DNA of 61,859 bases from an uncultured Oligoflexia bacterium (GTDB taxonomy: Bacteria; Bdellovibrionota; UBA1018; CAYHWW01). The notes under the pieces were generated by a model. It saw only the letters and a list, made by a program, of their open reading frames with translations, was not told the origin of the DNA and ran no database searches. The translations under genes and the position numbers were made by a program. Numbering within the stretch: the first letter of the stretch is position 1; each line of letters opens with the position of its first letter. This document shows, one piece after another, positions 1-61,859 of the stretch. The DNA lies in the NCBI GenBank assembly GCA_964360145.1, contig CAYHWW010000003.1, positions 1 to 61,859 on the forward strand, read 5' to 3'.

Positions 1-1
1 G

Positions 2-442
2 GAGTTAAGCACGGCCCGGGTGAGGGAGATCATTGGTTTCTGTAAGCAGAAAACAAAACTTGTGAAAGAGCTTGCTCACCTTTTGATGCCCATACTCTCC
101 GCTTCAGAGAACGTCAGACCGGAAGCCCGCCCCGACGGCACCACCACATGGACCAAAGCCCGCTTAGGTGAATCCATTGCCCATGTCGTGCGCGAGATGG
201 AGCACTTGGCAAAGAACCCCCAGGGCACATTGCTCGACGGGGGCGTGGACTCCAAGGCATTGGAGACGCTGTATAAGGCTGCCGCTGAGCGCTATGGCCT
301 CAAGATGGTGGAGCTCGCCCAGCCCACGCGATTCCTGATTTTTGGAAATACCGTTGGACCGAGTTTATTCGATGTCATCATACGGATGCCCTGGGCCACG
401 GTCCACGCCCGCATCAGTCGTTTTGATGATGTGTTGATGTAA
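2..442 (+). CDS. gltX: glutamate--tRNA ligase, C-terminal fragment (5' part outside window)
   Basis: The frame is open from nt 2. The tail ...GLKMVELAQPTRFLIFGNTVGPSLFDVI... resembles the C-terminal anticodon-binding end of bacterial GluRS. The catalytic N-terminus is not in the window. Confidence 0.6.
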   Translation, partial: ELSTARVREIIGFCKQKTKLVKELAHLLMPILSASENVRPEARPDGTTTWTKARLGESIAHVVREMEHLAKNPQGTLLDGGVDSKALETLYKAAAERYGLKMVELAQPTRFLIFGNTVGPSLFDVIIRMPWATVHARISRFDDVLM

Positions 443-450
443 AGCAAGTC

Positions 451-1716
451 ATGAAAGTCGTCATCGTAGGCGCGGGTTTTGCCGGTCTTAATGCCGCGAA
501 GAGATTGGGCAGCGTGAAGGGCATCGACATCACCTTGGTGGATCGCCGCAACTACCACCTTTTTCAACCGTTGCTCTACCAAGTGGCCATGGCGGCCCTT
601 TCCCCTGCGGAGATTGCCATGCCCATCCGCGCCATTGTGTGGCACCACCGCAATATCGATGTGCGGCTGGGCAACGTTACCGCCGTGGATATGGCTGCGA
701 AGACTGTCACCACGGATGGCGAAGCGCTCAGCTACGATCGCCTCATTCTCGCCTGTGGCGCCAAGCACAGTTACTTCGGTCATGGGGAATGGGAAGATAT
801 GGCTCCCGGGCTGAAAACCCTGGAGCAAGCCACCGAGATTCGTCGGCGCATGCTGCTGGCTTTCGAACTGGCGGACAAAGAGAAAGATGCAGAAAAACAA
901 AAGCGGCTTTTGACCTTCGTCGTTGTGGGGGGAGGGCCTACGGGGGTTGAGCTCGCTGGCGCATTGGGCGAGATCAGTCGGTATACGCTCGCGCGGGATT
1001 TCCGTCATATCGACCCCGCACGCACACGCATCGTGCTCATTGAAGCGGGACCTCGCATCTTGGCAGCGTTCCATGAAAGTCTTGCCCGACGCGCCACTGG
1101 CGACCTTGAGCGCTTGGGCGTGCAGGTGTGGACTGGCGCCCGGGTGCTGGACGTGACCGCCGCTGGCGTGCGCTTGCCCTCTGAGTTTCTAAGCTCCGCC
1201 ACCGTACTCTGGGCAGCGGGCGTACAGCCCTCGAGTCTTGGGCGTGCTCTTGGCACACCGCTTGATGCCATGGGTCGAGTGGTGGTGGGGAGAGACCTCA
1301 CGGTACCTGGCCACAGTGACGTGTTCGTGCTGGGCGACCAAGCCCATGTGGAAGACCTGAGGACGAAGAAGCCCTTGCCCGGGTTGTCGCCGGTTGCCAT
1401 CCAACAGGGGCTCTTTGCCGCCCGCCAGATCCTCAATGATGTGAGGGGAAGTTCCCGGGAGGAGTTTCATTATAAAGACAAAGGCATCATGGCCACCATC
1501 GGTCGCAAGACGGCCATCGTGGAAGTGGGTCGGCTGCGCTTCGGTGGGTTCTTCGCCTGGTGGACCTGGCTTCTGGTGCACATCTACTATTTGATTGGCT
1601 TCAGGAACCGGCTCTTAGTCCTCATCCAATGGGCGTGGGCGTACCTGACGTTTTCTCGGGGTGCACGCCTCATCGTGGATAAGGAATGGCGCATCAATCC
1701 GCCACCGCGAAAGTGA
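451..1716 (+). CDS. ndh: type II NADH dehydrogenase (NDH-2) / FAD-dependent pyridine nucleotide-disulfide oxidoreductase
   Basis: Rossmann start MKVVIVGAGFAGLNAAKRL, second dinucleotide fold VVVGGGPTGVELAG, and a 421-aa length typical of NDH-2. Confidence 0.85.
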   Translation: MKVVIVGAGFAGLNAAKRLGSVKGIDITLVDRRNYHLFQPLLYQVAMAALSPAEIAMPIRAIVWHHRNIDVRLGNVTAVDMAAKTVTTDGEALSYDRLILACGAKHSYFGHGEWEDMAPGLKTLEQATEIRRRMLLAFELADKEKDAEKQKRLLTFVVVGGGPTGVELAGALGEISRYTLARDFRHIDPARTRIVLIEAGPRILAAFHESLARRATGDLERLGVQVWTGARVLDVTAAGVRLPSEFLSSATVLWAAGVQPSSLGRALGTPLDAMGRVVVGRDLTVPGHSDVFVLGDQAHVEDLRTKKPLPGLSPVAIQQGLFAARQILNDVRGSSREEFHYKDKGIMATIGRKTAIVEVGRLRFGGFFAWWTWLLVHIYYLIGFRNRLLVLIQWAWAYLTFSRGARLIVDKEWRINPPPRK

Positions 1717-3414
1717 CTACTTATTCTCTTTGGCCCAGGAATCCCGCAGCGTGGCGGTGCGGTTGAAGACCAAGGTGGATCCCGAACGGTGATCCCGTCG
1801 GTCCGCCACAAAGTAGCCCAGGCGTTCAAACTGAAAACGGTCTTCGGGCTTTGCCTCCGCGAGGCCAGGTTCCACCCAGCACTCAGAAAGGGTTTCGAGG
1901 GACTTGGGGTTGAGCTTGTCTAAGAAGTCATCACCAGGGAGCTGTACGGTGAGCATGCGGTCATACATCCGGACTTCTGCTTTTTTGCCATGGGTCGCGG
2001 AGACCCAGTGAATGGTGCCTTTGACTTTGCGACCATCCGGCGTGTTGCCGCCAGTGGTCGCTGGATCATAGGTGCAGTGCACGGCGGTGACCTTGCCGCT
2101 GCTGTCTTTCACCACGTTCACGCATTTCACGATGTAGGCTCCGCGGAGCCGCACTTCACCGCCGGGCTGGAGGCGGAAGTATTTGGGCGGCGGTGTTTCC
2201 ATGAAGTCATCTTGCTCGATGTAGACTTCACGGCTGAACGGGACTTTGCGCGTGCCCCTGTCGGCGTGGACGGGGTGTCGCGGCAGCTCGAACTCTTCGG
2301 TCTTCGCTTCGGGGTAGTTATCGATGATGAGCTTCAGGGGTCTCAGCACCGCCATGGCCCGGGGGGCGCTGCGATCCAGGTCCTCGCGGACGCAGTTTTC
2401 CAAGACGGCGAAGTCAATGCAGCTGTCTTTTTTCGTGACGCCCACGCGTTCGCAGAAATCGCGGATGGCCGCAGGAGTGTAACCCCTGCGGCGCAAACCC
2501 TGGATGGTGGGCATGCGAGGGTCGTCCCAACCGCTTACGCGGTTCTGCTCCACGAGCTCGAGGAGCTTGCGTTTGCTCATCACCGTATAGTCGATGTTGA
2601 GGCGGGCGAACTCGATCTGTTGGGGATGGCACGGTGTTTTCAGTGTATCCAGAATCCAGTCGTAAAAGGGGCGGTGATCCTCAAACTCCAAGGTGCAGAT
2701 GGAGTGGGTGATGCCCTCCAGCATGTCGGAGAGGGGATGGGCGTAGTCGTACATGGGGTAGATGCACCACTTGCTGCCCGTCTGATGGTGCTCCGCATGG
2801 CGGATGCGGTAGAGCGCGGGGTCCCGTAAGTTCACGTTGCCCGACTTCATGTCGATTTTGGCGCGGAGAATGTGGGCGCCGTCGGGGAATTCGCCATTGC
2901 GCATGCGGGCGAAGAGATCCAGGTTCTCTTCGATGGTGCGGTTGCGATGGGGCGATTCTTTGCCTGGTTCAGTGAGGGACCCGCGGCTTTTGCGCATTTC
3001 TTCGGCACTTTGGCTATCCACGTAGGCTTTGCCCATTTTAATGAGGGTCACCGCGTAGTCGTGGATTTTCTCGAAGTAGTCCGAGGCGTTGTGGAGGCCA
3101 GCCCATTCAAAACCAAGCCAGCGCACGTCTTCTTGAATGGACTCCACGTACTCCACGTCTTCTTTGGCGGGGTTTGTGTCATCAAAACGCAGGTTGCACC
3201 TGCCCTTGTAGTCGCGGGCGAGCCCGAAGTTGAGGCAGATGCTTTTCGCATGCCCGATGTGGAGGTAGCCGTTGGGCTCCGGCGGGAAGCGCGTGACGAC
3301 CTTGCCACCAAACTTGCCTGTGCGGTGATCCTCATCAATGATCTGGCGGATGAAGTTCGACGGGGCTGGGGGCGTCGTAGTGAGTGGTGTTGATACCGGG
3401 CTCTGCGTAGACAT
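1717..3414 (-). CDS. glnS: glutamine--tRNA ligase
   Basis: HIGH motif ([14 protein letters not shown]) and KMSKS-type motif (VMSKR), with a full-length GlnRS-like sequence. The ATG at 3414 is preferred over the upstream GTG at 3432. Confidence 0.9.
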
Positions 3415-3481
3415 ATCCACATGAATTAGCACAGTACACTAGCCTCTGTCTTCCCAGACTATGCTAGCCTGAATCACGAAT

Positions 3482-5530
3482 ATGATGACGCCCCTCCATG
3501 AGATCTTGCACCAACGTTTTGGCTTTACTGCTTTTCGCCCCCACCAAGAAGAGGTCTGCGAGGCTGCTGCGGCCGGGGATGACGTGCTCCTCGTCATGCC
3601 CACAGGCGCTGGGAAATCCCTTTGTTACCAGATCCCAGGACTGGCTCGTGGTGGCGTGACCCTGGTCATCAGCCCCTTGGTGGCCCTCATCGAAGACCAA
3701 GTGGCGGCGCTGCGGGCCAGGGGCGGACCACGGCCCTTACGAGCAGAGCGTATCCACTCAGGGCGAGACCGGGAAGCGTCGCGTCAGGTCTGCATGAGTT
3801 ATCTCAAAGGTGAGCTGGATTTTCTCTTCATCGCGCCAGAGCGTTTGGCTGTGCCCGGCTTCCTCGAGATGCTGGCCAAGCGAAAACCCTCACTGATTGC
3901 CGTTGACGAAGCCCACTGCATTTCCCAGTGGGGCCATGATTTTAGGCCCGAGTACCGCATGCTAGGCCAAAGATTACCGGCCCTGCGGCCCGCCCCCGTC
4001 ATCGCGCTCACTGCCACCGCCACGGCCCGGGTCCAAGAAGACATCTGCGCGGGGCTCAGCATGCCGGGAGCGCGGCGCTTCATCCATGGGTTCCGCCGGG
4101 GAAATATCGCCGTTGAAGTCGTGGAGATGAACCCGGGGGAGCGCATCAAGACCACCATGGAGCTCCTGACACCGGCGGAGCGGCGCCCGGCCATTGTCTA
4201 TGCTCCCACCCGCAAGCGCGCTGAGGAAGTCTGTGAGGCAATGAAAAGCCGCTTCTCCGTGGGCACCTACCATGCGGGGATGACGGCGCTGCAACGGGAG
4301 AAGGCTCAGAACGGATTTCTCAGTGGCGACATCGATGTCATGGTGGCCACGATTGCCTTCGGCATGGGCATCGATAAAGCCAATGTGCGCACCGTGGCTC
4401 ACCTGGCCTTGCCCTCAAGCATCGAGGCTTATTATCAAGAGATTGGTCGTGCGGGGCGGGACGGGGCTCCTTCACGGGCGGTGCTTCTCCAGTCCTACAT
4501 CGATCGTAAGACCCACGAGTTCTTCCGCGATCGTGATTATCCAGAGCTCCATGTGCTGCAGAGCGTGTTTGCCGCCAGTGGCGCGGAACCCTGTGACAGC
4601 GATGAGCTGTTGGCGCGCAGCGAGTTGACCGAGGTGGATTTCTCACGAGCTTTGGAAAAACTATGGATTCATGGCGGCGTGGTCATCGATGGGGACCAGC
4701 GCGTGAAGCGCGGCGCCGAAGGTTGGCAGAAGGCCTATGCCGCGCAGCGGGCCCATCGGGATCGTCAGCTTGAGGACGTGACTCGTTTTGCGGAGGGCAC
4801 GGGCTGTCGCATGACGGCGTTGGTGCGGCATTTTGGAGATAAAGACGATGCGGGCGCTGACTGCGGCACCTGTGATTGGTGCGCGCCCGCCCAGGCCCTT
4901 TGTGCTGCGACCCGCACTCGCCCCCTCAATGAAGCAGAGCGCGGCATCGCCCTCTGGGTCTTGAATGCGCTCGCCACGGCGGGGGCAGGTGGGGATGGGG
5001 CCCCTTCCACAGGGAAGCTCGCCCGGGACTGGGCGGGGGATCGTCGGCTCTTCGAGCGGGTGATCACAGCGCTTTCCAAGGCAAGGCTCCTTTCTTTCTA
5101 TGACGATTCTTTTGAAAAGGACGGCAGCGTCATTCGGTTCCGGCGGGTCTATCTCAGTGAGGATGGTCGAGTGTTGCGCAATGCAGACCAGCGATTGGCT
5201 TCGCTCAATGATGTGCGCATCAGCGAAGAGCTGGCGAAATCGAAAGCTTCCAAGAGCAAGAGGAGTGGCAAGGGCCGCTCTTCCGCTGAGGGGCAGCCAG
5301 CAGTGGGAAGCCCCGCGCCAGAGACCGTGACAGCATTAAAATCCTGGAGGCTTGCCATCGCACGCAGCGAAAAAGTGCCCGCCTTCCGCATTTTGTCGGA
5401 CAGAGTGCTGATGGCCATTGCCGCTGCCCGCCCCGAGAATCAGGACGCGTTGCTCGCGGTCCATGGCATGGGCCCTCGACTTTGCGAGAAATTCGGTCGG
5501 GATATCCTTGGAGTATTGCGCTCCGGCTAA
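3482..5530 (+). CDS. recQ: RecQ-family ATP-dependent DNA helicase
   Basis: Walker A MPTGAGKS, DEAH box VDEAHCISQWGHDFRPEY, and an HRDC-like C-terminus (FRILSDRVLMAIAAARPENQDALLAVHGMG). Confidence 0.85.
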   Translation: MMTPLHEILHQRFGFTAFRPHQEEVCEAAAAGDDVLLVMPTGAGKSLCYQIPGLARGGVTLVISPLVALIEDQVAALRARGGPRPLRAERIHSGRDREASRQVCMSYLKGELDFLFIAPERLAVPGFLEMLAKRKPSLIAVDEAHCISQWGHDFRPEYRMLGQRLPALRPAPVIALTATATARVQEDICAGLSMPGARRFIHGFRRGNIAVEVVEMNPGERIKTTMELLTPAERRPAIVYAPTRKRAEEVCEAMKSRFSVGTYHAGMTALQREKAQNGFLSGDIDVMVATIAFGMGIDKANVRTVAHLALPSSIEAYYQEIGRAGRDGAPSRAVLLQSYIDRKTHEFFRDRDYPELHVLQSVFAASGAEPCDSDELLARSELTEVDFSRALEKLWIHGGVVIDGDQRVKRGAEGWQKAYAAQRAHRDRQLEDVTRFAEGTGCRMTALVRHFGDKDDAGADCGTCDWCAPAQALCAATRTRPLNEAERGIALWVLNALATAGAGGDGAPSTGKLARDWAGDRRLFERVITALSKARLLSFYDDSFEKDGSVIRFRRVYLSEDGRVLRNADQRLASLNDVRISEELAKSKASKSKRSGKGRSSAEGQPAVGSPAPETVTALKSWRLAIARSEKVPAFRILSDRVLMAIAAARPENQDALLAVHGMGPRLCEKFGRDILGVLRSG

Positions 5531-5587
5531 GAGCGTTATGGCATGGCTCATTCCGCCATGGTTTTGCATGGCCCAAGAAATGCAGGA

Positions 5588-5619
5588 ACTCCTTGTTTGA
5601 TGATCATCAAACAAGGAGT
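5588..5619 (+). promoter_or_regulatory. perfect 32-nt palindrome overlapping the Shine-Dalgarno of the downstream CBS gene
   Basis: ACTCCTTGTTTGATGA|TCATCAAACAAGGAGT; every position was checked as complementary. The 3' arm contains AAGGAG, 5 nt upstream of the ATG at 5624. Confidence 0.6.
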
Positions 5620-5623
5620 CCAT

Positions 5624-6487
5624 ATGAATCAATCCATCGAACGTTTCATGAAGGGGAGGGTGCTCGTACTCAGTGAAGCCGCATCGGCGCAGGAGGCGGC
5701 GCGCGCCATGTATGAGCGCCGTGTGGGGTGCGCCGTGGTTTGCAGCAGCGAAGGGCGCATGGCGGGCCTCGTCACGGACCGTGACATCGCCACGCAGTTG
5801 GTGGCATTTGCGGAGCCCTTGTCCACCCCTCTCCGGGAGATCATGAGTGAGCCCATGTACTCCATCGCGGATTGGCAACACGCCAATGATGCTGTGCAGC
5901 TGATGGAGGGGCATGGCCTGCGCCGCGTGCCTATTATCCGAAGGTCCGAGTCGGGCCAGGAAAAATGCGTGGGCATCGTCACTCTCGATGATTTGATCAC
6001 TTTCAAGCTCACCGACATCGACACAATCAGTCGGATTGTGGCGCGTCAGATGCCAGGTAAAAAGTATGGCATTACGCGCACCGATCGCAGGGAAGAGCGT
6101 CGGGAGCAGACCCTTGCACGCTTCTATGGCACGGTGACTGCTCATACGTACTTGGATCAAGCAGCCGTTGAGAAGCTCACGCATTTTGTGCTCAGCACGG
6201 TCGTGCGTAGGATATTGCCTTCGGAGGCAAAGCAGTTGATCGAGCAGCTGCCCGGCATACTCAAAGAGGATCTGCTAGAATTGCGTGCCGGGCCCGATCG
6301 AAGCATCACTGAGGATGTCATCCTGAAGCAGATGGAGACTCACTTTGGGATGGAGACGGAAGAAGCGACCGCCGCACTTTCGGGGTTCTGGGCTGCCTTG
6401 AAGGAGTTCACTGGTGATTCTGGAGAGGCAGGTCACGTGCTCGCTCAAATGCCACCCCGACTCCGAGAACTCTTTCTCTCGGAATAA
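5624..6487 (+). CDS. CBS-pair domain protein with DUF2267-like C-terminal half
   Basis: Two CBS-like repeats (VGCAVVCSSEGRMAGLVTDRDI; GLRRVPIIRR...VGIVTLDDLI). The C-terminal helical part resembles DUF2267. The ATG at 5624 has an AAGGAG SD, and the ORF-track start at 5543 lacks one. Confidence 0.7.
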   Translation: MNQSIERFMKGRVLVLSEAASAQEAARAMYERRVGCAVVCSSEGRMAGLVTDRDIATQLVAFAEPLSTPLREIMSEPMYSIADWQHANDAVQLMEGHGLRRVPIIRRSESGQEKCVGIVTLDDLITFKLTDIDTISRIVARQMPGKKYGITRTDRREERREQTLARFYGTVTAHTYLDQAAVEKLTHFVLSTVVRRILPSEAKQLIEQLPGILKEDLLELRAGPDRSITEDVILKQMETHFGMETEEATAALSGFWAALKEFTGDSGEAGHVLAQMPPRLRELFLSE

Positions 6488-6573
6488 GGGCGAGCCCTAA
6501 GGGTCCGCGAGGTTGTGCCGCTGAGGAGCGGAGTGCTTGTGCAGAGCACCCATCTCCCCAGCGGATTCTAGCG

Positions 6574-7071
6574 TCAGGCAACCCGCTCTTTTTCACGTTC
6601 CTTTTGAGGGGTTCTGCTCTCTTCTTTTTTGTGGCTTAAGAGTCGATCCCAAAAACCGGCCTTGCCCTCACCGATTTTAATTTGTTGCCCTTTGGAAGCT
6701 TCACCTTTGGGCACGGCGACGCGTAAGACACCATTCCGGTAATCAGCCTCGATTTGCTCCGCTTTAATGCCAGCGGGGAGCGTAAAGCTCCGCTCGTAGG
6801 AGCCATAACTGCGCTCAGTCTGGTAGTAGTCTTTACCCTTCTCTTCGCGCTCCTCTTTGCGTGCACCGGAAACGGTCAGCGTGTTGTCCTGCAAGTTGAT
6901 TCGGATATCTTCTTTAGGGACCCCTGGGAGGTCAAAACTCATGAGGTAATGACTCTCCGTTTCATCCACTTCGTAAGCAGGTGCCATGGTCTGGTCGAAG
7001 AGGCGCTCGACCTGCCGCTGCAGCCGATTGAATTCGCTAAAGGGGCGCCAGAGATCGATTTGAGTTTTCAT
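6574..7071 (-). CDS. Hsp20/alpha-crystallin family small heat-shock protein
   Basis: Alpha-crystallin domain (HYLMSFDLPGVPKEDIRINLQDNTLTVSG...NGVLRVAVPK). AGGAG lies upstream of the ATG at 7071. The longer ORF-track version (to 7317) would overlap the kinase gene. Confidence 0.85.
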   Translation of the reverse strand: MKTQIDLWRPFSEFNRLQRQVERLFDQTMAPAYEVDETESHYLMSFDLPGVPKEDIRINLQDNTLTVSGARKEEREEKGKDYYQTERSYGSYERSFTLPAGIKAEQIEADYRNGVLRVAVPKGEASKGQQIKIGEGKAGFWDRLLSHKKEESRTPQKEREKERVA

Positions 7072-7127
7072 GTGTATTTCTCCTTGTTCAATTTTGGGAA
7101 TGACGGAAACAGTCATGAGCGCTCGGG

Positions 7128-7144
7128 AGCAACATCCGTGCCAC
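7128..7144 (-). promoter_or_regulatory. sigma-54 (-24/-12) promoter upstream of hsp20
   Basis: The minus strand reads gTGGCACggatgTTGCTc, which is TGGCAC-N5-TTGCW. The -12 element lies 58 nt upstream of the hsp20 ATG. Confidence 0.55.
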
Positions 7145-7192
7145 CATGCAGTGGGGCAGAACGCCGCGGCATTCTCATTGCGCCGCATGCCG

Positions 7193-8506
7193 CTATTTTG
7201 GAAAGCGGCACCAGAAGGTCGAGCCGCGCCCCGTCTTGCTCTCCAAGCCGACTTCGCCACCGTGGAGTTCCATGATGTGCTTGACGATGGAAAGCCCCAG
7301 GCCCGTGCCGCCTTCATCTCGGCCCCGTGCGGCGTCTATGCGATAAAATCGCTCAAAAATGCGGTGGCCGTGCTCATCCGCGATGCCTGGGCCGTTGTCT
7401 GACACTTTAAAAAGGATATCCCCGTTGCCTGCGGTCTCCCAGCTCACATGAATCCTACCGCCCGCTGGAGTGTATTTGCGGGCATTGGAGATGAGATTCA
7501 CGACGACCTGCTCCAGACGATCGGGGTCGGCGAGGACCTCGAAGACGTGGCATTCCACGGTGACCTCGTGCTGCTTATCCTGGAAGGCACCCTGCAGCTG
7601 TCGCACCACGCCTTCGGTGAGTTCTTTCACGCGCACGGGGATTTTCTGAATGTTGGATGTCCGTGAGTCCAGGGAGGAAAGATCAAGGAGGTCATTGATG
7701 AGGGTAAGCAATCGGGAGGAATTCCTGGCGATGATTTTCAAGAAATCCCGGTCCGGGGGGCGGCCCTCTTCCGCATCAATGAGAAGAGTGTCGGCGAACC
7801 CCTTGATGGAGGTCAGGGGGGTGCGCAGCTCGTGGGATACGTTGGCGACGAAATCTTCACGCAAGTCCTGGGTGCGGCGCTCGATGATGCCGGAGGCGAG
7901 CGGCATGACGAGTTTCTTTGATGACCAGTGCAGCATGGCAAGAAGGATCACGGTGAAGACGGCGAGCCCGAGGAGCAGGGTCATGTCGAATATTCGCAGG
8001 ACATCGTGAAGGAAGGAGAGTCTGGTGCCAGCCCGCACGACGAGCGCTCTGCTCGGCAGGTAGAGCGTGGCATAGAGAGCGTCCTCCCCCAATGTTTGGC
8101 TCTCGCGATGGCTGATGCCACGGTGGTTAGCGCTCTCTAGCGCCACCGCGATTTCTTCCCGTTGCAAGAGCGGCGTCATGAGTTGGGAGTTATGCGTGGA
8201 GTCGCAGAGAACGGTGCCATCACCGGCTGAGAGCACGGTGATGCGAAATGGCGTGCCTGATGCGTAGTCCATGCACCAGTGGTCCGTGGGTTTGGCGGGC
8301 AGATCTTTCGCCAGCACGTCGAGGAATTCCTCGGCCTGCTTTTCTGTCTCTCGGAGATAACGGTCTTTGAAGACCACGTTGACAGCTATGCCAAGGGTAG
8401 CAACGAGAGCGAGGATGGCGGCGGCCTGAATGAGGACGATGCGGGAGAAGGATTTCCAGGTGAGGACCCGTGCGCCGGTGTCCAGGGGTGCGGCTTTCGC
8501 CTGCAT
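7193..8506 (-). CDS. sensor histidine kinase (PhoR/EnvZ-like architecture)
   Basis: N-terminal TM segment, H-box FVANVSHELRTPLTSI, and N/G boxes (NLISNARKYTP, DNGPGI, GGTGLGLSIV). Confidence 0.85.
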   Translation of the reverse strand: MQAKAAPLDTGARVLTWKSFSRIVLIQAAAILALVATLGIAVNVVFKDRYLRETEKQAEEFLDVLAKDLPAKPTDHWCMDYASGTPFRITVLSAGDGTVLCDSTHNSQLMTPLLQREEIAVALESANHRGISHRESQTLGEDALYATLYLPSRALVVRAGTRLSFLHDVLRIFDMTLLLGLAVFTVILLAMLHWSSKKLVMPLASGIIERRTQDLREDFVANVSHELRTPLTSIKGFADTLLIDAEEGRPPDRDFLKIIARNSSRLLTLINDLLDLSSLDSRTSNIQKIPVRVKELTEGVVRQLQGAFQDKQHEVTVECHVFEVLADPDRLEQVVVNLISNARKYTPAGGRIHVSWETAGNGDILFKVSDNGPGIADEHGHRIFERFYRIDAARGRDEGGTGLGLSIVKHIMELHGGEVGLESKTGRGSTFWCRFPK

Positions 8507-8507
8507 A

Positions 8508-9176
8508 TCAGCCCGCTTTCACGCGATAGCCGATGCCCCGCACGGTCTCTATGACGTCGGCGCAGGGCCCGATCTTGCCTCTGAGGCCGTAGACGTGGGT
8601 GTCGATGACCCGGTCCACCACCACCACGCCCTCTTCTTGGATGAAGGTGAGCAGTTTTTCGCGGGGGAGCACTTTGCCCTGGTTTCGCATCATGGCGACG
8701 AGGATCTTGAATTCTGAGGCCGTGAGCTGGATCTCTTTGCCTGCGCATCTCACTTCTGCCTTCGCGGCATCCACAAAAAGGTCCCCGATCTTGTACTGGT
8801 CCTCATTCCCCCGCTGTCCGAGGACGGCGGCACGGCGCAGAAGCGCCCGCACCCGGGCGGTGAAGACGGGGATTTCAAAGGGCTTCGTGATGTAGTCATC
8901 CGCGCCTGTTTCCAGCCCCCGCACGATGTCGGCGGGTTCCGATCGGGCTGTGACCATGAGGATGGGGGCGGCCCCCGCCATTTTCCTGCAGAGGTCGATG
9001 CCAGAGACCCCGGGTAGCATCCAGTCGAGGATGATGAGCTCAAACTTCTGTTCTTCGAAGAGTCGCAGGGCGTCTCGACCGTTGGCGGCGGTGACCACCT
9101 CGAGGCCCTCGCGCTTGAGGTGAACGCTCATGAGTTCGCTGACATCGGCTTCATCTTCAACAAGCATCACGCGCAT
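8508..9176 (-). CDS. OmpR/PhoB-family response regulator
   Basis: Receiver domain (MRVMLVEDE...ILDWMLPG) plus a winged-helix output (ETVRGIGYRVK). Its stop abuts the kinase start, so the two form an operon. Confidence 0.9.
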   Translation of the reverse strand: MRVMLVEDEADVSELMSVHLKREGLEVVTAANGRDALRLFEEQKFELIILDWMLPGVSGIDLCRKMAGAAPILMVTARSEPADIVRGLETGADDYITKPFEIPVFTARVRALLRRAAVLGQRGNEDQYKIGDLFVDAAKAEVRCAGKEIQLTASEFKILVAMMRNQGKVLPREKLLTFIQEEGVVVVDRVIDTHVYGLRGKIGPCADVIETVRGIGYRVKAG

Positions 9177-9187
9177 AGGGCCTCTTA

Positions 9188-9232
9188 CATCCCCAGGTGA
9201 ACAGGGAGCAATCCCGTGTTCACCTGGGGATG
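9188..9232. repeat. hairpin with perfect 16-bp inverted-repeat arms
   Basis: CATCCCCAGGTGAACA (9188-9203) and TGTTCACCTGGGGATG (9217-9232) flank a 13-nt loop that contains a GGGA/TCCC mini-stem. TTTTATTT follows on the plus strand only. Confidence 0.6.
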
Positions 9233-9244
9233 TTTTATTTCAGG

Positions 9245-9985
9245 CTATTGTTCGAGTTGGGTGGCGAGTTCTTGGTCGCTGGCCAAGATCATGCCTTCCA
9301 TGCCAGGGACCAGCGTGCCGTTCTTGGCCATGCCGTAGATCCGGTCAGACAGGGCAGGGGCCAGTCGCTCCACCATGACCCGGCGAGCGAGGCGAGACAG
9401 GGGTTTGCAGAACGAGCCCAGGAGCGGGTGCTCCTTAGAGGCCTGCTTGCAAGCGAAGTAGGCGCCCCAGTAGGTCACCACGCCGGCAAAGGGCGTGAAG
9501 TGCTGGCGGTATTCCATCATGTCCCAGGTGTCTTGGCCGCGGGGGTCGCCATTGGGGTGGAACACCACGGGGATTGCGAAATTCATGACGTGGATGTCGT
9601 AAAGGACGGTGCCTTCAAGACGCTGGCGGCCGAGGCGGCTTTCCAGCATGTCATAGATCTGGGCCAGCGTACCGTTCAAGGGGGTATGGTCGCCCAGGCC
9701 CAGCAGGCTGACTAAGTCTTGGGCTTCACGCCAGCGGCGGCGTACCCACTCCGCATCAGCGCCATGGCCTTCTCTTTCCAAGGTGATGGCAGCCTCTTCC
9801 ACTACGAGGTTGAGGGCCAGGCGGGCCACGGGGCCCAGGTTGAACTCAGCGAGGTCATGGGCCGTGCCGTCGAATGAAGCGACGATGGCCTGGCGGTGAG
9901 CCGGTGTGGCCATCTGTTCCGCTTGGGCAGTGACCGCACCGAAGAACAGAGCTGCTATGAACCAATACGCACGTCGTTGTGCCAT
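9245..9985 (-). CDS. hypothetical secreted protein
   Basis: Signal peptide MAQRRAYWFIAALFFGAVTAQA. The ATG at 9985 is preceded by a GGAGGGAGA SD. I recognised no domain. Confidence 0.6.
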   Translation of the reverse strand: MAQRRAYWFIAALFFGAVTAQAEQMATPAHRQAIVASFDGTAHDLAEFNLGPVARLALNLVVEEAAITLEREGHGADAEWVRRRWREAQDLVSLLGLGDHTPLNGTLAQIYDMLESRLGRQRLEGTVLYDIHVMNFAIPVVFHPNGDPRGQDTWDMMEYRQHFTPFAGVVTYWGAYFACKQASKEHPLLGSFCKPLSRLARRVMVERLAPALSDRIYGMAKNGTLVPGMEGMILASDQELATQLEQ

Positions 9986-10116
9986 AAAAATCTCCCTCCA
10001 ATGGAGAATGTGGTTATTTTGTAGTGATAGGGTCTCGCCGCCGCCTCGTTTTGCCAAGAGAGGCTGAATAAAATAAATTGATGCGGAGCGGCTGATCGGG
10101 TTATGCCAGCCGCATC

Positions 10117-11352
10117 ATGGCCACGAACACCCGCGTCCCCACCGCCGAGTATCTGTACTCTCTGCCTGAGAATCTCATCGCCACTCATCCCCTGGCGGAT
10201 CGCAGCGGCTCACGCCTGCTCCTGACTCGCGGTTCCAATGGCCTCGTGGAGCATCGCCGCTTCGGCGAGCTTCCGGTGTTGCTGCCCCCCCAGAGCTTCC
10301 TTGTCCTGAACGACACCAAGGTGGTGCGGGCTCGCCTCCATGCTCGCAAGGCCACGGGAGGCGCCGCGGAAATCCTGTGTTTGGAGCCCCTTCGCCCCAG
10401 CGCTGATCCCGTGGCGGCATTGGCTTCACGAGGCGGCGCGTGGCGCTGTCTCATTGGTGGCAAGAATATTCAGAGCGGCGACGTGCTGACCCTCGATGGT
10501 GCCGCGGGTGTTGCTGACGGCGCCCGGGCCACCATCGTGGAAAAAAATGGCGCCGAGGCCTTGGTGGAGTTCGAGCTGCCCTGCACCCTGGGTGAGTTCC
10601 TCCAGCGGGTGGGGCGCACGCCGCTCCCTCCCTACATCAAGCGGGAGGCCACCGCGGACGATGTCTCGTCCTATCAAACAGTTTATGCTGAGAAGGACGG
10701 CTCCGTGGCGGCCCCCACCGCGGGCCTCCATTTCAGTCGGGATACCCTGAAGGCCCTGTACCAGAGCGGGCACCTCATGGGGCGCGTGACCCTGCACGTG
10801 GGCGCGGGCACTTTCCGCCCCGTGGAGGCGGAAGATGCCAGGGACCATGTCATGCACGGCGAGCGCTTTGAAGTGAGCCGGGATTTCATCGTGAGCCTGG
10901 AGCATCACCTCCGCGCCGTCAAACCCATCGTGGCGGTGGGCACCACCAGCGCCCGCACCTTGGAGAGCCTTTATTGGCTGGGCGTGCAAGCCCTCTTGAA
11001 GGGGCTACCCAAAGACGATGCAGGCGATGTGAATCTGGGCCAGTGGCCCTGGGCGGAAGACTGGGGACGGGCGTTGCCGCTGCCCGCCCTCGCCTTGCAG
11101 GGTCTCATCCAGTGGATCGACGCCCGGGGTTTGATCGGGCTGAGAGGCCGCACTCAGCTCATGATCGTGCCGGGTTATGAGTTCCAAACCCTGCGAGGCC
11201 TTGTGACCAATTTCCACCAGCCCGAGAGCTCGCTGGTGCTCCTCGTCGCGGCATTCCTGGGTAAAGACCTGTGGAAGCGTGCCTACGCGGAGGCCGTGGA
11301 GCGCGAGTATCGTTTCTTGAGCTATGGGGATTCGTCGCTGTTGTTGAGGTAG
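10117..11352 (+). CDS. queA: S-adenosylmethionine:tRNA ribosyltransferase-isomerase
   Basis: QueA motifs: YLYSLPENLIATHP, PLPPYIKRE, VGTTSARTLES, FHQPESSL. At 411 aa it is longer than typical QueA proteins. Confidence 0.9.
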   Translation: MATNTRVPTAEYLYSLPENLIATHPLADRSGSRLLLTRGSNGLVEHRRFGELPVLLPPQSFLVLNDTKVVRARLHARKATGGAAEILCLEPLRPSADPVAALASRGGAWRCLIGGKNIQSGDVLTLDGAAGVADGARATIVEKNGAEALVEFELPCTLGEFLQRVGRTPLPPYIKREATADDVSSYQTVYAEKDGSVAAPTAGLHFSRDTLKALYQSGHLMGRVTLHVGAGTFRPVEAEDARDHVMHGERFEVSRDFIVSLEHHLRAVKPIVAVGTTSARTLESLYWLGVQALLKGLPKDDAGDVNLGQWPWAEDWGRALPLPALALQGLIQWIDARGLIGLRGRTQLMIVPGYEFQTLRGLVTNFHQPESSLVLLVAAFLGKDLWKRAYAEAVEREYRFLSYGDSSLLLR

Positions 11353-11359
11353 TCGTTGA

Positions 11360-13858
11360 TTAGGGCTCGCACAGGTTTTCAAAGAAAGCTGCGCGGTGGA
11401 TGCGCAAAGCTTCGTAGTTTTCTAAGCTATTGCGCCCTGCGCGATCACGACTGTAATCGTTCGGTGACATACTGAGATAGCGTTGAAGGTCCTCATCCGT
11501 GGCCACCGGCGGCCGCAGTTTTCTCATAATAGAGTGTATGGGCGTATAGGCGTCGAAGACATGAGGCGGGAGTATATCACTTATGACACCTTTGAAAGAA
11601 ATGCGGCCACCGCTTGGTGTTCTTACAGTGTCACTCCGCGTCTCTTGATGTGCGACCCAGAGTCTCATCAAGCGACTTGGGCTGATGCCGCGCAGGTATC
11701 TGCGCCATGCCGTTGTGATCACGTTATGGAGTTGCTGGCTTGCCCTCTCATTTCCAAGAGCAAGGGCTGAGATATCAAGAGCATTCCCCGAGATACGATA
11801 GAGGGTTGAGGGGCTGGCGGCGCCAGGCAGCGGGCCCTGATGAATCCTGATCCTTTGGATTTGCGGCGGGATCAACGCACGGGAGCCGTTATTCGTGGGG
11901 CTTCTCAGTAGGTCATTTGCAGAATGTCTCAGGCGGTGGAGCTGTGTTTCCGTCCAAAAATCAGAGGGTACCAGCTCATACTCGATCTCAGGGGCCACGG
12001 ACACACCCGGCGCGATGCTGATATTGCAATGGCTCAAAATCCCTCGCTCCTCGGAGGTGAGAGTCAGTATGGAGAGCAGCCTTCCGATCTGTTGACTGGC
12101 CAAGCTATACAGGGTCAGTTCACGGGTAGCATTCAAGTCCCGGGCGTAAAACCACCGTTGGGGATGAAAAGACTGGATGCTCTCATCAGCGAGAAGCTCA
12201 GCGAGGAAGAGTTCCTCGTTCGCGGGCCACGGCGTCGCTCTATGTAGATTCAATAGTTGAATCAGTGGCGATAGGTATGAGTGAATATGTTCAGTCAGGA
12301 AGTTCGCAGGCAAGGCGAGCGCATTTGCCGTGCGGAGCAGCGCGGGATCGGAGTAGTATTGAAGGAAATGGATAAAGTCATCTCGTTCAAAGGGGATCGA
12401 TAAGACATCTAGGATGCGGTAGTGATAGTTGGTGTAGAGGTAAGCCACCCGGCTTCGCAGCATGGCAATGCCGTCGACTCCACCACGGGGCATGGTGACC
12501 GTGTGATGGGCTTCGTCATGTGTGTCTAAGAAATGTTCATTGTCGGGCGTGTGCGATACCGGTGCCCCGGTTCTGAAAATGACCTGTGTCCTGGCTCTGA
12601 TGTTCGACGGGAAGTTAAAGAGGCGTTGATGCACCTCGATATCAGCGAAGGCGGTCAGCTCCCAGCTGCAATGGAAGAGAGGCTCTTCCGCGCCGTTGGC
12701 CGCCTGGCAATGATAGATAAATCCACCGCTTTCCGCGCTCAGCAAGAGGGGGATGGACGTGATGTCATTGTGGAGCGTGGTGGCATTCGTGGCATCGAGA
12801 CTCAGGGTGCTGAGGATGCGCGCCGTCCCCGCGCCGTCCTCCGTGGTGTGGCGCGACTCTCTGCCCAAGGTAATGCGGCGAGTATACCGCAAAGTCGCAG
12901 CTCGCTCTTCTGAAGACGCAAGTTCGTCCCGCAGCCGCCGCAGGTACTCGCTGCATGTATGGAGAGTGGTCTGAGGGGCGCAGGCCACTAACGTGTGTAC
13001 GCCGAGCAGGTTCACGAGGTCTTCTTGACTCTCGATAAGGGGCTTCAAAGCATTGAGGTTCTCTCTCGTGCTGGAGGCTGGTGAGACGCGCACATCTATA
13101 ACCAGTTCGTCGCCACTTCCTATGACGCCGCGGCGTTCAAATCCATCGGTGCCGCCGAGGGTGATGGTGCCGAAGCGAGAGTGCAGCAGCCCGGAATGCC
13201 AGGAACCGAGAAACAGTTCCAGGGCACGGGCAGTCGTGGCGCAACTCTGTGCTTGTTCCATGCCCCGCAGCAGGGGCCGCCCCTCCGCATTGCGTGGCGA
13301 CAGGGCATTGAAGTCGCAAAGCACCGCATTGACGTGGCTGCCCCGTGCGCGCTCGGTGCGCGTCAGCTCAGCGTTGGCGAGCGCAAATGCGCCGAGGAGG
13401 GCCCGACGTTCAGCGATGGGCGCCATGGCGTTGAGGAGGAACTGCCTGCCGCGGACGCCGCCGGGCCCCGCGGACGGGGTGTCGAGAAAAACGTGAATGT
13501 GGTCGATGCCCCGGGGGATGAAATCCACAGCGGGGGTTGCGGCGAGAGCCCCATTGATGAGGTCGAGGGTCTCCAGGCAGCGGCGGGCCCAGGCGGGGTC
13601 CGTCATGAGGCGTGATGCGCAGCCTACGCGGATGGGGCTGTGTGCGAGGCGCGTCGCCGCCAGCCGTGCTTGCCGTGCGAGGCGGGGGGCGCGCACCGTG
13701 CGAATCGAGTTGAGATCGACGGTGTCGTAGCTCTCCGTCGCGAAGCCTTCCACGCTCTCGACAAAGACGTCGAGCGCCCTCTGGGCATGGGCCAGGGAGG
13801 CAGAGAAGAACAGGGTCGCGGCGAGGAGGAGGGATTTCACGAACCTCCAATAATGCAA
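11360..13858 (-). CDS. large hypothetical secreted protein (832 aa)
   Basis: Long uninterrupted ORF with signal peptide MHYWRFVKSLLLAATLFFSASLAHA. I recognised no domain. Confidence 0.7.
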   Translation of the reverse strand: MHYWRFVKSLLLAATLFFSASLAHAQRALDVFVESVEGFATESYDTVDLNSIRTVRAPRLARQARLAATRLAHSPIRVGCASRLMTDPAWARRCLETLDLINGALAATPAVDFIPRGIDHIHVFLDTPSAGPGGVRGRQFLLNAMAPIAERRALLGAFALANAELTRTERARGSHVNAVLCDFNALSPRNAEGRPLLRGMEQAQSCATTARALELFLGSWHSGLLHSRFGTITLGGTDGFERRGVIGSGDELVIDVRVSPASSTRENLNALKPLIESQEDLVNLLGVHTLVACAPQTTLHTCSEYLRRLRDELASSEERAATLRYTRRITLGRESRHTTEDGAGTARILSTLSLDATNATTLHNDITSIPLLLSAESGGFIYHCQAANGAEEPLFHCSWELTAFADIEVHQRLFNFPSNIRARTQVIFRTGAPVSHTPDNEHFLDTHDEAHHTVTMPRGGVDGIAMLRSRVAYLYTNYHYRILDVLSIPFERDDFIHFLQYYSDPALLRTANALALPANFLTEHIHSYLSPLIQLLNLHRATPWPANEELFLAELLADESIQSFHPQRWFYARDLNATRELTLYSLASQQIGRLLSILTLTSEERGILSHCNISIAPGVSVAPEIEYELVPSDFWTETQLHRLRHSANDLLRSPTNNGSRALIPPQIQRIRIHQGPLPGAASPSTLYRISGNALDISALALGNERASQQLHNVITTAWRRYLRGISPSRLMRLWVAHQETRSDTVRTPSGGRISFKGVISDILPPHVFDAYTPIHSIMRKLRPPVATDEDLQRYLSMSPNDYSRDRAGRNSLENYEALRIHRAAFFENLCEP

Positions 13859-13998
13859 ATCCGAGGCGAGCCGAGGAAATAAATAGGGCAGTGGTTACAG
13901 GCGGTTAGCCGGGGTTATGGCGCGATCTCTGTCGATCTTTTGTGCAGATGCGCAGGATATCATCTGCCAAAAGTTATCCTGTTCTTGACTATAAACAT

Positions 13999-15513
13999 AT
14001 GTTATTGATGGCCATGTTCTTTGGCAGTGCATCGCTTCATCTTCTGCTTTTCGTTCTTTCCGCGGTGCCTGCTTTGACTTGGGCGGCGGACGAACAAGGG
14101 CCTCACCCCACGCCTCGCCTGCGTAAAAATGCATGCTTCTTCAGCATCACGCCCTACCTCAAACAAATGCAAGCCCTGGCGGGGAAACGAGTGCGTGTCA
14201 GCGCTAAAGGGGTAGCGCAGCCTCGGGTGGGCTTCCTGCCCGCGGTGATTACCGAGAGTATGAGTTTCATCACTCTCTACAGCGAGCCCCCACATGGGCA
14301 CTCCATGAGTTTTGCTCAGACTATGATGATGATACCCCTCACCGAAGTCGACGGGGATATCATCATCGATCCTCCCCAGACCGTCGCCCTGCCCGGAGCA
14401 GGAGTGGGGCTGTGGATGCCCAGTGGAGAAATGATCTCAACGTTTGGAAACGGCAGCTACGTGAGCCTTCCCGACGTTCGTGGCGAGCCCATGGCTGCCC
14501 GTGTGTTGGCCATCAACCCACGGACCTCTGAGGTCACCTTGCAAATTCCTCAAGAAGACGTGGGCGCCCTCGTGTTTTTCGAACTCATCACCAGTGCCGA
14601 CCAGGCAGCTCAGTTGCGCCTCAGCGAGACCAGTAAACGATTCTTTGAGTCCTATGAACTGAATACGGCTCTGCGACGCAGCACTTTACCGTCCGTGCGA
14701 GAATCTTGGCCTGATGTCACTACCACGGCAGTGGAAAACGACGTGGCCCAGGCCTTCATCGAGGCCCACCGTGTTTTTGACCCCGCTGCCGCGCTGGGGG
14801 CCCATGGCATCATGGCACTCCATGCACTCATCCAATATCCCGCACCTGACTCTGCTCTTGCTCCAAATTTTGCCACGCCCGGCCTTACAGCAAGGAGCAT
14901 GGGCCTTCACGATGTCGAACAGACGCGCAACGAAGATGGCACTCTTCTCACCGTGGGGTTTGTGGCAGGCCAGCAGGTTCATAACCTGCCGGATGACCAC
15001 TGGTTCAGGGCAACCTTAAATGCCAACAGTTTAGAAGCAAAAGAATACCGCCCCAAGGTTTACATCGCGCTCCCTCCCGATCGCTTGGCGGAGCTGCTGC
15101 CGATGATCATCGCAAAAGCGGCCGCGGCTGATTGCCATCAGCTCAAATTCGGCGCCACCTGGAACGACCTCATTCGCGACGACCGCATGGTTCTGCATTT
15201 CAATAACTTTGAGAGCTCCGTGCGCTTTGCCAAAGAACTGGACCTCATGCTCACGGCGCTGGGCATGGAGGGCCCCCCATCGGCTGCATTCACCTATCGT
15301 TTGGGTAAAAGCCCCGTAAGCATCGGCTTTGACCCGCCATGGGGGGAATCATGGCGGTACTACGTCTCCCGCAGAGTGCGCGACGTCCTCGGTGCTGGGA
15401 GCAGGGATGCAGAGAGTTTCACCAGCGGCTTAGCCGCCCACGACATCGTGGCGGGCCACTGGACACCCTCGATGATTCACGAACGTTTTTTAAGGGCGCT
15501 TTCCGCTCCCTGA
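13999..15513 (+). CDS. hypothetical secreted protein (about 505 aa)
   Basis: Long ORF. The internal ATG at 13999 gives a signal-peptide-like MLLMAMFFGSASLHLLLFVLSAVPALTWA; the ORF-track start is a GTG at 13942. I recognised no confident domain. Confidence 0.6.
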   Translation: MLLMAMFFGSASLHLLLFVLSAVPALTWAADEQGPHPTPRLRKNACFFSITPYLKQMQALAGKRVRVSAKGVAQPRVGFLPAVITESMSFITLYSEPPHGHSMSFAQTMMMIPLTEVDGDIIIDPPQTVALPGAGVGLWMPSGEMISTFGNGSYVSLPDVRGEPMAARVLAINPRTSEVTLQIPQEDVGALVFFELITSADQAAQLRLSETSKRFFESYELNTALRRSTLPSVRESWPDVTTTAVENDVAQAFIEAHRVFDPAAALGAHGIMALHALIQYPAPDSALAPNFATPGLTARSMGLHDVEQTRNEDGTLLTVGFVAGQQVHNLPDDHWFRATLNANSLEAKEYRPKVYIALPPDRLAELLPMIIAKAAAADCHQLKFGATWNDLIRDDRMVLHFNNFESSVRFAKELDLMLTALGMEGPPSAAFTYRLGKSPVSIGFDPPWGESWRYYVSRRVRDVLGAGSRDAESFTSGLAAHDIVAGHWTPSMIHERFLRALSAP

Positions 15514-15519
15514 ACGATC

Positions 15520-15554
15520 ACACCCACTAACGTGAGCACCACGTTAGCGGGTGT
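15520..15554. terminator. hairpin between convergent genes (possible bidirectional terminator)
   Basis: ACACCCACTAACGTG-agcac-CACGTTAGCGGGTGT, a 15-bp stem with one mismatch. It starts 7 nt after the plus-strand stop and overlaps the minus-strand stop codon. Confidence 0.45.
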
Positions 15555-16809
15555 AGGCCTGTGTTAACGCAAGACCGTGACGAGCCACTGTCTCGCCAGA
15601 AAGGGCGCACATGCGGTCCGTGGGGTCCAGGGTGTAGAACATGAAGGCATCCGCTTCATCGTCCCAAAACTCGGTGTAGCAGTCAGGAAAAGCCATGACG
15701 TGGCCAAATTCATGCTGCATGACGGTGCGAGTGTGCTCCAGCCACAACGGCGTGTTCGCATCCATGGTGATTTCACTGCCCCCAATGGAGTCTACGTGGG
15801 GAAGGGCGCCGGCCTCCCAAAGCACATGCACGCGCCCCAGGGGCCTGCGGCCTGGCTCGGCGCTGACCTCGATATTCAGCACGCTATTGTTCCAAGCCAG
15901 CGCCACTTCGCTGGCGATCCACTGTAGGATTTCCGCGGGGATATTTTCCGTGAAAAACTTCAAGCGCAGGACAGCGCCATCATGGGTAGCCTTCGTGCCG
16001 GCGTGAGCAGAGGGAATGAGAAACTTCTCGTCGTAGGCGCTTCGCCCTCTCTCAAAGATGCCCGCGAACCAACGCTCCGCCCGCCGTGAATTGCCGCTGA
16101 GGACGAGGCGTGCCGCTTCACGAGTGCACTTCGCCAGCGACTGCCCACCAATGGGGCATGCGGATACTGCCAAATGAACGGCATTACGACGAGTTTCTGC
16201 CGAAGCCCCCGTCCACTGACGGGCTAAGTCCATGAGCGCTTCACGCTCCGCCTGGAGTCTGAGCCAGGGGCGGAAATCGCGAGATGACTTGGAGAGCTGG
16301 AGGCGCCAGCGGGAAAGCATGATCCAACGACTGGCGCGGGAGTAAGCGGTGTGCACTTTGCGGATGCCCGGCATGGCGTCGGCAAGGGCAAGGCCCCCGG
16401 GCAAAGCGGTGGGCAGGTCGCCGCGGCCCTCGAGGATGTCCGCGAGACCAGGCAGTAGGGCGGAGCGGGCCTCTTCATAGAGCGCGATGATGATCGTTGG
16501 GTTGTAGGTCATGGGCTCCGCGGGGGAGGCCTCGTGCCCCACGCGATCAATGCGGCGCCAAATTTGCTCCCGCTGCTCAGCGGGCAGATTTGTTTGCAAC
16601 TGGTCTACCCAGGCCAAGGCTCGGGCGCCGGCATTGATGATTTCTTGGAGGGTAAGGTCCATGGCGCCAAGCCCACCCTGTTGTCGCAGGATCTGGGCTG
16701 CTTCTTGCGGACTGAGCAGAATCTCTAGTGGAGTGCGCATCTCCTCCGCCCGCACCGTGGTGGCGGCGGTCACCGCCATGATAAGCCCTAGCAAGTATCT
16801 GAAAGTCAT
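15544..16809 (-). CDS. secreted zinc metalloprotease-like protein (HExxH)
   Basis: Signal peptide MTFRYLLGLIMAVTAATTVRA and an HEFGH motif (MQHEFGHVMAFPDCY) near the C-terminus. Confidence 0.65.
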   Translation of the reverse strand: MTFRYLLGLIMAVTAATTVRAEEMRTPLEILLSPQEAAQILRQQGGLGAMDLTLQEIINAGARALAWVDQLQTNLPAEQREQIWRRIDRVGHEASPAEPMTYNPTIIIALYEEARSALLPGLADILEGRGDLPTALPGGLALADAMPGIRKVHTAYSRASRWIMLSRWRLQLSKSSRDFRPWLRLQAEREALMDLARQWTGASAETRRNAVHLAVSACPIGGQSLAKCTREAARLVLSGNSRRAERWFAGIFERGRSAYDEKFLIPSAHAGTKATHDGAVLRLKFFTENIPAEILQWIASEVALAWNNSVLNIEVSAEPGRRPLGRVHVLWEAGALPHVDSIGGSEITMDANTPLWLEHTRTVMQHEFGHVMAFPDCYTEFWDDEADAFMFYTLDPTDRMCALSGETVARHGLALTQAYTR

Positions 16810-16924
16810 AGATCCCCCTTAGAGCGGGGATGATCCCGGGGAAGGGGCCTCCTGTCAACGCGGGCGTGAGGCAATGCGGTGATTGAATTTGTGATTCATT
16901 TCCGTCGGTGTTATAGCCGCGCCC

Positions 16925-17971
16925 ATGGGAAAACTGATTCTATTCACGGCACTGCTCTCATTTGCCGCCTCCAACAGCTTCGCTGTGGACGCGCCGCAGT
17001 TCGACGAATACGACGTCGCTCAACAGCGCATGGAACCCACCCTGGGGCTGGCTCAGCGCACCCTGCGGGACCTGCGCACCGGCCGCATGACCGAGGAGGA
17101 GTGGGCTGAGGGCCTGGATCACGCTATGAAGGCGGCGGCCTCCCAGCATCGCGAGAGTCAGCTTCACATCGCCTACGCCCGCTATCTCTCCCAGGAGCTT
17201 TTCGAGGCGCTGCAGGGCACCGGGGATAGCGTCGGCGGCGTCTACCGCCGTGTCGACAGCGCCGCCCAGGAAACCCTGGACCAAGAGCACAGGGACCGGG
17301 CGATGGTCATCACCCTGGCATTGGCGTCGCTGCGCAGGCATATGCACCAATATGCGGTGGCGCTGGAAGCCCAGGAGGTCGGCCAAACCCCGGAGGAATA
17401 CGGCGCTAAACTGGAGTACAGGTCCATGGCTACGTCGTCAGCGACCGGTAGAGACTTGCTGATGCTCGGCGGTGGCGTTTTTGCCCCCATCGCCGCAGGG
17501 TTCGGCCTTGGCGCGCTCACCTATAACTTCCTGCCCCTCCTCCATGCTTCGTCGTATTTGACAGAGATGGCGGCACCCGCCGCAGTGGTGACATTTTTTG
17601 TGACATTAGCTGGCAGCTCTTTTGGTTTCCTCAAAACCATGGCGCATCTCGCCTACAGAAAAGGCCTGAGGGAATTCCCCGCCCAGCGCGCCGCCGCGGA
17701 TGCAAGACTCAGCCAAGAGTTCAACGCCATCGATTTAGATCTCCTCCGCGCCTTCATCACCGGCGCCATGGACAGGGGCGTGACCGCGGAGGTAGCCATC
17801 ACCCAATTGGGGATCACGAACCCCGACATCAAACGCCAACTGACCTGCGGCGGGGCGCTGTCTCCCCTGATGGCGCCGATAGCCGTTCGGGTGGAGGTGG
17901 AAAACGAAGAGGCGGAGCCCCTCCAACGCGTGTTCGACGCGGCGCCTGGGCCCCGTGTTTCAAAAAAGTAG
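16925..17971 (+). CDS. hypothetical exported/membrane protein
   Basis: Signal peptide MGKLILFTALLSFAASNSFA and predicted hydrophobic helices (LLMLGGGVFAPIAAGFGLGAL; AAPAAVVTFFVTLAGSSFGFL). Confidence 0.6.
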   Translation: MGKLILFTALLSFAASNSFAVDAPQFDEYDVAQQRMEPTLGLAQRTLRDLRTGRMTEEEWAEGLDHAMKAAASQHRESQLHIAYARYLSQELFEALQGTGDSVGGVYRRVDSAAQETLDQEHRDRAMVITLALASLRRHMHQYAVALEAQEVGQTPEEYGAKLEYRSMATSSATGRDLLMLGGGVFAPIAAGFGLGALTYNFLPLLHASSYLTEMAAPAAVVTFFVTLAGSSFGFLKTMAHLAYRKGLREFPAQRAAADARLSQEFNAIDLDLLRAFITGAMDRGVTAEVAITQLGITNPDIKRQLTCGGALSPLMAPIAVRVEVENEEAEPLQRVFDAAPGPRVSKK

Positions 17972-17981
17972 GCCCCTCGCC

Positions 17982-18809
17982 ATGGCATCAAAACACGGAT
18001 TACTGTTTGGAGCGCTGCTTTGCACGCTGCTCGCGAGCGGCTGCCCCACCGCCGAAACGCCCGCGGACTGGGTCTGTTACGACAGCAGCGGCAGCGTGGA
18101 CAGCGACGTGGGCGCATCAACCGCAGCACTGGTGTTCTACCGCAGGTTCCTCTGGCCTGAGGGGCGGCGCGCCATTTCTGTGTGCTGGGAGGATGAGACC
18201 TGGGAGGGGCGGGACTATGGGCGCTTCCGAGCGCTGGTCCGAGAAGCGGTCACGGAGCAGTGGGAGAAAACCCTCGCCACTCTCGAAGATGGCACAGCGG
18301 TGCCCGAGGACCTCCGCGTGCGCTTTGTGGGTTGGGTCAAATGCAGCGAAGGCTTCAGCGACGGCATCCGAATCCATGTCTCTGACGAGGTGCCCAGCAC
18401 TGTTTTGGGCTTTGTCGTGGCGGCCCAGCCCCAGGGTATGATCCTCAACTTCGAGTTTCGCCGGTGGGAGCCCACATGTCTCGGGCCATCGGGCTTGGCG
18501 GACCCCTTTTGCGTACGCTCCATTGCCGTGCACGAATTTGGTCATGCCCTTGGTTTTTCCCATGAGCAAGACCGCACCGATACGCCAGCGCACTGCGCGG
18601 ATGAAGCGCTTCGCCCTGGGGGCGATTTCTATGGCGGCAGCTGGGACCTCAATTCCGTCCTGAATTACTGCAGCCCCGCCTGGAACAACGACGGGCAGTT
18701 GAGCGCCCAAGACGCACGGTGGTCGCGGATCGCCTATTATCCCCGATACTATCCCGATTTAAAATGCCAACCCCTGGCCACTGGTGGCAGTGCAAGCTCC
18801 ACGCCCTAA
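17982..18809 (+). CDS. astacin/metzincin-like zinc metalloprotease lipoprotein
   Basis: Lipobox LLASGC after MASKHGLLFGALLCT, and an extended zinc motif HEFGHALGFSHEQDR (HExxHxxGxxHE). An alternative GTG start lies at 17955. Confidence 0.7.
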   Translation: MASKHGLLFGALLCTLLASGCPTAETPADWVCYDSSGSVDSDVGASTAALVFYRRFLWPEGRRAISVCWEDETWEGRDYGRFRALVREAVTEQWEKTLATLEDGTAVPEDLRVRFVGWVKCSEGFSDGIRIHVSDEVPSTVLGFVVAAQPQGMILNFEFRRWEPTCLGPSGLADPFCVRSIAVHEFGHALGFSHEQDRTDTPAHCADEALRPGGDFYGGSWDLNSVLNYCSPAWNNDGQLSAQDARWSRIAYYPRYYPDLKCQPLATGGSASSTP

Positions 18810-18834
18810 CAAATCTCAAGTGTCTGCGAGGGAA

Positions 18835-18935
18835 TTTTGCCGGGGAGCGAGGCGGAGGAGGAAGTGGCCGACCAAAGCGCACTTCTGTGCGCTGCGTGGA
18901 GGCCACGACGACGACAACGAAGCTCCACGGCAAAA
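18835..18935 (+). repeat. 101-bp palindromic intergenic repeat, copy A
   Basis: 97 of 101 positions match the reverse complement of 51850-51950. Termini are TTTTGCCGG...CCGGCAAAA-like, with nested stems GGAGC/GCTCC, GTGGCC/GGCCAC and AGCGCAC/GTGCGCT. It lies between convergent stops at 18809 and 18948. Confidence 0.85.
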
Positions 18936-18947
18936 TCCCCCGCAGAC

Positions 18948-20708
18948 CTAGATACTGAACTGAGCCATGGCGAAGGCTCGGTACAACCCAGGGTGGTCGT
19001 CGACGAAGGCATCCCCCGGCGAGAAGATGCCATAGCCCCATTGCAGCAGCACCGTGGGAATGGGTTCGAAGGAAAGCTGCACATCCACTTCGCGCCCGAG
19101 GTAGCGTTCCGCCCCTCGATCCACTACGGGATAGAGGCGATCATCCGTGTCCCAGCGGTGGAACCACAGCGCATCCACCTTGAGATTCACGGGCAACGTG
19201 CCCAGGTTGGTGCGGGCGGTGAGAGAGGCGCCCATTTTCTGGATGTTGCGAATTTGGGGGAATACCCCCACGAAGCCCAGGAATTGGCTGTTATTGTGGT
19301 AGTAGGGCACCACTCCGTTCCACTCCCGATCGCCGCCGTCGCGGTCACCGGAGGCGAGCAGGTAGACCCCCCGCAGGGTGCCCGCGACGCGGTGGCCCGC
19401 ACGCCAGAAAGCGCCCGCGTCGGCGGTGCCTAAAAAAGAGGAGAGGCGCTGCTGGTCGCTGCCCACGCCGATGGCGCCGGCCTGGTAAGCGAACTCTTCG
19501 CTGACGAAGCCAATGTCTTTGATGTTGAAGCCCAGGCGTTGGCCCAGGGTGACAGCGCTCACGTCTTGGTCGTTCTTCAGCGCCAGGCGCCCCTTGCCCT
19601 GGCGGCGTAAACCCAGGGCGTATATTTCGTAGGGTTTGCCCGGGAAGTCAGCAGAGGCGCCGTATATGAAATCCTTGAAGTCCGTGGAGTCCACGCGATC
19701 GCCGAGGCTTGCCCCCAGCACCCGCAGTCGCAACGGCATGGAGCGAACCGTGGCGAGCGCTCCATCAAAGAACCGGGGCGCCGTGGCCCAGGGGTCGCGG
19801 CCGATGAGCAGGGAATCCCCCAGGTCCCATTCCATGCGGCCCATGGCGAGCGAGTGGCCGCTCTTCAGCCGCGCCAGGGCGAACCCTTGCTGAAGCCGGG
19901 CCTCGCCCACGTCGGGGTTGTGGTTGCCGGATTTTGCGAGGAAAAGACCCTCGGCATAGAAGAGGAACCGCGACGAGGGGGTGATGCCGAGGTTGAGGTT
20001 GCCGCGATAGGACGCAAAGCGGTCATGGCTGTCCAGGCGGTCGTTGACTTGGGTGCCGCGGATGAAAAGAGAGGCGCCAGCGTGGATGCGCTGGAGGGAG
20101 GAGTACAGGGCCTCGGGGTCCGCCGCGTCCACGGTGGTGGGGCCGGTCCACCGCCAGTCGGACTCTTTATCGATGAAGCCCGGGAGCGAGAGATCGTCGG
20201 TGGAGGCGGAAGTGCGGGTCACCCACCAACCCATGAGGGTGGGGTCCATGGGAACAGGGGTGGCCACGGTGCCGTCCGCTTGGATGACCACGCCCTCGCC
20301 TGCCCTGAGCACTACGGAATGTTCCTCAGCGATCTTCCCTGACCAGGAACTGAGGGGCACGGCCACCACGACGCCTTTCAGCGTGCATACCGACGTTTTA
20401 TCAAAACCCGCATCCACGAAAAACTCCGTGCCCCGCACGCCCATGACCGCGTGGCGGGTTTTCACACTCACTTTGGCTGGGCGCCCCTCGGCGGCTCGGA
20501 CAAGGACTCGCATCTGTCCACTCATCAGCGTGAGCAAGCTGCCGTCTTTGGGGTGCTCTTCCACTTTGGCTTCAGCGCCGGGCCCCAGGATCACCGTGAC
20601 GCCGGGGGCGGGATGGAGCACCGCGGTTGCCATGGCGCTGAGCGGCATGAGGCAGAGCAGCACGGACAGTCCGCGTTTGACATCGAAGCGCAAGGGTTGG
20701 AGCATCAT
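18948..20708 (-). CDS. FecR-domain protein with large C-terminal beta-barrel-like (alginate-export-like) region
   Basis: N-terminal signal peptide and a FecR-like segment (MSGQMRVLV...VKTRHAVMGVRGTEFFV). The C-terminal 400 aa are rich in alternating aromatic and polar strands. The start is ambiguous (20705, 20708 or 20717). Confidence 0.6.
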   Translation of the reverse strand: MMLQPLRFDVKRGLSVLLCLMPLSAMATAVLHPAPGVTVILGPGAEAKVEEHPKDGSLLTLMSGQMRVLVRAAEGRPAKVSVKTRHAVMGVRGTEFFVDAGFDKTSVCTLKGVVVAVPLSSWSGKIAEEHSVVLRAGEGVVIQADGTVATPVPMDPTLMGWWVTRTSASTDDLSLPGFIDKESDWRWTGPTTVDAADPEALYSSLQRIHAGASLFIRGTQVNDRLDSHDRFASYRGNLNLGITPSSRFLFYAEGLFLAKSGNHNPDVGEARLQQGFALARLKSGHSLAMGRMEWDLGDSLLIGRDPWATAPRFFDGALATVRSMPLRLRVLGASLGDRVDSTDFKDFIYGASADFPGKPYEIYALGLRRQGKGRLALKNDQDVSAVTLGQRLGFNIKDIGFVSEEFAYQAGAIGVGSDQQRLSSFLGTADAGAFWRAGHRVAGTLRGVYLLASGDRDGGDREWNGVVPYYHNNSQFLGFVGVFPQIRNIQKMGASLTARTNLGTLPVNLKVDALWFHRWDTDDRLYPVVDRGAERYLGREVDVQLSFEPIPTVLLQWGYGIFSPGDAFVDDHPGLYRAFAMAQFSI

Positions 20709-20738
20709 GCCTCTCACAGTACAGAGGAGGGTGGTCCT

Positions 20739-21647
20739 ATGAAACTCGTTTCTTATTTAGACAATGATCGGGAGCACTGCGGCATTCTTGAAGGGGACAT
20801 CATTACGGAGTTAGACGCCCCTCATCTTCTCGATGCCATCATCAATCAAGATTTCACGCCGTCCGGGCCCAAGCATCCATTGAAAAATGTGAAGCTCCTC
20901 GCGCCCATCCCCGCGCCGCCCTCCATGAGGGATGGGTATGCTTTCCGTCAGCATGTGGAGAGCGCCCGCAAAGGCCGGGGTCTCCCCATGATTCCCGAGT
21001 TCGATCACTTTCCGGTGTTCTACTTCACCAATCACGCAGGGGTCACGGGCCCCGGCGACGTGTCCGTGCAGCCCAAGGCGCTGGAGCGCCTGGACTACGA
21101 GCTGGAAATCGCCATCGTCATCGGCCGCGGCGGGCGCAACATCCCGGCCAGCAAAGCCGATGAGCATATTTTTGGCTACACCATCATGAATGACTGGTCC
21201 GCTCGGGCCCTGCAGACTGAGGAGATGAAGCTCAACCTGGGCCCTGCCAAGGGCAAGGATTTCGCGACGAGCTTGGGGCCCTTTCTTGTGACCCGGGATG
21301 AACTGAAGCAGAGCGGGCACTTGAAACCCAGCCCCGCGGGTGAGTTGTTTCACGGCGTGATGACGGGCACGCTCAACGGCAAAGAATATTCGAGGGGCAA
21401 TGCCAACACCATGAACTGGACCTTCGCGCAAATCATCGAACGCGCCAGCTATGGCGTGGACTTGCGCGTGGGCGACGTCATTGGGTCGGGCACCGTGGGC
21501 ACGGGCTGCTTCATGGAGTTGAACGGCAGCAAGATCACCGACAATCTCTGGATCAAAGAAGGGGATACCGTCATCATGGAGGTTGAAGGTTTAGGCCGTC
21601 TTGAGAACCGCGTGGTGAAGGGCTCTGAAGAGTATGTCGCTTACTGA
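20739..21647 (+). CDS. fumarylacetoacetate hydrolase (FAH) family protein
   Basis: The ATG at 20739 is preceded by a GAGGAGG SD. The FAH-family C-terminal domain is present (PEFDHFPVFYFTNH...GDVIGSGTVGTGC). The ORF-track N-terminal extension is antisense to the FecR gene. Confidence 0.8.
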   Translation: MKLVSYLDNDREHCGILEGDIITELDAPHLLDAIINQDFTPSGPKHPLKNVKLLAPIPAPPSMRDGYAFRQHVESARKGRGLPMIPEFDHFPVFYFTNHAGVTGPGDVSVQPKALERLDYELEIAIVIGRGGRNIPASKADEHIFGYTIMNDWSARALQTEEMKLNLGPAKGKDFATSLGPFLVTRDELKQSGHLKPSPAGELFHGVMTGTLNGKEYSRGNANTMNWTFAQIIERASYGVDLRVGDVIGSGTVGTGCFMELNGSKITDNLWIKEGDTVIMEVEGLGRLENRVVKGSEEYVAY

Positions 21648-22275
21648 CGATCTCACGCTCTATCACTACTGGCGTTCCAGCTCTTCCTGGCGGGTGCGCC
21701 TCGCCCTGGCACTGAAGGGCCTCACGCCCCAGTTCGTTGCCGTGAATTTGCTTGATGAGGAGACAGATCAACCTGCCCACCGGGCGCGGCACCCCTTCGG
21801 CTACGTGCCCGTGCTGGAAGTGGGCGGCGGCCCCCGATATTTAGTTGAGTCCATGGCCATCCTGGAATGGCTTGATGAGGTGAAGCCCGAGCCCCACCGC
21901 CTTTTTCCCGGTGATGCGTGGGATCGGGCCCATGTGCGTGCGTTGTGCGAGACGGTGAACGCCGGTATTCAGCCCCTTTCCAACCCCCCGGTGGTGGAGC
22001 GCCATACCGCGGATCCTGTTGAGGCCCAGCGTTGGCACCAGTGGGTCATCCACCGGGGCCTTGCAGCCTATGAGGGGTTGTCGGCGCCGCGGGCGGGGTG
22101 TTTCTCGCTTGGCGACGGGGTCACCGCGGCGGACTGCCTGCTCATCCCCCAGGTTTACAATGCGCTGCGATTCAATGTGGATCTCAGCCCCTATCCCACG
22201 GTGGCTCGCATTTGGGCCCACAGCCAGGGGCTGCCTCAGTTCAAGGTCAGCCATCCCGATCGCTTCAAACCCTGA
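21634..22275 (+). CDS. maiA: maleylacetoacetate isomerase (zeta-class glutathione S-transferase)
   Basis: Zeta-GST signature SSSWRVRLALALKG. It overlaps the FAH gene by 14 nt, so the two form an operon. Confidence 0.8.
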   Translation: MSLTDDLTLYHYWRSSSSWRVRLALALKGLTPQFVAVNLLDEETDQPAHRARHPFGYVPVLEVGGGPRYLVESMAILEWLDEVKPEPHRLFPGDAWDRAHVRALCETVNAGIQPLSNPPVVERHTADPVEAQRWHQWVIHRGLAAYEGLSAPRAGCFSLGDGVTAADCLLIPQVYNALRFNVDLSPYPTVARIWAHSQGLPQFKVSHPDRFKP

Positions 22276-22355
22276 TCACTGCTCCAAAACATTTGGAGCA
22301 CTTTGTTCCAAAGTTCTTTGCGCCTGACCGCATCGCCTGATAGACGCTCCTTGTC

Positions 22356-23147
22356 TTGACGAGGAGCACCGTGGACGCGCAATTCGCAATCCAAAAAATA
22401 CTCAACGAGCAGTTCGTGGAAGCGCGCTTGCGCAACCCCTCCTATTCGGTGAGGGCCTTCGCACGAAAGCTCGGCATGAGTTCCGCCGCGGTCTCCGAGA
22501 TCCTCAACGGAAAGCGTCGTATATCGCGGAAGCTCGCCCTCAGGATCGCGGATCGCCTGGCCCTCGATCCCGAGCAAACCAGGGCTCTTGTCGCTTCTTT
22601 CGAAGGTGCGCGGACGGAGATCAACACTCGTCCTCTCCAAAACTTGGACATGGAACACTTCCGTGTCGTCGCCGACTGGTATCACTTCGCAATCCTCTCT
22701 TTGGCTGAGACTGAGGGCTTCCGAGGCGAGGCGAAGTGGATCGCCCAGAGATTGGACCTCCCCGTTCGCGAGGTCGAGGCGGCGATCAAGCGACTTGAAA
22801 AACTTGAGATGCTCCTTCGCGATGGGCGAGGGAGACTTCGTGCTACCGGTGTGCAGTACGCCACGCCAGATGAGATCGCCAATGTCGCCCTGAGGCGCCT
22901 CCATGCTCAAAACCTAGAGCTGGCGCGGGTCTCGCTGGAGAGGGATCCCATCGACCAGCGCGACTTCTCGGCGGTGACCATGGCCATCGACCCCGCCAAG
23001 CTGCCGGAGGCGAAGAAACTCATCCGCAAGTTCCACAAACAGCTCAACCTCTTGCTGGGCAGCGGCCGCAAGAAGGACGTCTACAAAATGTGCCTCCAAC
23101 TGATTCCGCTCACACATACCGTAATCGAAAAAGGAGATAAGAAATGA
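22356..23147 (+). CDS. TIGR02147/DUF4423-family HTH protein, paralog 1
   Basis: The N-terminus NPSYSVRAFARKLGMSSAAVSEILNGKRRIS matches the family as I recall it. The start is either the TTG at 22356 or the GTG at 22371 after a GAGGAG. Confidence 0.65.
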   Translation: MTRSTVDAQFAIQKILNEQFVEARLRNPSYSVRAFARKLGMSSAAVSEILNGKRRISRKLALRIADRLALDPEQTRALVASFEGARTEINTRPLQNLDMEHFRVVADWYHFAILSLAETEGFRGEAKWIAQRLDLPVREVEAAIKRLEKLEMLLRDGRGRLRATGVQYATPDEIANVALRRLHAQNLELARVSLERDPIDQRDFSAVTMAIDPAKLPEAKKLIRKFHKQLNLLLGSGRKKDVYKMCLQLIPLTHTVIEKGDKK

Positions 23148-24004
23148 ACCCCCTGAAATCAATCTTAGCGCTAACGGCTCTTTTCGCCATTTACGCCCCA
23201 GCAGCCACGGCCCAGCATACCGATGGCAACGGCGGAACAGAGCGCGACATGCGCATCTGCACCACCATCGCCCGGTTGAAGACCTTGCTTCAGCCAGAGG
23301 GTGTGGGGCTCTGTCGCCAACTGCGTGGTCTCTACACAGAGCCCCAAGCTCTGGGATCGGTTGGCATCGGTGGGCCGCGAACCTGCGACACTCCGGATTA
23401 CACGCGGCTCATCGCTGCGCTGGAATGCCAAAGCGATACGCGCCCTGCAACTGTGCGCATCGCATTCACGGACCGCAGGCTTGAGGTCGACGGCGAGGTG
23501 AAAACCGCCCTCAACAGCCCTGGTCTCATCACGATCAACCAACCCCGCTGGGAAAACATCAGCGACGAGCTTGAGAAACTGGGCCTGATGACCCATGAAT
23601 TCCTGGGCGCTACCGGTAGCACCCTGGATTTGGACTACAGCCTGTCTTCTGAATTTGTGCGGCTCATGCAGAGTAGGAAATGGATGTGTTCCGCGGTTTG
23701 CGTCACCCGCGACTACTCACAGCAGCGGATCACGAAGTATGGCGCCCTTGTGGGGGAAGCCTGGGAGGCCATGCTTTCAGAATGTCGCCAGGGCCAAAAT
23801 CGCATGTTGGATCTCTTCCGTACCTTCCGCAGCTGGAGGGAAAGTCGCGAAATCACCACAGCCACCAGCAACGGCCTCTGCAGTGCTGGGGAGATTCCCG
23901 TCGCTGGGCGCAATGGATACCCCGCCGCCTGCCGCCTGAGCATCAATGAAATCCGCTATGATGGTCAAAATGCCGACCCGTCTGTGTGCATCCAGCAGTA
24001 CTGA
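23144..24004 (+). CDS. secreted cysteine-rich hypothetical protein (GNGG/HE motif family)
   Basis: ATGA overlap with the upstream regulator, and signal peptide MNPLKSILALTALFAIYAPAATA. The GNGG motif directly follows the signal peptide. Confidence 0.6.
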   Translation: MNPLKSILALTALFAIYAPAATAQHTDGNGGTERDMRICTTIARLKTLLQPEGVGLCRQLRGLYTEPQALGSVGIGGPRTCDTPDYTRLIAALECQSDTRPATVRIAFTDRRLEVDGEVKTALNSPGLITINQPRWENISDELEKLGLMTHEFLGATGSTLDLDYSLSSEFVRLMQSRKWMCSAVCVTRDYSQQRITKYGALVGEAWEAMLSECRQGQNRMLDLFRTFRSWRESREITTATSNGLCSAGEIPVAGRNGYPAACRLSINEIRYDGQNADPSVCIQQY

Positions 24005-24115
24005 ATCGCTCAGTGGCGCGTTTAAAAATCCAAAGGACGAGACGTGAGGCATCTTGTTGCCTGATTGAAAGAGCCATGCCATGCTCAATCTACTTTTCGC
24101 ACAAAGGAGATTTTC

Positions 24116-24316
24116 ATGAGTGAAGAAACCGAATCCAAAGAGGTCCTTGTAGTTGCATCCAAAGTGAAGAACTACATCCGTGCCAAGTCCGAGATGAATA
24201 CATCGGGCAAGGTCATGGAGGCTCTCACCGAGAAATTGCGTGGTCTCTGCGACCAGGCCATCGAAAATGCCCGCCGTGAGGGTCGTAAGACCGTCATGGA
24301 TAGGGATTTTCTGTAA
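24116..24316 (+). CDS. histone-fold protein (Bd0055/HBb-like bacterial histone), 66 aa
   Basis: MSEETESKEVLVVASKVKNYIRAKSEMNTSGKVMEALTEKLRGLCDQAIENARREGRKTVMDRDFL. An AAGGAG SD sits 6 nt upstream. It carries the GRKTV..D histone signature and aligns from memory with the Bdellovibrio Bd0055 histone. Confidence 0.7.
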   Translation: MSEETESKEVLVVASKVKNYIRAKSEMNTSGKVMEALTEKLRGLCDQAIENARREGRKTVMDRDFL

Positions 24317-24350
24317 GGCCCTAAGACTCGTTCTCATCTTTAAAAATAAG

Positions 24351-24382
24351 AAAGCCCGCCGGAGGAAACCCCGGCGGGCTTT
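24351..24382. terminator. bidirectional Rho-independent terminator
   Basis: AAAGCCCGCCGG-aggaaacc-CCGGCGGGCTTT, a 12-bp stem with an A-tract before and a T-tract after. It lies between the convergent histone and ferritin-like genes. Confidence 0.7.
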
Positions 24383-24409
24383 CTAGTTCCATGCTCTCGA
24401 TCGCCGCGC

Positions 24410-24862
24410 TCAGTCCGTGCGAGAGTGAAGCATTTTCTCTATTTCGTAGATGTGATCCTGTTCTTGGCAGATCAGGTCGCGGGTCCATTCTTCAAGGGCC
24501 ACATGGCGATCCCGTACCTGATCCAAGAGCTCGTGGTAGCGCTTCAGCCCCGTGAGCTCAAACTCCAGCGCTTCATCGAGGATGGTCTTGATGTCGTGGC
24601 GATTGCCCTCGGGGGTCGCGCCTACTTTTACGGTGGGGTGACCAGAGAGGGCAGTGATCCACTCGCCCACCTGGGCGGCATGATCAAGGCCATCGGTGGC
24701 TTGGTCCCGCATCCACTTCGTAATGGGGATGCGGTTGGGGCCGAACACCATGAAGGAGTAGTGCAGGTAGCGGGTAATGCCACTGAGCTCGAACTCTAAA
24801 ATTTCATCAAGCTTGTGTAGGACTTGATCTTTGTTTTCCATGGCGGAAGATGATTTGGCCAT
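24410..24862 (-). CDS. ferritin-like (bacterioferritin/Dps superfamily) di-iron protein
   Basis: Four-helix-bundle pattern with the Glu/His ligand spacing of bacterioferritin (EFELSG..., LDH, LEFELTG, EQDH). Confidence 0.7.
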   Translation of the reverse strand: MAKSSSAMENKDQVLHKLDEILEFELSGITRYLHYSFMVFGPNRIPITKWMRDQATDGLDHAAQVGEWITALSGHPTVKVGATPEGNRHDIKTILDEALEFELTGLKRYHELLDQVRDRHVALEEWTRDLICQEQDHIYEIEKMLHSRTD

Positions 24863-24924
24863 AAATTCTCCTTATTGATCCGGCACTCTGTCAGGAAAGC
24901 GCCACTTCGGCAAGATACACCGGG

Positions 24925-25326
24925 TCAGAGCACAGGGTCGATAACGAGGCTTTGCCCCGAGATGATAGTGAAACGCTGACTGAACATGCAGGGTGCGGCC
25001 TGGCAGATCAGCGTGTGTTCCCCGGGGGGGAGTTGGGCCTCGAAGGTCGTGCCCGGTGGCGTCACGAAGCGGTAGAGGGAGTTACCGGTTTGGGACTGCA
25101 CTTCAATGAGCACACCGGAACTCGTATTACAGCCGCCGGAGGCGACACTGATGACGCCCGTCAGCACGCCTCGGCCCGAAGAGGCCACCGGTGCTGGGGC
25201 GGGGGTTGGCGTCGGCTCATCATCTTTTCCACAGCCGGAAATAAAAAAGAGGCCCATCGTGAAAACGAGGGCCACTTTTTGGAACACAGATGCCAGAGAA
25301 GAGCGCATGCGGCAGTGCATTGTCAC
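24925..25326 (-). CDS. hypothetical lipoprotein
   Basis: Lipobox FFISGC followed by a Pro/Thr-rich linker and a beta-rich domain. Confidence 0.55.
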   Translation of the reverse strand: MTMHCRMRSSLASVFQKVALVFTMGLFFISGCGKDDEPTPTPAPAPVASSGRGVLTGVISVASGGCNTSSGVLIEVQSQTGNSLYRFVTPPGTTFEAQLPPGEHTLICQAAPCMFSQRFTIISGQSLVIDPVL

Positions 25327-25349
25327 TCTCTCCGCGCCTCTAAGAATAC

Positions 25350-25583
25350 TTATTTCTTACCGCTCTTGGCTTTGCGGAAGGCGGCAGTGCGGTCACCGGA
25401 GCGCTTTTTCTTCGCTGCGAAATACGCAGTGGCGAATTCAGGCTCCTTATTGATGCGCTCTCTGCGGGCCTTGCGGGCAACCGTGCGCAACTCTTTGCGC
25501 TTCTTGCGGCTTTCAACGGTGGGGAGTTTCACTTTGGCTTTTTTAGCAGCCTTGGGGGCGGCTTCGGGTTGCGTTTCGCTCAT
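25350..25583 (-). CDS. small highly basic Lys/Arg-rich protein (77 aa)
   Basis: MSETQPEAAPKAAKKAKVKL...RKAKSGKK. The start overlaps the stop of the upstream regulator (ATGA). Confidence 0.5.
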   Translation of the reverse strand: MSETQPEAAPKAAKKAKVKLPTVESRKKRKELRTVARKARRERINKEPEFATAYFAAKKKRSGDRTAAFRKAKSGKK

Positions 25584-26161
25584 GGTTTGGAGACCTCCTG
25601 GAACAGGTTACGAATCTGCGCGATTTTCTGCAGAGCTGCAAGGTCCAATTGGCGGTCTTGGAACAGCATTCTCATGGCTTCAGACCCCATCTCCACTAAT
25701 CGAGACAGGCGTTTCAAGCGCTGGGCGGCAGTCTTGGCGGCTGCGTGATCCCCTATAACAGATGTTTCCCCACTTTTGGCAGCTTCTAGCGCCTCAGCCC
25801 CCACTTTAAGGGCATGGATCAAGCGCTCGAGCTGGTGGAGCTCCCGGCTCCTCACCACCCGGGAGAGCATGCTCCAAAGGTGGGTCTCTGCTCGGTAGTA
25901 GAACTGGCGGATGGAGGGGCGGGACTCGCGGGTGATCACGCCCCATTGCTCCAGCTCCTTCAAGGCCATGGACACCGCGCCGGTGGAGAGGCCCAAGTGG
26001 GAGCCGATCTCGCCGGCGGAAAGGGGTTCCGCGGCAAGATAGAGGAGGGCCCAAATGCGGCCCAAGACCCGCTTGAATCCCCAGAATTCGATGATGTCGC
26101 CCGTGGCCTCGCATACCACCCACACCGCATGATTCAAGCGGCGGGAGGGGTCGGCGGCCAC
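25580..26161 (-). CDS. GbsR/MarR-like winged-helix transcriptional regulator
   Basis: wHTH segment RIWALLYLAAEPLSAGEIGSHLGLSTGAVSMALKELEQWGVI. The start is uncertain: I chose the GTG at 26161 so that it does not overlap the upstream gene, and the ORF track extends to 26347. Confidence 0.55.
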   Translation of the reverse strand: MAADPSRRLNHAVWVVCEATGDIIEFWGFKRVLGRIWALLYLAAEPLSAGEIGSHLGLSTGAVSMALKELEQWGVITRESRPSIRQFYYRAETHLWSMLSRVVRSRELHQLERLIHALKVGAEALEAAKSGETSVIGDHAAAKTAAQRLKRLSRLVEMGSEAMRMLFQDRQLDLAALQKIAQIRNLFQEVSKP

Positions 26162-26165
26162 GGCC

Positions 26166-26897
26166 TCACGAGGAGGGGATTCGGTCTGCCCAAGCACGGT
26201 AAAACTCCCGGAAGTACCACTCGAAGAACGAATCGCCAAAGATGCGATCCATGAAAATTCTGAGGGGCGTGGTGATGAGGGTGGAATCGGCAAGGCTGCC
26301 CAGGGCGCCGCGGAGGGCGGCGTCCTTGATGGCGTTGACGTGGACATCCATGGTGGTGACGGTGAAGCGGTAGTGAAGGTGGGATTGGCCTTCAGGGCAT
26401 TCTGCGGAGGGGCTCTGGGCGTCTACGTCCACGGTGAAGGCTGATACGGCGTAGTTCTGGCGCACGGTGATGGGGCCCGTGGGGCTTGCGGGGTCAGCGC
26501 TGTGGTCGAGCTCGCAGTGATGGGTGAAGGCCTCGGCAGTGGCCGATGAATGGCATTGCAGCTTGAAGCGCGGGAAAAAAGAGGTGTCTGTGATGAACAT
26601 GGGCTGCATGAAGATAGCCACAGACCCGAGGGAGCCGTGTTCGTCGTGGGTGTTTGCGCCGCCTTCGATGGATCCGGATCTGGGGAGCACCATGTCCACG
26701 GCCCGGCGATCGCCGAGGAGGGGGAAGCGCATGGTGATGCCGTCGTCCAAGTTGGGGTAGTTGTTGTAGTTCACGAGCCACGTGTGGATCTGTTGGGGAG
26801 TGCGGGGAATGCAGCGCTCTTCTTCACCGACAAGGGCGTGGGCGGGGAGGGCTGCGGCGAAAGCGAGAGCGACTGTGGCAAAAGAGGCGATCTTCAT
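26166..26897 (-). CDS. hypothetical secreted protein
   Basis: Signal peptide MKIASFATVALAFAAALPAHA, and a 4-nt overlap with the upstream lipoprotein gene. Confidence 0.6.
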   Translation of the reverse strand: MKIASFATVALAFAAALPAHALVGEEERCIPRTPQQIHTWLVNYNNYPNLDDGITMRFPLLGDRRAVDMVLPRSGSIEGGANTHDEHGSLGSVAIFMQPMFITDTSFFPRFKLQCHSSATAEAFTHHCELDHSADPASPTGPITVRQNYAVSAFTVDVDAQSPSAECPEGQSHLHYRFTVTTMDVHVNAIKDAALRGALGSLADSTLITTPLRIFMDRIFGDSFFEWYFREFYRAWADRIPSS

Positions 26898-27256
26898 GGT
26901 GTGGCTCCGGATGTAGTGGTCGTCGTCGATGCAGGTAGGGGCGTGGTGCGCAGGCCGGTGTCGCCCATGTCGTCGGCGTCGGGCAGGTCGAATTCAGCGC
27001 CGCCAGTGTTGGCTGGTGGGAACATGACGCGAAGGGCGGCGATCATCACTTCTTGGAGGGCCGTCTGCATTTGAGCGAGCTGGGCCGTGAGGCTATTTAC
27101 GGCGGCGGTGATCTCGGTCATGCGGCCATCGATGCCTTGCATGTGGGTGTCGATGGCCCGCGTGTTGGCATCCATATTTTCGAGATGTTTATTGGTGTCG
27201 TTGATGGGGCCGCAGGCCGTGAGGCAAAGACTCAGAATGGTGAGGATTTTGCGCAT
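26894..27256 (-). CDS. hypothetical lipoprotein with coiled-coil-like region
   Basis: MRKILTILSLCLTACG lipobox at the internal ATG at 27256. The ORF-track N-terminal extension runs into the intergenic repeats. Confidence 0.55.
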   Translation of the reverse strand: MRKILTILSLCLTACGPINDTNKHLENMDANTRAIDTHMQGIDGRMTEITAAVNSLTAQLAQMQTALQEVMIAALRVMFPPANTGGAEFDLPDADDMGDTGLRTTPLPASTTTTTSGATP

Positions 27257-27327
27257 GGGTAGTGAGATAACACGGGGATTTTGAAGTTTCAAAATAAATT
27301 GAAGGTTGTGAAGCGGTCGCGCCCGGG

Positions 27328-27396
27328 CCCGGAACGCAACGGATGTTGGGTTCCGGGGGTAGCGGTGCGTGGGAACGCAACTATGGTTGGGTTGCC
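27328..27396. promoter_or_regulatory. two copies of a GGAACGCAAC-N4-GTTGGGTT imperfect palindrome, 41 bp apart
   Basis: Copies at 27331-27354 and 27372-27396. A related hairpin CGGAACACA/TGTGTTCCG lies at 27442-27467, and another GGAACGC at 27531-27537. Confidence 0.5.
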
Positions 27397-27528
27397 GGCG
27401 GAGGCGATGATTGAAACTGCGGTCGGGGCATACAGATGATTCGGAACACACGGATTGCTGTGTTCCGCGGGAAGATGCGCCGGGTCTCGGCTGGGATCGC
27501 AGCTTTTCGTGCGTTGCGGGGTTTCGGC

Positions 27529-27544
27529 CGGGAACGCGGTTGCG
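27529..27544 (+). promoter_or_regulatory. possible sigma-54-type promoter (GG-N10-GC)
   Basis: cGGGAACGCGGTTGCg has GG and TTGC at the correct spacing but a poor -24 hexamer. It lies about 80 nt upstream of the ATG at 27624. Confidence 0.3.
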
Positions 27545-27623
27545 CCGCGATATCAAAGGTTTACCCTTTTCAGTTCGCAACCCCGCCCCTAGCATCGACC
27601 CCATTCACATCAGGGGGGTCTTC

Positions 27624-28250
27624 ATGGGGTTCAGGCACTTCGTAGTTCTTTGCGCGCTTTTCATTGCATCTAGCGCAACGGCTCAATTTTCTGTCGGCAC
27701 CGTGGATGTGCCCTTGGCCACGGTGAACAGCGATGGCGGCGACTGGCCCAACCAGTCCTCTCAGCTCGTTCTTGAGGTGGACCCCACCAACGGCGCTCTG
27801 CAGTACCTGCGGGTCGAGCAGCCTGGGAACAACATCCTGCGCTTCTCCATGGAGCAGCTCCTGTCGCCCAGCGCCGTGGTGACGATCACCCGGACTTACG
27901 TGTCTAAGCACATCCTGCTTTTGCAAATCCTGACACCCTTTGATGCCCTCCAGGGCGGTGTGGTGCGCATCATCATGATGCGGGAATACGGCATCTTCAA
28001 CGACGACTACCGCGTGCTGGACGTGGGCCTCGTGCGCACCACTGCGGGCGGTTGGGCCTTGGCCCGGGGCCGTGATGCGGCTGTGGGTGGCCCCTACGCC
28101 ATCACCGGGATCTACTTTACCTCTCGCCACACGGGCGCCGACGAAGTGGGCATCGACCGGGCTGACCTCTACAATGGGGCGCAAGCCATCGAGAGCTTCG
28201 ATACGGCGATTCTCCCGGGGCCTGGGGCAGCACTTTTCGCGGCGCCTTAA
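27624..28250 (+). CDS. hypothetical secreted protein
   Basis: The internal ATG at 27624 gives signal peptide MGFRHFVVLCALFIASSATA. The ORF-track start at 27411 lies in the repeat-rich spacer. Confidence 0.6.
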   Translation: MGFRHFVVLCALFIASSATAQFSVGTVDVPLATVNSDGGDWPNQSSQLVLEVDPTNGALQYLRVEQPGNNILRFSMEQLLSPSAVVTITRTYVSKHILLLQILTPFDALQGGVVRIIMMREYGIFNDDYRVLDVGLVRTTAGGWALARGRDAAVGGPYAITGIYFTSRHTGADEVGIDRADLYNGAQAIESFDTAILPGPGAALFAAP

Positions 28251-28259
28251 CTCAGGCGG

Positions 28260-29654
28260 CTACTTCAGCTCCGCCCAGACGCTTTCCATCTGCATGGAAT
28301 GGGAACCCTTGATGATGAGGGCATCCCCTTCCCGCAGAAGGGTTTTTATATGCTTACCCAATGCCGCTGCGTTGGGAAAATGAGCGAGTGTTCCCTTGAA
28401 ACCCCGGGCTTTGAGCTCAGCTTCCAGCTCTTTCATGAGGCGCCCGTTCAAGAGCACCACGGCGTAGTCTTTTAAAAGCGGCGCTAGCGCCCGATGGAGG
28501 GCCTTTTCCTCCGCGCCGGTTTCTTTCATGTCCGCAAGGGCGGCGCACTTACGCTTGAGCCCCCGAGCGGCGGCGAGCTCATTCAGGGTCATCAGCCCCG
28601 CCGCCATGGAGTCCGGGTTTGCGTTGTAATAATCGCAGAGCACGGTGGTGCGGCCCCCGTGCAAAGTCTCTACTTGCGAGCGGCCGGCGACCCCTTTGAA
28701 GGTGGCGAGTCCCTCCCGGATTTCGTCCCAGGTGAGGCCCACGCTCCGGGCAGTAGTGATGGCGGCAAGCAGGTTTCTCGCGTTGTGGCTGCCGGGCAAG
28801 GGTAGGCTGTAGCTCTCGCCTTTATCTGTGCCGAAGCCGGTGACGATGAGAGTCTCCCCTTCCACGCGGCCTGCAAGGGTCTGGGGGGCTGGCCGCGCTG
28901 AGGTGCCAAAACCGATCACAGCCCCTGTTTTGAATCGCTGGGCGAGAGGTGCGATGTGTTCATCATCGAGGTTGATGAGGGTAGTGCCGCCGTCCGCTGC
29001 CGTGCGCTCCATGATGATGCTTTCTTCCCGCACCACCGTGGCTACATCGATGAGTTTCTCAAGGTGCTCGGGCCCCAGGGCGGAGAGCACCGCGTGGGTG
29101 GGGCGCACGAGGGCCCAGTGTTGTTCCATGGCGCCGATTTCGTCGATGCCCACCTCCACCACGGCGGCACCGTGATGGGCGCGCAGGTCAAGCAGGGTCA
29201 TGGGAATGCCCAAAAACCCGTTCTGGCTCCCCCGGGTCGCGACCACGTCGGTCCATTTGCCCCGCAAAGCAGCGGCGAGCAGTTCTTTGGTGGTGGTTTT
29301 TCCCACGCTGCCCGCCACTGCCACCACGGGGCAGTGGAACTGGGCCCGCCAGGTCTTGGCAAGCTGGCGATAAGCGCCAACTGTGTCGTCCACCAGCAGG
29401 TATTCCGCGGGGGGTGCGCTGTGGGTGGGGAAGTCTTTACGGCAAATGATGGCGCGGGCGCCGCCGTCCACCGCCGTGGCGATGAAATCATGGCCGTCGA
29501 ATTTCTCACCGGGCACCGCGACGAAGAGGGCTCCTGGAGAAATCTTGCGGGAGTCCGTTGTGACCACGGGGATGGGGAAGTCGGCTCCAGTGAGGGAAAG
29601 CCCCAGGGCCTTGGCGACAAAAGAAACGGTGAGTTGAGGTGCGGTGTCTTCCAT
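28260..29654 (-). CDS. murF: UDP-N-acetylmuramoyl-tripeptide--D-alanyl-D-alanine ligase
   Basis: Mur ligase P-loop VAVAGSVGKTTTKELL, with MurF-like N- and C-terminal domains. Confidence 0.9.
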   Translation of the reverse strand: MEDTAPQLTVSFVAKALGLSLTGADFPIPVVTTDSRKISPGALFVAVPGEKFDGHDFIATAVDGGARAIICRKDFPTHSAPPAEYLLVDDTVGAYRQLAKTWRAQFHCPVVAVAGSVGKTTTKELLAAALRGKWTDVVATRGSQNGFLGIPMTLLDLRAHHGAAVVEVGIDEIGAMEQHWALVRPTHAVLSALGPEHLEKLIDVATVVREESIIMERTAADGGTTLINLDDEHIAPLAQRFKTGAVIGFGTSARPAPQTLAGRVEGETLIVTGFGTDKGESYSLPLPGSHNARNLLAAITTARSVGLTWDEIREGLATFKGVAGRSQVETLHGGRTTVLCDYYNANPDSMAAGLMTLNELAAARGLKRKCAALADMKETGAEEKALHRALAPLLKDYAVVLLNGRLMKELEAELKARGFKGTLAHFPNAAALGKHIKTLLREGDALIIKGSHSMQMESVWAELK

Positions 29655-29658
29655 GGTG

Positions 29659-30252
29659 TCAGTGTATTTGAAAAGCTCGGATGGATTCGAAGATGCCGGT
29701 ACGGATCATGGCAACGGCGATGGCCATCATGAGGAGGGCCGCGATTTTCGAGAAGACCACGGTGCCGTCGGTGCCGATCAGATTGGTGATCCGTGGTGAC
29801 TCGCGCAGCATGAGCCAGCCGATGAGGTAGTTGGCCACCAGGGAGAGGAGGGTCACGATGTAGCCGAAGGCATGGACCTGGAGCACGAGGGTGGTGAGCA
29901 CCACCGGGCCCGTGATGAGGGGCACCGCCAGGGGCACAATCCCGGTGGAGCCGCTGGCCTGGTTTTTAACGTCGGGGCCGCCGATGAGGTCCGCCAATGA
30001 TACGAGGAGGAGGACCAGCCCGCCAGCCACTTTGAAGTCAGAAATCTCGATGGAGAGCCAACGGAACATCGCTTGACCGCTGAGGACAAAGGAAATGGCC
30101 ACGAGGATCGCCACGATCATGGAGCGATTCACCGTGCGGAGGCGGGCCTCAGGGTGGAGCCTGCCCGTGATGGAGAGGAACATGGGTAGGATCCCCACGA
30201 TATCCAGGGCGACGAAGGTTCCGGTAAAGGCGAGGGTGAAGTCTTTCAACAC
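29659..30252 (-). CDS. MarC/UPF0056 family membrane protein
   Basis: Six hydrophobic helices, a family-like start (FVALDIVGILPMF) and a length of 197 aa. Confidence 0.75.
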   Translation of the reverse strand: MLKDFTLAFTGTFVALDIVGILPMFLSITGRLHPEARLRTVNRSMIVAILVAISFVLSGQAMFRWLSIEISDFKVAGGLVLLLVSLADLIGGPDVKNQASGSTGIVPLAVPLITGPVVLTTLVLQVHAFGYIVTLLSLVANYLIGWLMLRESPRITNLIGTDGTVVFSKIAALLMMAIAVAMIRTGIFESIRAFQIH

Positions 30253-30460
30253 CCCCCTATTCTAGTGAGCCAGCGTGAGTACCGCCACCAAGATCAACGT
30301 CCCGACCCAATAAAGCTGTAATTCATATTTTCGAACACGCACGCTCATATAAAGAGAATGATGCTTGCAGCGGTAGAATCAAGGGAGCATCGAAAATAAG
30401 TTGGCGATCTCGTGAAACTCAGATGTAAATTCTGCCCATTCACATTGCTAAGGAGATCTC

Positions 30461-30811
30461 ATGATCCGTTTCATCAGTGCTACCGCTCTCTTGTTTTTCG
30501 CCGCGATCGGCGCGGCCCAGGCTGAAACCCGCATCATCCGGGCAGCCGCCGTAGAAGTGAACGGCACCAAGTTCTGGCTGCCCTCCACCATCATCGTAAA
30601 AAAGGGCGACGACGTGGTCATCCAGGCCGTGAGCAAAGTACCCGGTGCCGGCTCAGCCCATGGTTTCGCCATCGCTGACTTCAAGGTGGCCGAGGTCGTG
30701 GACGCCAAGGGTAAAGAGATCCGGTTTAGGGCTGACCGTGCGGGCATCTTCCCCATCCACTGCCATATGCACCCCGCCCACATCGGCGGCCAGCTCGTGG
30801 TCCTCGAATGA
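30461..30811 (+). CDS. secreted cupredoxin-domain protein
   Basis: Signal peptide MIRFISATALLFFAAIGAAQA and copper-ligand-like residues HGF...HCHMHPAH. An AAGGAG SD is present. Confidence 0.65.
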   Translation: MIRFISATALLFFAAIGAAQAETRIIRAAAVEVNGTKFWLPSTIIVKKGDDVVIQAVSKVPGAGSAHGFAIADFKVAEVVDAKGKEIRFRADRAGIFPIHCHMHPAHIGGQLVVLE

Positions 30812-32052
30812 CCGCCGCACGGCGAGCCGTCGCCCGGCGGGGCAAAGGCAAGGGGGTGGCCGCCACCGTCATCGTGGCGGCCCTGGGCTACTTCGTCGAC
30901 ATCTACGATTTGGTGCTCTTCAGCATCGTGCGGGTGCCCAGCCTCAAGGCCCTGGGGCTCCAGGGCGATGCAGTCCTCTCCACGGGGGTCTTCCTCATCA
31001 ACGCCCAAATGACGGGCATGCTGGTGGGAGGGGTCCTTTGGGGCATCCTGGGGGATAAAAAGGGAAGGCTTTCAGTGCTTTTCGGCTCCATCTTCATGTA
31101 CTCCATGGCCAATATCGCCAACGCCTTCGTCACGGACGTGGCTTCCTACAGCGTATTGCGCTTTCTGGCGGGGGTGGGTTTGGCCGGAGAGCTGGGGGCG
31201 GCCATCACCCTCATCTCCGAGATCATGACGAAGGAAAACCGGGGCTATGGCACGGCCATTGTGGCTACGGTTGGGGTGTCCGGCGCGGTGGTCGCTGCCC
31301 TCGTTGGCGATCACTTCACCTGGAAGACGGCCTACATCGTGGGGGGCTGTCTGGGCTTGGCCCTTCTCGTGCTGCGCATGGGCATCTTCGAGTCAGGGAT
31401 GTTTGAAAATTTGAAGGGGGTCGACATTCGGCGGGGCGACCTGCGGCTTTTGCTGGGTCACCCCCAGCGCCTGCGCAAGTACCTCTGCTGCATTCTCGTC
31501 GGCATCCCCATCTGGTACATCATCGGCGTCCTCGTGACCTTTTCGCCGGAGATCACCGCTGCCCAAGGGGTGACCGCTCCCGTGTCCGCGGGTACCGCCA
31601 TCATGATGTGCTACATCGGCCTCATTGCGGGGGACTTGGCTTTCGGCCTTCTGAGCCAGTTTTGGCGCACCCGGCAAAAGGTCATCCTGCTCTCCCTCGT
31701 GATTTCCGCCTTGGCCATTGCCCTGGACCTCTCCTTGCGGGGCTTTCACCCCTCCACGTTCTACGCAGTCTGCGTGCTCCTGGGGCTCGCCGCCGGTTAT
31801 TGGGCGGTGTTCATGACCGTGGCCAGCGAGCAGTTTGGAACGAACCTGCGGGCGACTGTGACGACGACGGCCCCCAACTTCGTACGGGGCTCCGTGGTGC
31901 CCCTCACGCTGTCCTTTCAGGCCCTGAAGGGGAGCTTGGGCATCGTGGGCAGCGCCGCTGCCATCGGGGTGGTGGTCCTCGTCATAGCTTTGTTCGCCGC
32001 TACGTATCTAGAAGAGACCTTCGGTAAGGACTTGGATTATGTGGAGCGGTGA
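30808..32052 (+). CDS. MFS transporter
   Basis: About 12 hydrophobic helices and an MFS motif-A-like GDKKGR. ATGA overlap with the cupredoxin gene. Confidence 0.8.
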   Translation: MTAARRAVARRGKGKGVAATVIVAALGYFVDIYDLVLFSIVRVPSLKALGLQGDAVLSTGVFLINAQMTGMLVGGVLWGILGDKKGRLSVLFGSIFMYSMANIANAFVTDVASYSVLRFLAGVGLAGELGAAITLISEIMTKENRGYGTAIVATVGVSGAVVAALVGDHFTWKTAYIVGGCLGLALLVLRMGIFESGMFENLKGVDIRRGDLRLLLGHPQRLRKYLCCILVGIPIWYIIGVLVTFSPEITAAQGVTAPVSAGTAIMMCYIGLIAGDLAFGLLSQFWRTRQKVILLSLVISALAIALDLSLRGFHPSTFYAVCVLLGLAAGYWAVFMTVASEQFGTNLRATVTTTAPNFVRGSVVPLTLSFQALKGSLGIVGSAAAIGVVVLVIALFAATYLEETFGKDLDYVER

Positions 32053-32070
32053 CGCGTTGCGTGCTTCGTG

Positions 32071-32289
32071 TTACGCCGTGGCTGCAACGTAGCTGCGCAC
32101 AGGGGGCTTCGTCACGAAGCCGCTCTTGATGCAACGGGTGCAGGCGTAGATGCGGGTGATGCTGCCACCGGCGAAGTGTTTGACCTTCTTGAGGTTGGGC
32201 AACCAGCGGGTCCGGGTCTTGATATTGGAGTGGCTGACCCTGTTACCGGTGCCGGGCTTCTTTTTGCAGATGACGCATTGACGGGCCAT
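32071..32289 (-). CDS. rpmB: 50S ribosomal protein L28
   Basis: MARQCVICKKKPGTGNRVSHSNIKTRTRWLPNL is the L28 signature. Confidence 0.9.
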   Translation of the reverse strand: MARQCVICKKKPGTGNRVSHSNIKTRTRWLPNLKKVKHFAGGSITRIYACTRCIKSGFVTKPPVRSYVAATA

Positions 32290-32364
32290 GGTCTCGATCC
32301 TTTTTTGGAAAAATCTTTTGAGGAGAAAGACTTACTTTATAGAAGACCCATTCGCAATGGCTTT

Positions 32365-33384
32365 TTACGGCTCTTGCGGAGAGAGTTCCCCGGCCCAATT
32401 AGCCGTGATGAACCCCTTCCACAGCGGATACGGCACTTTGTTCGCGGCCAGCACCATGGCCTTGATGAGGGCTGCGGGGAATGTCATGTCTCCCGTGGCG
32501 ATGGCCCCCAGGTCCAGGGCCCGCCTCCCCATCTCGTAGATTTCTGGCGAGGTGGCGCCTGCCGCTACCTGGGTGCCTAGGAGCACGGGGATCTTCCGCT
32601 TTTTACAGGTTTGGAGAAGCTTCAAGATGGAGCTCTCATCCAGCGGGAGGTTGCCACAGCCGAAGGCCAGCATGAAAACCGCCAGTGCCTTGGGGTCCAG
32701 GCTCACCTGCTGGCCAGGGAAGGGGTGGACCACCTGCACATGCCCATCGAAACGGGCCGGCAGCGCGGGGCGGGAACAGGCGGCCCGGGGAACGGGGTTG
32801 TAGCGGGTGTGCAGTCGCTCTTCGGCAAGGCGGGGGAAGTTGGGGGAATCGAAGGCGTGGAACTCCTCGATATGCACTTTCACCGCGCGATTGGCCCGTA
32901 AAAGCACGGTATCGAAGAAAATCGAGGTCTCCAGCACCTTGTGGCTCGCGGCGAAGGCCACCGAGCAGATGAGGTTGCGCCGGGCGTCCGTGCGGATTTC
33001 GCCCAGGGGCCGTTGGGACCCCGTAAATACCACCGGTTTACAGGGGTAGGGCAGGAGATAGCTCACCGCGGTTGCCGTGAAGGCCATGGTGTCCGTGCCA
33101 TGAGTCACGACAAAGCCGTCGTAATCCTCGTAGTGCTCACCGATGGCCGCCGCCACGCCGATCCAATCCGCCGGGGTGATCTGGGACGAATCTTTGTTGT
33201 ACAGTCCCTTGATGGTGACGTTCGCCAGTTGCTTTAACTCAGGTACTGCGGCGAAAAGCTTCCGCACGAATCGATCATCCGGGGAAAGGGGCCTCTCCAC
33301 CGGGGGTTTGGGCAGCCCCATGCCAATGGTGCCGCCTGTGTGGAGGAGTAAAATTCTTTTATTTTGTTTCAGTGAGGCGGTCAT
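32365..33384 (-). CDS. ansA: type I L-asparaginase
   Basis: Catalytic motifs LHTGGTIGM and THGTDTM, with a length of 339 aa. Confidence 0.85.
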   Translation of the reverse strand: MTASLKQNKRILLLHTGGTIGMGLPKPPVERPLSPDDRFVRKLFAAVPELKQLANVTIKGLYNKDSSQITPADWIGVAAAIGEHYEDYDGFVVTHGTDTMAFTATAVSYLLPYPCKPVVFTGSQRPLGEIRTDARRNLICSVAFAASHKVLETSIFFDTVLLRANRAVKVHIEEFHAFDSPNFPRLAEERLHTRYNPVPRAACSRPALPARFDGHVQVVHPFPGQQVSLDPKALAVFMLAFGCGNLPLDESSILKLLQTCKKRKIPVLLGTQVAAGATSPEIYEMGRRALDLGAIATGDMTFPAALIKAMVLAANKVPYPLWKGFITANWAGELSPQEP

Positions 33385-33418
33385 GAGAAAATCCTAATGA
33401 AGTGAGGGCTGTATTTCC

Positions 33419-33829
33419 ATGAAAGAACCGCAACGGGCCCGAAAGCTCCGTTACGCTGATCGAGAGAGGGTTTGGTATAGCCATTCCGCCGGGGTAGTCA
33501 CGGTGGGACTTACCCAGCGGGCTCTCGACGAGCTCGGAGGGGTAGAGGAGGTTCGCCTCCCTGATGAGGGCCAAGAATTCGATAAGGGAGACGGGGCCGT
33601 TGAAGTCGAGGGCCCCGAAGGGGAGATGGACGTCGTCGCCCCGGTGGGGGGCCGCGTCGTAGAGATCAATGGGGGTTTGGAGGATTCACTGGCGGCCCTC
33701 AATGAGGATCCCGATGGGGAGGGTTGGCTCTTCCGCATGGAAGTCGCCGACGACGTTGAAGATGAAGATGAAGACGAGGAAGAAGACGACATGGGGGATG
33801 AAGTAGAAGATAGCGCTGATCTGGGGTAA
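33419..33829 (+). CDS. glycine-cleavage H-protein-like protein lacking the lipoyl lysine, with acidic tail
   Basis: GcvH-like core (VTVGLTQRALDELG...VVAPVGGRVVEINGGL...GEGWLFRM). The position of the lipoyl Lys (ESVKA in E. coli) reads VEGPEG, with a Glu at the Lys position. The C-terminus is DVEDEDEDEEEDD. Confidence 0.6.
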   Translation: MKEPQRARKLRYADRERVWYSHSAGVVTVGLTQRALDELGGVEEVRLPDEGQEFDKGDGAVEVEGPEGEMDVVAPVGGRVVEINGGLEDSLAALNEDPDGEGWLFRMEVADDVEDEDEDEEEDDMGDEVEDSADLG

Positions 33830-33839
33830 AGCCCAATCT

Positions 33840-35195
33840 GTGGAAAAGTCGTTCTTCATCAAGACTTTCGGCTGCCAAATGAATGCAGCCGATACGGAGC
33901 AAATGGCTTCCCTTTTGGCGGAAGCCGGTCATAAGGCCGCGTCCTCCATCGTTGACGCCGACCTGGTGATCCTGAATGGCTGTGAAGTGCGCGATAAGGC
34001 GGTGCACAAGATGCTTTCGAGCTTGGGCAAGCTCAAGGTCAAAGGCGCTGAAAAGAAGCAGATGGTCGGCATCGGTGGGTGCGTGGGCAGCATCAAGGGC
34101 AGGAGCCTCTTTGCTAAAAACCCCCACGTGGATTTTGTTTTCGGCACGGATACCATCGCCCAGCTCCCTGAGTTGGTGCATCGCGTGGGTGCGGGCGAGC
34201 GCCACGTCGTTTTCAATGCTTTCGACAATAAAGACGATTACGAGATCGAGACCAAGGTTTTTACAAAGTCCGCGTCCGCCTTCGTGAACATCATGAAGGG
34301 CTGTGACAAATTCTGTTCTTACTGCATCGTGCCCTATACCCGGGGTCGGGAGAAAAGCCGTCCCCATCTGGACATCGTTAAAGACATTGAGCGTCTTTTA
34401 GTGTTTGGCGTGAAAGAGATCACGCTCTTGGGTCAGAACGTGAACTCCTACGGCAAAGGGCGTGGCCCTGGGGGCCTGGACACAAGTTTCCCAGAACTGC
34501 TCCGCTCCGTGGATGCCCTCAAGACCAAGGGGCTGAGGCGCCTGCGCTACACCTCAAGCCATCCGCTGGATTTCAGCGATGAGCTCATCGCCTGCTACGG
34601 CGAACTCGAAACCCTCTGCCCCCATCTGCATCTGCCCGTGCAAAGTGGCAGCGACGCAGTGCTTCAAAAAATGCACCGCCACTACAAGATCGAGCGCTAT
34701 TACGAGCAGATCGCCAAGTGGCGCAGCCGTTGTCCCGAAGGCGGCCTCACCACGGACATCATCGTGGGTTTCCCCACGGAGACCGATGAGGATTTCGAGG
34801 CCACCATGAAACTCGCCGAGGATATGCGCTTTGATTCCGCCTATGCCTTCGCTTATTCCCCTCGTCCTGGCACCAAGGCAGTGAAACTCGTTGATAACGT
34901 GCCCGCCGCCGTGAAGAACGAGCGTTTAGTGAAATTCCAGCGCTTCGTCGTGGATTTGGCTCTCACGAAGAATCAGAAGTGGGTGGGCCGCACCGTCGAA
35001 GTGCTGGTTGAAGGCCCTGTGAAGGCGTTGGAAAGCTCCCCCTCAGCGCTGATGTGGCGTGGGCGTTCGGGCACGAACCACGTGGTGAATTTCCCCTACG
35101 AGGGACCTCGCGATCTTTCAGGCCAGCTCGTTGATCTGCGCATTACCAAGGCCACGGGCCTTGCCATGATGGCGGAACTGCCTGTCTTGCATTAA
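33840..35195 (+). CDS. miaB: tRNA-2-methylthio-N6-dimethylallyladenosine synthase
   Basis: MTTase N-domain FIKTFGCQMN, radical-SAM CDKFCSYC, and a TRAM-like C-terminus. GTG start. Confidence 0.9.
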   Translation: MEKSFFIKTFGCQMNAADTEQMASLLAEAGHKAASSIVDADLVILNGCEVRDKAVHKMLSSLGKLKVKGAEKKQMVGIGGCVGSIKGRSLFAKNPHVDFVFGTDTIAQLPELVHRVGAGERHVVFNAFDNKDDYEIETKVFTKSASAFVNIMKGCDKFCSYCIVPYTRGREKSRPHLDIVKDIERLLVFGVKEITLLGQNVNSYGKGRGPGGLDTSFPELLRSVDALKTKGLRRLRYTSSHPLDFSDELIACYGELETLCPHLHLPVQSGSDAVLQKMHRHYKIERYYEQIAKWRSRCPEGGLTTDIIVGFPTETDEDFEATMKLAEDMRFDSAYAFAYSPRPGTKAVKLVDNVPAAVKNERLVKFQRFVVDLALTKNQKWVGRTVEVLVEGPVKALESSPSALMWRGRSGTNHVVNFPYEGPRDLSGQLVDLRITKATGLAMMAELPVLH

Positions 35196-35221
35196 ATGCG
35201 AGGTCGGCAGACCATAGGTAC

Positions 35222-35575
35222 ATGGGCACCACCACCATCGCCATGGCGCTTGTTCTTGCCTTATCCTTCTCGTCCCCTGTCATTGCCAATGACCATGGTG
35301 GCGGCGGCCACGGCGAAAAAAAAGAAGAGAAGAAAGTCTACCCCGCCTACTCCGCGACGGGGTCAGATCAGTGCAAGACGCCGAAGGCCCATAAAAAAGC
35401 CACGCCAGAGTGCGGGTCCGAGGAGTACCGGGCCTACGTCGCAGCTGTTGAGGCCTACAACGCCTGCGTGGAATCCTACGACAACAAGACCTTCCTGCCG
35501 TTGAGAAGCTGTCATCCGAAAAAACGCAAGAAATCAGGGCCAGACTACCGGAAACTCTTGGATCCACCGGGCTGA
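35222..35575 (+). CDS. small secreted Lys-rich, Cys-containing hypothetical protein
   Basis: Signal peptide MGTTTIAMALVLALSFSSPVIA followed by HGGGGHG. I recognised no domain. Confidence 0.5.
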   Translation: MGTTTIAMALVLALSFSSPVIANDHGGGGHGEKKEEKKVYPAYSATGSDQCKTPKAHKKATPECGSEEYRAYVAAVEAYNACVESYDNKTFLPLRSCHPKKRKKSGPDYRKLLDPPG

Positions 35576-35577
35576 AC

Positions 35578-35592
35578 GTAGATCGTCGATAA
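35578..35592 (+). repeat. 15-nt direct repeat GTAGATCGTCGATAA, copy 1
   Basis: It begins 2 nt after the TGA at 35573-35575. An identical 15-mer lies at 37865-37879. Confidence 0.6.
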
Positions 35593-35674
35593 TACACAGA
35601 TGAACGCCACCCGCCATTGAAGGTACTGCGCGTCAATAAGTTTGGTTTTCAAAGTCGCTGCAATGAGTTATGTA

Positions 35675-35855
35675 AGGACCTGTCCATGAATAAATTAGAC
35701 ATTTGGCGCTCAGCTTTCGAACAGAGTTGGCTGCCACGGAAGGAGCCAAACCGGAAGAATAGCAGCGCTATTCTGAGGATTTTGCGACTGAGTAGCAGTC
35801 AAATATGGAAGAAAGATGGGATGCCAAATGTCTAATTTATTTATGGACAGGTCCT
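35675..35855. mobile_element. low-GC inverted-repeat element (MITE-like), 33-bp arms
   Basis: Arms at 35675-35707 and 35823-35855 match at 32 of 33 positions as an inverted repeat. The 115-bp interior is AT-rich relative to its surroundings, and no credible CDS lies inside. Confidence 0.5.
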
Positions 35856-35861
35856 AACCTC

Positions 35862-37863
<2,002 letters not shown>

Positions 37864-37864
37864 G

Positions 37865-37879
37865 GTAGATCGTCGATAA
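37865..37879 (+). repeat. 15-nt direct repeat GTAGATCGTCGATAA, copy 2
   Basis: It begins 1 nt after the guaB TGA (37861-37863). Confidence 0.6.
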
Positions 37880-37998
37880 AGGGTCATCTGCTTCGTTGTC
37901 GAGTCCTTTCTGGGCGATTGGGGCTGTGTCCACCCCTTAAAAAAACTATACTAAATCGATTTACCTCATGCTACGACACATAGCATTAAGAGGTTTTT

Positions 37999-38661
37999 AT
38001 GAAATCTAAAGTAGTGCTAGGTTTTTCGCTTTTGAGCCTCACCGTTGGAGTGGCGCTGACCCCAACAGATGCGAGGGCCCAGACCGCCCATGGTGCCAAC
38101 GGCCAAGAGACGATCTTTACCCCTGATACGAGCAACGCCGCTTTGGGCGAAGCCTGGCGCGAACCCGATGTCACCAATGCTGATGGTACGGTGACCCGCG
38201 GCATGATCTGGGGCGATATCGTGAAAAACGATGATAATGGGAACGGAGTCATCGAAGACTCAGAATCCATCCGCTACATGGTTCAAAGCTCAGAATACAT
38301 GGCGAGCATTGGTAAGCCGCTGCCCGCGGGTGTGCTGGGTGCGAAGGAATATTGCGAGAGCATCGGCGCCGAGCTTCCAAGCCGCGAGGACTTTGCCCGT
38401 CTGCGCGGATATATGGGCGCGACAACGGCAGCCTCGGCATATGAAGGCACGGACTATCTCCCCCAGGTCCTCCCCCACCTGTTTCGCAACGCTGATGGCC
38501 GCTTGGTGAGCAACCACTTTTGGACCTCACCTCCGCACCCCGATAACCTTGACTACGCCTACGTTTTCTATGGGCGCAGTGGCCACATCTACATCGTCCG
38601 CCGTGATTACGCTAACGACTATACGGCGCGTTGCGTGGTGCCTCGTAGCGTCGGAAATTGA
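37999..38661 (+). CDS. secreted DUF1566 (Lcl C-terminal)-like domain protein
   Basis: Signal peptide, and a C-terminal pattern YCESIGAELPSREDF...FWTSP...YAYVFY...ARCV typical of DUF1566 as I recall it. Confidence 0.5.
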   Translation: MKSKVVLGFSLLSLTVGVALTPTDARAQTAHGANGQETIFTPDTSNAALGEAWREPDVTNADGTVTRGMIWGDIVKNDDNGNGVIEDSESIRYMVQSSEYMASIGKPLPAGVLGAKEYCESIGAELPSREDFARLRGYMGATTAASAYEGTDYLPQVLPHLFRNADGRLVSNHFWTSPPHPDNLDYAYVFYGRSGHIYIVRRDYANDYTARCVVPRSVGN

Positions 38662-38676
38662 TTTGAGCGTTACTCC

Positions 38677-39450
38677 CTACCGAGTCAGCCGCCCATAGAA
38701 AGCCCGGGTGTCATACTCAATGCGCAGGTCGCCGCCGTGCTGGTGACGATCAAAGAGCGCCCCCAGCTCCGCCACCATGGCGGCATACCGCGGGTGCTCT
38801 TTGCCCGGAGCGTAGGAAGAAGAGGCGAGGCGGCCCACGAGCCCCTGGAGGTCCAGGTCTTGGTGGTTGGGTAGCACGAGCTTTTCAAAACCTCCGGCGC
38901 CAAAGAAGCGGCCCAGATCCTCGTCGACGAGGTTTTTGTGATTCACGGCTTTGTAATCCACGCTGAAGCGGTCGATGAGGGCTTCGTATTCTTGGGCGAA
39001 GGCGGTGTTTGCCACGCGACGATCATTCCAGAGGAGGACGACCCACCCCCCGGGGCGCAGGATGCGGAGGAACTCCTCGCGGGTCGCCACGGGCTCAAAC
39101 CAGTGGAAGGCCTGGGCCGCTGTGATGAAGTCCACGCTGCTCTCAGGCAGTGTGGTGGCTTCAGAGGTTCCTGTGACACTTTTAAATCGGGGGTGTGGGG
39201 AGAGCAGGTGTTCTGCCGCGAGCCGCATGTCCGCATTGGGTTCGACGCCGAGGACGGCACAGCCAGCCCCGAGCAGGAGTTTCGTCAAAATGCCAGTGCC
39301 TGACCCCACATCGGCCACGGTGTGGCGGGGGCCGAGGCCCAGTGTTTCTTGGAAGAAACTCAGCAACGAGGGCGGATAGTGTGGCCTGAATTTGACATAG
39401 TCGGCGACGCGGCTGGAGAAACGACCTGTGGGATTGAGTTGGTGTCGCAT
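38677..39450 (-). CDS. class I SAM-dependent methyltransferase
   Basis: Motif I VADVGSGTGILT and post-I/II motifs (VDFITAAQAFHWF). It lies 13 nt downstream of the PAP2 gene. Confidence 0.8.
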   Translation of the reverse strand: MRHQLNPTGRFSSRVADYVKFRPHYPPSLLSFFQETLGLGPRHTVADVGSGTGILTKLLLGAGCAVLGVEPNADMRLAAEHLLSPHPRFKSVTGTSEATTLPESSVDFITAAQAFHWFEPVATREEFLRILRPGGWVVLLWNDRRVANTAFAQEYEALIDRFSVDYKAVNHKNLVDEDLGRFFGAGGFEKLVLPNHQDLDLQGLVGRLASSSYAPGKEHPRYAAMVAELGALFDRHQHGGDLRIEYDTRAFYGRLTR

Positions 39451-39463
39451 TTAGAAGCTCAGG

Positions 39464-40423
39464 TCAGGCCCTACGATGCCGGGATAAAAACTCGATCACC
39501 GCGATGGCTGCCAGCGCATAGGCGGTGCCCAGCACGATATCCATGACGTAATGATGCTGTAGGTACACCGCACTGAAACACATGAGGGCGTAGAAGGCCA
39601 AGCCCGGCAGAGTGAGCCACCGCAGGCGCGGCACCTTGAGAAGCATATAGGTGGCGAGCAGTGGGTAGGCCACGTGCAATGAGGGATAGGCGCCGAAGAC
39701 GTCGATGCCACGGCCATACATTTCGCTGAAAAAATGAGTGCCGAGGTGCTGGTCGAAGCGCACGGCGGATGCGGAGCTTGGCGTGGCATCCATGTTGGCG
39801 GGGCCTAAACCGTAACGGGTTACGTACCAGGGCGGGGCGGCGGGGTAGAGGTAGTAAGTGATGAAGCCCACGAGGTTCACAACGAAGAAGCCCCAACCGA
39901 AACGGGCATTCCACTTCGCTTCCTTCAAAATGAAAAGCATCACGGCCACTGATAAATATTGGAAGATAAAGACGAGGTAGGCGAAGCCCGTGAGGAGGTC
40001 CACCCAGCGCCACTGATGGATATCGAAATATTCATTGGGGGTGAGGCGCCTGCCCACTCCGTCCACCACAGTGTTGATGCCGAACCAGTAGAGATCGCGG
40101 TAGTACACCTCGTCCACACGAACGTGGGTGTGGGAGATGCCCCACCAATAGTAATAGCGCATCGAGTCGAAAACGATGCCCGTGAGGACGAAGGGGAAGA
40201 ACTCCTTCAAAAAACGGCGGGTGCTCGGATTATAGGCGTCAAGAAGGCCGAGGGAGCCGATGATGACGTGCTCGGGGCGCAAGCCGCCGAGGGCGTAGAT
40301 CAGCGCAATATAGCCCAAGCCGAGAAGTAGAGGCCAAATGCGACGTTGCATCGTGAAGTCGGGGAGGAGGGCCTGGGCGGTGCGACCAGGTAGGAGTTGA
40401 CCGGCGAAGGAGGGCTGTTCCAT
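39464..40423 (-). CDS. PAP2_C / AUR1-like (inositol-phosphorylceramide-synthase-like) membrane enzyme
   Basis: Multiple TM helices with motifs PSLH and HHYVMDIVLG, comparable to AUR1/SMS PSGH and HYxxD[VI]. The ORF-track N-terminal 181 aa were rejected. An alternative start lies at 40351. Confidence 0.55.
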   Translation of the reverse strand: MEQPSFAGQLLPGRTAQALLPDFTMQRRIWPLLLGLGYIALIYALGGLRPEHVIIGSLGLLDAYNPSTRRFLKEFFPFVLTGIVFDSMRYYYWWGISHTHVRVDEVYYRDLYWFGINTVVDGVGRRLTPNEYFDIHQWRWVDLLTGFAYLVFIFQYLSVAVMLFILKEAKWNARFGWGFFVVNLVGFITYYLYPAAPPWYVTRYGLGPANMDATPSSASAVRFDQHLGTHFFSEMYGRGIDVFGAYPSLHVAYPLLATYMLLKVPRLRWLTLPGLAFYALMCFSAVYLQHHYVMDIVLGTAYALAAIAVIEFLSRHRRA

Positions 40424-40447
40424 AGTTTGGGATTTAAGGGAGAAGCG

Positions 40448-41080
40448 GTGAAGACACAATGGCAAAAGGCTGTGGGCATGGGCGGGGTCCTGTTGCTGAC
40501 CTTGATGGGGGCCGCCCCCGAGGGCCAAGCAGGGTGTTTTGACTGGAATGACGCCAAAGCACTTACGAGCCCCCTGAAGGAACCCCTCACGCCGGGGCAA
40601 GAGCAGTTTGGCCAGCGCCCGGCCGGAGGGGGCTGGGGGGCCGTGGCAGCACTGGTGCCAGTGCCGGTGGCTCGGGTCCTCCAGGACTTGCGGCGCCATG
40701 ACTCCACGAAAACGTCGGACATTGCGGAATTCAAGATCAGGCCCCTCCCTGCCCAGGGGCTTCTGGAGCGACATGAGGCCGCTTTCACGGTGAAGCCCTT
40801 TTTGTTCATCACCGTGGAGTGGGTGGAGCGCTGGGGCTTTGCGCTGGTGCAAGGCACCCCGGCCGCGCCCCAAAAGGTTGTAGCCTCCTATGAGAAAGTG
40901 GAGGGGACTTCTCATATCAAACACCTTTGCGGCAGCATCGTGATTCAAGCTCGTGATGCGGCGCATACAGAGATTTTTCTCTTTGAGGAGGCGGACGCCA
41001 GCCGACGCTCACCGGAGGATACCTTGAAAGGGCTGAAGGATACCGTCCGTGCGCTTGTCAATCTGACGCGCCCCTCGTAG
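40448..41080 (+). CDS. secreted hypothetical protein, possibly START/SRPBCC-like
   Basis: The GTG at 40448 follows GGGAGAAG. Signal-like MGGVLLLTLMGAAPEGQAGC. The rest has a beta-rich pattern with a C-terminal helix. The fold assignment is a guess. Confidence 0.4.
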   Translation: MKTQWQKAVGMGGVLLLTLMGAAPEGQAGCFDWNDAKALTSPLKEPLTPGQEQFGQRPAGGGWGAVAALVPVPVARVLQDLRRHDSTKTSDIAEFKIRPLPAQGLLERHEAAFTVKPFLFITVEWVERWGFALVQGTPAAPQKVVASYEKVEGTSHIKHLCGSIVIQARDAAHTEIFLFEEADASRRSPEDTLKGLKDTVRALVNLTRPS

Positions 41081-41089
41081 AACTATCTG

Positions 41090-42655
41090 ATGTCCACGGC
41101 GCACTCCCGCATCCTCATCTTGGATTTTGGATCCCAGTTCACCCAGCTCATCGCTCGGCGGCTTCGGGAGCAGAAGATCTACACAGAGATTTACCCCAGC
41201 GACTGTTCGTTAAAGCACATCAAGGAGTTCGACCCCAAGGGGTTGATCCTCTCCGGCGGGCCCTACAGCGTTTACGATAAGAAGGCGCCGAAATGCGGTG
41301 ACATCTGGGGCCTCGGTGTACCGATCCTGGGCATCTGCTACGGCATGCAATATATGGCGAAAGTCTGCGGGGCGCCGGTGATGGCGGCAAAAACACGTGA
41401 GTACGGCCGCACCCACATTCGCCGGGAAGGTAAGTCCGTGCTTTTGCCGGACCACAACGGCGACTGGCCGGTGTGGATGAGCCATGGCGATGAAATCGGT
41501 CGAACCCCCGATGGCTTTGTCCAGACCGCGGTGTCCGAAAATGGGTCGCCGGCGGCCATGGAAGATGCTGTACGCCAGTGGTACGCCGTGCAGTTTCACC
41601 CCGAAGTGAGCCACACCCAAGGTGGTGGTGAGATTCTGAAGCGCTTTGCCTACGACATCTGCGGCTGCGTTGGTGACTGGGACCTCACCGCATACCTCAT
41701 GGAGCAGGTGAAATCCGCCGCCGTGCAAGTGGGGCCCAAGGGTAAGGCCATTTGCGCGCTGTCTGGCGGGGTGGATTCCACCGTGGCGGCGACCCTCGTG
41801 CAACAGGCGCTGGGGGAGAGGCTCCAGTGCATTTTTGTGAATAACGGCTTGCTGCGCAAAGATGAGGCCGAGCAGGTGCTTGAGGTTTATAAAAAAGAGC
41901 TGAAGCTCAATGTCACCTATGTGGATGCCTCGAAGAAATTCCTAAATGCTCTCAAAGGGGTCGCTGATCCCGAGAAGAAGCGCAAAATCATCGGCCGCGA
42001 ATTCATCCGTATTTTTGAGGCCAAAGCGAAGGGTGCCAAGTGGTTGGTGCAGGGCACGTTGTACCCCGACGTCATTGAGTCGGCGCCACCGCCCCGCTCC
42101 ATTCAAGGGGCAAGTAAAAAACCCGGCCACTCGAGCACGATCAAGAGTCATCACAATGTGGGGGGGCTCCCGAAGAACATGAAGATGGGCCTCATCGAGC
42201 CTCTGCGTGAGCTCTTCAAAGACGAGGTCCGCCAAGTGGGCCGTGTTCTTGGGGTGCCCGAGAAAATTTTAGGGCGTCACCCCTTCCCCGGACCGGGCCT
42301 TGCCGTGCGCTGCCTGGGGGCGGTCACCCCCGCTAAGCTCAGCATCATTCGTGAGGTGGACGCCATTTTCATTGAAGAGATCCGTGCGGCGGGGCTCTAC
42401 CACCAGATCTGGCAGGCCTACGCGGCGTTCCTTCCCATCCGTTCCGTGGGTGTCATGGGGGATGGTCGCACCTATGACAATGCGGTGGCACTGAGGGCGG
42501 TGACTTCAAGCGATGGTATGACCGCGGATTGGTTCCCTTTCCAGCCGGATTTCCTCTCGCGTGTGAGTAATCGCATCGTCAACGAAGTGCGGGGCGTGAA
42601 CCGGGTGGTTTATGATATCTCTTCAAAGCCTCCCGCTACGATTGAGTGGGAGTGA
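41090..42655 (+). CDS. guaA: GMP synthase (glutamine-hydrolysing)
   Basis: GATase domain (ILILDFGSQFTQLIARR), PP-loop SGGVDS, and the C-terminal dimerisation domain ending PPATIEWE. Confidence 0.95.
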   Translation: MSTAHSRILILDFGSQFTQLIARRLREQKIYTEIYPSDCSLKHIKEFDPKGLILSGGPYSVYDKKAPKCGDIWGLGVPILGICYGMQYMAKVCGAPVMAAKTREYGRTHIRREGKSVLLPDHNGDWPVWMSHGDEIGRTPDGFVQTAVSENGSPAAMEDAVRQWYAVQFHPEVSHTQGGGEILKRFAYDICGCVGDWDLTAYLMEQVKSAAVQVGPKGKAICALSGGVDSTVAATLVQQALGERLQCIFVNNGLLRKDEAEQVLEVYKKELKLNVTYVDASKKFLNALKGVADPEKKRKIIGREFIRIFEAKAKGAKWLVQGTLYPDVIESAPPPRSIQGASKKPGHSSTIKSHHNVGGLPKNMKMGLIEPLRELFKDEVRQVGRVLGVPEKILGRHPFPGPGLAVRCLGAVTPAKLSIIREVDAIFIEEIRAAGLYHQIWQAYAAFLPIRSVGVMGDGRTYDNAVALRAVTSSDGMTADWFPFQPDFLSRVSNRIVNEVRGVNRVVYDISSKPPATIEWE

Positions 42656-42666
42656 TGTCCACTAGA

Positions 42667-44124
42667 TCAGCGGGGCTGGCAAACGGGTACCGTGAATTCA
42701 CCCAGCGAGCGTCCGCCACGGGTCACCATTCTGAGGCTTATGGGGCCATTGCTTCCTATTTCGGCCTCAGTGAATTGGATGACTGCCGGCGTGAGGGCGG
42801 CTTGACGCACGGGAGTGGGAACACCTTGAGGCGACAGCCGGATGCGGAAGCGCACAGTAGGGATGCTTAGTGGGAGATTTCGGATGAGGGGGTCCGTGCG
42901 AGAAGGCCGGGACAAGGCCATCATGCGCCCCCTGTCGCCGATGCAAGAGGGGTGTACGCCGGGAAACATTGGGGCAGGAACACGTTCAAGGGCGGTGGTG
43001 GCAGTGGGCTCAACGCGCTCCTGCTGGCGTACCCCATGAGTCGTGACGATGTGCACCTCGGCATTGTCGGAATCTACCCACTGTATGAGATCGTCGTGCT
43101 CTTCAACCCAGCGTTGAATCCTCAGCTCAGCTCTGGCGCCATCCTCCGCGCTGGAGTTCCAAGAATGAGTGGTGGATTCTTCCAGGCTGCAGGATTGGGG
43201 CAGCGCCCGTGGCGCCCAGGGGAGCGAAACACAAGCGAAGCTCGTCATGGTGCCAAGGGAATCGAGACGGGACGGCGCAATGTAGATTTCATTGGTTCTT
43301 AACGCACGGACATCGCCTGCATGATCCCGTCTTGTGCAAATCACGCCTACCGCGGCTCCCGCGTTGTTCACAACGGGGGAACCTGAGTTGCCGGGAATGA
43401 GCGGGCAGTCTTCGAGAAGTTCCAGCGGGTTCGTCGTGGCGTCATCACCAGTGGAAAACAGGGATTGTCGTTGCACTTTGCAGTGCTGGGAAATGAGGGT
43501 TCCTCCAAGCTCACGTCGATGGGGATTAAATCGATGGACCGTGAGGCGCTCTTGGTCCTGTACACCATTTTGATCTACGGCCAGTGCTTCACGCTGAACA
43601 GGCCGCGCCAGCCGAATGAATGCGTAGTCGCTGGTTGCTGTTGCGCCCAATGGCGACGCCTCAATGAGGCTCCCACAGGTTGCGTACTCTTCTCTGTCAC
43701 GGCCTGTGCGAGGGAACTTGACGAGGATGCGTTGGGAGCAAAGAGATGGGTTCTGCTTGATTTCGTCCGGTATGCAGTGGCTATTTGTAGCCAGAATGTC
43801 TGGTGCGACAAGGAAGGAGGTACAGGTGCTGACTCTGAAGCGGTTGGCAGCACCCGCCGGTATAAGGCTCATCAAAAAACCTAGCGCACTGGGGCATGAC
43901 TGGCGCGAGCGGCAGCTGACAGGGGCCAGTGCTGCAACTTGGGCTAGGGTATTCGTGCCATCTTCGCTCCAGATGGGGCTTTGAGGCGCATCATCAGTAG
44001 AGACGGGCGCATTCGGGGCGTAGGACGTGTCTGGGCTGGTGTCGACGGAGCCTTTACAACCGGAGATGCACATGCTGAGGGCGAGGAAAACGCCGATGCC
44101 GCACCGAGTCCAGAATCTGTTCAT
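42667..44124 (-). CDS. trypsin-like serine protease lipoprotein
   Basis: Lipobox MCISGC, catalytic His context ATNSHCI, and Ser context GNSGSPVV. An alternative start lies at 44148. Confidence 0.7.
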   Translation of the reverse strand: MNRFWTRCGIGVFLALSMCISGCKGSVDTSPDTSYAPNAPVSTDDAPQSPIWSEDGTNTLAQVAALAPVSCRSRQSCPSALGFLMSLIPAGAANRFRVSTCTSFLVAPDILATNSHCIPDEIKQNPSLCSQRILVKFPRTGRDREEYATCGSLIEASPLGATATSDYAFIRLARPVQREALAVDQNGVQDQERLTVHRFNPHRRELGGTLISQHCKVQRQSLFSTGDDATTNPLELLEDCPLIPGNSGSPVVNNAGAAVGVICTRRDHAGDVRALRTNEIYIAPSRLDSLGTMTSFACVSLPWAPRALPQSCSLEESTTHSWNSSAEDGARAELRIQRWVEEHDDLIQWVDSDNAEVHIVTTHGVRQQERVEPTATTALERVPAPMFPGVHPSCIGDRGRMMALSRPSRTDPLIRNLPLSIPTVRFRIRLSPQGVPTPVRQAALTPAVIQFTEAEIGSNGPISLRMVTRGGRSLGEFTVPVCQPR

Positions 44125-44311
44125 GACCCCAGAGTTAGCAAGCACCATGCCCGGAATGGGGGCGTAAGCCGCCGCGAGGGCAGAGAAGATGTCAAATTCT
44201 TAGACAGCCGTAGAGTTCGAGTGCAGGGCCTCTCCATGCTCCGTTTGTGTCTGAGCGCACAGTGAGTCGCCTTGCCAAGTCGCCAGGGAGTCCGTAAACC
44301 AGAGTCACGTC

Positions 44312-47300
44312 ATGGCAGTTCCTTTTACCCACCTCAACGTCAAGTCCCATTACTCGTTGCTCGAGAGCACCATCCGCATCGGTGATTATCTCGCGGCGGT
44401 GAAGGCCGGCGGCGGCACGGCGGCAGCACTCACGGATCGCGGCAATATGTTTGGTGCCGTCGACTTCTACCTCGCCGCCAAGGCCCAGGACATCAAACCC
44501 ATTCTAGGGTGTGAAGTGAGCTATGTTGCAGGCTCCTGTCTCAGTAAACCCGATAAAAAGGCGCGCAAGGCCATGTTGCCGGGCTCCGAGGACGATGACG
44601 AGCACCGAGCCTTTAGTCTCGTGCTGCTCGCCTCTAATGCCGAGGGCTATCGCAGTCTCTGCCGACTGGTGACCAAGAGCTATTCCGACGGCCTCTACAT
44701 GGGCCGCCCCCGGGCGGACCGAGAGTTGCTTGCCAAGCACAGCGAGGGTCTCATCGCGCTGACTTCGAGCATTCGGGGAGAGGTCCCGTACCACTTCGCC
44801 CGGGGCAGGCCTGAGAAAGCCGAGGTCGCCGCTGAATTCTTGAAGAAGACCTACGGCGATAATCTCTTTTTTGAGTTGCAGGAAAGTGGACTGCCCGAGC
44901 AGTCCGCGGCCAATGGCGCCATCGTGGACCTCGCCGATCGTTGGGGCATGCCCCTGGTGGCCACGGCCTGCGCCCATATGATGAAGCCCGAGGGGCGCAT
45001 GTCTCTCGAAGCGATGATGTGCATCCAGCTGGGGCGCAACCTCAACGTATTTGATGAGGCGGCCTCCGCGTCGAGCAATCTCACGGGCTACTATTTAAAG
45101 AGCCCGGACGAGATGGCCGCTCAGTTTGCGTGGCGCCCCGATGCGGTGGCGAACACCCAGCTCGTGGCCGACCGCTGCAAGTTCAGCTTCAAGCTCAAAG
45201 ATGACCAAGGGCGCCCCATCTACCACATCCCCCAGTTCACTACGCCCGGGGGCGAAAGCGCCGAAGACTTCATGCAACAGCAGGCGGAAGAGGGCCTCAA
45301 AGAGCGTTTTGAAGAGCGCATTTTCGCAAAACCGAGGGCTGCCCCTGACTGGGAAGAAAAGAAAAAAACCTATGAGGCCCGTCTCGATGATGAATTGAAG
45401 ATGATCGCCCGCACCGGCTTCTCGGGCTACTTCCTCATCGTGTCGGATTTCATCAAGCATGCCAAAGCCCAGGGCATCCCCGTGGGGCCGGGGCGGGGGT
45501 CAGGTGCTGGCTCGCTGGTGGCCTATGCCCTGAAAATCACCGACGTGGACCCCATCCCACTGAACTTGCTGTTTGAGCGCTTCATCAACCCCGAGCGTGT
45601 TTCCATGCCGGACTTCGACGTGGACTTCTGCCAGGAGCGTCGGGGAGAAGTCATCGCCTACGTGGTCGATAAGTATGGCAAGGACTGTGTCTCCCAAATC
45701 GTCACCTTCGGAAAACTACTCGCCCGCTCCGTGATCAAAGACGCCGGCCGGGTGTTGGGGCTCACGTTCCAGGAAATGGACGTGATCACAAAGCTCATCC
45801 CTGAAACACTGGGCATCACCCTTGAAGACGCCTTCAAAAAAGAAGTGCGTCTGAAAGAGATGGAGGAGCAGAACCCCACGCTTCAGCGTCTCTTTGAGAT
45901 CGCCCGCACTCTCGAGGGCCTGAACCGCAACGCCGGCATCCACGCCGCCGGCATCGTCATCACCAATAAGCCCCTTACCGAGTATTGCCCGCTCATGGTG
46001 GGTAAAGAAAATGAAGCGGTGGTGCAGTACGATAAGGATTACGCGGAAAAAATCGGCCTGGTGAAATTCGACTTCCTGGGCCTGAAGACACTGACAGTCA
46101 TCGACAATGCGGTGAAGTTCATCCGCAGGGGTCCGAAAGCGGATTTCCATCTCTCCGAAATCGATTTCGATGACAAAGGCGTGTACGAGCTTCTCGCCAG
46201 TGGCGACACCGACGGGGTATTTCAGCTGGAGTCCTCCGGCATGAAGGACCTTTGCTCGCGTGTGATGCCGAACTCCCTCGAAGATATCACTGCCATCAAC
46301 GCGCTCTATCGCCCAGGCCCTCTCGAATCAGGCATGGTGGACGATTTCATCAACCGCAAGCATGGTCGCGTGGCCGTGGAATATACGCTGCCCCAGCTCG
46401 AGGAGATCCTGCGGGAGACCTACGGCGTCATTGTCTATCAAGAGCAGGTCATGCGGGTGGCCCGCGTGCTTGCGGGGTACAGCCTCGGTGAGGCCGACAT
46501 TCTCCGCCGCGCCATGGGTAAGAAAAAACCTGAGGAGATGGCGAAGCAAAAGGGCAAGTTCATCGAGGGGTGCATCAAAAACAACGTCCCTCCGGATAAA
46601 GCCGACTTCATCTTCGAGCTCCTCTCCAAGTTCGCCGCCTACGGCTTCAATAAGTCCCATTCCGCGGCCTATGGCGTGCTTTCTTTCCAAACAGCGTATT
46701 TAAAACGCTATTACCCCGCCCAGTTCATGGCGGCGCTGATGGCCACTGAAATCAATGACACCGATAAGCTGTCACAGTACGTCGCCGATGCCCGTACCCG
46801 CGGCATCCAGGTTCTACCCCCCCACATCAACGAGTCACTCAAGTCCTTCAGCGTTCAGGGCAGGGATATTCGCTTCGGGCTGGAAGCGGTCAAAGGGGTT
46901 GGCGGTGTCGCGGTGGAAGCGTTGATCGCCGAACGGGATAAAGCAGGGCCGTTCAAAAGCCTCGTTGATTTCTGCAAACGCGTGACGCTTCGCAAAGTGA
47001 ATAAGAAAGTCATTGAGAGCCTCATTGCCGCCGGCGCTTTTGATACGATTGCCGAAGAAAACCGCGCCACTCTTTTTGAAAGCCTGGAAGCCGTGATGAA
47101 GTACGCGGCAGGCCATCAGGAACAGCAGGACTTGGGCCAAGTGAGCATGTTTGATGATTTTCGTGCCACCGACCTCAACTTCCAGGAGAACACCGACGCG
47201 CTCTTCACCAGGGTGCAGGACTGGCCTGAATCGAAGAAGCTGCAGGAGGAAAAGCGCATCGTGGGTTTCTTTGTCAGCGGCCATCCCCTGGAGAAGTTCT

Positions 47301-47980
47301 CGAAGCTCGTGAAGGACTTCATCCATGGCGACATCACTGTCCTCAGCGAGGATTTCGACAAACGCAAGGCGGCCTTCAAGCCGCGGCCCAAACAACTCGA
47401 CGAGATGGGTCGCCCCGTGTGGGACCGCGAGGGCCGCAATCACGGCAAGTACGACACGGTGACCGCGGCAATCGTGAGTAGCGTGCGTGAGATCACGACG
47501 AAGAAGGGGGACCGCATGGCCTTCCTGGAGCTCGAGGACGAGCGGAGCAAGATCGAGGCGGTGGCGTTCCCCGAGGCCTACGGCACCCTGAATGCCATGA
47601 TCGCCCGCTCCGTCAAAGAGTGCATGCCCTGCATCATCACCGGGCAAATCGACTTGAATGAGGAAGGCGCGAAGATCTTTCTCCGTGGCATGGACTCCAT
47701 CGAGGACTTTCAAGCCAAGCGCGTGCGTCAGGTTGTATTCAAGATACCGCAGGAGAAGGCGAAGAAGCCCGATCTTGCCCGACTCCGGGAAGTCCTCTTG
47801 AAACACCGGGGCAAGGTCGGTGTGGTGCTTGAGCTTGATGGCAGGCTCGACGCCGCCGCCGGTGGCACGCAGTTCTTCGCTCGTCATCAGCTGCCCGCGG
47901 AACTCAGTGTCAACCCCACCGCGGAAATGGCGCGTGAAGTGAATGCCCTCTTCGGTGAGTCCGTGGTGAAGTTCGTCTGA
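44312..47980 (+). CDS. dnaE: DNA polymerase III alpha subunit
   Basis: PHP domain start FTHLNVKSHYSLLES, palm motifs GSGAGSLVAYALKITDVDP and PDFDVDF, and an OB-fold C-terminus. Length 1222 aa. Confidence 0.95.
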   Translation: MAVPFTHLNVKSHYSLLESTIRIGDYLAAVKAGGGTAAALTDRGNMFGAVDFYLAAKAQDIKPILGCEVSYVAGSCLSKPDKKARKAMLPGSEDDDEHRAFSLVLLASNAEGYRSLCRLVTKSYSDGLYMGRPRADRELLAKHSEGLIALTSSIRGEVPYHFARGRPEKAEVAAEFLKKTYGDNLFFELQESGLPEQSAANGAIVDLADRWGMPLVATACAHMMKPEGRMSLEAMMCIQLGRNLNVFDEAASASSNLTGYYLKSPDEMAAQFAWRPDAVANTQLVADRCKFSFKLKDDQGRPIYHIPQFTTPGGESAEDFMQQQAEEGLKERFEERIFAKPRAAPDWEEKKKTYEARLDDELKMIARTGFSGYFLIVSDFIKHAKAQGIPVGPGRGSGAGSLVAYALKITDVDPIPLNLLFERFINPERVSMPDFDVDFCQERRGEVIAYVVDKYGKDCVSQIVTFGKLLARSVIKDAGRVLGLTFQEMDVITKLIPETLGITLEDAFKKEVRLKEMEEQNPTLQRLFEIARTLEGLNRNAGIHAAGIVITNKPLTEYCPLMVGKENEAVVQYDKDYAEKIGLVKFDFLGLKTLTVIDNAVKFIRRGPKADFHLSEIDFDDKGVYELLASGDTDGVFQLESSGMKDLCSRVMPNSLEDITAINALYRPGPLESGMVDDFINRKHGRVAVEYTLPQLEEILRETYGVIVYQEQVMRVARVLAGYSLGEADILRRAMGKKKPEEMAKQKGKFIEGCIKNNVPPDKADFIFELLSKFAAYGFNKSHSAAYGVLSFQTAYLKRYYPAQFMAALMATEINDTDKLSQYVADARTRGIQVLPPHINESLKSFSVQGRDIRFGLEAVKGVGGVAVEALIAERDKAGPFKSLVDFCKRVTLRKVNKKVIESLIAAGAFDTIAEENRATLFESLEAVMKYAAGHQEQQDLGQVSMFDDFRATDLNFQENTDALFTRVQDWPESKKLQEEKRIVGFFVSGHPLEKFSKLVKDFIHGDITVLSEDFDKRKAAFKPRPKQLDEMGRPVWDREGRNHGKYDTVTAAIVSSVREITTKKGDRMAFLELEDERSKIEAVAFPEAYGTLNAMIARSVKECMPCIITGQIDLNEEGAKIFLRGMDSIEDFQAKRVRQVVFKIPQEKAKKPDLARLREVLLKHRGKVGVVLELDGRLDAAAGGTQFFARHQLPAELSVNPTAEMAREVNALFGESVVKFV

Positions 47981-48092
47981 GATTGGAGCGACTCACGTGC
48001 GCGAGGTAATATGCCCCAATAAATCAATGCGGAGTCTTCGCAAGCTACTAGGATAGGTGCCTTGATCCGCATATAAGTGTCGACGGTGAAAT

Positions 48093-49742
48093 ATGAATCA
48101 TACGCCGTCCCCCGCAGAGCTGAAACTCAAACAAAATATTTCATTGCTTCGCGCTGTCATCGAATCCACTAACGACGGCATCCTGGTCGTCAATACTGAT
48201 GGCAAGATTGTCTGTTACAACCAGAAGTTCATAAGCATCTGGCGCATTCCCATGGATATTATTGAGACTAGAGACGACGAGAGGGCATTGTCCTACGTCC
48301 TTCAGCAGTTGAAGGAACCTGACGCGTTTCTCGCCAAGGTCCACGATCTTTACAAGAGACCCCTGAGTGAAAGCTTCGATGTCCTCGAGTTCAAGGACGG
48401 CAGGATCGTTGAGCGATACTCAAAACCTCATTGCATCGATGAAGAATGCGTTGGCCGTGTGTGGAGCTTCCGCGACATCACTAAGCAGGAAAGCGCAATC
48501 AATGACTTGAGGGCATATCAGGAGAGCCTGGAGCGGCAGATCCTGGAGCGCACGGAGGAAATCCGCAAAGCCAAAGTCTTTGTCGATTCAATCATCGAAA
48601 ACATACCCGATATGATCTCCGTCAAAGAGGCCGCGGGATTGAAATTCCTCAGGCTGAATAGGGCGGGAGAAGAGCTTTGGGGGCATTCCCAAGAAGAGAT
48701 GATTGGAAAGGATGGATACGACTTCCTTTCTAGGGAGCAAGCGGACGCCTTTACAGCCATGGACCGCGCGGTCCTTTCATCAGGCAAGGTCATGGACATC
48801 CCCGAGGAGACGCTGGATGGCGGCAGCCGTGGCGAGCGCGTTTTGCACACGAAAAAAATCCCCATCTACGACGGGGACGGGAATCCTGAATATCTCCTGA
48901 GCATCTCAGAAGATATCACCGAGAAAATACAGGCTGAGAAAAACCGTATTCGACTCATGGAGGAACAAATCTCCAGGATAGCGCTCGAAGAGACCTTGCG
49001 GCTCCGTGATGAATTCATATCCATCGCCTCACATGAGCTCAAAACGCCACTGACCACGCTGCTCATTCAGGTCCAGCTCATCCATAAACTCGTGGAGCAG
49101 GCCACCATCATTGGCATCTCCAAGGAAAAGCTGCTCTCCATGCTGAATACGTCCATACGCCAGGTGGATCGATTTACCAGCCTCATCAATAATCTTCTCG
49201 ATACATCCAGTATCAGCGCCAAGGGTCTTACACTGCATCGTCAGGATACGGACCTGCGCAAGATCATTGGCGATGTTCTCAACAGATTCCAGGCAGAGCT
49301 AAGCAGTGTGGGTAGCTCCCTTGAGGTTCACGTCCTTGACCACATCATCGGGCAATGGGATCGCGCTCGCATCGATCAGGTCGTCGTGAATCTGCTGAGC
49401 AATGCCATGAAGTACGGTGAGGGCAAGCCCATCGAGATCTCCACTGAGTCGACCCCTACCGTGGCCAGGATCGTCGTAGTGGATCATGGCATGGGCATAT
49501 CCCGGAAAGACCAGGAGCGGATCTTCGATCGCTTCGAGCGTGTAGGCTCGGTCCAGGGCATTGCGGGCATGGGACTGGGGCTCTACATCACCCGTCAGAT
49601 CGTGGAAGCCCATGGAGGGACGATCAGCGTAGTCAGTGAGCCGGGGAATGGGTCCAAATTCACCGTGGAGCTACCCCTTCATGGGGCCCATCGCGGGGAC
49701 GTCACGCCTCGTGCCTATGGCGACGCCCCAGTTTTGCATTGA
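48093..49742 (+). CDS. PAS-domain sensor histidine kinase
   Basis: Two PAS-like modules, H-box ISIASHELKTPLTTL, and N/G boxes (NLLSNAMKYG, DHGMGI, GMGLGLYI). Confidence 0.85.
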   Translation: MNHTPSPAELKLKQNISLLRAVIESTNDGILVVNTDGKIVCYNQKFISIWRIPMDIIETRDDERALSYVLQQLKEPDAFLAKVHDLYKRPLSESFDVLEFKDGRIVERYSKPHCIDEECVGRVWSFRDITKQESAINDLRAYQESLERQILERTEEIRKAKVFVDSIIENIPDMISVKEAAGLKFLRLNRAGEELWGHSQEEMIGKDGYDFLSREQADAFTAMDRAVLSSGKVMDIPEETLDGGSRGERVLHTKKIPIYDGDGNPEYLLSISEDITEKIQAEKNRIRLMEEQISRIALEETLRLRDEFISIASHELKTPLTTLLIQVQLIHKLVEQATIIGISKEKLLSMLNTSIRQVDRFTSLINNLLDTSSISAKGLTLHRQDTDLRKIIGDVLNRFQAELSSVGSSLEVHVLDHIIGQWDRARIDQVVVNLLSNAMKYGEGKPIEISTESTPTVARIVVVDHGMGISRKDQERIFDRFERVGSVQGIAGMGLGLYITRQIVEAHGGTISVVSEPGNGSKFTVELPLHGAHRGDVTPRAYGDAPVLH

Positions 49743-49816
49743 GCCGACGTGGCGCATCGCGGCATCAGCATGGAGTCTGTTTGACCGCGATACAGACCCC
49801 ATGTTGAAGTAGGGGT

Positions 49817-50854
49817 ATGGGGTTCAAGCCGCTACTGCTTTTTTCAGGTTATTTTCTTTTCTTAGCCCAACCACTCCTGGCAACGCCTTTGGCGACACAA
49901 AAAAATGTGCTGCAGCGGGCTAAGGACGCGGTGACCACCGCCATGGCGTCCGCACGGCTGGGCGCGAGGGCTAAGCACTTTTATTTGGAAGAAGTGGTGC
50001 CGTACTCAGTCTCTTTCGTGGACGAGTCCGGTGTGGCCTCTTCCGCGCGGATCCAGGATTATTTGCAATTCACAGCCGATGGCCTCGCGACGGTGGAAGA
50101 GGAGGGCCGCAAGACGGTCCCGCTCTGCTACGAGATTCGTGCTGAGGAGGGGTGTGAGTCCTGCGTACAGGCCAGGGACGAGATCGTGAAGTATCTTCCC
50201 AAGCGGTTATCTCGGCGCGGATTCGACGTGCGAGCCTTCGCGGGGCCCACGGTAATCGCCGAAGAGCCCGGTCATGGCACGGGGGACACTTCCGTATTGG
50301 CACCGTTTGAGGCGTACCTCGCGCAAGCCCAGCAGGCGGGCTGCCCCCACGCCTTCTGGGGTTCCCTTTCGCTCGGGGATCGTGGGGCGCTTCGCGGAGT
50401 CTTCTATGCGGATGTCAGGGATACGGGCAAGCGCCACTACCGCGTGGGCTTTCAGGATGTGGTCAGGCGCGATGGCAAGGATGAGGCCCTCTTCGCGCCC
50501 GGCGTGATCTTCCTCGTGCGTGCAACTGAAGCTGTTTATAGTGGCCTCGTCTCCCAGCGACGGGCGGCATCCAACACGGGGGAAGCAGAGGGGCCGTTGC
50601 GGTTAGTGCGGCTTGAGAACGTCGCGACCTTCGCCGACTACGTCATCTTCAAAAAGAAGCTCGTGGATGGCCTTGAAGGTTTGCAAGACCTCGCGGAACG
50701 CACCATGACCCCCGGCTTCGTGGAGTTCGCCGTGGTGGGGGATATCTCGATGGCACAGCTCTCCGCGAAGATCGTCAACACCGTGGGGGCCGAGCCTGTC
50801 ATTGACTCTGTAAAACTCGAGGGTGGTAACATTCTAAGGGTGGTTCTGAAATGA
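49817..50854 (+). CDS. hypothetical secreted protein
   Basis: N-terminal hydrophobic signal, and ATGA overlap with the following lipoprotein gene. I recognised no domain. Confidence 0.55.
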   Translation: MGFKPLLLFSGYFLFLAQPLLATPLATQKNVLQRAKDAVTTAMASARLGARAKHFYLEEVVPYSVSFVDESGVASSARIQDYLQFTADGLATVEEEGRKTVPLCYEIRAEEGCESCVQARDEIVKYLPKRLSRRGFDVRAFAGPTVIAEEPGHGTGDTSVLAPFEAYLAQAQQAGCPHAFWGSLSLGDRGALRGVFYADVRDTGKRHYRVGFQDVVRRDGKDEALFAPGVIFLVRATEAVYSGLVSQRRAASNTGEAEGPLRLVRLENVATFADYVIFKKKLVDGLEGLQDLAERTMTPGFVEFAVVGDISMAQLSAKIVNTVGAEPVIDSVKLEGGNILRVVLK

Positions 50855-51834
50855 AGAAACTCACGATTGCACTGGTGCTCACGATACTTGTGGGCACGGT
50901 GGGCTGCACGCGCTCCGTCAAGTACCAGCGGGACCAGGAGTATTACACCCGGGATGATCGTTACGAAGCAGCGCGGGGGTCGGAAGCAGCGGACCGCATC
51001 GAGAAGTTCGGAGCTCCGAAAAAGCGCATCTTCGTCATGCCCTTCGAGAATACCACGCCCTATGGCCGCCCCAACGCGGGTAGTGGCGGCGTGGACGAGC
51101 TGGGACTCTTCGCCGCTGACGAGCTCTCCCGCGAGTTGCGCAGCTCCGGACGAGGCATCGTCCCCGAAGGTATCGCGAGCGCGAGTACCTCCCGGGACTT
51201 CTTTGTGGGCGATAAGGTGCGAGCATCATCTCTTTTGCGGGAGGCACGTAAACTCAACGTCACTGTGGTGATCATCGGTCGTATCACTAAGATCCGTTAC
51301 CGCCAGAAGGGTGACCCTGTGGGGCTGCTGAGAAAGCGCCAATCCGTGGCCGCCGTGGAACTTGAGATGCGGGTCTACGATGTGGTGGATGGCAAAGAGC
51401 TCTACAGCGAAACGAAGCTCGCGGAGGGGAGCAGCTCTTCCATGAATCTTTTCAGCAAAGCGGATTCCGACTCGCCGGAGTCCCGCAGGGATCTCATCCA
51501 GGAGGCCATCAGAAATGGCTCCACAGCCTTCTCTAAATCCCTGGCGCGCGTGTTGGACAAAGTGGCCTGGGAGGGACGCATTGCGAAGATCGTGAACCCC
51601 TACGTCTACGTCAATGCCGGCAAGGCATCAGGGATCGCCTTAGGTGATATTCTGAAAGTGATCAGCCCCGGCGAGGATGTCTACGACCCGGTCACAGGCG
51701 CCGCCATGGGGCGAGCCCGTGGCCAGGTGAAAGGCACCTTGGAGGTCGTGGATTACCTCGGTGCGGACGGCGCCATTACCCGAGTTCATAGTGGGGGTGG
51801 ATTTCAAGAACAAGACCAGGTCCAGTTATATTAA
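50851..51834 (+). CDS. lipoprotein, CsgG/LpoB-like N-terminal half
   Basis: Lipobox LVGTVGC. The segment KKRIFVMPFENTT...VVIIGRITK resembles CsgG/LpoB-type lipoproteins, a weak assignment from memory. Confidence 0.45.
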   Translation: MKKLTIALVLTILVGTVGCTRSVKYQRDQEYYTRDDRYEAARGSEAADRIEKFGAPKKRIFVMPFENTTPYGRPNAGSGGVDELGLFAADELSRELRSSGRGIVPEGIASASTSRDFFVGDKVRASSLLREARKLNVTVVIIGRITKIRYRQKGDPVGLLRKRQSVAAVELEMRVYDVVDGKELYSETKLAEGSSSSMNLFSKADSDSPESRRDLIQEAIRNGSTAFSKSLARVLDKVAWEGRIAKIVNPYVYVNAGKASGIALGDILKVISPGEDVYDPVTGAAMGRARGQVKGTLEVVDYLGADGAITRVHSGGGFQEQDQVQLY

Positions 51835-51849
51835 GGGTTAGGCTCGGTC

Positions 51850-51950
51850 TTTTGCCGGGGAGCTTCGTTGTCGTCGTCGTGGCCTCCACGCAGCGCACAT
51901 GAGTGCGCTTTGGTCGGCCACTTCCTCCTCCGCCTCGCTCGCCGGCAAAA
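51850..51950 (-). repeat. 101-bp palindromic intergenic repeat, copy B (inverted relative to copy A)
   Basis: Its reverse complement matches 18835-18935 at 97 of 101 positions. It lies between convergent stops at 51834 and 51985. Confidence 0.85.
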
Positions 51951-51984
51951 GCCCTTCGCCTAGCCTTAGACTCTGTTTCGCTAT

Positions 51985-52362
51985 CTAGGCGGGGGGGAGT
52001 TCGCGGATGGCGGTGACTAGGTCGCGATGGGAGAATGGCTTGCAGAAGACGGCTTTGGCGCCTTGAGTGATGGTGTCGTGTCCCATTTGCAAGCTGTCGC
52101 CGGAGATGAGAAAGACGACAGGCATGGGGCCGGGAAGAGTCTTTAGCCTGTGCAGCAACTCCATGCCACCGCACACCGGCATACGAATGTCCGAGACCAC
52201 CACGTCAAATGACTCAGCTTGGGCGACTAGGAGAGCGGAGGCACCATTATCCGCGGTTTTGACGTAAAATCCCTCCATCTCAAAGAGCATGGCCATGCTC
52301 TCCCGGATGCCTTCTTCGTCATCAACGATGAGTATTCTTTGTATTTGATTCTTCTGCCCCAT
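51985..52362 (-). CDS. single-domain (CheY-like) response regulator
   Basis: Receiver motifs ILIVDDEEGIRE, VVVSDIRMP and VVFLISG. No output domain. Confidence 0.85.
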   Translation of the reverse strand: MGQKNQIQRILIVDDEEGIRESMAMLFEMEGFYVKTADNGASALLVAQAESFDVVVSDIRMPVCGGMELLHRLKTLPGPMPVVFLISGDSLQMGHDTITQGAKAVFCKPFSHRDLVTAIRELPPA

Positions 52363-52417
52363 GGATCGGCGAGAGGAGCATAAAACAGAGGCTATCGTCT
52401 ATCTTGTTCTGAAGAGG

Positions 52418-53578
52418 TCAGAACGGCTCTATGACCACGTATCTCTCGAGGGCAGCGCGGAGCGCGGTAGGGCACTGGGCGGCATCCTGGAACTGGAGAC
52501 GAAAAGGGTAGGCTGTATAAATGGGGACACTGGGGTTGGCGTTTAGGTTGTAATCTGCTGTCAGTGTCATGCTCGCCGGGTATCCCGGAGATAAAACAAA
52601 TTCATACCCTCCGTGTAAACCACCACTACAGGCAGTATTTACGATGGAATCGATTGTCCCGGCATCCATGGCGATGGAGCCAGGCAGCGTAAGGTTACCC
52701 ACTCGTATTAGCCGGTGCTCCCGCATCGCTTGGGGCGAATCGATCTCGTACCAGGCGAGATCAATCTTAGTGTAGGGCGTGTAGCCCCGCAGCATTGCTG
52801 GTGTGACAGCGGTGAGGGTCAAGATGTTAAAGGGGGTTGTCCCCGGCAGAGCTCTTTCTGTTTCAAAGTCATGGGAGAAGAGAAAACCAACGTAGGCGCG
52901 GGCCTCAGCGCTTGATTGATAGTGTTCCACCTCGGTCATTGCCGCCAGGCAATCCCGGCGGCCAGATCCTTCAGGAAGCCGGAAACATGCGACGTAACCC
53001 GGCAATCTGCGTTCGCGTTGGGAAAGCGGCATCAGGGCATAACTGACTTCGTGGAATATCAACGCTGCCCGGTGGGCCAGTGAAAGGCGATTCCAGTGCT
53101 CGCGGTGGATGCGGATGGCGCCATCGCGGCGAACCGCCAGTTGAACGGGGCGGCCCCCGGGGAACTCAATGACTGAGTCCTCGTCCTGAATATCCATGAG
53201 CCGCGGGGCAACAATCGCCCAGTGATAAGCACGGATCGCTTTCGCGTAGGTCAAGGCCAAGCCAGGACTGAAACTCTCGATTTCGCGTAGCTTGCCCACA
53301 ATTAAATCCACGGGGAAAACAGAGGGGTCCAAGGCTTGCGAAATGGAGTCCATCCATATTTGGCTGGGCGCACGGGGGGGGCGAACCCGAGGGCTGGACT
53401 CGACGCCTGCCTCGACTAAATCCAGGAGATACAAATGACCATTCATGATGATGCCATCACCACCATTGCCGGCACGGTCGTCAGCGGAGTGCGCCGCCGT
53501 GGGCACCACGGAGAGGGCCAACAAGAGGAGGGGTAGGATGAAAAAGCCACGAGATTCACTGACGGATTTTGTTTTCAT
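52418..53578 (-). CDS. secreted hypothetical protein (GNGG/HE motif family)
   Basis: Signal peptide FFILPLLLLALSVVPTAAHS followed by AGNGGDG. It overlaps the upstream TIGR02147-type gene by 23 nt. Confidence 0.6.
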   Translation of the reverse strand: MKTKSVSESRGFFILPLLLLALSVVPTAAHSADDRAGNGGDGIIMNGHLYLLDLVEAGVESSPRVRPPRAPSQIWMDSISQALDPSVFPVDLIVGKLREIESFSPGLALTYAKAIRAYHWAIVAPRLMDIQDEDSVIEFPGGRPVQLAVRRDGAIRIHREHWNRLSLAHRAALIFHEVSYALMPLSQRERRLPGYVACFRLPEGSGRRDCLAAMTEVEHYQSSAEARAYVGFLFSHDFETERALPGTTPFNILTLTAVTPAMLRGYTPYTKIDLAWYEIDSPQAMREHRLIRVGNLTLPGSIAMDAGTIDSIVNTACSGGLHGGYEFVLSPGYPASMTLTADYNLNANPSVPIYTAYPFRLQFQDAAQCPTALRAALERYVVIEPF

Positions 53579-54419
53579 GGGAGAGCTCCGGGTACTGCGT
53601 GAGTGGGAAAAGTTGGGTTTGGATCTGGTAGACCGCGTCGCCGGTCCCTGTTTCGCTGAACTGACGGACGAACTCGTCCTCCATCCTGCGAATGAAATCT
53701 TTCATCTGCGGTATCTTCGCCGTGGAGACGGCAAGCGTGATGCTTGAGATCTGGCGTTTCTCCACGGGCACGGTGCGAACTGCTTCTTGAGCCAAGGCTA
53801 AAGCACCCTCATGAAATCTCTTCAGGCCTTCCTGGCTGATGTCCTCCAGGGTCTGGATGCCCTTGCCCGCGGTGATTCGAAGTCGCTTTGTCTTCGGATC
53901 ACGTTCGAGCAGGTTGAGTTGGAGCATCGTATCCAGCGCACGGGCGATGTCCCTCGGGTTGACCTTGAAGCGGAGGCGCTGGGCGATCCACTGGGGGTCT
54001 TCAAGAAAGCCAGGCAAGCGCGTGAGTTGACGGATGGCGTAATACCACCAGTGTGAAATGGCTGAAAATGTCTTCACATCGAGCAAAATGAAGGGGCCAG
54101 TGGGGCGGCGTTTTTCAAGGCGTTCTTTGACCATCAGGGATAGCTCGGGGTCCCCCTTCACCTTGGAGAGGCGTACGAGATCTTCAAAGTAGGCCCGTTC
54201 TTTCACTCCGAAGCGAAAGTAACGGAGGAGCTTTTCAAGGATCTCGGGCCCGGCATCCCGTTGACCATGAATGATTTTCAGTAGAGACGTGTTGTTCTTC
54301 AGACCGAGTTTCTTGGCCCATGCCTGGTAGCTCCAAGAGGGATTCCGCTTCTTGGCATCCTCAAAGTGAGTCACGAGATAGGAGCGGTAGTCGACATGGC
54401 TGAAAACTGTATTCTTCAC
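53556..54419 (-). CDS. TIGR02147/DUF4423-family HTH protein, paralog 2
   Basis: YRSYLVTHFEDAKKRNPSWSYQAWAKKLGLKNNTSLLKIIHGQR has the same architecture as the protein at 22356-23147. GTG start. Confidence 0.65.
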   Translation of the reverse strand: MKNTVFSHVDYRSYLVTHFEDAKKRNPSWSYQAWAKKLGLKNNTSLLKIIHGQRDAGPEILEKLLRYFRFGVKERAYFEDLVRLSKVKGDPELSLMVKERLEKRRPTGPFILLDVKTFSAISHWWYYAIRQLTRLPGFLEDPQWIAQRLRFKVNPRDIARALDTMLQLNLLERDPKTKRLRITAGKGIQTLEDISQEGLKRFHEGALALAQEAVRTVPVEKRQISSITLAVSTAKIPQMKDFIRRMEDEFVRQFSETGTGDAVYQIQTQLFPLTQYPELSHENKIRQ

Positions 54420-54562
54420 GCCATGATGGAATAGGCGTAGTCCACAGGCATTTCAAGATTTAATGCAGGCAGATTGCCATATTCGCAGGCAATAGTGCCT
54501 GTGACGGGCCGCGCCGAAGAGTTTCATGGCACTTTCCTGGGCTCCTGGTTACTCTCAGGATC

Positions 54563-55972
54563 ATGGCGACGCATGAAAAAACCCATGGGAATGAAGTCTC
54601 TTGCCGCCCGCTACAGAGCATATTCCAGTTTCTGAGAGACCGCCAGATTCCAGCAGAGGCCGTGTTCGGCGGCGCTTCCTACGCCATCGATTACATGAGG
54701 AACCCGAACAATCGCATCAGCTGGAGCGAGCTGGTGAAGTGCCTCGCCCGCCTCTCTGATGTCTCCGGTGGGCAATCCGGGCTTGAGGCCGTGGGCGAGC
54801 TGTCGCCAGGTTCCATGGAATTCACTCAGCTCAATAAACTGCTTGGTTTTTTCGCGGATAGCCGCCTTGGCTATTGGGGGCTCATGAAACTGATGCCCTC
54901 ATTTTTCCGAAATGTCCGTTTCCAATTCATCGATTCTGGTTCGCGAAGAATTCGCATCATTATGGAGATTCCAGAGGAGTATGAGGATTGTCCGGCCTTC
55001 TTCATGATTTGGGTGGGGGGGTTGAGAAGCACTCCCCGGGTTTATGCTCAACCCAACTCCGTGGTTCATCTGGCGATCACCGAGCGTAAAGGCGTATTTG
55101 ACATTGTTCTACCGCCTTCAGCCACGATCTTTTCCCGGATCCGGCGAGCGCTGCGGGTGCTATTCGCGGCCCGGGCCGTCATTGAAGAGATTTCCAGCCA
55201 GGATCGCGCCATTCGTCAGACGCAACAAGCCCTTGTTGATTCTCAGATGAACCTCCAGCTTGCAACGCAGATGTCCGCACTTTCGAAACTGGCGGCATTG
55301 GGCGACATGGCAGGCGGCGTAGCCCATGAAATCAACAACCCACTGACGATTATTGGGCTCACTGCCGCCAATGCTCGGGAAAAGCTCAAGGATGAGAGCG
55401 TAAGCCGACAAGCCATCGCCGATCAGTTGGCCCTCATTGAGCGCACCGTGGAGCGCATGGCGAGAATAGTGTCATCAATGAGGGCCTTTGCCCGGGACGC
55501 TGAAAATGACCCCTTCACTTTCGTGCCGGTGCGGACAATTATCGAGGACACGCTCAATCTTTGTCGCGAGAAATTCAAGAGCCGGGGGGTGGACCTTCAA
55601 ATCCGTCCTATCGATGCCGATCTCACGTTGGAGTGCCGCTCGACTCAGATCTCTCAAGTGCTCCTGAATCTCTTGAGCAATGCCCTGGACGCCGCCAGCA
55701 CTTCATCCGAAAAATGGGTACGCATCGAGATCACCGAAGTAGGAACGTATATTCGTTTCGCTGTCATCGATAGCGGTTCAGGGGTGCCGCCAGCGGCGAG
55801 AGCCAGGATTTTTGAACCATTCTTTTCGTTGAAGCCTGTTGATAAAGGCACGGGCCTAGGCCTCAGCACGGCGGTGGGCGTGGTCTCTAGCCACAGGGGA
55901 ACCCTCACCCTGGATCCCGCCACGCCCCACACATGTTTTGTGGCATTGATCCCACAAAAGCGCGTAGCGTAG
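54563..55972 (+). CDS. histidine kinase (cytoplasmic sensor region, HisKA + HATPase_c)
   Basis: H-box MAGGVAHEINNPLTII and N/G boxes (NLLSNALDA, DSGSGV, GTGLGLS). No adjacent cognate regulator. Confidence 0.8.
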   Translation: MATHEKTHGNEVSCRPLQSIFQFLRDRQIPAEAVFGGASYAIDYMRNPNNRISWSELVKCLARLSDVSGGQSGLEAVGELSPGSMEFTQLNKLLGFFADSRLGYWGLMKLMPSFFRNVRFQFIDSGSRRIRIIMEIPEEYEDCPAFFMIWVGGLRSTPRVYAQPNSVVHLAITERKGVFDIVLPPSATIFSRIRRALRVLFAARAVIEEISSQDRAIRQTQQALVDSQMNLQLATQMSALSKLAALGDMAGGVAHEINNPLTIIGLTAANAREKLKDESVSRQAIADQLALIERTVERMARIVSSMRAFARDAENDPFTFVPVRTIIEDTLNLCREKFKSRGVDLQIRPIDADLTLECRSTQISQVLLNLLSNALDAASTSSEKWVRIEITEVGTYIRFAVIDSGSGVPPAARARIFEPFFSLKPVDKGTGLGLSTAVGVVSSHRGTLTLDPATPHTCFVALIPQKRVA

Positions 55973-55989
55973 AAAATGGAAGATACAGC

Positions 55990-56433
55990 TCACGACGCTC
56001 TGCTCTTTTTAGCGCAACTCGAACAGTGTCCGTAGAAGATAATTGATAGATTAGCCTTTGAGAAGCCATGGATGTCTTTAAGTGCCGCATCGATCTTCTC
56101 GAACAGCGCTTTATTGCCGCGATTGAGTTTCCCGCAGGATTTACAGATGAAGTAGTCATGGACCCTGCGGTCGAAGATGTATTGAAACCGTTTACCGACG
56201 CTTGGTAGATTCAGTTCTTGGATGAGATCGAGCCTCTTGAATGCTTCGAGATTCCGGTAAATGCTCGAACGATCAACCCCGGGCATGTGCTTTTCCATGA
56301 AAACATGGATTTCCTTGAGAGAGATCTGCTTCGTGCTGTTGTCGAGCACATATTGGAGCATGAGCTTGCGGGCCGGAGTGATGCGCATCTCGTTCGACCT
56401 AAGCACGGCGAGGAGGTCTTTGTGTTTCTTCAT
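55990..56433 (-). CDS. Fur-family transcriptional regulator
   Basis: N-terminal wHTH (MRITPARKLMLQYV) and two CxxC pairs (CKSCGK, CSSCAK). Confidence 0.8.
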   Translation of the reverse strand: MKKHKDLLAVLRSNEMRITPARKLMLQYVLDNSTKQISLKEIHVFMEKHMPGVDRSSIYRNLEAFKRLDLIQELNLPSVGKRFQYIFDRRVHDYFICKSCGKLNRGNKALFEKIDAALKDIHGFSKANLSIIFYGHCSSCAKKSRAS

Positions 56434-56521
56434 AAAGTACCCGGCGTAAGCTAGCGGACTTGCTTCGTTGGGTCAGTATAAATATTGGGGATGGCGTTTA
56501 CATCATTACAGGTATAGTCAC

Positions 56522-57208
56522 TCAATCCTTCACCCAGAGCTCGAGTTTATCTGATGCGATGGGTTCACTCCGGACCAAAGTGTAACCGGGCGGCATATCA
56601 CCACCAAAGCCATGATATGTGACAACTCGAGTGTCTTTTCGGGCGCGAAAGAGCTTCCGCTGAACGATGCGGATATATTTTTCATAGAAAAACCATGTGT
56701 TCGAGACACCCTGATCTATTTTGAATCGGTCCCCGTAAAGATTCTCTACAAATGGATTGAAGAGGTAAAAACCATCGAAGTGCGCCCAGTCCATGTCCAT
56801 CATGTTCCCGTGAACGAAGGAAGCGTCTTCAATCTTGTGGCGAATGGCAAGGTCGCGGCACATCGCAACGAGGTAGTCACGCTGTTCGACCCCTGTGAAA
56901 ACGCCTTCCGTGGTCAATGCGCCCACTAGACAGAATTTTCCTGCACCTGAGCCAACATCAAGAATGCGCGCACCGTCATGAGTCACGAGCAGCTCGGCGG
57001 CTCTTCTAGCAACACGCACGGGCGTCCAGTGCATCTCTGAGAGCCTGTAAATGGGATCTGGGTAGATCTGGTCGAACCTTTTGTCCGAGACTCTCTGCTT
57101 CGCGCGGAGCTTCTTGATGCAATCAAGAGGGTCCGCGATGTGGGGGCTGGATGGGGGCTCGATCACGCCCAGTGACTGATGAGCACTGACGTCCTGTTTG
57201 CAGCTCAT
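56522..57208 (-). CDS. class I SAM-dependent methyltransferase
   Basis: Motif I ILDVGSGAGKFCL. The ATG at 57208 is preferred to the upstream non-ATG start at 57250. Confidence 0.7.
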   Translation of the reverse strand: MSCKQDVSAHQSLGVIEPPSSPHIADPLDCIKKLRAKQRVSDKRFDQIYPDPIYRLSEMHWTPVRVARRAAELLVTHDGARILDVGSGAGKFCLVGALTTEGVFTGVEQRDYLVAMCRDLAIRHKIEDASFVHGNMMDMDWAHFDGFYLFNPFVENLYGDRFKIDQGVSNTWFFYEKYIRIVQRKLFRARKDTRVVTYHGFGGDMPPGYTLVRSEPIASDKLELWVKD

Positions 57209-57262
57209 ACCCCCATCGTAAACCTCTAATGCAACAAGGTGCAATAGCAAACGTCGAGCGTA

Positions 57263-57379
57263 TTAGAACTCGCGTTGCGCCGCGGGGCGTCCCTCTTTGT
57301 GGGATTCGTTATAGAGGTGAATGAGGGCCAGCATAGTCATAAGCAGCACTAACCAGTAGACTTGCTGTCTTCTTTTCAA
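57263..57379 (-). CDS. possible 38-aa single-TM peptide translationally coupled to the DUF1275 gene
   Basis: The TTG start overlaps the DUF1275 stop (TTGA). Sequence (M)KRRQQVYWLVLLMTMLALIHLYNESHKEGRPAAQREF. It is below the ORF-track size cutoff, and no SD is visible. Confidence 0.25.
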   Translation of the reverse strand: MKRRQQVYWLVLLMTMLALIHLYNESHKEGRPAAQREF

Positions 57380-58116
57380 TGACGTCTCCTAAGCCTTGCG
57401 AGGCGTCTTCGTGGACCGAGTGCTTCATAAATAGAATAAGCTGATAATGTCGCTGGCAGCAGGAACCCGAGATAGTGAAACTTCAGATAAAAATAGGACC
57501 CAATCAGGGAACCCATGATGAAGGCTGAGATCGTGCCCATGCGAAGACGGACTGCTTGCATCTCCATGCGAAAGACCGCGGGGTTTGAAAAGGCCCTCAC
57601 AAGCCCCGTGCCGAGGTCGGTGGTCACGCCGGTCAGGTGCGTCGTTCGAACCGTCGCCCCTGATGACGTCGATATCGCCGCGTTCTGAAGACCGCTTGCG
57701 GCGCAGAGCAGCGCAAGAAGCATATAGTCTTTGCTGAGGCGGGGCTCACTCCCAAAGCTGCCAAAGAGATCGAAGTGGCCACCCAGGGCAGCCCCCAGGA
57801 GGCAAAGGCACACAAGACTCATGACAAGCGCGTAATGGGGGCGTTGTCCGCGATGAACCCGCCGGTCCACAAGGTACGCTGAAACCATGACGCCCAGCAG
57901 AAAGAATAATGGAAGTGAGACAATCCCCGCCGCCTGATCCCACTGGCCTTTCGTGGCGTCAGCAGCGAAAAGCGTAGCAAAGCCAGTCACGTGACTCACA
58001 AAGCGGTGGGCACTTAAAAAACCCCCCGCATTCACGCAACCTGCAATGAAGCTTAGTAAAAACCACTGAAAGTGGGTTCTCCAAGATCTTGCTTTATTGA
58101 ATTGGTGTCGAAACAT
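57376..58116 (-). CDS. DUF1275/YoaK-family membrane protein
   Basis: LLSFIAGCVNAGGFLSAHRFVSHVTG is the family-typical first helices. About six TM segments. Confidence 0.7.
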   Translation of the reverse strand: MFRHQFNKARSWRTHFQWFLLSFIAGCVNAGGFLSAHRFVSHVTGFATLFAADATKGQWDQAAGIVSLPLFFLLGVMVSAYLVDRRVHRGQRPHYALVMSLVCLCLLGAALGGHFDLFGSFGSEPRLSKDYMLLALLCAASGLQNAAISTSSGATVRTTHLTGVTTDLGTGLVRAFSNPAVFRMEMQAVRLRMGTISAFIMGSLIGSYFYLKFHYLGFLLPATLSAYSIYEALGPRRRLARLRRRH

Positions 58117-58217
58117 GACTGCTTACCAGCGTACGACAAACATCGGGTGTTTGTATTCAGGAATGACAGATCTCAGCTGGCGCGTTTATGGTATCAACGT
58201 AGTTTCAATCTCATCCC

Positions 58218-58976
58218 TCAGCGCCGCGAATACGGCTCGCAGTGATTGATACCGTCCTGCCACTCAGATACGCCTACCGATGGCAGGCTCTCGGGGCTGC
58301 GGTAAAGGAACGGCGAGCAGATAAAGTCGCCCGCAGCCGACCACAGTCTTTGCTGAGTGCGCTCGTAGCCTTCGGCAACGCGCACAAAGGGCACGCGCTC
58401 ATTGTAGGCATAGACTTCGCCAGTGCTGAGATCTAAACCATAGGCATGGCCGCCAGGCGGCAGGGGCTCATCGCGCAGGTAATCCCTCAGCACGACAGCA
58501 ACACCGGCGACGGCGATGGCGTGCTCGATGTCTTCCATATTGTGCTGGGCCCAATCGCGCGATGAGCCAGCCGTTGGCCACTCACCGCCCAGGATGGTTG
58601 CTTGCAGTCGCCTGAGTGGGATGTTGCGAGCTGTGAACTCTTGTAACACGCGGGGGAATGATTCTGAAGGCGATGTGGGCCCATCGGTATGTGCGAGTAC
58701 GCCCGTGTGGGTTTGCAGATCGAAGAACGTGACGACCACGCAAGGCGCCACCCCCGCGGTTTGCACGCGCGCGTGGTGGGCGAGATCTGTGATGAGGTAC
58801 TCGCGCTGGAAAACTTGGGGCGTTTCGCCATCGTCGTTGTCGAGGGTGCGCAGCTGCAACGACGGTGTAGGGCCGGGTAATGTCAACGCCCCCACAGGGC
58901 CGGGGCTACTCTCCCCCTGTTGCGCAAAGGCTGTGACGGCGAAAATCAGGGGAGTCAGCGCGCTCAGTGTGTGCAT
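58218..58976 (-). CDS. secreted CheD-like (glutamine deamidase fold) protein
   Basis: Signal peptide MHTLSALTPLIFAVTAFA. The blocks VQTAGVAPCVVVTFFD...TGVLAHTDGP, ATILGGE and GGHAYGLDLSTGEVY are colinear with CheD blocks LGSCVAV..D...GMAHVMLP, AKIAGG and GNRARSVEYNIETGK, aligned from memory. Confidence 0.45.
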   Translation of the reverse strand: MHTLSALTPLIFAVTAFAQQGESSPGPVGALTLPGPTPSLQLRTLDNDDGETPQVFQREYLITDLAHHARVQTAGVAPCVVVTFFDLQTHTGVLAHTDGPTSPSESFPRVLQEFTARNIPLRRLQATILGGEWPTAGSSRDWAQHNMEDIEHAIAVAGVAVVLRDYLRDEPLPPGGHAYGLDLSTGEVYAYNERVPFVRVAEGYERTQQRLWSAAGDFICSPFLYRSPESLPSVGVSEWQDGINHCEPYSRR

Positions 58977-59069
58977 AAACGGTGGGGAGTTTAATTTATA
59001 GTACAATTTTAGTCAAGTAACATGAATTATCTCACCTTGAATCATTACGGTCCCTAGGTCAAAAAACGA

Positions 59070-59097
59070 TAGACATACTATTTTAGTATGGTATAAT
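59070..59097 (+). promoter_or_regulatory. sigma-70 promoter with extended -10
   Basis: TAGACA (59070-59075), a 16-bp spacer, then TGgTATAAT (59089-59097), in an AT-rich spacer. Confidence 0.5.
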
Positions 59098-59127
59098 CCG
59101 CCACGTCTGATCTATGGAGGCCTTGTT

Positions 59128-59193
59128 ATGAAGAAGTATTTTTCAATGATCTTGGGGATTGCCGCCGCAATACTTGGCCGTAAGTCTAATTGA
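59128..59193 (+). CDS. possible 21-aa hydrophobic peptide
   Basis: GGAGG lies 7 nt upstream of the ATG. Sequence MKKYFSMILGIAAAILGRKSN. It sits directly downstream of the strong promoter and upstream of the gene at 59215. Confidence 0.3.
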   Translation: MKKYFSMILGIAAAILGRKSN

Positions 59194-59214
59194 TAAACCC
59201 TAAGGAATTTTAGT

Positions 59215-59850
59215 ATGAAACGTTACACATACCTATTGTTGCTATTGTCTGCAGTATCTGTCGCACTTCCCACACTTTCTCATGCGCAGTCAGCAGTTCA
59301 GCAAATACGCCTTGAAATTCCCCGGGCATTCCTAGCCCCATACAATCGTCCCAATGATATTCGTGATATTTACTTTGGTCTATGGTTCCAGTACGGATTG
59401 TTGACTACTGGCGGCACGCAGTTCGGCCCCACACCACAAGGGATCGACACAGCCAGGTCCTACTGTCAGGTTGTTATTTATAACGATCTCTTAGTGGCAC
59501 TCGAACCTCGTCGACCAACCGACCGCAGGCAGTGTGTGCCTGTTAAAGCTCAGTCTGCTGACCTGCGTTTTACTCAGTCAGCGGTCGGCCCGAATGGCTT
59601 TGACCTTACGTATGCCAATATGATTCCTCATCAGTTTAGCGATGGAGAAATCCTATCGATTCGATGCATTGGAAGCAACACCGCAGATGACTCAGGCCGT
59701 ATCCTGATCCCGTCGATGGACACACTAATAGCCCAACACATACCTTCTTCTACCCTTCGTATAGTTGGCGTAACACCTGTTGCTGCGTCATCCGACACCA
59801 CAGCCGGTGCTTCCCCAGCGGCACCTGTATCCGGCTCAGACGCAGAGTAG
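59215..59850 (+). CDS. hypothetical secreted protein
   Basis: Signal peptide MKRYTYLLLLLSAVSVALPTLSHA. GC is lower than the backbone. I recognised no domain. Confidence 0.6.
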   Translation: MKRYTYLLLLLSAVSVALPTLSHAQSAVQQIRLEIPRAFLAPYNRPNDIRDIYFGLWFQYGLLTTGGTQFGPTPQGIDTARSYCQVVIYNDLLVALEPRRPTDRRQCVPVKAQSADLRFTQSAVGPNGFDLTYANMIPHQFSDGEILSIRCIGSNTADDSGRILIPSMDTLIAQHIPSSTLRIVGVTPVAASSDTTAGASPAAPVSGSDAE

Positions 59851-59866
59851 TCCGTGAATCCTAACC

Positions 59867-59900
59867 AAGACCCCCAGGTCTGCGAAGACCTGGGGGTCTT
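59867..59900 (+). terminator. Rho-independent terminator
   Basis: AAGACCCCCAGGTCT-gcga-AGACCTGGGGGTCTT, a perfect 15-bp stem, followed by ATTTTCC. Confidence 0.75.
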
Positions 59901-59912
59901 ATTTTCCACCAC

Positions 59913-60092
59913 TCAAAACTCATCTTTTTTAGGAATACGACCAAAGGCAATGCGCGTGGGCGCAGCCTCTTGAGCTTCGTGCACTCCCGCGTAGTACAGA
60001 GTGCCGCCGCCATAGCGATCATTCACCCGATCGATGGCCCGGGCTAAGTACTCGCGCTTGGGGTTATCAAAAAGAGAGAACTGATGATCGGT
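59913..60092 (-). pseudogene. 3'-terminal remnant of a Y-family DNA polymerase (DinB/UmuC-like) gene
   Basis: The 59-codon open frame has no start codon: TDHQFSLFDNPKREYLARAIDRVNDRYGGGTLYYAGVHEAQEAAPTRIAFGRIPKKDEF*. The block SLFD...L..A.D.v..rYG..t is the usual Y-family C-terminal block as I recall it. The frame is closed upstream by a TAG at 60093-60095, exactly where the TAGCCAA array begins. Confidence 0.4.
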
Positions 60093-60100
60093 CTATCTCG

Positions 60101-60128
60101 TAGCCAAAAAATAGCCAAAAATAGCCAA
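60101..60128 (+). repeat. TAGCCAA direct-repeat array 1 (3 units, 11- and 10-bp spacing)
   Basis: TAGCCAAAAAATAGCCAAAAATAGCCAA, with units at 60101, 60112 and 60122. The A-tracts are phased with the helical repeat. Confidence 0.75.
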
Positions 60129-60301
60129 CTCGCGTAACGCCGAGTCTTTTCGGGTCACGTGAGCGCTGTGAACTGGACCGCAACTCATTGAAAACTCTTG
60201 TTTTTGATTTTGCGGACTTAGGCACTTTTCGGTGCCGACTGACTTCGGAAAATGGTTGGCTCGATCCCTAGCTTCAGAAATCGGACACTTAGTCGGATTT
60301 G

Positions 60302-60318
60302 TAGCCAAAAGTAGCCAA
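60302..60318 (+). repeat. TAGCCAA direct-repeat array 2 (2 units, 10-bp spacing)
   Basis: gTAGCCAAAAgTAGCCAAgc, immediately outside the 3' end of the GNAT gene. Confidence 0.7.
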
Positions 60319-60327
60319 GCACTGCCC

Positions 60328-60990
60328 TTAGGTTGAAAGTCGGGTCAAAACTTCCGACTCGCCGATCTTGCCCGCCCGAAACAAGGCCGCTTTTCTTCGG
60401 AGCGGGTCATGATGATAGATCACTCGAACTAGAGTTCCCATGACCTCGTCCTGCTCGAATCCGTTAATCGTAAAGCCGAGCTTCAGTTTGGCGATTAGAA
60501 CGGCGTTATTGGTGCAGATGTGACGCGAACGAATGGCGCTAAAGCCCTCTTGCTGGGAGAGTTCCAGTAGCTTCCGAACGATCGTGGAATAAAAACCCCG
60601 GCGACGGTGATCCGGTAGAACAAGTGAGCCAGCCATGTAGAAATCTCCGGTGTGCACGGAGTCTTGCCATCCGTAGCTCCAGCCCACCATCTTCCCTTCG
60701 TGCATGAGCGCTAGATTCAAGCGAACGCGCTCCTTGATCCTCGATTGGAGGCGTTCCATCTTGGATCTCTGCTCGTCAGAGAGTTGAGCCCTCCAGGGGA
60801 GGACCGGATACCCCTGGAGAAGATGCTCATTGAACTGGGCTAGATAGAGATCTTCAGGATACCGATTTACCCGAGCAATGGAGTACCCATTTTCAAGTTG
60901 CCAGAGTCCTTGAATTTCAAACCCAGATTCACCGTATAGATTCTCGCTCGATCCCAGTTCCGTATTCCCCATAAGTGCTACTCTACCCAT
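60328..60990 (-). CDS. GNAT-family N-acetyltransferase
   Basis: Acetyl-CoA motif A LVLPDHRRRGFYSTIVRKLLELSQQEG. Alternative starts lie at 61029 (GTG) and 60972. Confidence 0.7.
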   Translation of the reverse strand: MGRVALMGNTELGSSENLYGESGFEIQGLWQLENGYSIARVNRYPEDLYLAQFNEHLLQGYPVLPWRAQLSDEQRSKMERLQSRIKERVRLNLALMHEGKMVGWSYGWQDSVHTGDFYMAGSLVLPDHRRRGFYSTIVRKLLELSQQEGFSAIRSRHICTNNAVLIAKLKLGFTINGFEQDEVMGTLVRVIYHHDPLRRKAALFRAGKIGESEVLTRLST

Positions 60991-61107
60991 TTCGCCGGTC
61001 TTTGTCCGTATTCTATGATTTGCTGCCACGTTTCTTTTCGATTCGGCGACGGACGTGGGTGGTACCGACCAGTACCACCCCTGGTCGCTTTGTGGTGCCT
61101 TGCTAAA

Positions 61108-61123
61108 ATAACCAAATGGTTAT
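61108..61123 (+). promoter_or_regulatory. palindromic operator-like site upstream of the toxin-antitoxin pair
   Basis: ATAACCA-aa-TGGTTAT overlaps a TATAAA -10-like hexamer, 12 nt before the toxin start. Confidence 0.4.
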
Positions 61124-61134
61124 AAACTATTACG

Positions 61135-61467
61135 GTGAAAATCGAATTCCACCGATCCCGCTCTGGTCGTAGCTACTTTGAAGATTTCCTCGATGATCTA
61201 CACAAGGCGGATCAGTCGGCGATCTTGGCCGTTTTCGCTGACATTCGGGAACATGGATTCAATGCGCTAGGATGTCAGTTCCGCCAGATCGATGGGAAGC
61301 TTTGGGAGATCAAGATTCGAACAAACGGCGGCGGTTGGCGATTCTTCTATGTGACGTTAGCGGCAGATGTGATCCACGTCTTGCATTCGTACAAGAAGCA
61401 AGGCCAGAAAGCTCCGCCGCGAGAAATCGAAGTAGCGCGTAAGCGAATGAAGGAGACTTTAGAATGA
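61135..61467 (+). CDS. RelE/ParE-superfamily toxin, Gp49/HigB-like
   Basis: 110 aa with LWEIKIRTNGGGWRFFYVTLAADVIHVLHSYKKQGQKAPPREIEVA, typical of Gp49-like (PF05973) toxins. It overlaps the antitoxin gene by 4 nt. Confidence 0.7.
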   Translation: MKIEFHRSRSGRSYFEDFLDDLHKADQSAILAVFADIREHGFNALGCQFRQIDGKLWEIKIRTNGGGWRFFYVTLAADVIHVLHSYKKQGQKAPPREIEVARKRMKETLE

Positions 61468-61790
61468 AAACGAAAAAGACGAACGGTGTAGCTCTCGAAA
61501 CGATCTTGGAGCGGCGTCTGCAAGATCAGGAAATTCGCTTTGGCTTCGATCAGCGTCGATTCTATCTCCAGATCGCTCGCTTAGTTGCAGACCTCCGGGC
61601 GAAAGCCGGACTCTCGCAAGCGGAGCTGGCCAAGGCCGCCTCCGTCAGCCAGCCCCTGATTGCTCGTCTGGAAAAAGGCGATCAACGCCGTACCCCTACC
61701 TTCGACATGGTGTTCAAGGTGTTGAAAGCCCTCGGGTACCGAATGGAGATTCTGGCTTTACCAGAGAAGCGCCGTCGCGCAGCGGCTTGA
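61464..61790 (+). CDS. XRE-family HTH antitoxin (HigA-like)
   Basis: HTH segment LRAKAGLSQAELAKAASVSQPLIARLEKG, immediately downstream of the toxin gene. Confidence 0.75.
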   Translation: MKTKKTNGVALETILERRLQDQEIRFGFDQRRFYLQIARLVADLRAKAGLSQAELAKAASVSQPLIARLEKGDQRRTPTFDMVFKVLKALGYRMEILALPEKRRRAAA

Positions 61791-61834
61791 GTCGCTCAGT
61801 GCCTGAGCACGGATGCTCGGGGCAGCGATTCGAG

Positions 61835-61859
61835 TAGCCAAGCGGTAGCCAAAAAATAG
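61835..61859 (+). repeat. TAGCCAA direct-repeat array 3 (at least 3 units, cut by window end)
   Basis: TAGCCAAgcggTAGCCAAAAAATAG, with units at 61835, 61846 and 61857. The orientation is the same as arrays 1 and 2. Confidence 0.7.

Follow-up and report, generated by a model that had tools for sequence, protein, structure and literature searches.

The window, that is, the whole stretch of 61,859 nucleotides that was analysed, contains a gene for a small predicted histone, a ferritin-like gene convergent with it and a reading frame for a Lys/Arg-rich protein; their coordinates are given in Table 1 together with those of the expression signals around the histone gene. The window is core chromosome, with genes for GlnRS, RecQ, QueA, MurF, L28, GuaB, GuaA and DnaE as well as a radical-SAM methylthiotransferase-like protein (UPF0004 and Radical_SAM domains); its GC content is even throughout, and neither Rfam nor tRNA scanning revealed RNA genes in it. 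A mobile-element or viral origin was rejected on account of the housekeeping-gene context, which is free of compositional anomaly. The exact histone protein is encoded on six contigs from Hain_H52 samples (0.1 µm fraction), with the same gene order in all. The named relatives of the window's IMP dehydrogenase all belong to Bdellovibrionota (68-79% identity), and the closest genome matches of the histone (62-79%) are mostly Oligoflexia, Bdellovibrionales or Bacteriovoracaceae MAGs. The host is, on sequence grounds, an uncultured groundwater Bdellovibrionota bacterium.

Table 1. Genes and signals at the histone locus (positions within the window)
Feature	Position	Strand	Remarks
Candidate promoter (inferred)	24057..24085	+	-35-like TTGCCT 24057-24062, 17-nt spacer, -10-like CATGCT 24080-24085
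Shine-Dalgarno AAGGAG	24104..24109	+	6 nt before ATG
Predicted alpha3-truncated ('bacterial dimer', HBb-type) histone CDS	24116..24316	+	66 aa; ATG start, TAA end
GC-rich hairpin, proposed bidirectional intrinsic terminator	24349..24384	both	between histone (+) and ferritin-like (-) genes
Ferritin-like gene	24410..24862	-	PF00210 E=6e-16; convergent with histone gene
77-aa Lys/Arg-rich ORF	25350..25583	-	overlaps stop of MarR-type gene

Translation of the ORF returns exactly the 66-aa product that had been given in an earlier reading of the DNA (the sequence-only reading), at the same coordinates. An in-frame TGA at 24062-24064, 51 nt before the ATG, limits any N-terminal extension to at most 17 codons (an ORF of at most 83 aa); therefore the histone ORF carries no fused upstream domain. 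The protein is laid out as an acidic N-tail (residues 1-8), alpha1 (about 9-25), L1 (26-29), alpha2 (30-54), L2 (55-59, with G56-R57-K58-T59) and a one-turn alpha3 (60-65); its charge, counted from the sequence, is near neutral (13 K/R versus 12 D/E). Differences between this gene and 70 homologous genes of other genomes number 792, 553 and 2483 at codon positions 1, 2 and 3, respectively, and synonymous changes (1618) exceed non-synonymous ones (1109): the ORF is a real gene under strong purifying selection. The probability that it is instead a spurious or decaying ORF in GC-rich DNA, without a functional product, is negligible. The product is short, and overlapping spurious ORFs are numerous in the GC-rich window, but this explanation is effectively refuted already by at least 1,437 homologous clusters (90% identity, E<=1e-3), the best of them 91-94% identical, by invariant functional residues and by the concentration of differences at the third codon position; the Shine-Dalgarno sequence and terminator are intact as well.

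The gene had been described as a strongly signalled monocistron. The AAGGAG Shine-Dalgarno sequence cited for this description does stand 6 nt before the ATG; the region around it (AAGGAGAT) is invariant in the window and in three related loci, L090 and L091 (with a 94% identical histone) and L087, and an SD-like motif occurs in 51 of 74 related loci. The window and L090/L091 share a conserved block of about 75 nt ahead of the ATG, even though the gene preceding it runs in the same direction as the histone gene in the window but divergently from it in L090/L091. The core of the block (TTG.C...ATG.CA) persists in L087. The putative promoter of Table 1, which falls within this block, is proposed solely from comparative conservation, because a consensus sigma-70 scan upstream of the histone gene called no plus-strand promoter. 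Downstream of the gene, the arms of a GC-rich hairpin (24349-24362 and 24371-24384) comprise 14 perfectly complementary bases each, or 16 pairs with extension, and fold with about -31 kcal/mol (z=-3.5), a stability equalled by none of 200 shuffles. The canonical T-run of the hairpin (TTATTTTT) is on the minus strand, the plus-strand tail being UUUCUAGUU. Given its location between convergent genes and its T-run on the minus strand, the hairpin is proposed to be a bidirectional terminator shared with the ferritin-like gene, rather than the histone gene's own terminator with a 12-bp stem, as had been claimed. Hairpins that differ in sequence from one locus to the next stand at this position, past the end of the histone gene, in L090 and L087 as well as in the window.

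L087 is colinear with the window over a block from MurF to the MarR, small K/R protein and lipoprotein genes and over an FAH-FecR block; it lacks the ferritin-like, 286-aa, DUF4423 and GST genes, and it carries the histone gene in the same interval in the opposite relative orientation. An invertible element around the histone gene was considered and rejected, there being no flanking inverted repeats except the terminator hairpin. The histones of the two loci are 82% identical, compared with 31-62% for the syntenic neighbours, so that the histone gene is the most conserved of the neighbourhood, a pattern that fits strong constraint on an important protein. Histone genes of the alpha3 type are generally single-gene operons (Schwab et al.). 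The Shine-Dalgarno sequence, the conserved upstream block, the hairpins after the stop codon and the flipped orientation support the view that this gene, too, is an autonomous, self-contained single-gene expression unit, although no sigma-70 promoter is called and the hairpin is shared. Plausibly, the histone gene is a highly expressed single-gene unit.

The protein is very probably a stand-alone singlet histone of the alpha3-truncated 'bacterial dimer' class, a category set by Schwab et al. through sequence clustering and typified by HBb/Bd0055 of Bdellovibrio bacteriovorus. In a phmmer search against all PDB chains, HBb/Bd0055 ranks first (8CMP, 8FVX; E=7.7e-13, 51 bits, residues 8-65), followed by Leptospira HLp (9QT0; E=9e-9, 39 bits), Thermococcus HTkC (9F2C; E=9e-6, 29 bits) and then HmvA and archaeal histone A. 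This alignment reproduces the one with Bd0055 that the sequence-only reading had given (EVLVV.SKVK...MNTS...GRKTVM.RD). A profile of 48 family members matches HBb with 83 bits (E=1.3e-22), HLp with 50 bits (E=1.7e-12), HTkC with 38 bits (E=1.7e-8), HmvA with E=3.4e-5, archaeal histone A with E=0.007 and HMfB with E=0.27 in the PDB. Conversely, tblastn with HBb as the query finds one locus in the window, with 48% identity over 58 aa (E=2.6e-15). Significant homology thus extends over the full length of three crystallised alpha3-truncated histones, whereas the hhalign alignment to HMfB is confined to alpha2-C/L2/alpha3 (probability 58%).

The curated models are less sensitive: Pfam PF00808 (CBFD_NFYB_HMF) scores 17.6 bits on the protein (E=0.0049), below its gathering score of 21.4, and NCBIfam NF043032 (archaea_histone) 21.2 bits, below its cutoff of 50. 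A check against histone profiles, as proposed with the original identification, therefore succeeds with the PDB and family-profile searches and falls short with these two models. The sub-threshold scores are a sensitivity limit of curated models for a divergent clade; because such models score under their cut-offs, precomputed Pfam annotation is nearly absent from the homologues, being attached to one of the 120 listed (P0041). Pfam and NCBIfam models miss most of the clade, so that genes of this kind are usually annotated as 'hypothetical'. The identification of a Bd0055/HBb-like histone is nevertheless borne out by the phmmer search of the PDB, the family profile, the conservation of residues and the predicted helices described below, the comparative evidence for an autonomous transcription unit and the Bdellovibrionota host.

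Residues of the window protein correspond to those of HBb with an offset of +6. The residues that contact DNA in HBb co-crystals (K12, T23, S24, K52, T53 and R57, plus S9 and K10; PMC11317129) are all kept: S9 as S15, K10 as K16, K12 as K18, T23 as T29 and S24 as S30, and in L2/alpha3 K52 as K58, T53 as T59 and R57 as R63. Thus the Ser-Lys motif (S15-K16) and the alpha1 lysine (K18) are present, and HBb K16 is matched by R22. The RD clamp R51-D58 of HBb is conserved as R57-D64, and D49, which augments the clamp in HBb (PMC11317129), is conservatively replaced by E55. The hydrophobic dimer core V11/L31/I35/L38/I59 becomes V17/L37/L41/L44/F65, and the RKTxxxxD motif is present as R57-K58-T59-V60-M61-D62-R63-D64. 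Ten residues (S15, K16, N28, T29, G56, R57, K58, T59, R63 and D64) are invariant among the 48 relatives.

The two proteins have in common the S-K motif at the start of alpha1, the MNTS L1 loop, the GRKTVM.RD segment of L2/alpha3, the RD clamp, a conserved Cys in alpha2, a short alpha2 and a one-turn alpha3; both are encoded by stand-alone small genes of the same phylum (for HBb, B. bacteriovorus HD100; PDB 8CMP, 8FVX, 8FW7, 9EZZ, 9F0E). They differ in that the window protein begins with an acidic 8-residue N-tail (MSEETESK), whereas HBb starts with MAEVLVV; in that its chain stops right after DRDF (L66, at the position of HBb V60), 4 residues short of the end of HBb (...VIDHL), with the I61 position absent; and in the replacements of T8 by A14, K13 by N19 and D49 by E55. 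Departures of this kind in the tail, the C-terminus and the substituted positions are common to most of the 70+ closest relatives and are thus features of the clade. Of 72 relatives, 61 have an acidic N-tail, whose median length is 9 residues. In the window protein, the tail adjoins the DNA-contact turn of alpha1. The acidic N-tail and the minimal C-terminus are the sole structural departure from HBb.

An AF2 monomer model built from the 48-sequence alignment (mean pLDDT 78.5) has two helices (residues 2-25 and 30-54) followed by a helical turn (60-62), and the order and boundaries of these elements agree with alpha1, alpha2 and alpha3 of HBb shifted by +6. A Foldseek search for the three-helix histone fold, which the sequence-only reading had suggested, gave no significant match: with this 66-residue all-helical monomer as the query, there were 0 matches in the PDB at E<=10 and none of significance in BFVD. 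This null result is regarded as a technical or sensitivity failure, the query being a short monomer model of an obligate dimer, and not as evidence against the histone fold, because homology to crystal structures is strong. The predicted fold is supported by homology and secondary structure, without an independent 3D match.

A short alpha2 and a truncated alpha3 are hallmarks of alpha3-truncated and bacterial singlet histones (PMC11390915; PMC10627809), defined here as an alpha3 reduced to one turn (3-4 residues) and an alpha2 with 4-5 residues fewer than its nucleosomal counterpart. Both are found in the window protein: in the alignment with HMfB its alpha2 lacks 4 residues, and just 2 residues follow the clamp Asp, in agreement with the AF2 model. 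With archaeal nucleosomal histones (HMfB/HMfA, HTkA) the protein has the GRKT loop and RD clamp in common, but the homology in alpha2-C/L2/alpha3 is detectable solely at the profile level, its alpha2 falls short of theirs by 4 residues and its alpha3 is a single turn. The HBb class lacks the sprocket arginine and the residues of the four-helix bundle, and tetramerisation of HBb required the mutations S45F, A48H and I61L ('Bd0055-tetra'; PMC10627809); the corresponding sites in the window protein are N51, R54 and absent, respectively. With a truncated alpha3 and without four-helix-bundle residues, formation of hypernucleosomes is therefore not expected. Membership of the nucleosomal (HMf-type) histones was rejected on the same grounds, along with the weakness of the HMfB profile match. 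Membership of the ZZ histones was likewise rejected. A ZZ fusion at locus L004 has a histone domain that shares 72% identity with the window protein, the short acidic linker or tail included; however, the in-frame TGA bars a fusion, and no ZZ-like Cys/His pattern occurs in any frame of the 61-kb window, from which it follows that the window histone is a singlet.

Closer to the window protein are the FtF-type alpha3 histones exemplified by HLp (Leptospira perolatii, 9QT0-2) and HTkC (Thermococcus kodakarensis, 9F2C), with which it shares the alpha3-truncated fold family, a similar length and the R.T....D motif. In these proteins two dimers form a torus tetramer through R48/N52 (numbered as in the FtF profile), around which about 60 bp of DNA are wrapped. 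That the window protein acts in this way is quite unlikely, even though its similarity to HLp and HTkC is significant in the searches described above, FtF histones are known in the Bdellovibrionota class Bacteriovoracia, several related loci carry the label Bacteriovoracaceae, and HTkC, too, has E and not N at the N52 position. In bits, HBb is by far the better match, with the single sequence as with the profile, and both defining positions are altered, R48 to N51 and N52 to E55. E55 mirrors D49 of HBb, the augmenter of the RD clamp; furthermore, the window protein keeps the RKT lysine, which is missing from the FtF profile. Judged by these residues, the protein fits the 'bacterial dimer' category and not the FtF, ZZ or nucleosomal ones.

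The neighbouring genes do not point to a nucleoid-related locus. The sequence-only reading had seen several candidate nucleoid-associated functions clustering around the histone gene, but a tblastn comparison of 13 window neighbours with 80 related loci (±10 kb each) found zero matches beside the histone gene, and the relative with the 82% identical histone lacks the ferritin gene. The notion of a cluster of nucleoid functions was dropped accordingly, the context being coincidental. The convergent gene does encode a ferritin-like protein, as had been stated, but one nearer to bacterioferritins than to Dps: its closest relative in the PDB is 2QQY ('Sigma B operon' in the depositors' naming), followed by bacterioferritins and ferritins, while a chain named 'Dps-like' matches weakly (2.4e-4), and E. 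coli Dps and Bfr used as tblastn queries against the window did not match the gene. The candidacy of this neighbour as a DNA-binding Dps was therefore discarded. Its adjacency to the histone gene is limited to relatives with at least 94% identical histones. The 77-aa Lys/Arg-rich protein is likewise present as described, but a nucleoid role for it was rejected: it has no family in Pfam or NCBIfam, is a near-orphan with three clusters among 5.8 billion proteins, and travels with the MarR gene, which its counterpart also follows in L087. A search of the 61-kb window for HU, IHF and Fis (tblastn, E. coli queries) found none, the rest of the genome being outside its scope.

By homology with HBb, two chains of the histone would pair antiparallel through alpha2 in a 'handshake' to form a histone-fold dimer, and the protein would be an abundant nucleoid protein that compacts or coats the chromosome. 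Neither a four-helix bundle nor an FtF interface would be possible, and HBb-like action is therefore expected. The behaviour that goes with this class (dimers in solution, non-specific DNA binding, high abundance, nucleoid association, essentiality) has indirect support in the strong Shine-Dalgarno sequence and in a conservation above that of the genes nearby. Isolated dimers might bend DNA in the manner of HU/IHF, as proposed for HBb (Hu et al. 2024; PMC11317129), or, at high density, dimers might cover straight DNA end-on as a dense sheath (Hocher et al. 2023; PMC10627809); wrapping of DNA into nucleosome-like particles would not be expected.

It is very improbable that the histone fold has been recruited here to a non-architectural role, serving, for example, as a specific regulator or as the partner of another protein and not as a global nucleoid protein. 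Schwab et al. caution that prokaryotic histone-fold proteins need not all organise genomes, and relatives of the window protein occur as ZZ-domain fusions. The near-neutral charge and acidic N-tail of the window protein could be read in the same sense, but HBb is similarly near-neutral and yet binds DNA and is essential, and the residues with which HBb contacts DNA are conserved in the window protein and invariant across the clade. Of 71 related loci, 30 have the histone gene in tight linkage with a gene for an FKBP-type isomerase; the window gene, however, has no conserved partner gene, and the histone gene itself is the most conserved one of its neighbourhood. A role in chromosome architecture is accordingly the preferred reading for the window histone.

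Bacterial histones were established between 2023 and 2025, and the organisation of DNA by HBb, whether by bending or by sheathing, is still debated. The sequence-only reading had stressed the rarity and novelty of such proteins. Rare they are across bacteria, histone folds being present in 1.86% of bacterial genomes (PMC10627809), but they are common in Bdellovibrionota, with hundreds of members already surveyed. Besides the 90%-identity clusters counted above, the family comprises 577 representatives at 50% identity with E<=1e-3 and 231 with E<=1e-10. Some of these representatives are doublets or carry N-terminal extensions. Among species-representative genomes, the family has at least 501 loci. 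The histone family, its distribution over phyla, its motifs and its single-gene organisation are already known, and the window gene, 48% identical to HBb, is an ordinary further member of a family described since 2023.

On an unlikely but conceivable reading, the window protein belongs to a large, uncharacterised HBb-like sub-clade with a short acidic N-tail, a chain that stops just after DRDF, about 50% identity to HBb and frequent tight linkage to a gene for an FKBP-type prolyl isomerase, and members of this sub-clade might assemble on DNA otherwise than HBb does. DNA binding might, for example, be tuned or auto-inhibited by the acidic tail, or the tail might serve for dimer-dimer contacts in a filament. 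On the same reading, the histone might also be the principal chromatin protein of uncultured groundwater Bdellovibrionota.

The locus adds one correctly identified histone from an uncultured groundwater Bdellovibrionota bacterium and leaves the overall picture unchanged. Its value is comparative, in that the histone gene is the most conserved of its neighbourhood and apparently a self-contained unit whose orientation flips between relatives. The clade-wide acidic N-tail and the frequent linkage to FKBP-type isomerase genes offer small leads for research on bacterial chromatin.

Of 71 related genome loci, 30 (locus L002 and 29 others among L001-L080) have an FKBP-type peptidyl-prolyl isomerase gene immediately upstream of the histone gene, on the same strand. 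In L002 the two genes are separated by 31 nt, and the isomerase has a lipoprotein-like signal peptide; the C-terminus of the histone-linked FKBP reads ...IPPNATLVFEVELL. No FKBP-type isomerase gene of this histone-linked kind occurs within the 61-kb window, and no mention of the linkage was found in the published bacterial-histone papers searched for it.

Coordinates of the histone genes, their neighbours and other features (each locus in its own numbering)
Feature	Locus	Position	Strand	Remark
Histone gene	window	24116..24316	+	
Ferritin-like protein, 150 aa	window	24410..24862	-	
Lys/Arg/Ala-rich protein, 77 aa	window	25350..25583	-	
MarR-type regulator gene	window	25580..26347		
Class I Glu/Gln-type aminoacyl-tRNA synthetase	window	1717..3432	-	both C-terminal anticodon-binding domains present
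Five ORFs without Pfam family	window	11360..16809, 49817..50854 and 52418..53578		
FKBP-type peptidyl-prolyl isomerase gene	L002	9229..9945	same as histone gene	
Histone gene	L002	9977..10192		directly downstream of FKBP
ZZ-type zinc-finger + histone fusion, 163 aa	L004	4081..4572		
Histone gene	L087	5001..5201		

Between the window and L087, the locus of a relative with an 82%-identical histone, the histone gene keeps its interval, from the MurF...MarR block to the FAH-FecR block, with its orientation inverted; no inverted repeats were found flanking it. The genes for the ferritin-like protein, a 286-aa protein, a DUF4423-HTH protein and a GST, all within that interval in the window, are absent from L087, and either were gained by the window or were lost by L087. 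Among PDB entries, 2QQY ('Sigma B operon', E=1.3e-8) is the one nearest to the ferritin-like protein, ahead of canonical Bfr, Ftn or Dps. The region's sole sigma-70-like promoter match, on the minus strand at 24894-24865, is found a short way upstream of the ferritin-like gene. The 77-aa protein, the start of whose gene overlaps the stop of the MarR gene, is a near-orphan (3 clusters in 5.8 billion proteins); because a counterpart of 64 aa, sharing 56% identity across 52 aa, also follows MarR in L087, it is a conserved small basic protein linked to MarR.

Elsewhere in the window, the synthetase is consistent with GlnRS, being of the class I Glu/Gln type with both anticodon-binding domains, and five sizeable ORFs (832, 523, 421, 345 and 386 aa) match no Pfam family at E<=1e-5.

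The L004 fusion is of the known 'ZZ histone' type and shares 72% identity with the window protein across its histone domain. The internal methionine that aligns with the start of the singlet histone is preceded by a Shine-Dalgarno-like AAAAGGAG, such that an internal start yielding free histone is conceivable. Many of the 50%-identity representatives matching the histone (P0241-P0390) are doublets of 126-274 aa in which two stretches match, and others carry a C-terminal histone domain after an N-terminal extension of 40-190 residues, indicating considerable architectural diversity surrounding the window's singlet histone.

What the first reader, a model, noticed from the sequence alone, without database searches (positions are those of the whole stretch)
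60101..61859. Phased TAGCCAA repeat arrays bracketing a recombinase-less GNAT plus HigBA-like cargo
Three clusters of direct TAGCCAA(A) units, all in the same orientation and spaced 10-11 bp apart, occur in this region. They have 3 units at 60101-60128, 2 units at 60302-60318, and at least 3 units at 61835-61859 where the window ends. The string TAGCCAAAAAATAG is shared by the first and last clusters, and GTAGCCAAGC by the second and third. Cluster 1 abuts the truncated polymerase gene. Clusters 1 and 2 enclose about 170 bp of non-coding DNA with several small hairpins. Clusters 2 and 3 enclose a GNAT acetyltransferase (minus strand) and a Gp49/HigB-like toxin with an XRE antitoxin (plus strand, with its own ATAACCA-aa-TGGTTAT operator). 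Helically phased A-tract repeats imply bent DNA and cooperative protein binding. That pattern is seen at recombinase or transposase arm sites, plasmid iterons and partition sites. The cargo (a TA pair and a GNAT) is typical of integron cassettes and genomic islands, yet no integrase or transposase gene is visible in the window. This looks like the left part of an unrecognised mobile or cassette-like element.
Basis: partly seen in the sequence, partly recalled or inferred. Interest (0 to 1): 0.65.

Follow-up and report, generated by a model that had tools for sequence, protein, structure and literature searches.

The report
Integrase-less cassette at tRNA-Val att sites
The TAGCCAA repeats are most likely the protein-binding arms of recombination (att) sites flanking a small toxin-antitoxin cassette inserted at the end of a tRNA-Val gene, and the same strictly spaced site design recurs beside many tRNA genes in predatory Bdellovibrio-like bacteria.

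Summary
Seven of the ten TAGCCAA heptamers in the window lie on the + strand in its last 1.76 kb, spaced 10-11 bp apart.

Clusters 1 and 3 are the left ends of a ~165-bp direct repeat, here called the module. It holds 3x TAGCCAA, 3x CGnGTnAY, an IHF-like site, a hairpin and an 18-bp copy of the tRNA-Val(GAC) 3' end. The contig ends inside copy 2, which is an assembly break. Two sibling contigs continue 1.2 kb to the intact tRNA-Val.

Cluster 2 lies 49 bp beyond the first tRNA-end copy. The GNAT + HigB/XRE segment (1,735 bp) is therefore bounded like an integrated element: core, P' arm (2 sites), cargo, P arm (3 sites), core.

The geometry (-152/-141/-131 and +49/+59 from the tRNA CCA end) is identical in elements at tRNA-His, Gly and Ser. 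About 33 loci, nearly all named ones from Bdellovibrionota, place the module 150-153 nt from more than 11 different tRNA or tmRNA genes.

A viral contig shows the same design next to a tyrosine integrase. No integrase is present in the window or in the four delimited cassettes. Public assemblies show a circle or tandem junction, and variants with and without the cassette.

Best reading: an integrase-less (CIME-like) cassette in a tandem array, mobilised in trans. The enzyme is not identified.

The parts
59913..60092 (-). 59-codon C-terminal remnant of a UmuC-like Y-family polymerase gene, cut off 8 bp before the first TAGCCAA. Probably the remains of an older element ('cassette 0').
   Evidence: Translation. 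Sub-threshold DUF4113 hit, E=3e-4. In other strains the remnant is cut at 60050 or lost from 59865 and joined to an IS-like end.
60101..60128 (+). Module copy 1, motif A: 3x TAGCCAA at -152/-141/-131 from the tRNA-end copy. Candidate arm-type integrase sites (P arm).
   Evidence: The same positions occur in about 30 related loci.
60131..60158 (+). Module copy 1, motif B: CGCGTAAC, CGAGTCTT and CGGGTCAC at exact 10-bp phasing. Candidate accessory-factor (excisionase-like) sites.
   Evidence: Read directly. The family consensus GTnAY x3 occupies the same columns.
60181..60193 (-). IHF-like site (TTTCAATGAGTTG on the minus strand, against the consensus WATCAANNNNTTR).
   Evidence: A relaxed form of this consensus sits at position +81/82 in 13 of 27 modules.
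60221..60236 (.). Hairpin GGCAC-TTTTCG-GTGCC. It stands where many family members carry a hairpin just 3' of the tRNA end; in L044 that hairpin is followed by a T-run like a terminator.
   Evidence: Comparable hairpins are visible in L044, L060, L074, L094, L186 and L024.
60247..60264 (+). Core 1: GGAAAATGGTTGGCTCGA, made of 6 nt plus a copy of the last 12 nt (including CCA) of tRNA-Val(GAC). This is the left recombination junction of cassette 1.
   Evidence: Three copies in register: window 60247, L001 1792 and L001 2852 at the real tRNA.
60302..60318 (+). P' arm of cassette 1: 2x TAGCCAA at +49/+59 from the core TGG.
   Evidence: The same +49/+59(60) spacing occurs in L365 (His), L007 (Gly) and L117 (Ser).
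60328..61029 (-). GNAT acetyltransferase (cargo). The gene callers used a 214-aa version, 60328-60972.
   Evidence: PF00583, E=2.4e-7. Gene call.
61108..61123 (.). Palindrome ATAACCAAATGGTTAT, 12 nt upstream of the toxin start codon. Likely operator of the TA operon.
   Evidence: Read directly. Its function is inferred.
61135..61467 (+). HigB/Gp49-like toxin (cargo).
   Evidence: PF05973, E=1e-17.
61464..61790 (+). XRE/HigA-like antitoxin. It overlaps the toxin gene by 4 nt.
   Evidence: PF01381, E=1e-13.
61805..61818 (.). Small hairpin GAGCA-CGGA-TGCTC, starting the ~30 bp that precede module copy 2. Position 61805 is also where an IS-like end is joined in other strains.
61835..61859 (+). Module copy 2, motif A (third unit cut by the contig end). 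This is the P arm of cassette 1. It continues in L001 to core 2 (GGAAAATGGTTGGC) 153 bp from the first unit.

Best explanation
The region is the distal part of a tandem array of small integrated elements at the 3' end of tRNA-Val(GAC). The tRNA gene lies on the minus strand, 1.2 kb beyond the window end.

Map on the + strand:
- UmuC-like remnant;
- module 1, then core 1;
- cassette 1: P' arm with 2x TAGCCAA, GNAT, HigB-like toxin, XRE antitoxin, then module 2;
- core 2;
- cassette 2: a second TA-like pair with no TAGCCAA arms;
- core 3, then the tRNA-Val body.

A module is the P arm of an attP-type site. It holds three TAGCCAA arm-type sites, three phased CGnGTnAY sites, an IHF-like bend site and a hairpin just 3' of the tRNA-end copy. 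It ends in the sequence that rebuilds the tRNA 3' end.

Proposed mechanism (inferred, not shown). A heterobivalent tyrosine integrase supplied in trans binds TAGCCAA with its N-terminal arm domain and binds the tRNA-derived core with its catalytic domains. IHF and a factor bound to motif B would shape a ~218-bp intasome. Recombination between core 1 and core 2 would excise cassette 1 as a 1,735-bp circle carrying a complete attP, which can re-integrate at the tRNA end or at a resident att site.

Cassette 1 encodes no recombinase. It is therefore a CIME-like or satellite cassette whose toxin-antitoxin pair may stabilise it or act in defence.
For: Shown:
- The ~150-bp modules differ by 1 substitution and 1 A-run indel, and the tRNA 3' end is present three times in register. 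tRNA-Val(GAC) is at L001 2858-2932.
- A sites lie at -152/-141/-131 and +49/+59 from the CCA-end TGG in four independent elements with different tRNA cores: Val, His, Gly and Ser.
- About 24 GTDB loci, nearly all Bdellovibrionota MAGs, plus about 9 metagenome loci carry the same module. It sits 150-153 nt from the 3' end of Gly, Leu, His, Cys, Glu, Arg, Ser, Ala or Val tRNAs or tmRNA. tRNA 3' fragments are seen at junctions in L044, L048, L073 and L074.
- An IHF-like site sits at a fixed +81/82, and motif B is conserved in phase.
- Viral contig L150 has 3xA + 3xB + a tRNA fragment + 2xA running into the stop codon of a 347-aa tyrosine integrase. Its 45-49% homologues are prophage integrases at tRNA ends with the same two-motif design.
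- Five other viral or metagenome contigs have TAGCCAA x3 within 50 nt of an integrase 3' end. One of these integrases has an Arm-DNA-bind_4 domain.
- Mobility signals. A Logan contig in run X5 joins XRE end + module to core 1 + P' arm, which is a circle or tandem junction. IS-tagged variants exist with cassette 1 (L002) and without it (X7).
Against: - No integrase was found in the window, in any of the four delimited cassettes, or in up to 7 kb to the left of about 30 modules. The enzyme is therefore hypothetical for this lineage.
- Relatives of the L150 integrase at 30-35% identity do not use TAGCCAA (1 of 79), so the integrase link rests on a few TAGCCAA-selected cases.
- Motif B is present in both arms in L365 and L117, unlike lambda Xis sites.
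- One arm motif used at more than 11 different cores would need either many integrases sharing an arm domain or an unusually tolerant core recognition.
- The circle or tandem junction and the presence/absence variants could also arise by RecA recombination between the 165-bp repeats.
- Cassette 2 has no arms.
- The taxon of the window is inferred, not shown.
Confidence: 0.65

Rival explanations
1. Fossil att sites. The array was built by integrases in the past, but the cassettes are no longer mobilised site-specifically. Present-day gain, loss or duplication of the 1,735-bp cassette would occur only by homologous recombination between the 165-bp direct repeats.
For: No integrase is found nearby. 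There are signs of decay: a truncated UmuC-like gene, IS insertions and armless cassette 2. The repeats are long enough for RecA, and the X5 and X7 variants are equally explained this way.
Against: The two modules are almost identical. All arm sites, the spacing and the IHF-like site are intact. The exact geometry is kept in four integrase-less cassettes from distant lineages, which argues for continuing selection on the sites.
Confidence: 0.15
2. The phased repeats are sites for a different machinery that targets tRNA ends, not a tyrosine integrase. One candidate is the conserved wHTH + PD-(D/E)xK-like protein with a TraG/VirD4-like ATPase that sits next to such modules at tRNA-His and tRNA-Cys. 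A transposase is another possibility.
For: The pair lies 250-300 bp from a 3+3 repeat module beside the tRNA in four of the five genomes examined: L358, L359, L362 and L363. L360 has a different repeat layout and no intact tRNA. The ATPase has more than 400 homologues. No integrase appears in 12 kb of those islands.
Against: The pair is absent from the window and from all four small cassettes. Identity between the wHTH proteins does not track motif A: L358 and L097 both use TAGCCAA yet are 27% identical. Duplicated tRNA 3' ends of 8-20 bp and sites on both sides of the core are the signature of integrase recombination. There are no terminal inverted repeats or short target duplications.
Confidence: 0.1
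3. Iterons, an origin, or a partition site of an integrated plasmid-like replicon.
For: There are 3+3 helically phased direct repeats next to a T-rich stretch. In L365 a module lies just downstream of a ParA gene and an HTH Rep-like gene.
Against: There is no rep or par gene in the window or in the small cassettes. The distance to tRNA ends is fixed, and a second set of the same sites lies 49 bp across the core. The paralogous ParA/Rep-like locus L366 has no module.
Confidence: 0.05
4. Integron-type gene cassettes, or chance low-complexity sequence.
For: The cargo type (TA, GNAT), small promoter-poor cassettes and the array form resemble integron cassettes.
Against: There is no attC-like imperfect palindrome, no attI and no IntI. 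The junctions are tRNA ends. The chance reading is excluded by the statistics and by conservation.
Confidence: 0.02

Closest known systems
CIMEs (cis-mobilizable elements) and tandem accretion at tRNA genes, e.g. ICESt1/ICESt3-related elements of Streptococcus (reviewed in PMC5704250)
   Same: An element keeps attL and attR but lacks integration and transfer genes. It sits in tandem with other elements at the 3' end of a target gene, and new elements enter the att site that contains the gene end.
   Different: These cassettes are only 1.2-2.7 kb and recur as such in several lineages. No partner ICE or IME is seen next to them. Descent from a larger element by deletion is not shown.
Lambda-type (heterobivalent) tyrosine-integrase attP sites
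   Same: Direct-repeat arm sites lie on both sides of a core, about 150 bp on one side and 50 bp on the other. A second set of phased sites sits beside the P-arm sites. There is an IHF-like site between arm and core, and the total size is ~220-240 bp.
   Different: Motif B can occur in both arms. The same arm motif serves more than 11 different tRNA cores. The integrase for this lineage is unidentified.
Tycheposons of Prochlorococcus (bioRxiv 10.1101/2020.12.28.424599)
   Same: tRNA-targeting elements flanked by partial tRNAs. Successive integrations push older ones outward, leaving degenerate remnants, and populations are heterogeneous with tandem-repeat junctions.
   Different: Tycheposons are defined by their own large tyrosine recombinase and replication module. 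Here none is present, and no sequence relationship was tested.
Integron gene cassettes
   Same: Small, mostly promoter-less units, often toxin-antitoxin genes, stacked in an array and dependent on a recombinase encoded elsewhere.
   Different: The recombination site is a bipartite ~218-bp attP-like site built around a tRNA 3' end, not a folded attC. There is no IntI or attI.
HigBA (Gp49/RelE-fold toxin with XRE antitoxin) type II toxin-antitoxin modules
   Same: The domain pair, the 4-nt gene overlap and a palindrome upstream.
   Different: Nothing unusual; activity not tested.

Membership tests
Element integrated by site-specific recombination at a tRNA gene | Direct repeats of the tRNA 3' end at both borders, with an intact tRNA at one end | tested here: met
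   GGAAAATGGTTGGC(TCGA) is present three times in register. tRNA-Val(GAC) is intact at L001 2858-2932.
Element integrated by site-specific recombination at a tRNA gene | An integrase gene inside the element | tested here: not met
   Pfam on the main ORFs of the window and an iterative integrase HMM on all its ORFs of 120 aa or more give no recombinase. Sibling contigs L001 and L002 show none.
Element integrated by site-specific recombination at a tRNA gene | Excised circular form or empty site with the junction in the core | tested here: inconclusive
   The X5 contig joins 61697-61851 to 60117-60348. With and without variants exist. Only assembled contigs were available, and homologous recombination is not excluded.
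Heterobivalent-integrase attP | Arm-type repeats on both sides of the core at fixed distances, plus a bend site | tested here: met
   -152/-141/-131 and +49/+59 in four elements. IHF-like site at +81/82.
Heterobivalent-integrase attP | Integrase N-terminal domain binds the arm repeats | not testable with these tools
   Adjacency only: L150, L131, L137, L143, L156 and L187.
CIME (cis-mobilizable element) | attL and attR retained, integration and transfer genes absent | tested here: met
   Definition taken from PMC5704250.
CIME (cis-mobilizable element) | Derived from an ICE or IME by deletion, and mobilised in cis by an element integrated in tandem | not tested
   No ICE or IME partner is seen in the 65 kb available.
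Integron cassette | attC site (imperfect inverted repeats R''-L''/L'-R') at the cassette end, and an IntI/attI platform | tested here: not met
   The cassette ends are direct repeats, not palindromes. No tyrosine recombinase is present.
Plasmid iterons / oriV | Iterons next to a cognate rep gene, with a DnaA box and an AT-rich unwinding element | tested here: not met
   There is no rep gene in the window. The repeats are tied to tRNA ends. DnaA boxes were not searched.
Tn7-like / CAST tRNA-targeting transposons | Terminal inverted repeats with multiple transposase sites at both ends, a 5-bp target duplication, and tnsB/tnsC genes | tested here: not met
   All sites are in one orientation. The duplications are 14-18 bp tRNA ends. 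No transposase is present.
HigBA-type type II toxin-antitoxin | Gp49/HigB-family toxin gene followed by an HTH antitoxin gene | tested here: met
   PF05973, E=1e-17, and PF01381, E=1e-13, with a 4-nt overlap.

The most novel reading that the evidence does not exclude
Bdellovibrionota may carry a cassette system anchored at tRNA genes that is analogous to integrons in function but not in structure. The cassettes are 1-3 kb and integrase-less, and the three whose genes could be identified carry toxin-antitoxin or abortive-infection genes. Each has a complete ~218-bp bipartite attP with a universal arm motif, a lineage-specific second motif and a fixed -152/+49 geometry. They would be inserted, excised and stacked at many different tRNA or tmRNA 3' ends by a recombinase encoded elsewhere in the genome or on a visiting phage. 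That recombinase would have to read one arm code yet accept many cores, or it could be an unrecognised machinery such as the wHTH-nuclease/TraG-like pair.
Probability: 0.3. Interest if true: 0.75.

Novelty: new variant of a known kind. Interest (0 to 1): 0.6.

Why it matters
It gives a concrete, sequence-defined recombination site for a phylum of predatory bacteria whose mobile elements are barely described. My two literature searches on Bdellovibrio islands and on these heptamers found nothing on it.

The site is easy to search for. It marks the borders of defence and toxin-antitoxin islands at tRNA genes and explains why assemblies break there.

Strictly conserved geometry, one arm motif serving many tRNA targets, and repeated integrase-less mini-cassettes together pose a testable question. 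What recombinase services them, and how does it combine a fixed arm code with variable cores?

If the enzyme is found, the ~218-bp site and its partner would be a compact integration tool for Bdellovibrio-like organisms.

Tried and rejected
1. Integron or attC reading. Rejected: the borders are direct repeats ending in a tRNA 3' end, and the Rfam E-value scan of L001/L002 found only the tRNA.

2. Conserved neighbour gene to the left of the modules. All-against-all BLAST of ORFs from 26 loci found none. An iterative integrase HMM found no integrase beside any Bdellovibrionota module except unrelated ones in L107, L073 and L070.

3. Whether relatives of the L150 integrase generally have TAGCCAA arms. 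They do not at 30-35% identity (1 of 79). At 45-49% they share the design but use other or related motifs.

4. Walking out from larger elements to find the integrase, using the TraG-like and Rep-like proteins. No integrase and no distal tRNA fragment appeared within 10-12 kb. This instead revealed that motif A itself varies between elements.

5. wHTH-nuclease protein as the TAGCCAA binder. Not supported, because identity does not track the motif.

6. Literature search for TAGCCAA/TTGGCTA arm sites and for Bdellovibrio tRNA islands. Nothing specific was found.

7. Taxon of the window from cluster names or DnaE comparison. Uninformative. Bdellovibrionota is inferred from the module family and two DUF4423 paralogues.

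8. Most of the more than 270 TAGCCAA-triplet hits in the public collections are plain tandem repeats in unrelated taxa and were set aside.

Only Logan contigs, not raw reads, were available.
Full report
**Observation**

TAGCCAA occurs ten times in the window. Seven copies are on the + strand in the last 1.76 kb: 60101/60112/60122, 60302/60312 and 61835/61846, with an eighth cut at 61857. Shuffles give 4.0 hits per window on both strands, so about 0.06 are expected here; the clustering is not chance. The spacing is 10-11 bp.

The palindrome ATAACCAAATGGTTAT lies at 61108-61123. The 'truncated polymerase' is a 59-codon minus-strand remnant at 59913-60092 with only a sub-threshold DUF4113 match. 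From my own knowledge, DUF4113 is the C-terminal domain of UmuC-type polymerases.

**What lies beyond the window**

The window is a whole 61,859-bp contig. An exact look-up of the XRE protein returned two groundwater contigs, L001 and L002. They are identical to the window where they overlap and run past its end.

Aligning them shows that clusters 1 and 3 are the left ends of a ~165-bp direct repeat, here called the module. It contains:
- three TAGCCAA units (motif A);
- three phased CGnGTnAY units (motif B, 60131-60158);
- an IHF-like site (60181-60193);
- a hairpin (60221-60236);
- GGAAAATGGTTGGC(TCGA).

That last string occurs a third time at L001 2852-2869. There its final 12 nt are the 3' end, CCA included, of a tRNA-Val(GAC) gene on the minus strand (ARAGORN, Rfam, repeats). 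The contig therefore stops because the assembler could not cross the repeat.

**Map**

On the + strand:
- ordinary chromosome: GlnRS, RecQ, QueA, GuaB, GuaA, DnaE, sensor kinases, Fur and two DUF4423 genes;
- UmuC-like remnant;
- module 1, then core 1 (60247-60264);
- 2x TAGCCAA (60302-60318), GNAT, HigB-like, XRE, then module 2;
- core 2;
- a 1.05-kb segment with a 98-aa ORF overlapping a 146-aa HTH gene and no TAGCCAA sites;
- core 3, then the tRNA-Val body;
- a metallophosphoesterase gene.

The GNAT + HigBA segment is thus a 1,735-bp unit bounded by two tRNA-end copies. It has two A sites just inside its left border and three A sites about 150 bp inside its right border. If excised through the cores, it would carry a complete attP-like site of about 218 bp.

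**Relatives**

Many hits are plain tandem repeats in unrelated taxa. About 24 loci share the whole architecture, and nearly all of them are Bdellovibrionota MAGs (Bdellovibrio, Pseudobdellovibrionaceae, Bacteriovoracia).

In most of those with an intact tRNA, the first TAGCCAA lies 150-153 nt from the 3' end of a tRNA gene on the opposite strand. The tRNAs are Gly-TCC, Leu-TAA, Leu-CAA, His, Cys, Glu, Arg-CCT, Ser-GGA and Ala-TGC. The module at Asp (L094) lies 172 nt away and one His locus (L093) 215 nt away. Metagenome contigs add Val-CAC and Gly-GCC at 150 nt and tmRNA at 150-160 nt, with one tmRNA locus at 377 nt.

Some loci end in a tRNA fragment instead of a tRNA (L044, L048, L073, L074). 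The crossover therefore lies in the first 8-20 nt of the tRNA 3' end.

A column-wise consensus keeps the three heptamers, a GTnAY core of motif B at 10-bp phasing, a TAAG..TTGAAA (IHF-like) block and a T-rich stretch. The spacers, including the window's A-tracts, are not conserved. Motif B follows host lineage, not tRNA identity.

**Geometry**

Four elements could be delimited on both sides:
- the window cassette (Val, 1.73 kb);
- L365 (His, 2.2 kb, BrnT/CopG-type antitoxin plus two ORFs);
- L007 (Gly, 1.2 kb, one ORF);
- L117 (Ser, 2.7 kb, an AbiE-like pair plus one ORF).

In all four the A sites are at -152/-141/-131 (one at -151/-140/-129) and at +49/+59(60) relative to the TGG that complements the tRNA CCA end. 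None of the four encodes an integrase. Such strict spacing across different cores points to a defined nucleoprotein complex.

**Link to integrases**

An IMG/VR contig (L150) carries the following in this order:
- 3x TAGCCAA;
- three units of a second motif;
- an IHF-like site;
- a 31-nt tRNA 3' fragment;
- 48 nt;
- 2x TAGCCA, running into the stop codon of a 347-aa tyrosine integrase.

Phage genes lie on both sides, so this is an intact attP-int region.

Its homologues at 45-49% identity are prophage integrases at tRNA ends with the same two-motif layout but other or related motifs: TGCAGTT/GGCCGAT in L370 and ATGGCCAAC in L368. Relatives at 30-35% identity do not use TAGCCAA.

Five further viral or metagenome contigs have TAGCCAA x3 within 50 nt of the 3' end of an integrase, in the same relative orientation. 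One of these integrases has an Arm-DNA-bind_4 domain. These cases were found by searching for TAGCCAA, so they show compatibility, not proof.

**Larger elements**

Modules at tRNA-His and tRNA-Cys are often followed by a conserved gene pair and then by variable defence genes (AbiE, McrBC-like, SNF2/PLD, GAPS4). The pair is a ~260-aa protein with an apparent wHTH and PD-(D/E)xK motif, and a TraG/VirD4-like ATPase with more than 400 homologues.

Their modules keep the layout but use other motif pairs: TAGACTA/GCGACC, CCCACC/GTTAT and AGCACA/GTCCCT. TAGCCAA is therefore one variant of motif A.

No integrase and no distal tRNA fragment appeared within 10-12 kb. Identity between the pair proteins does not track motif A. 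The recombinase for this lineage remains unidentified. This is the main gap.

**Population evidence**

Logan contigs from groundwater runs show several forms:
- An IS-like element with 25-bp inverted ends, TGAGCTTGACCCGGTT(C/T)(A/C)GTGGACA. It is joined at 59865 or 60050 on the left and at 61805 on the right.
- An IS-tagged form with cassette 1 (L002) and one without it (X7, depth 12). They differ by exactly the cassette.
- In run X5, a 387-nt contig running from the XRE end through the module into core 1 and the P' arm (61697-61851, then 60117-60348). This is the junction expected of a circle or of a tandem duplicate.

These forms show recent gain, loss or duplication at the repeats. Assembled contigs cannot tell site-specific from homologous recombination.

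**Interpretation**

The best-supported reading is a tandem array at tRNA-Val in which the GNAT + HigBA unit is an integrase-less, CIME-like cassette (definition from PMC5704250). Its TAGCCAA clusters would be the P' and P arm sites of a heterobivalent integrase acting in trans. Cluster 1 would be the surviving P arm of an older, decayed neighbour.

The situation resembles tandem accretion and tycheposon islands. It differs in three ways: the cassettes are very small and recurrently integrase-less, one arm motif serves many tRNA targets, and the geometry is fixed.

Steps shown: the repeats, the tRNA-end duplications, the geometry, the family distribution, the absence of a recombinase and the polymorphism. 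Steps inferred: who binds motifs A and B, IHF use, the site-specific nature of present-day movement, and the taxon.

**Verdict**

It belongs to a known kind of system, a site-specific integrative element with tandem accretion, and represents an undescribed variant of it. Interest is moderate to high.

Noticed in passing
Junctions at window 59865, 60050 and 61805; L002 1-55; L004 1123-1175: In other strains of the same groundwater population, an IS-like element with ~25-bp inverted ends, TGAGCTTGACCCGGTT(C/T)(A/C)GTGGACA, is joined to the UmuC-like remnant at two different left positions and to one fixed right position just before module 2. This suggests IS-mediated adjacent deletions. Its interior was not seen.
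   Followed up: partly
L358-L363 (genes at ~9.2-11.3 kb of each locus); L031, L097: A conserved gene pair sits beside a 3+3-repeat module at tRNA-His or tRNA-Cys and is followed by variable defence genes. The pair is a ~260-aa protein with an apparent wHTH and PD-(D/E)xK motif and no Pfam hit, plus a TraG/VirD4-like ATPase with more than 400 homologues at E<=1e-20; the best 120 listed are 61-100% identical. No integrase appears within 12 kb.
   Followed up: partly
L001 1806-2851 (1.05 kb beyond the window end): The tRNA-proximal 'cassette 2' is bounded by tRNA-end copies but has no TAGCCAA or motif-B sites. It encodes a 98-aa ORF (DUF4258 only at E=0.08) overlapping a 146-aa HTH protein. It may use another recombinase or be older.
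   Followed up: partly
X1 and X7 loose ends at window 60100: A module-1-type copy (4 mismatches in 45 nt in X7) is preceded by a different left flank (...GGAGGTTAAGAGCGGAGGGAAGCGCTACAG). So another array or strain variant exists in the same samples.
   Followed up: no
L125, L127, L128, L133, L145, L147, L154, L155, L173, L181, L190: Small AT-rich marine viral or metagenome contigs carry TAGCCAA x3 directly followed by several phased TTCAATC-type repeats. This is a similar two-motif layout in an unrelated setting.
   Followed up: no
L015, L059, L080, L106, L113, L122, L172, L203, L206, L248: Prevotella/Bacteroidaceae and rumen contigs share TAGCCAAGGTG arrays followed by a conserved ~80-nt sequence (…ATTACCTTGGGAAG…GGGTATGGGTAGAGCGAAGG). 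This is a separate repeat family.
   Followed up: no
L160, L183, L238: Four TAGCCAA(A/G)TG units lie about 160 nt downstream of a 415-aa integrase gene on the same strand and 209 nt from a tRNA-Thr(GGT) 3' end. This is another integrase/tRNA context for the heptamer.
   Followed up: no
window 22356-23147 and 53556-54419; window 54000-61859: There are two DUF4423 paralogues in the window. G+C falls from about 0.60 to 0.52-0.54 over the last ~8 kb before the array, across genes of unknown function with signal-peptide-like N-termini. The variable region may therefore extend left of the UmuC-like remnant.
   Followed up: no
window 59867-59900: A perfect 15-bp inverted repeat (AAGACCCCCAGGTCT/AGACCTGGGGGTCTT) lies after the 211-aa ORF. 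It is a terminator-like hairpin, and one strain-variant junction (59865) lies at its edge.
   Followed up: no
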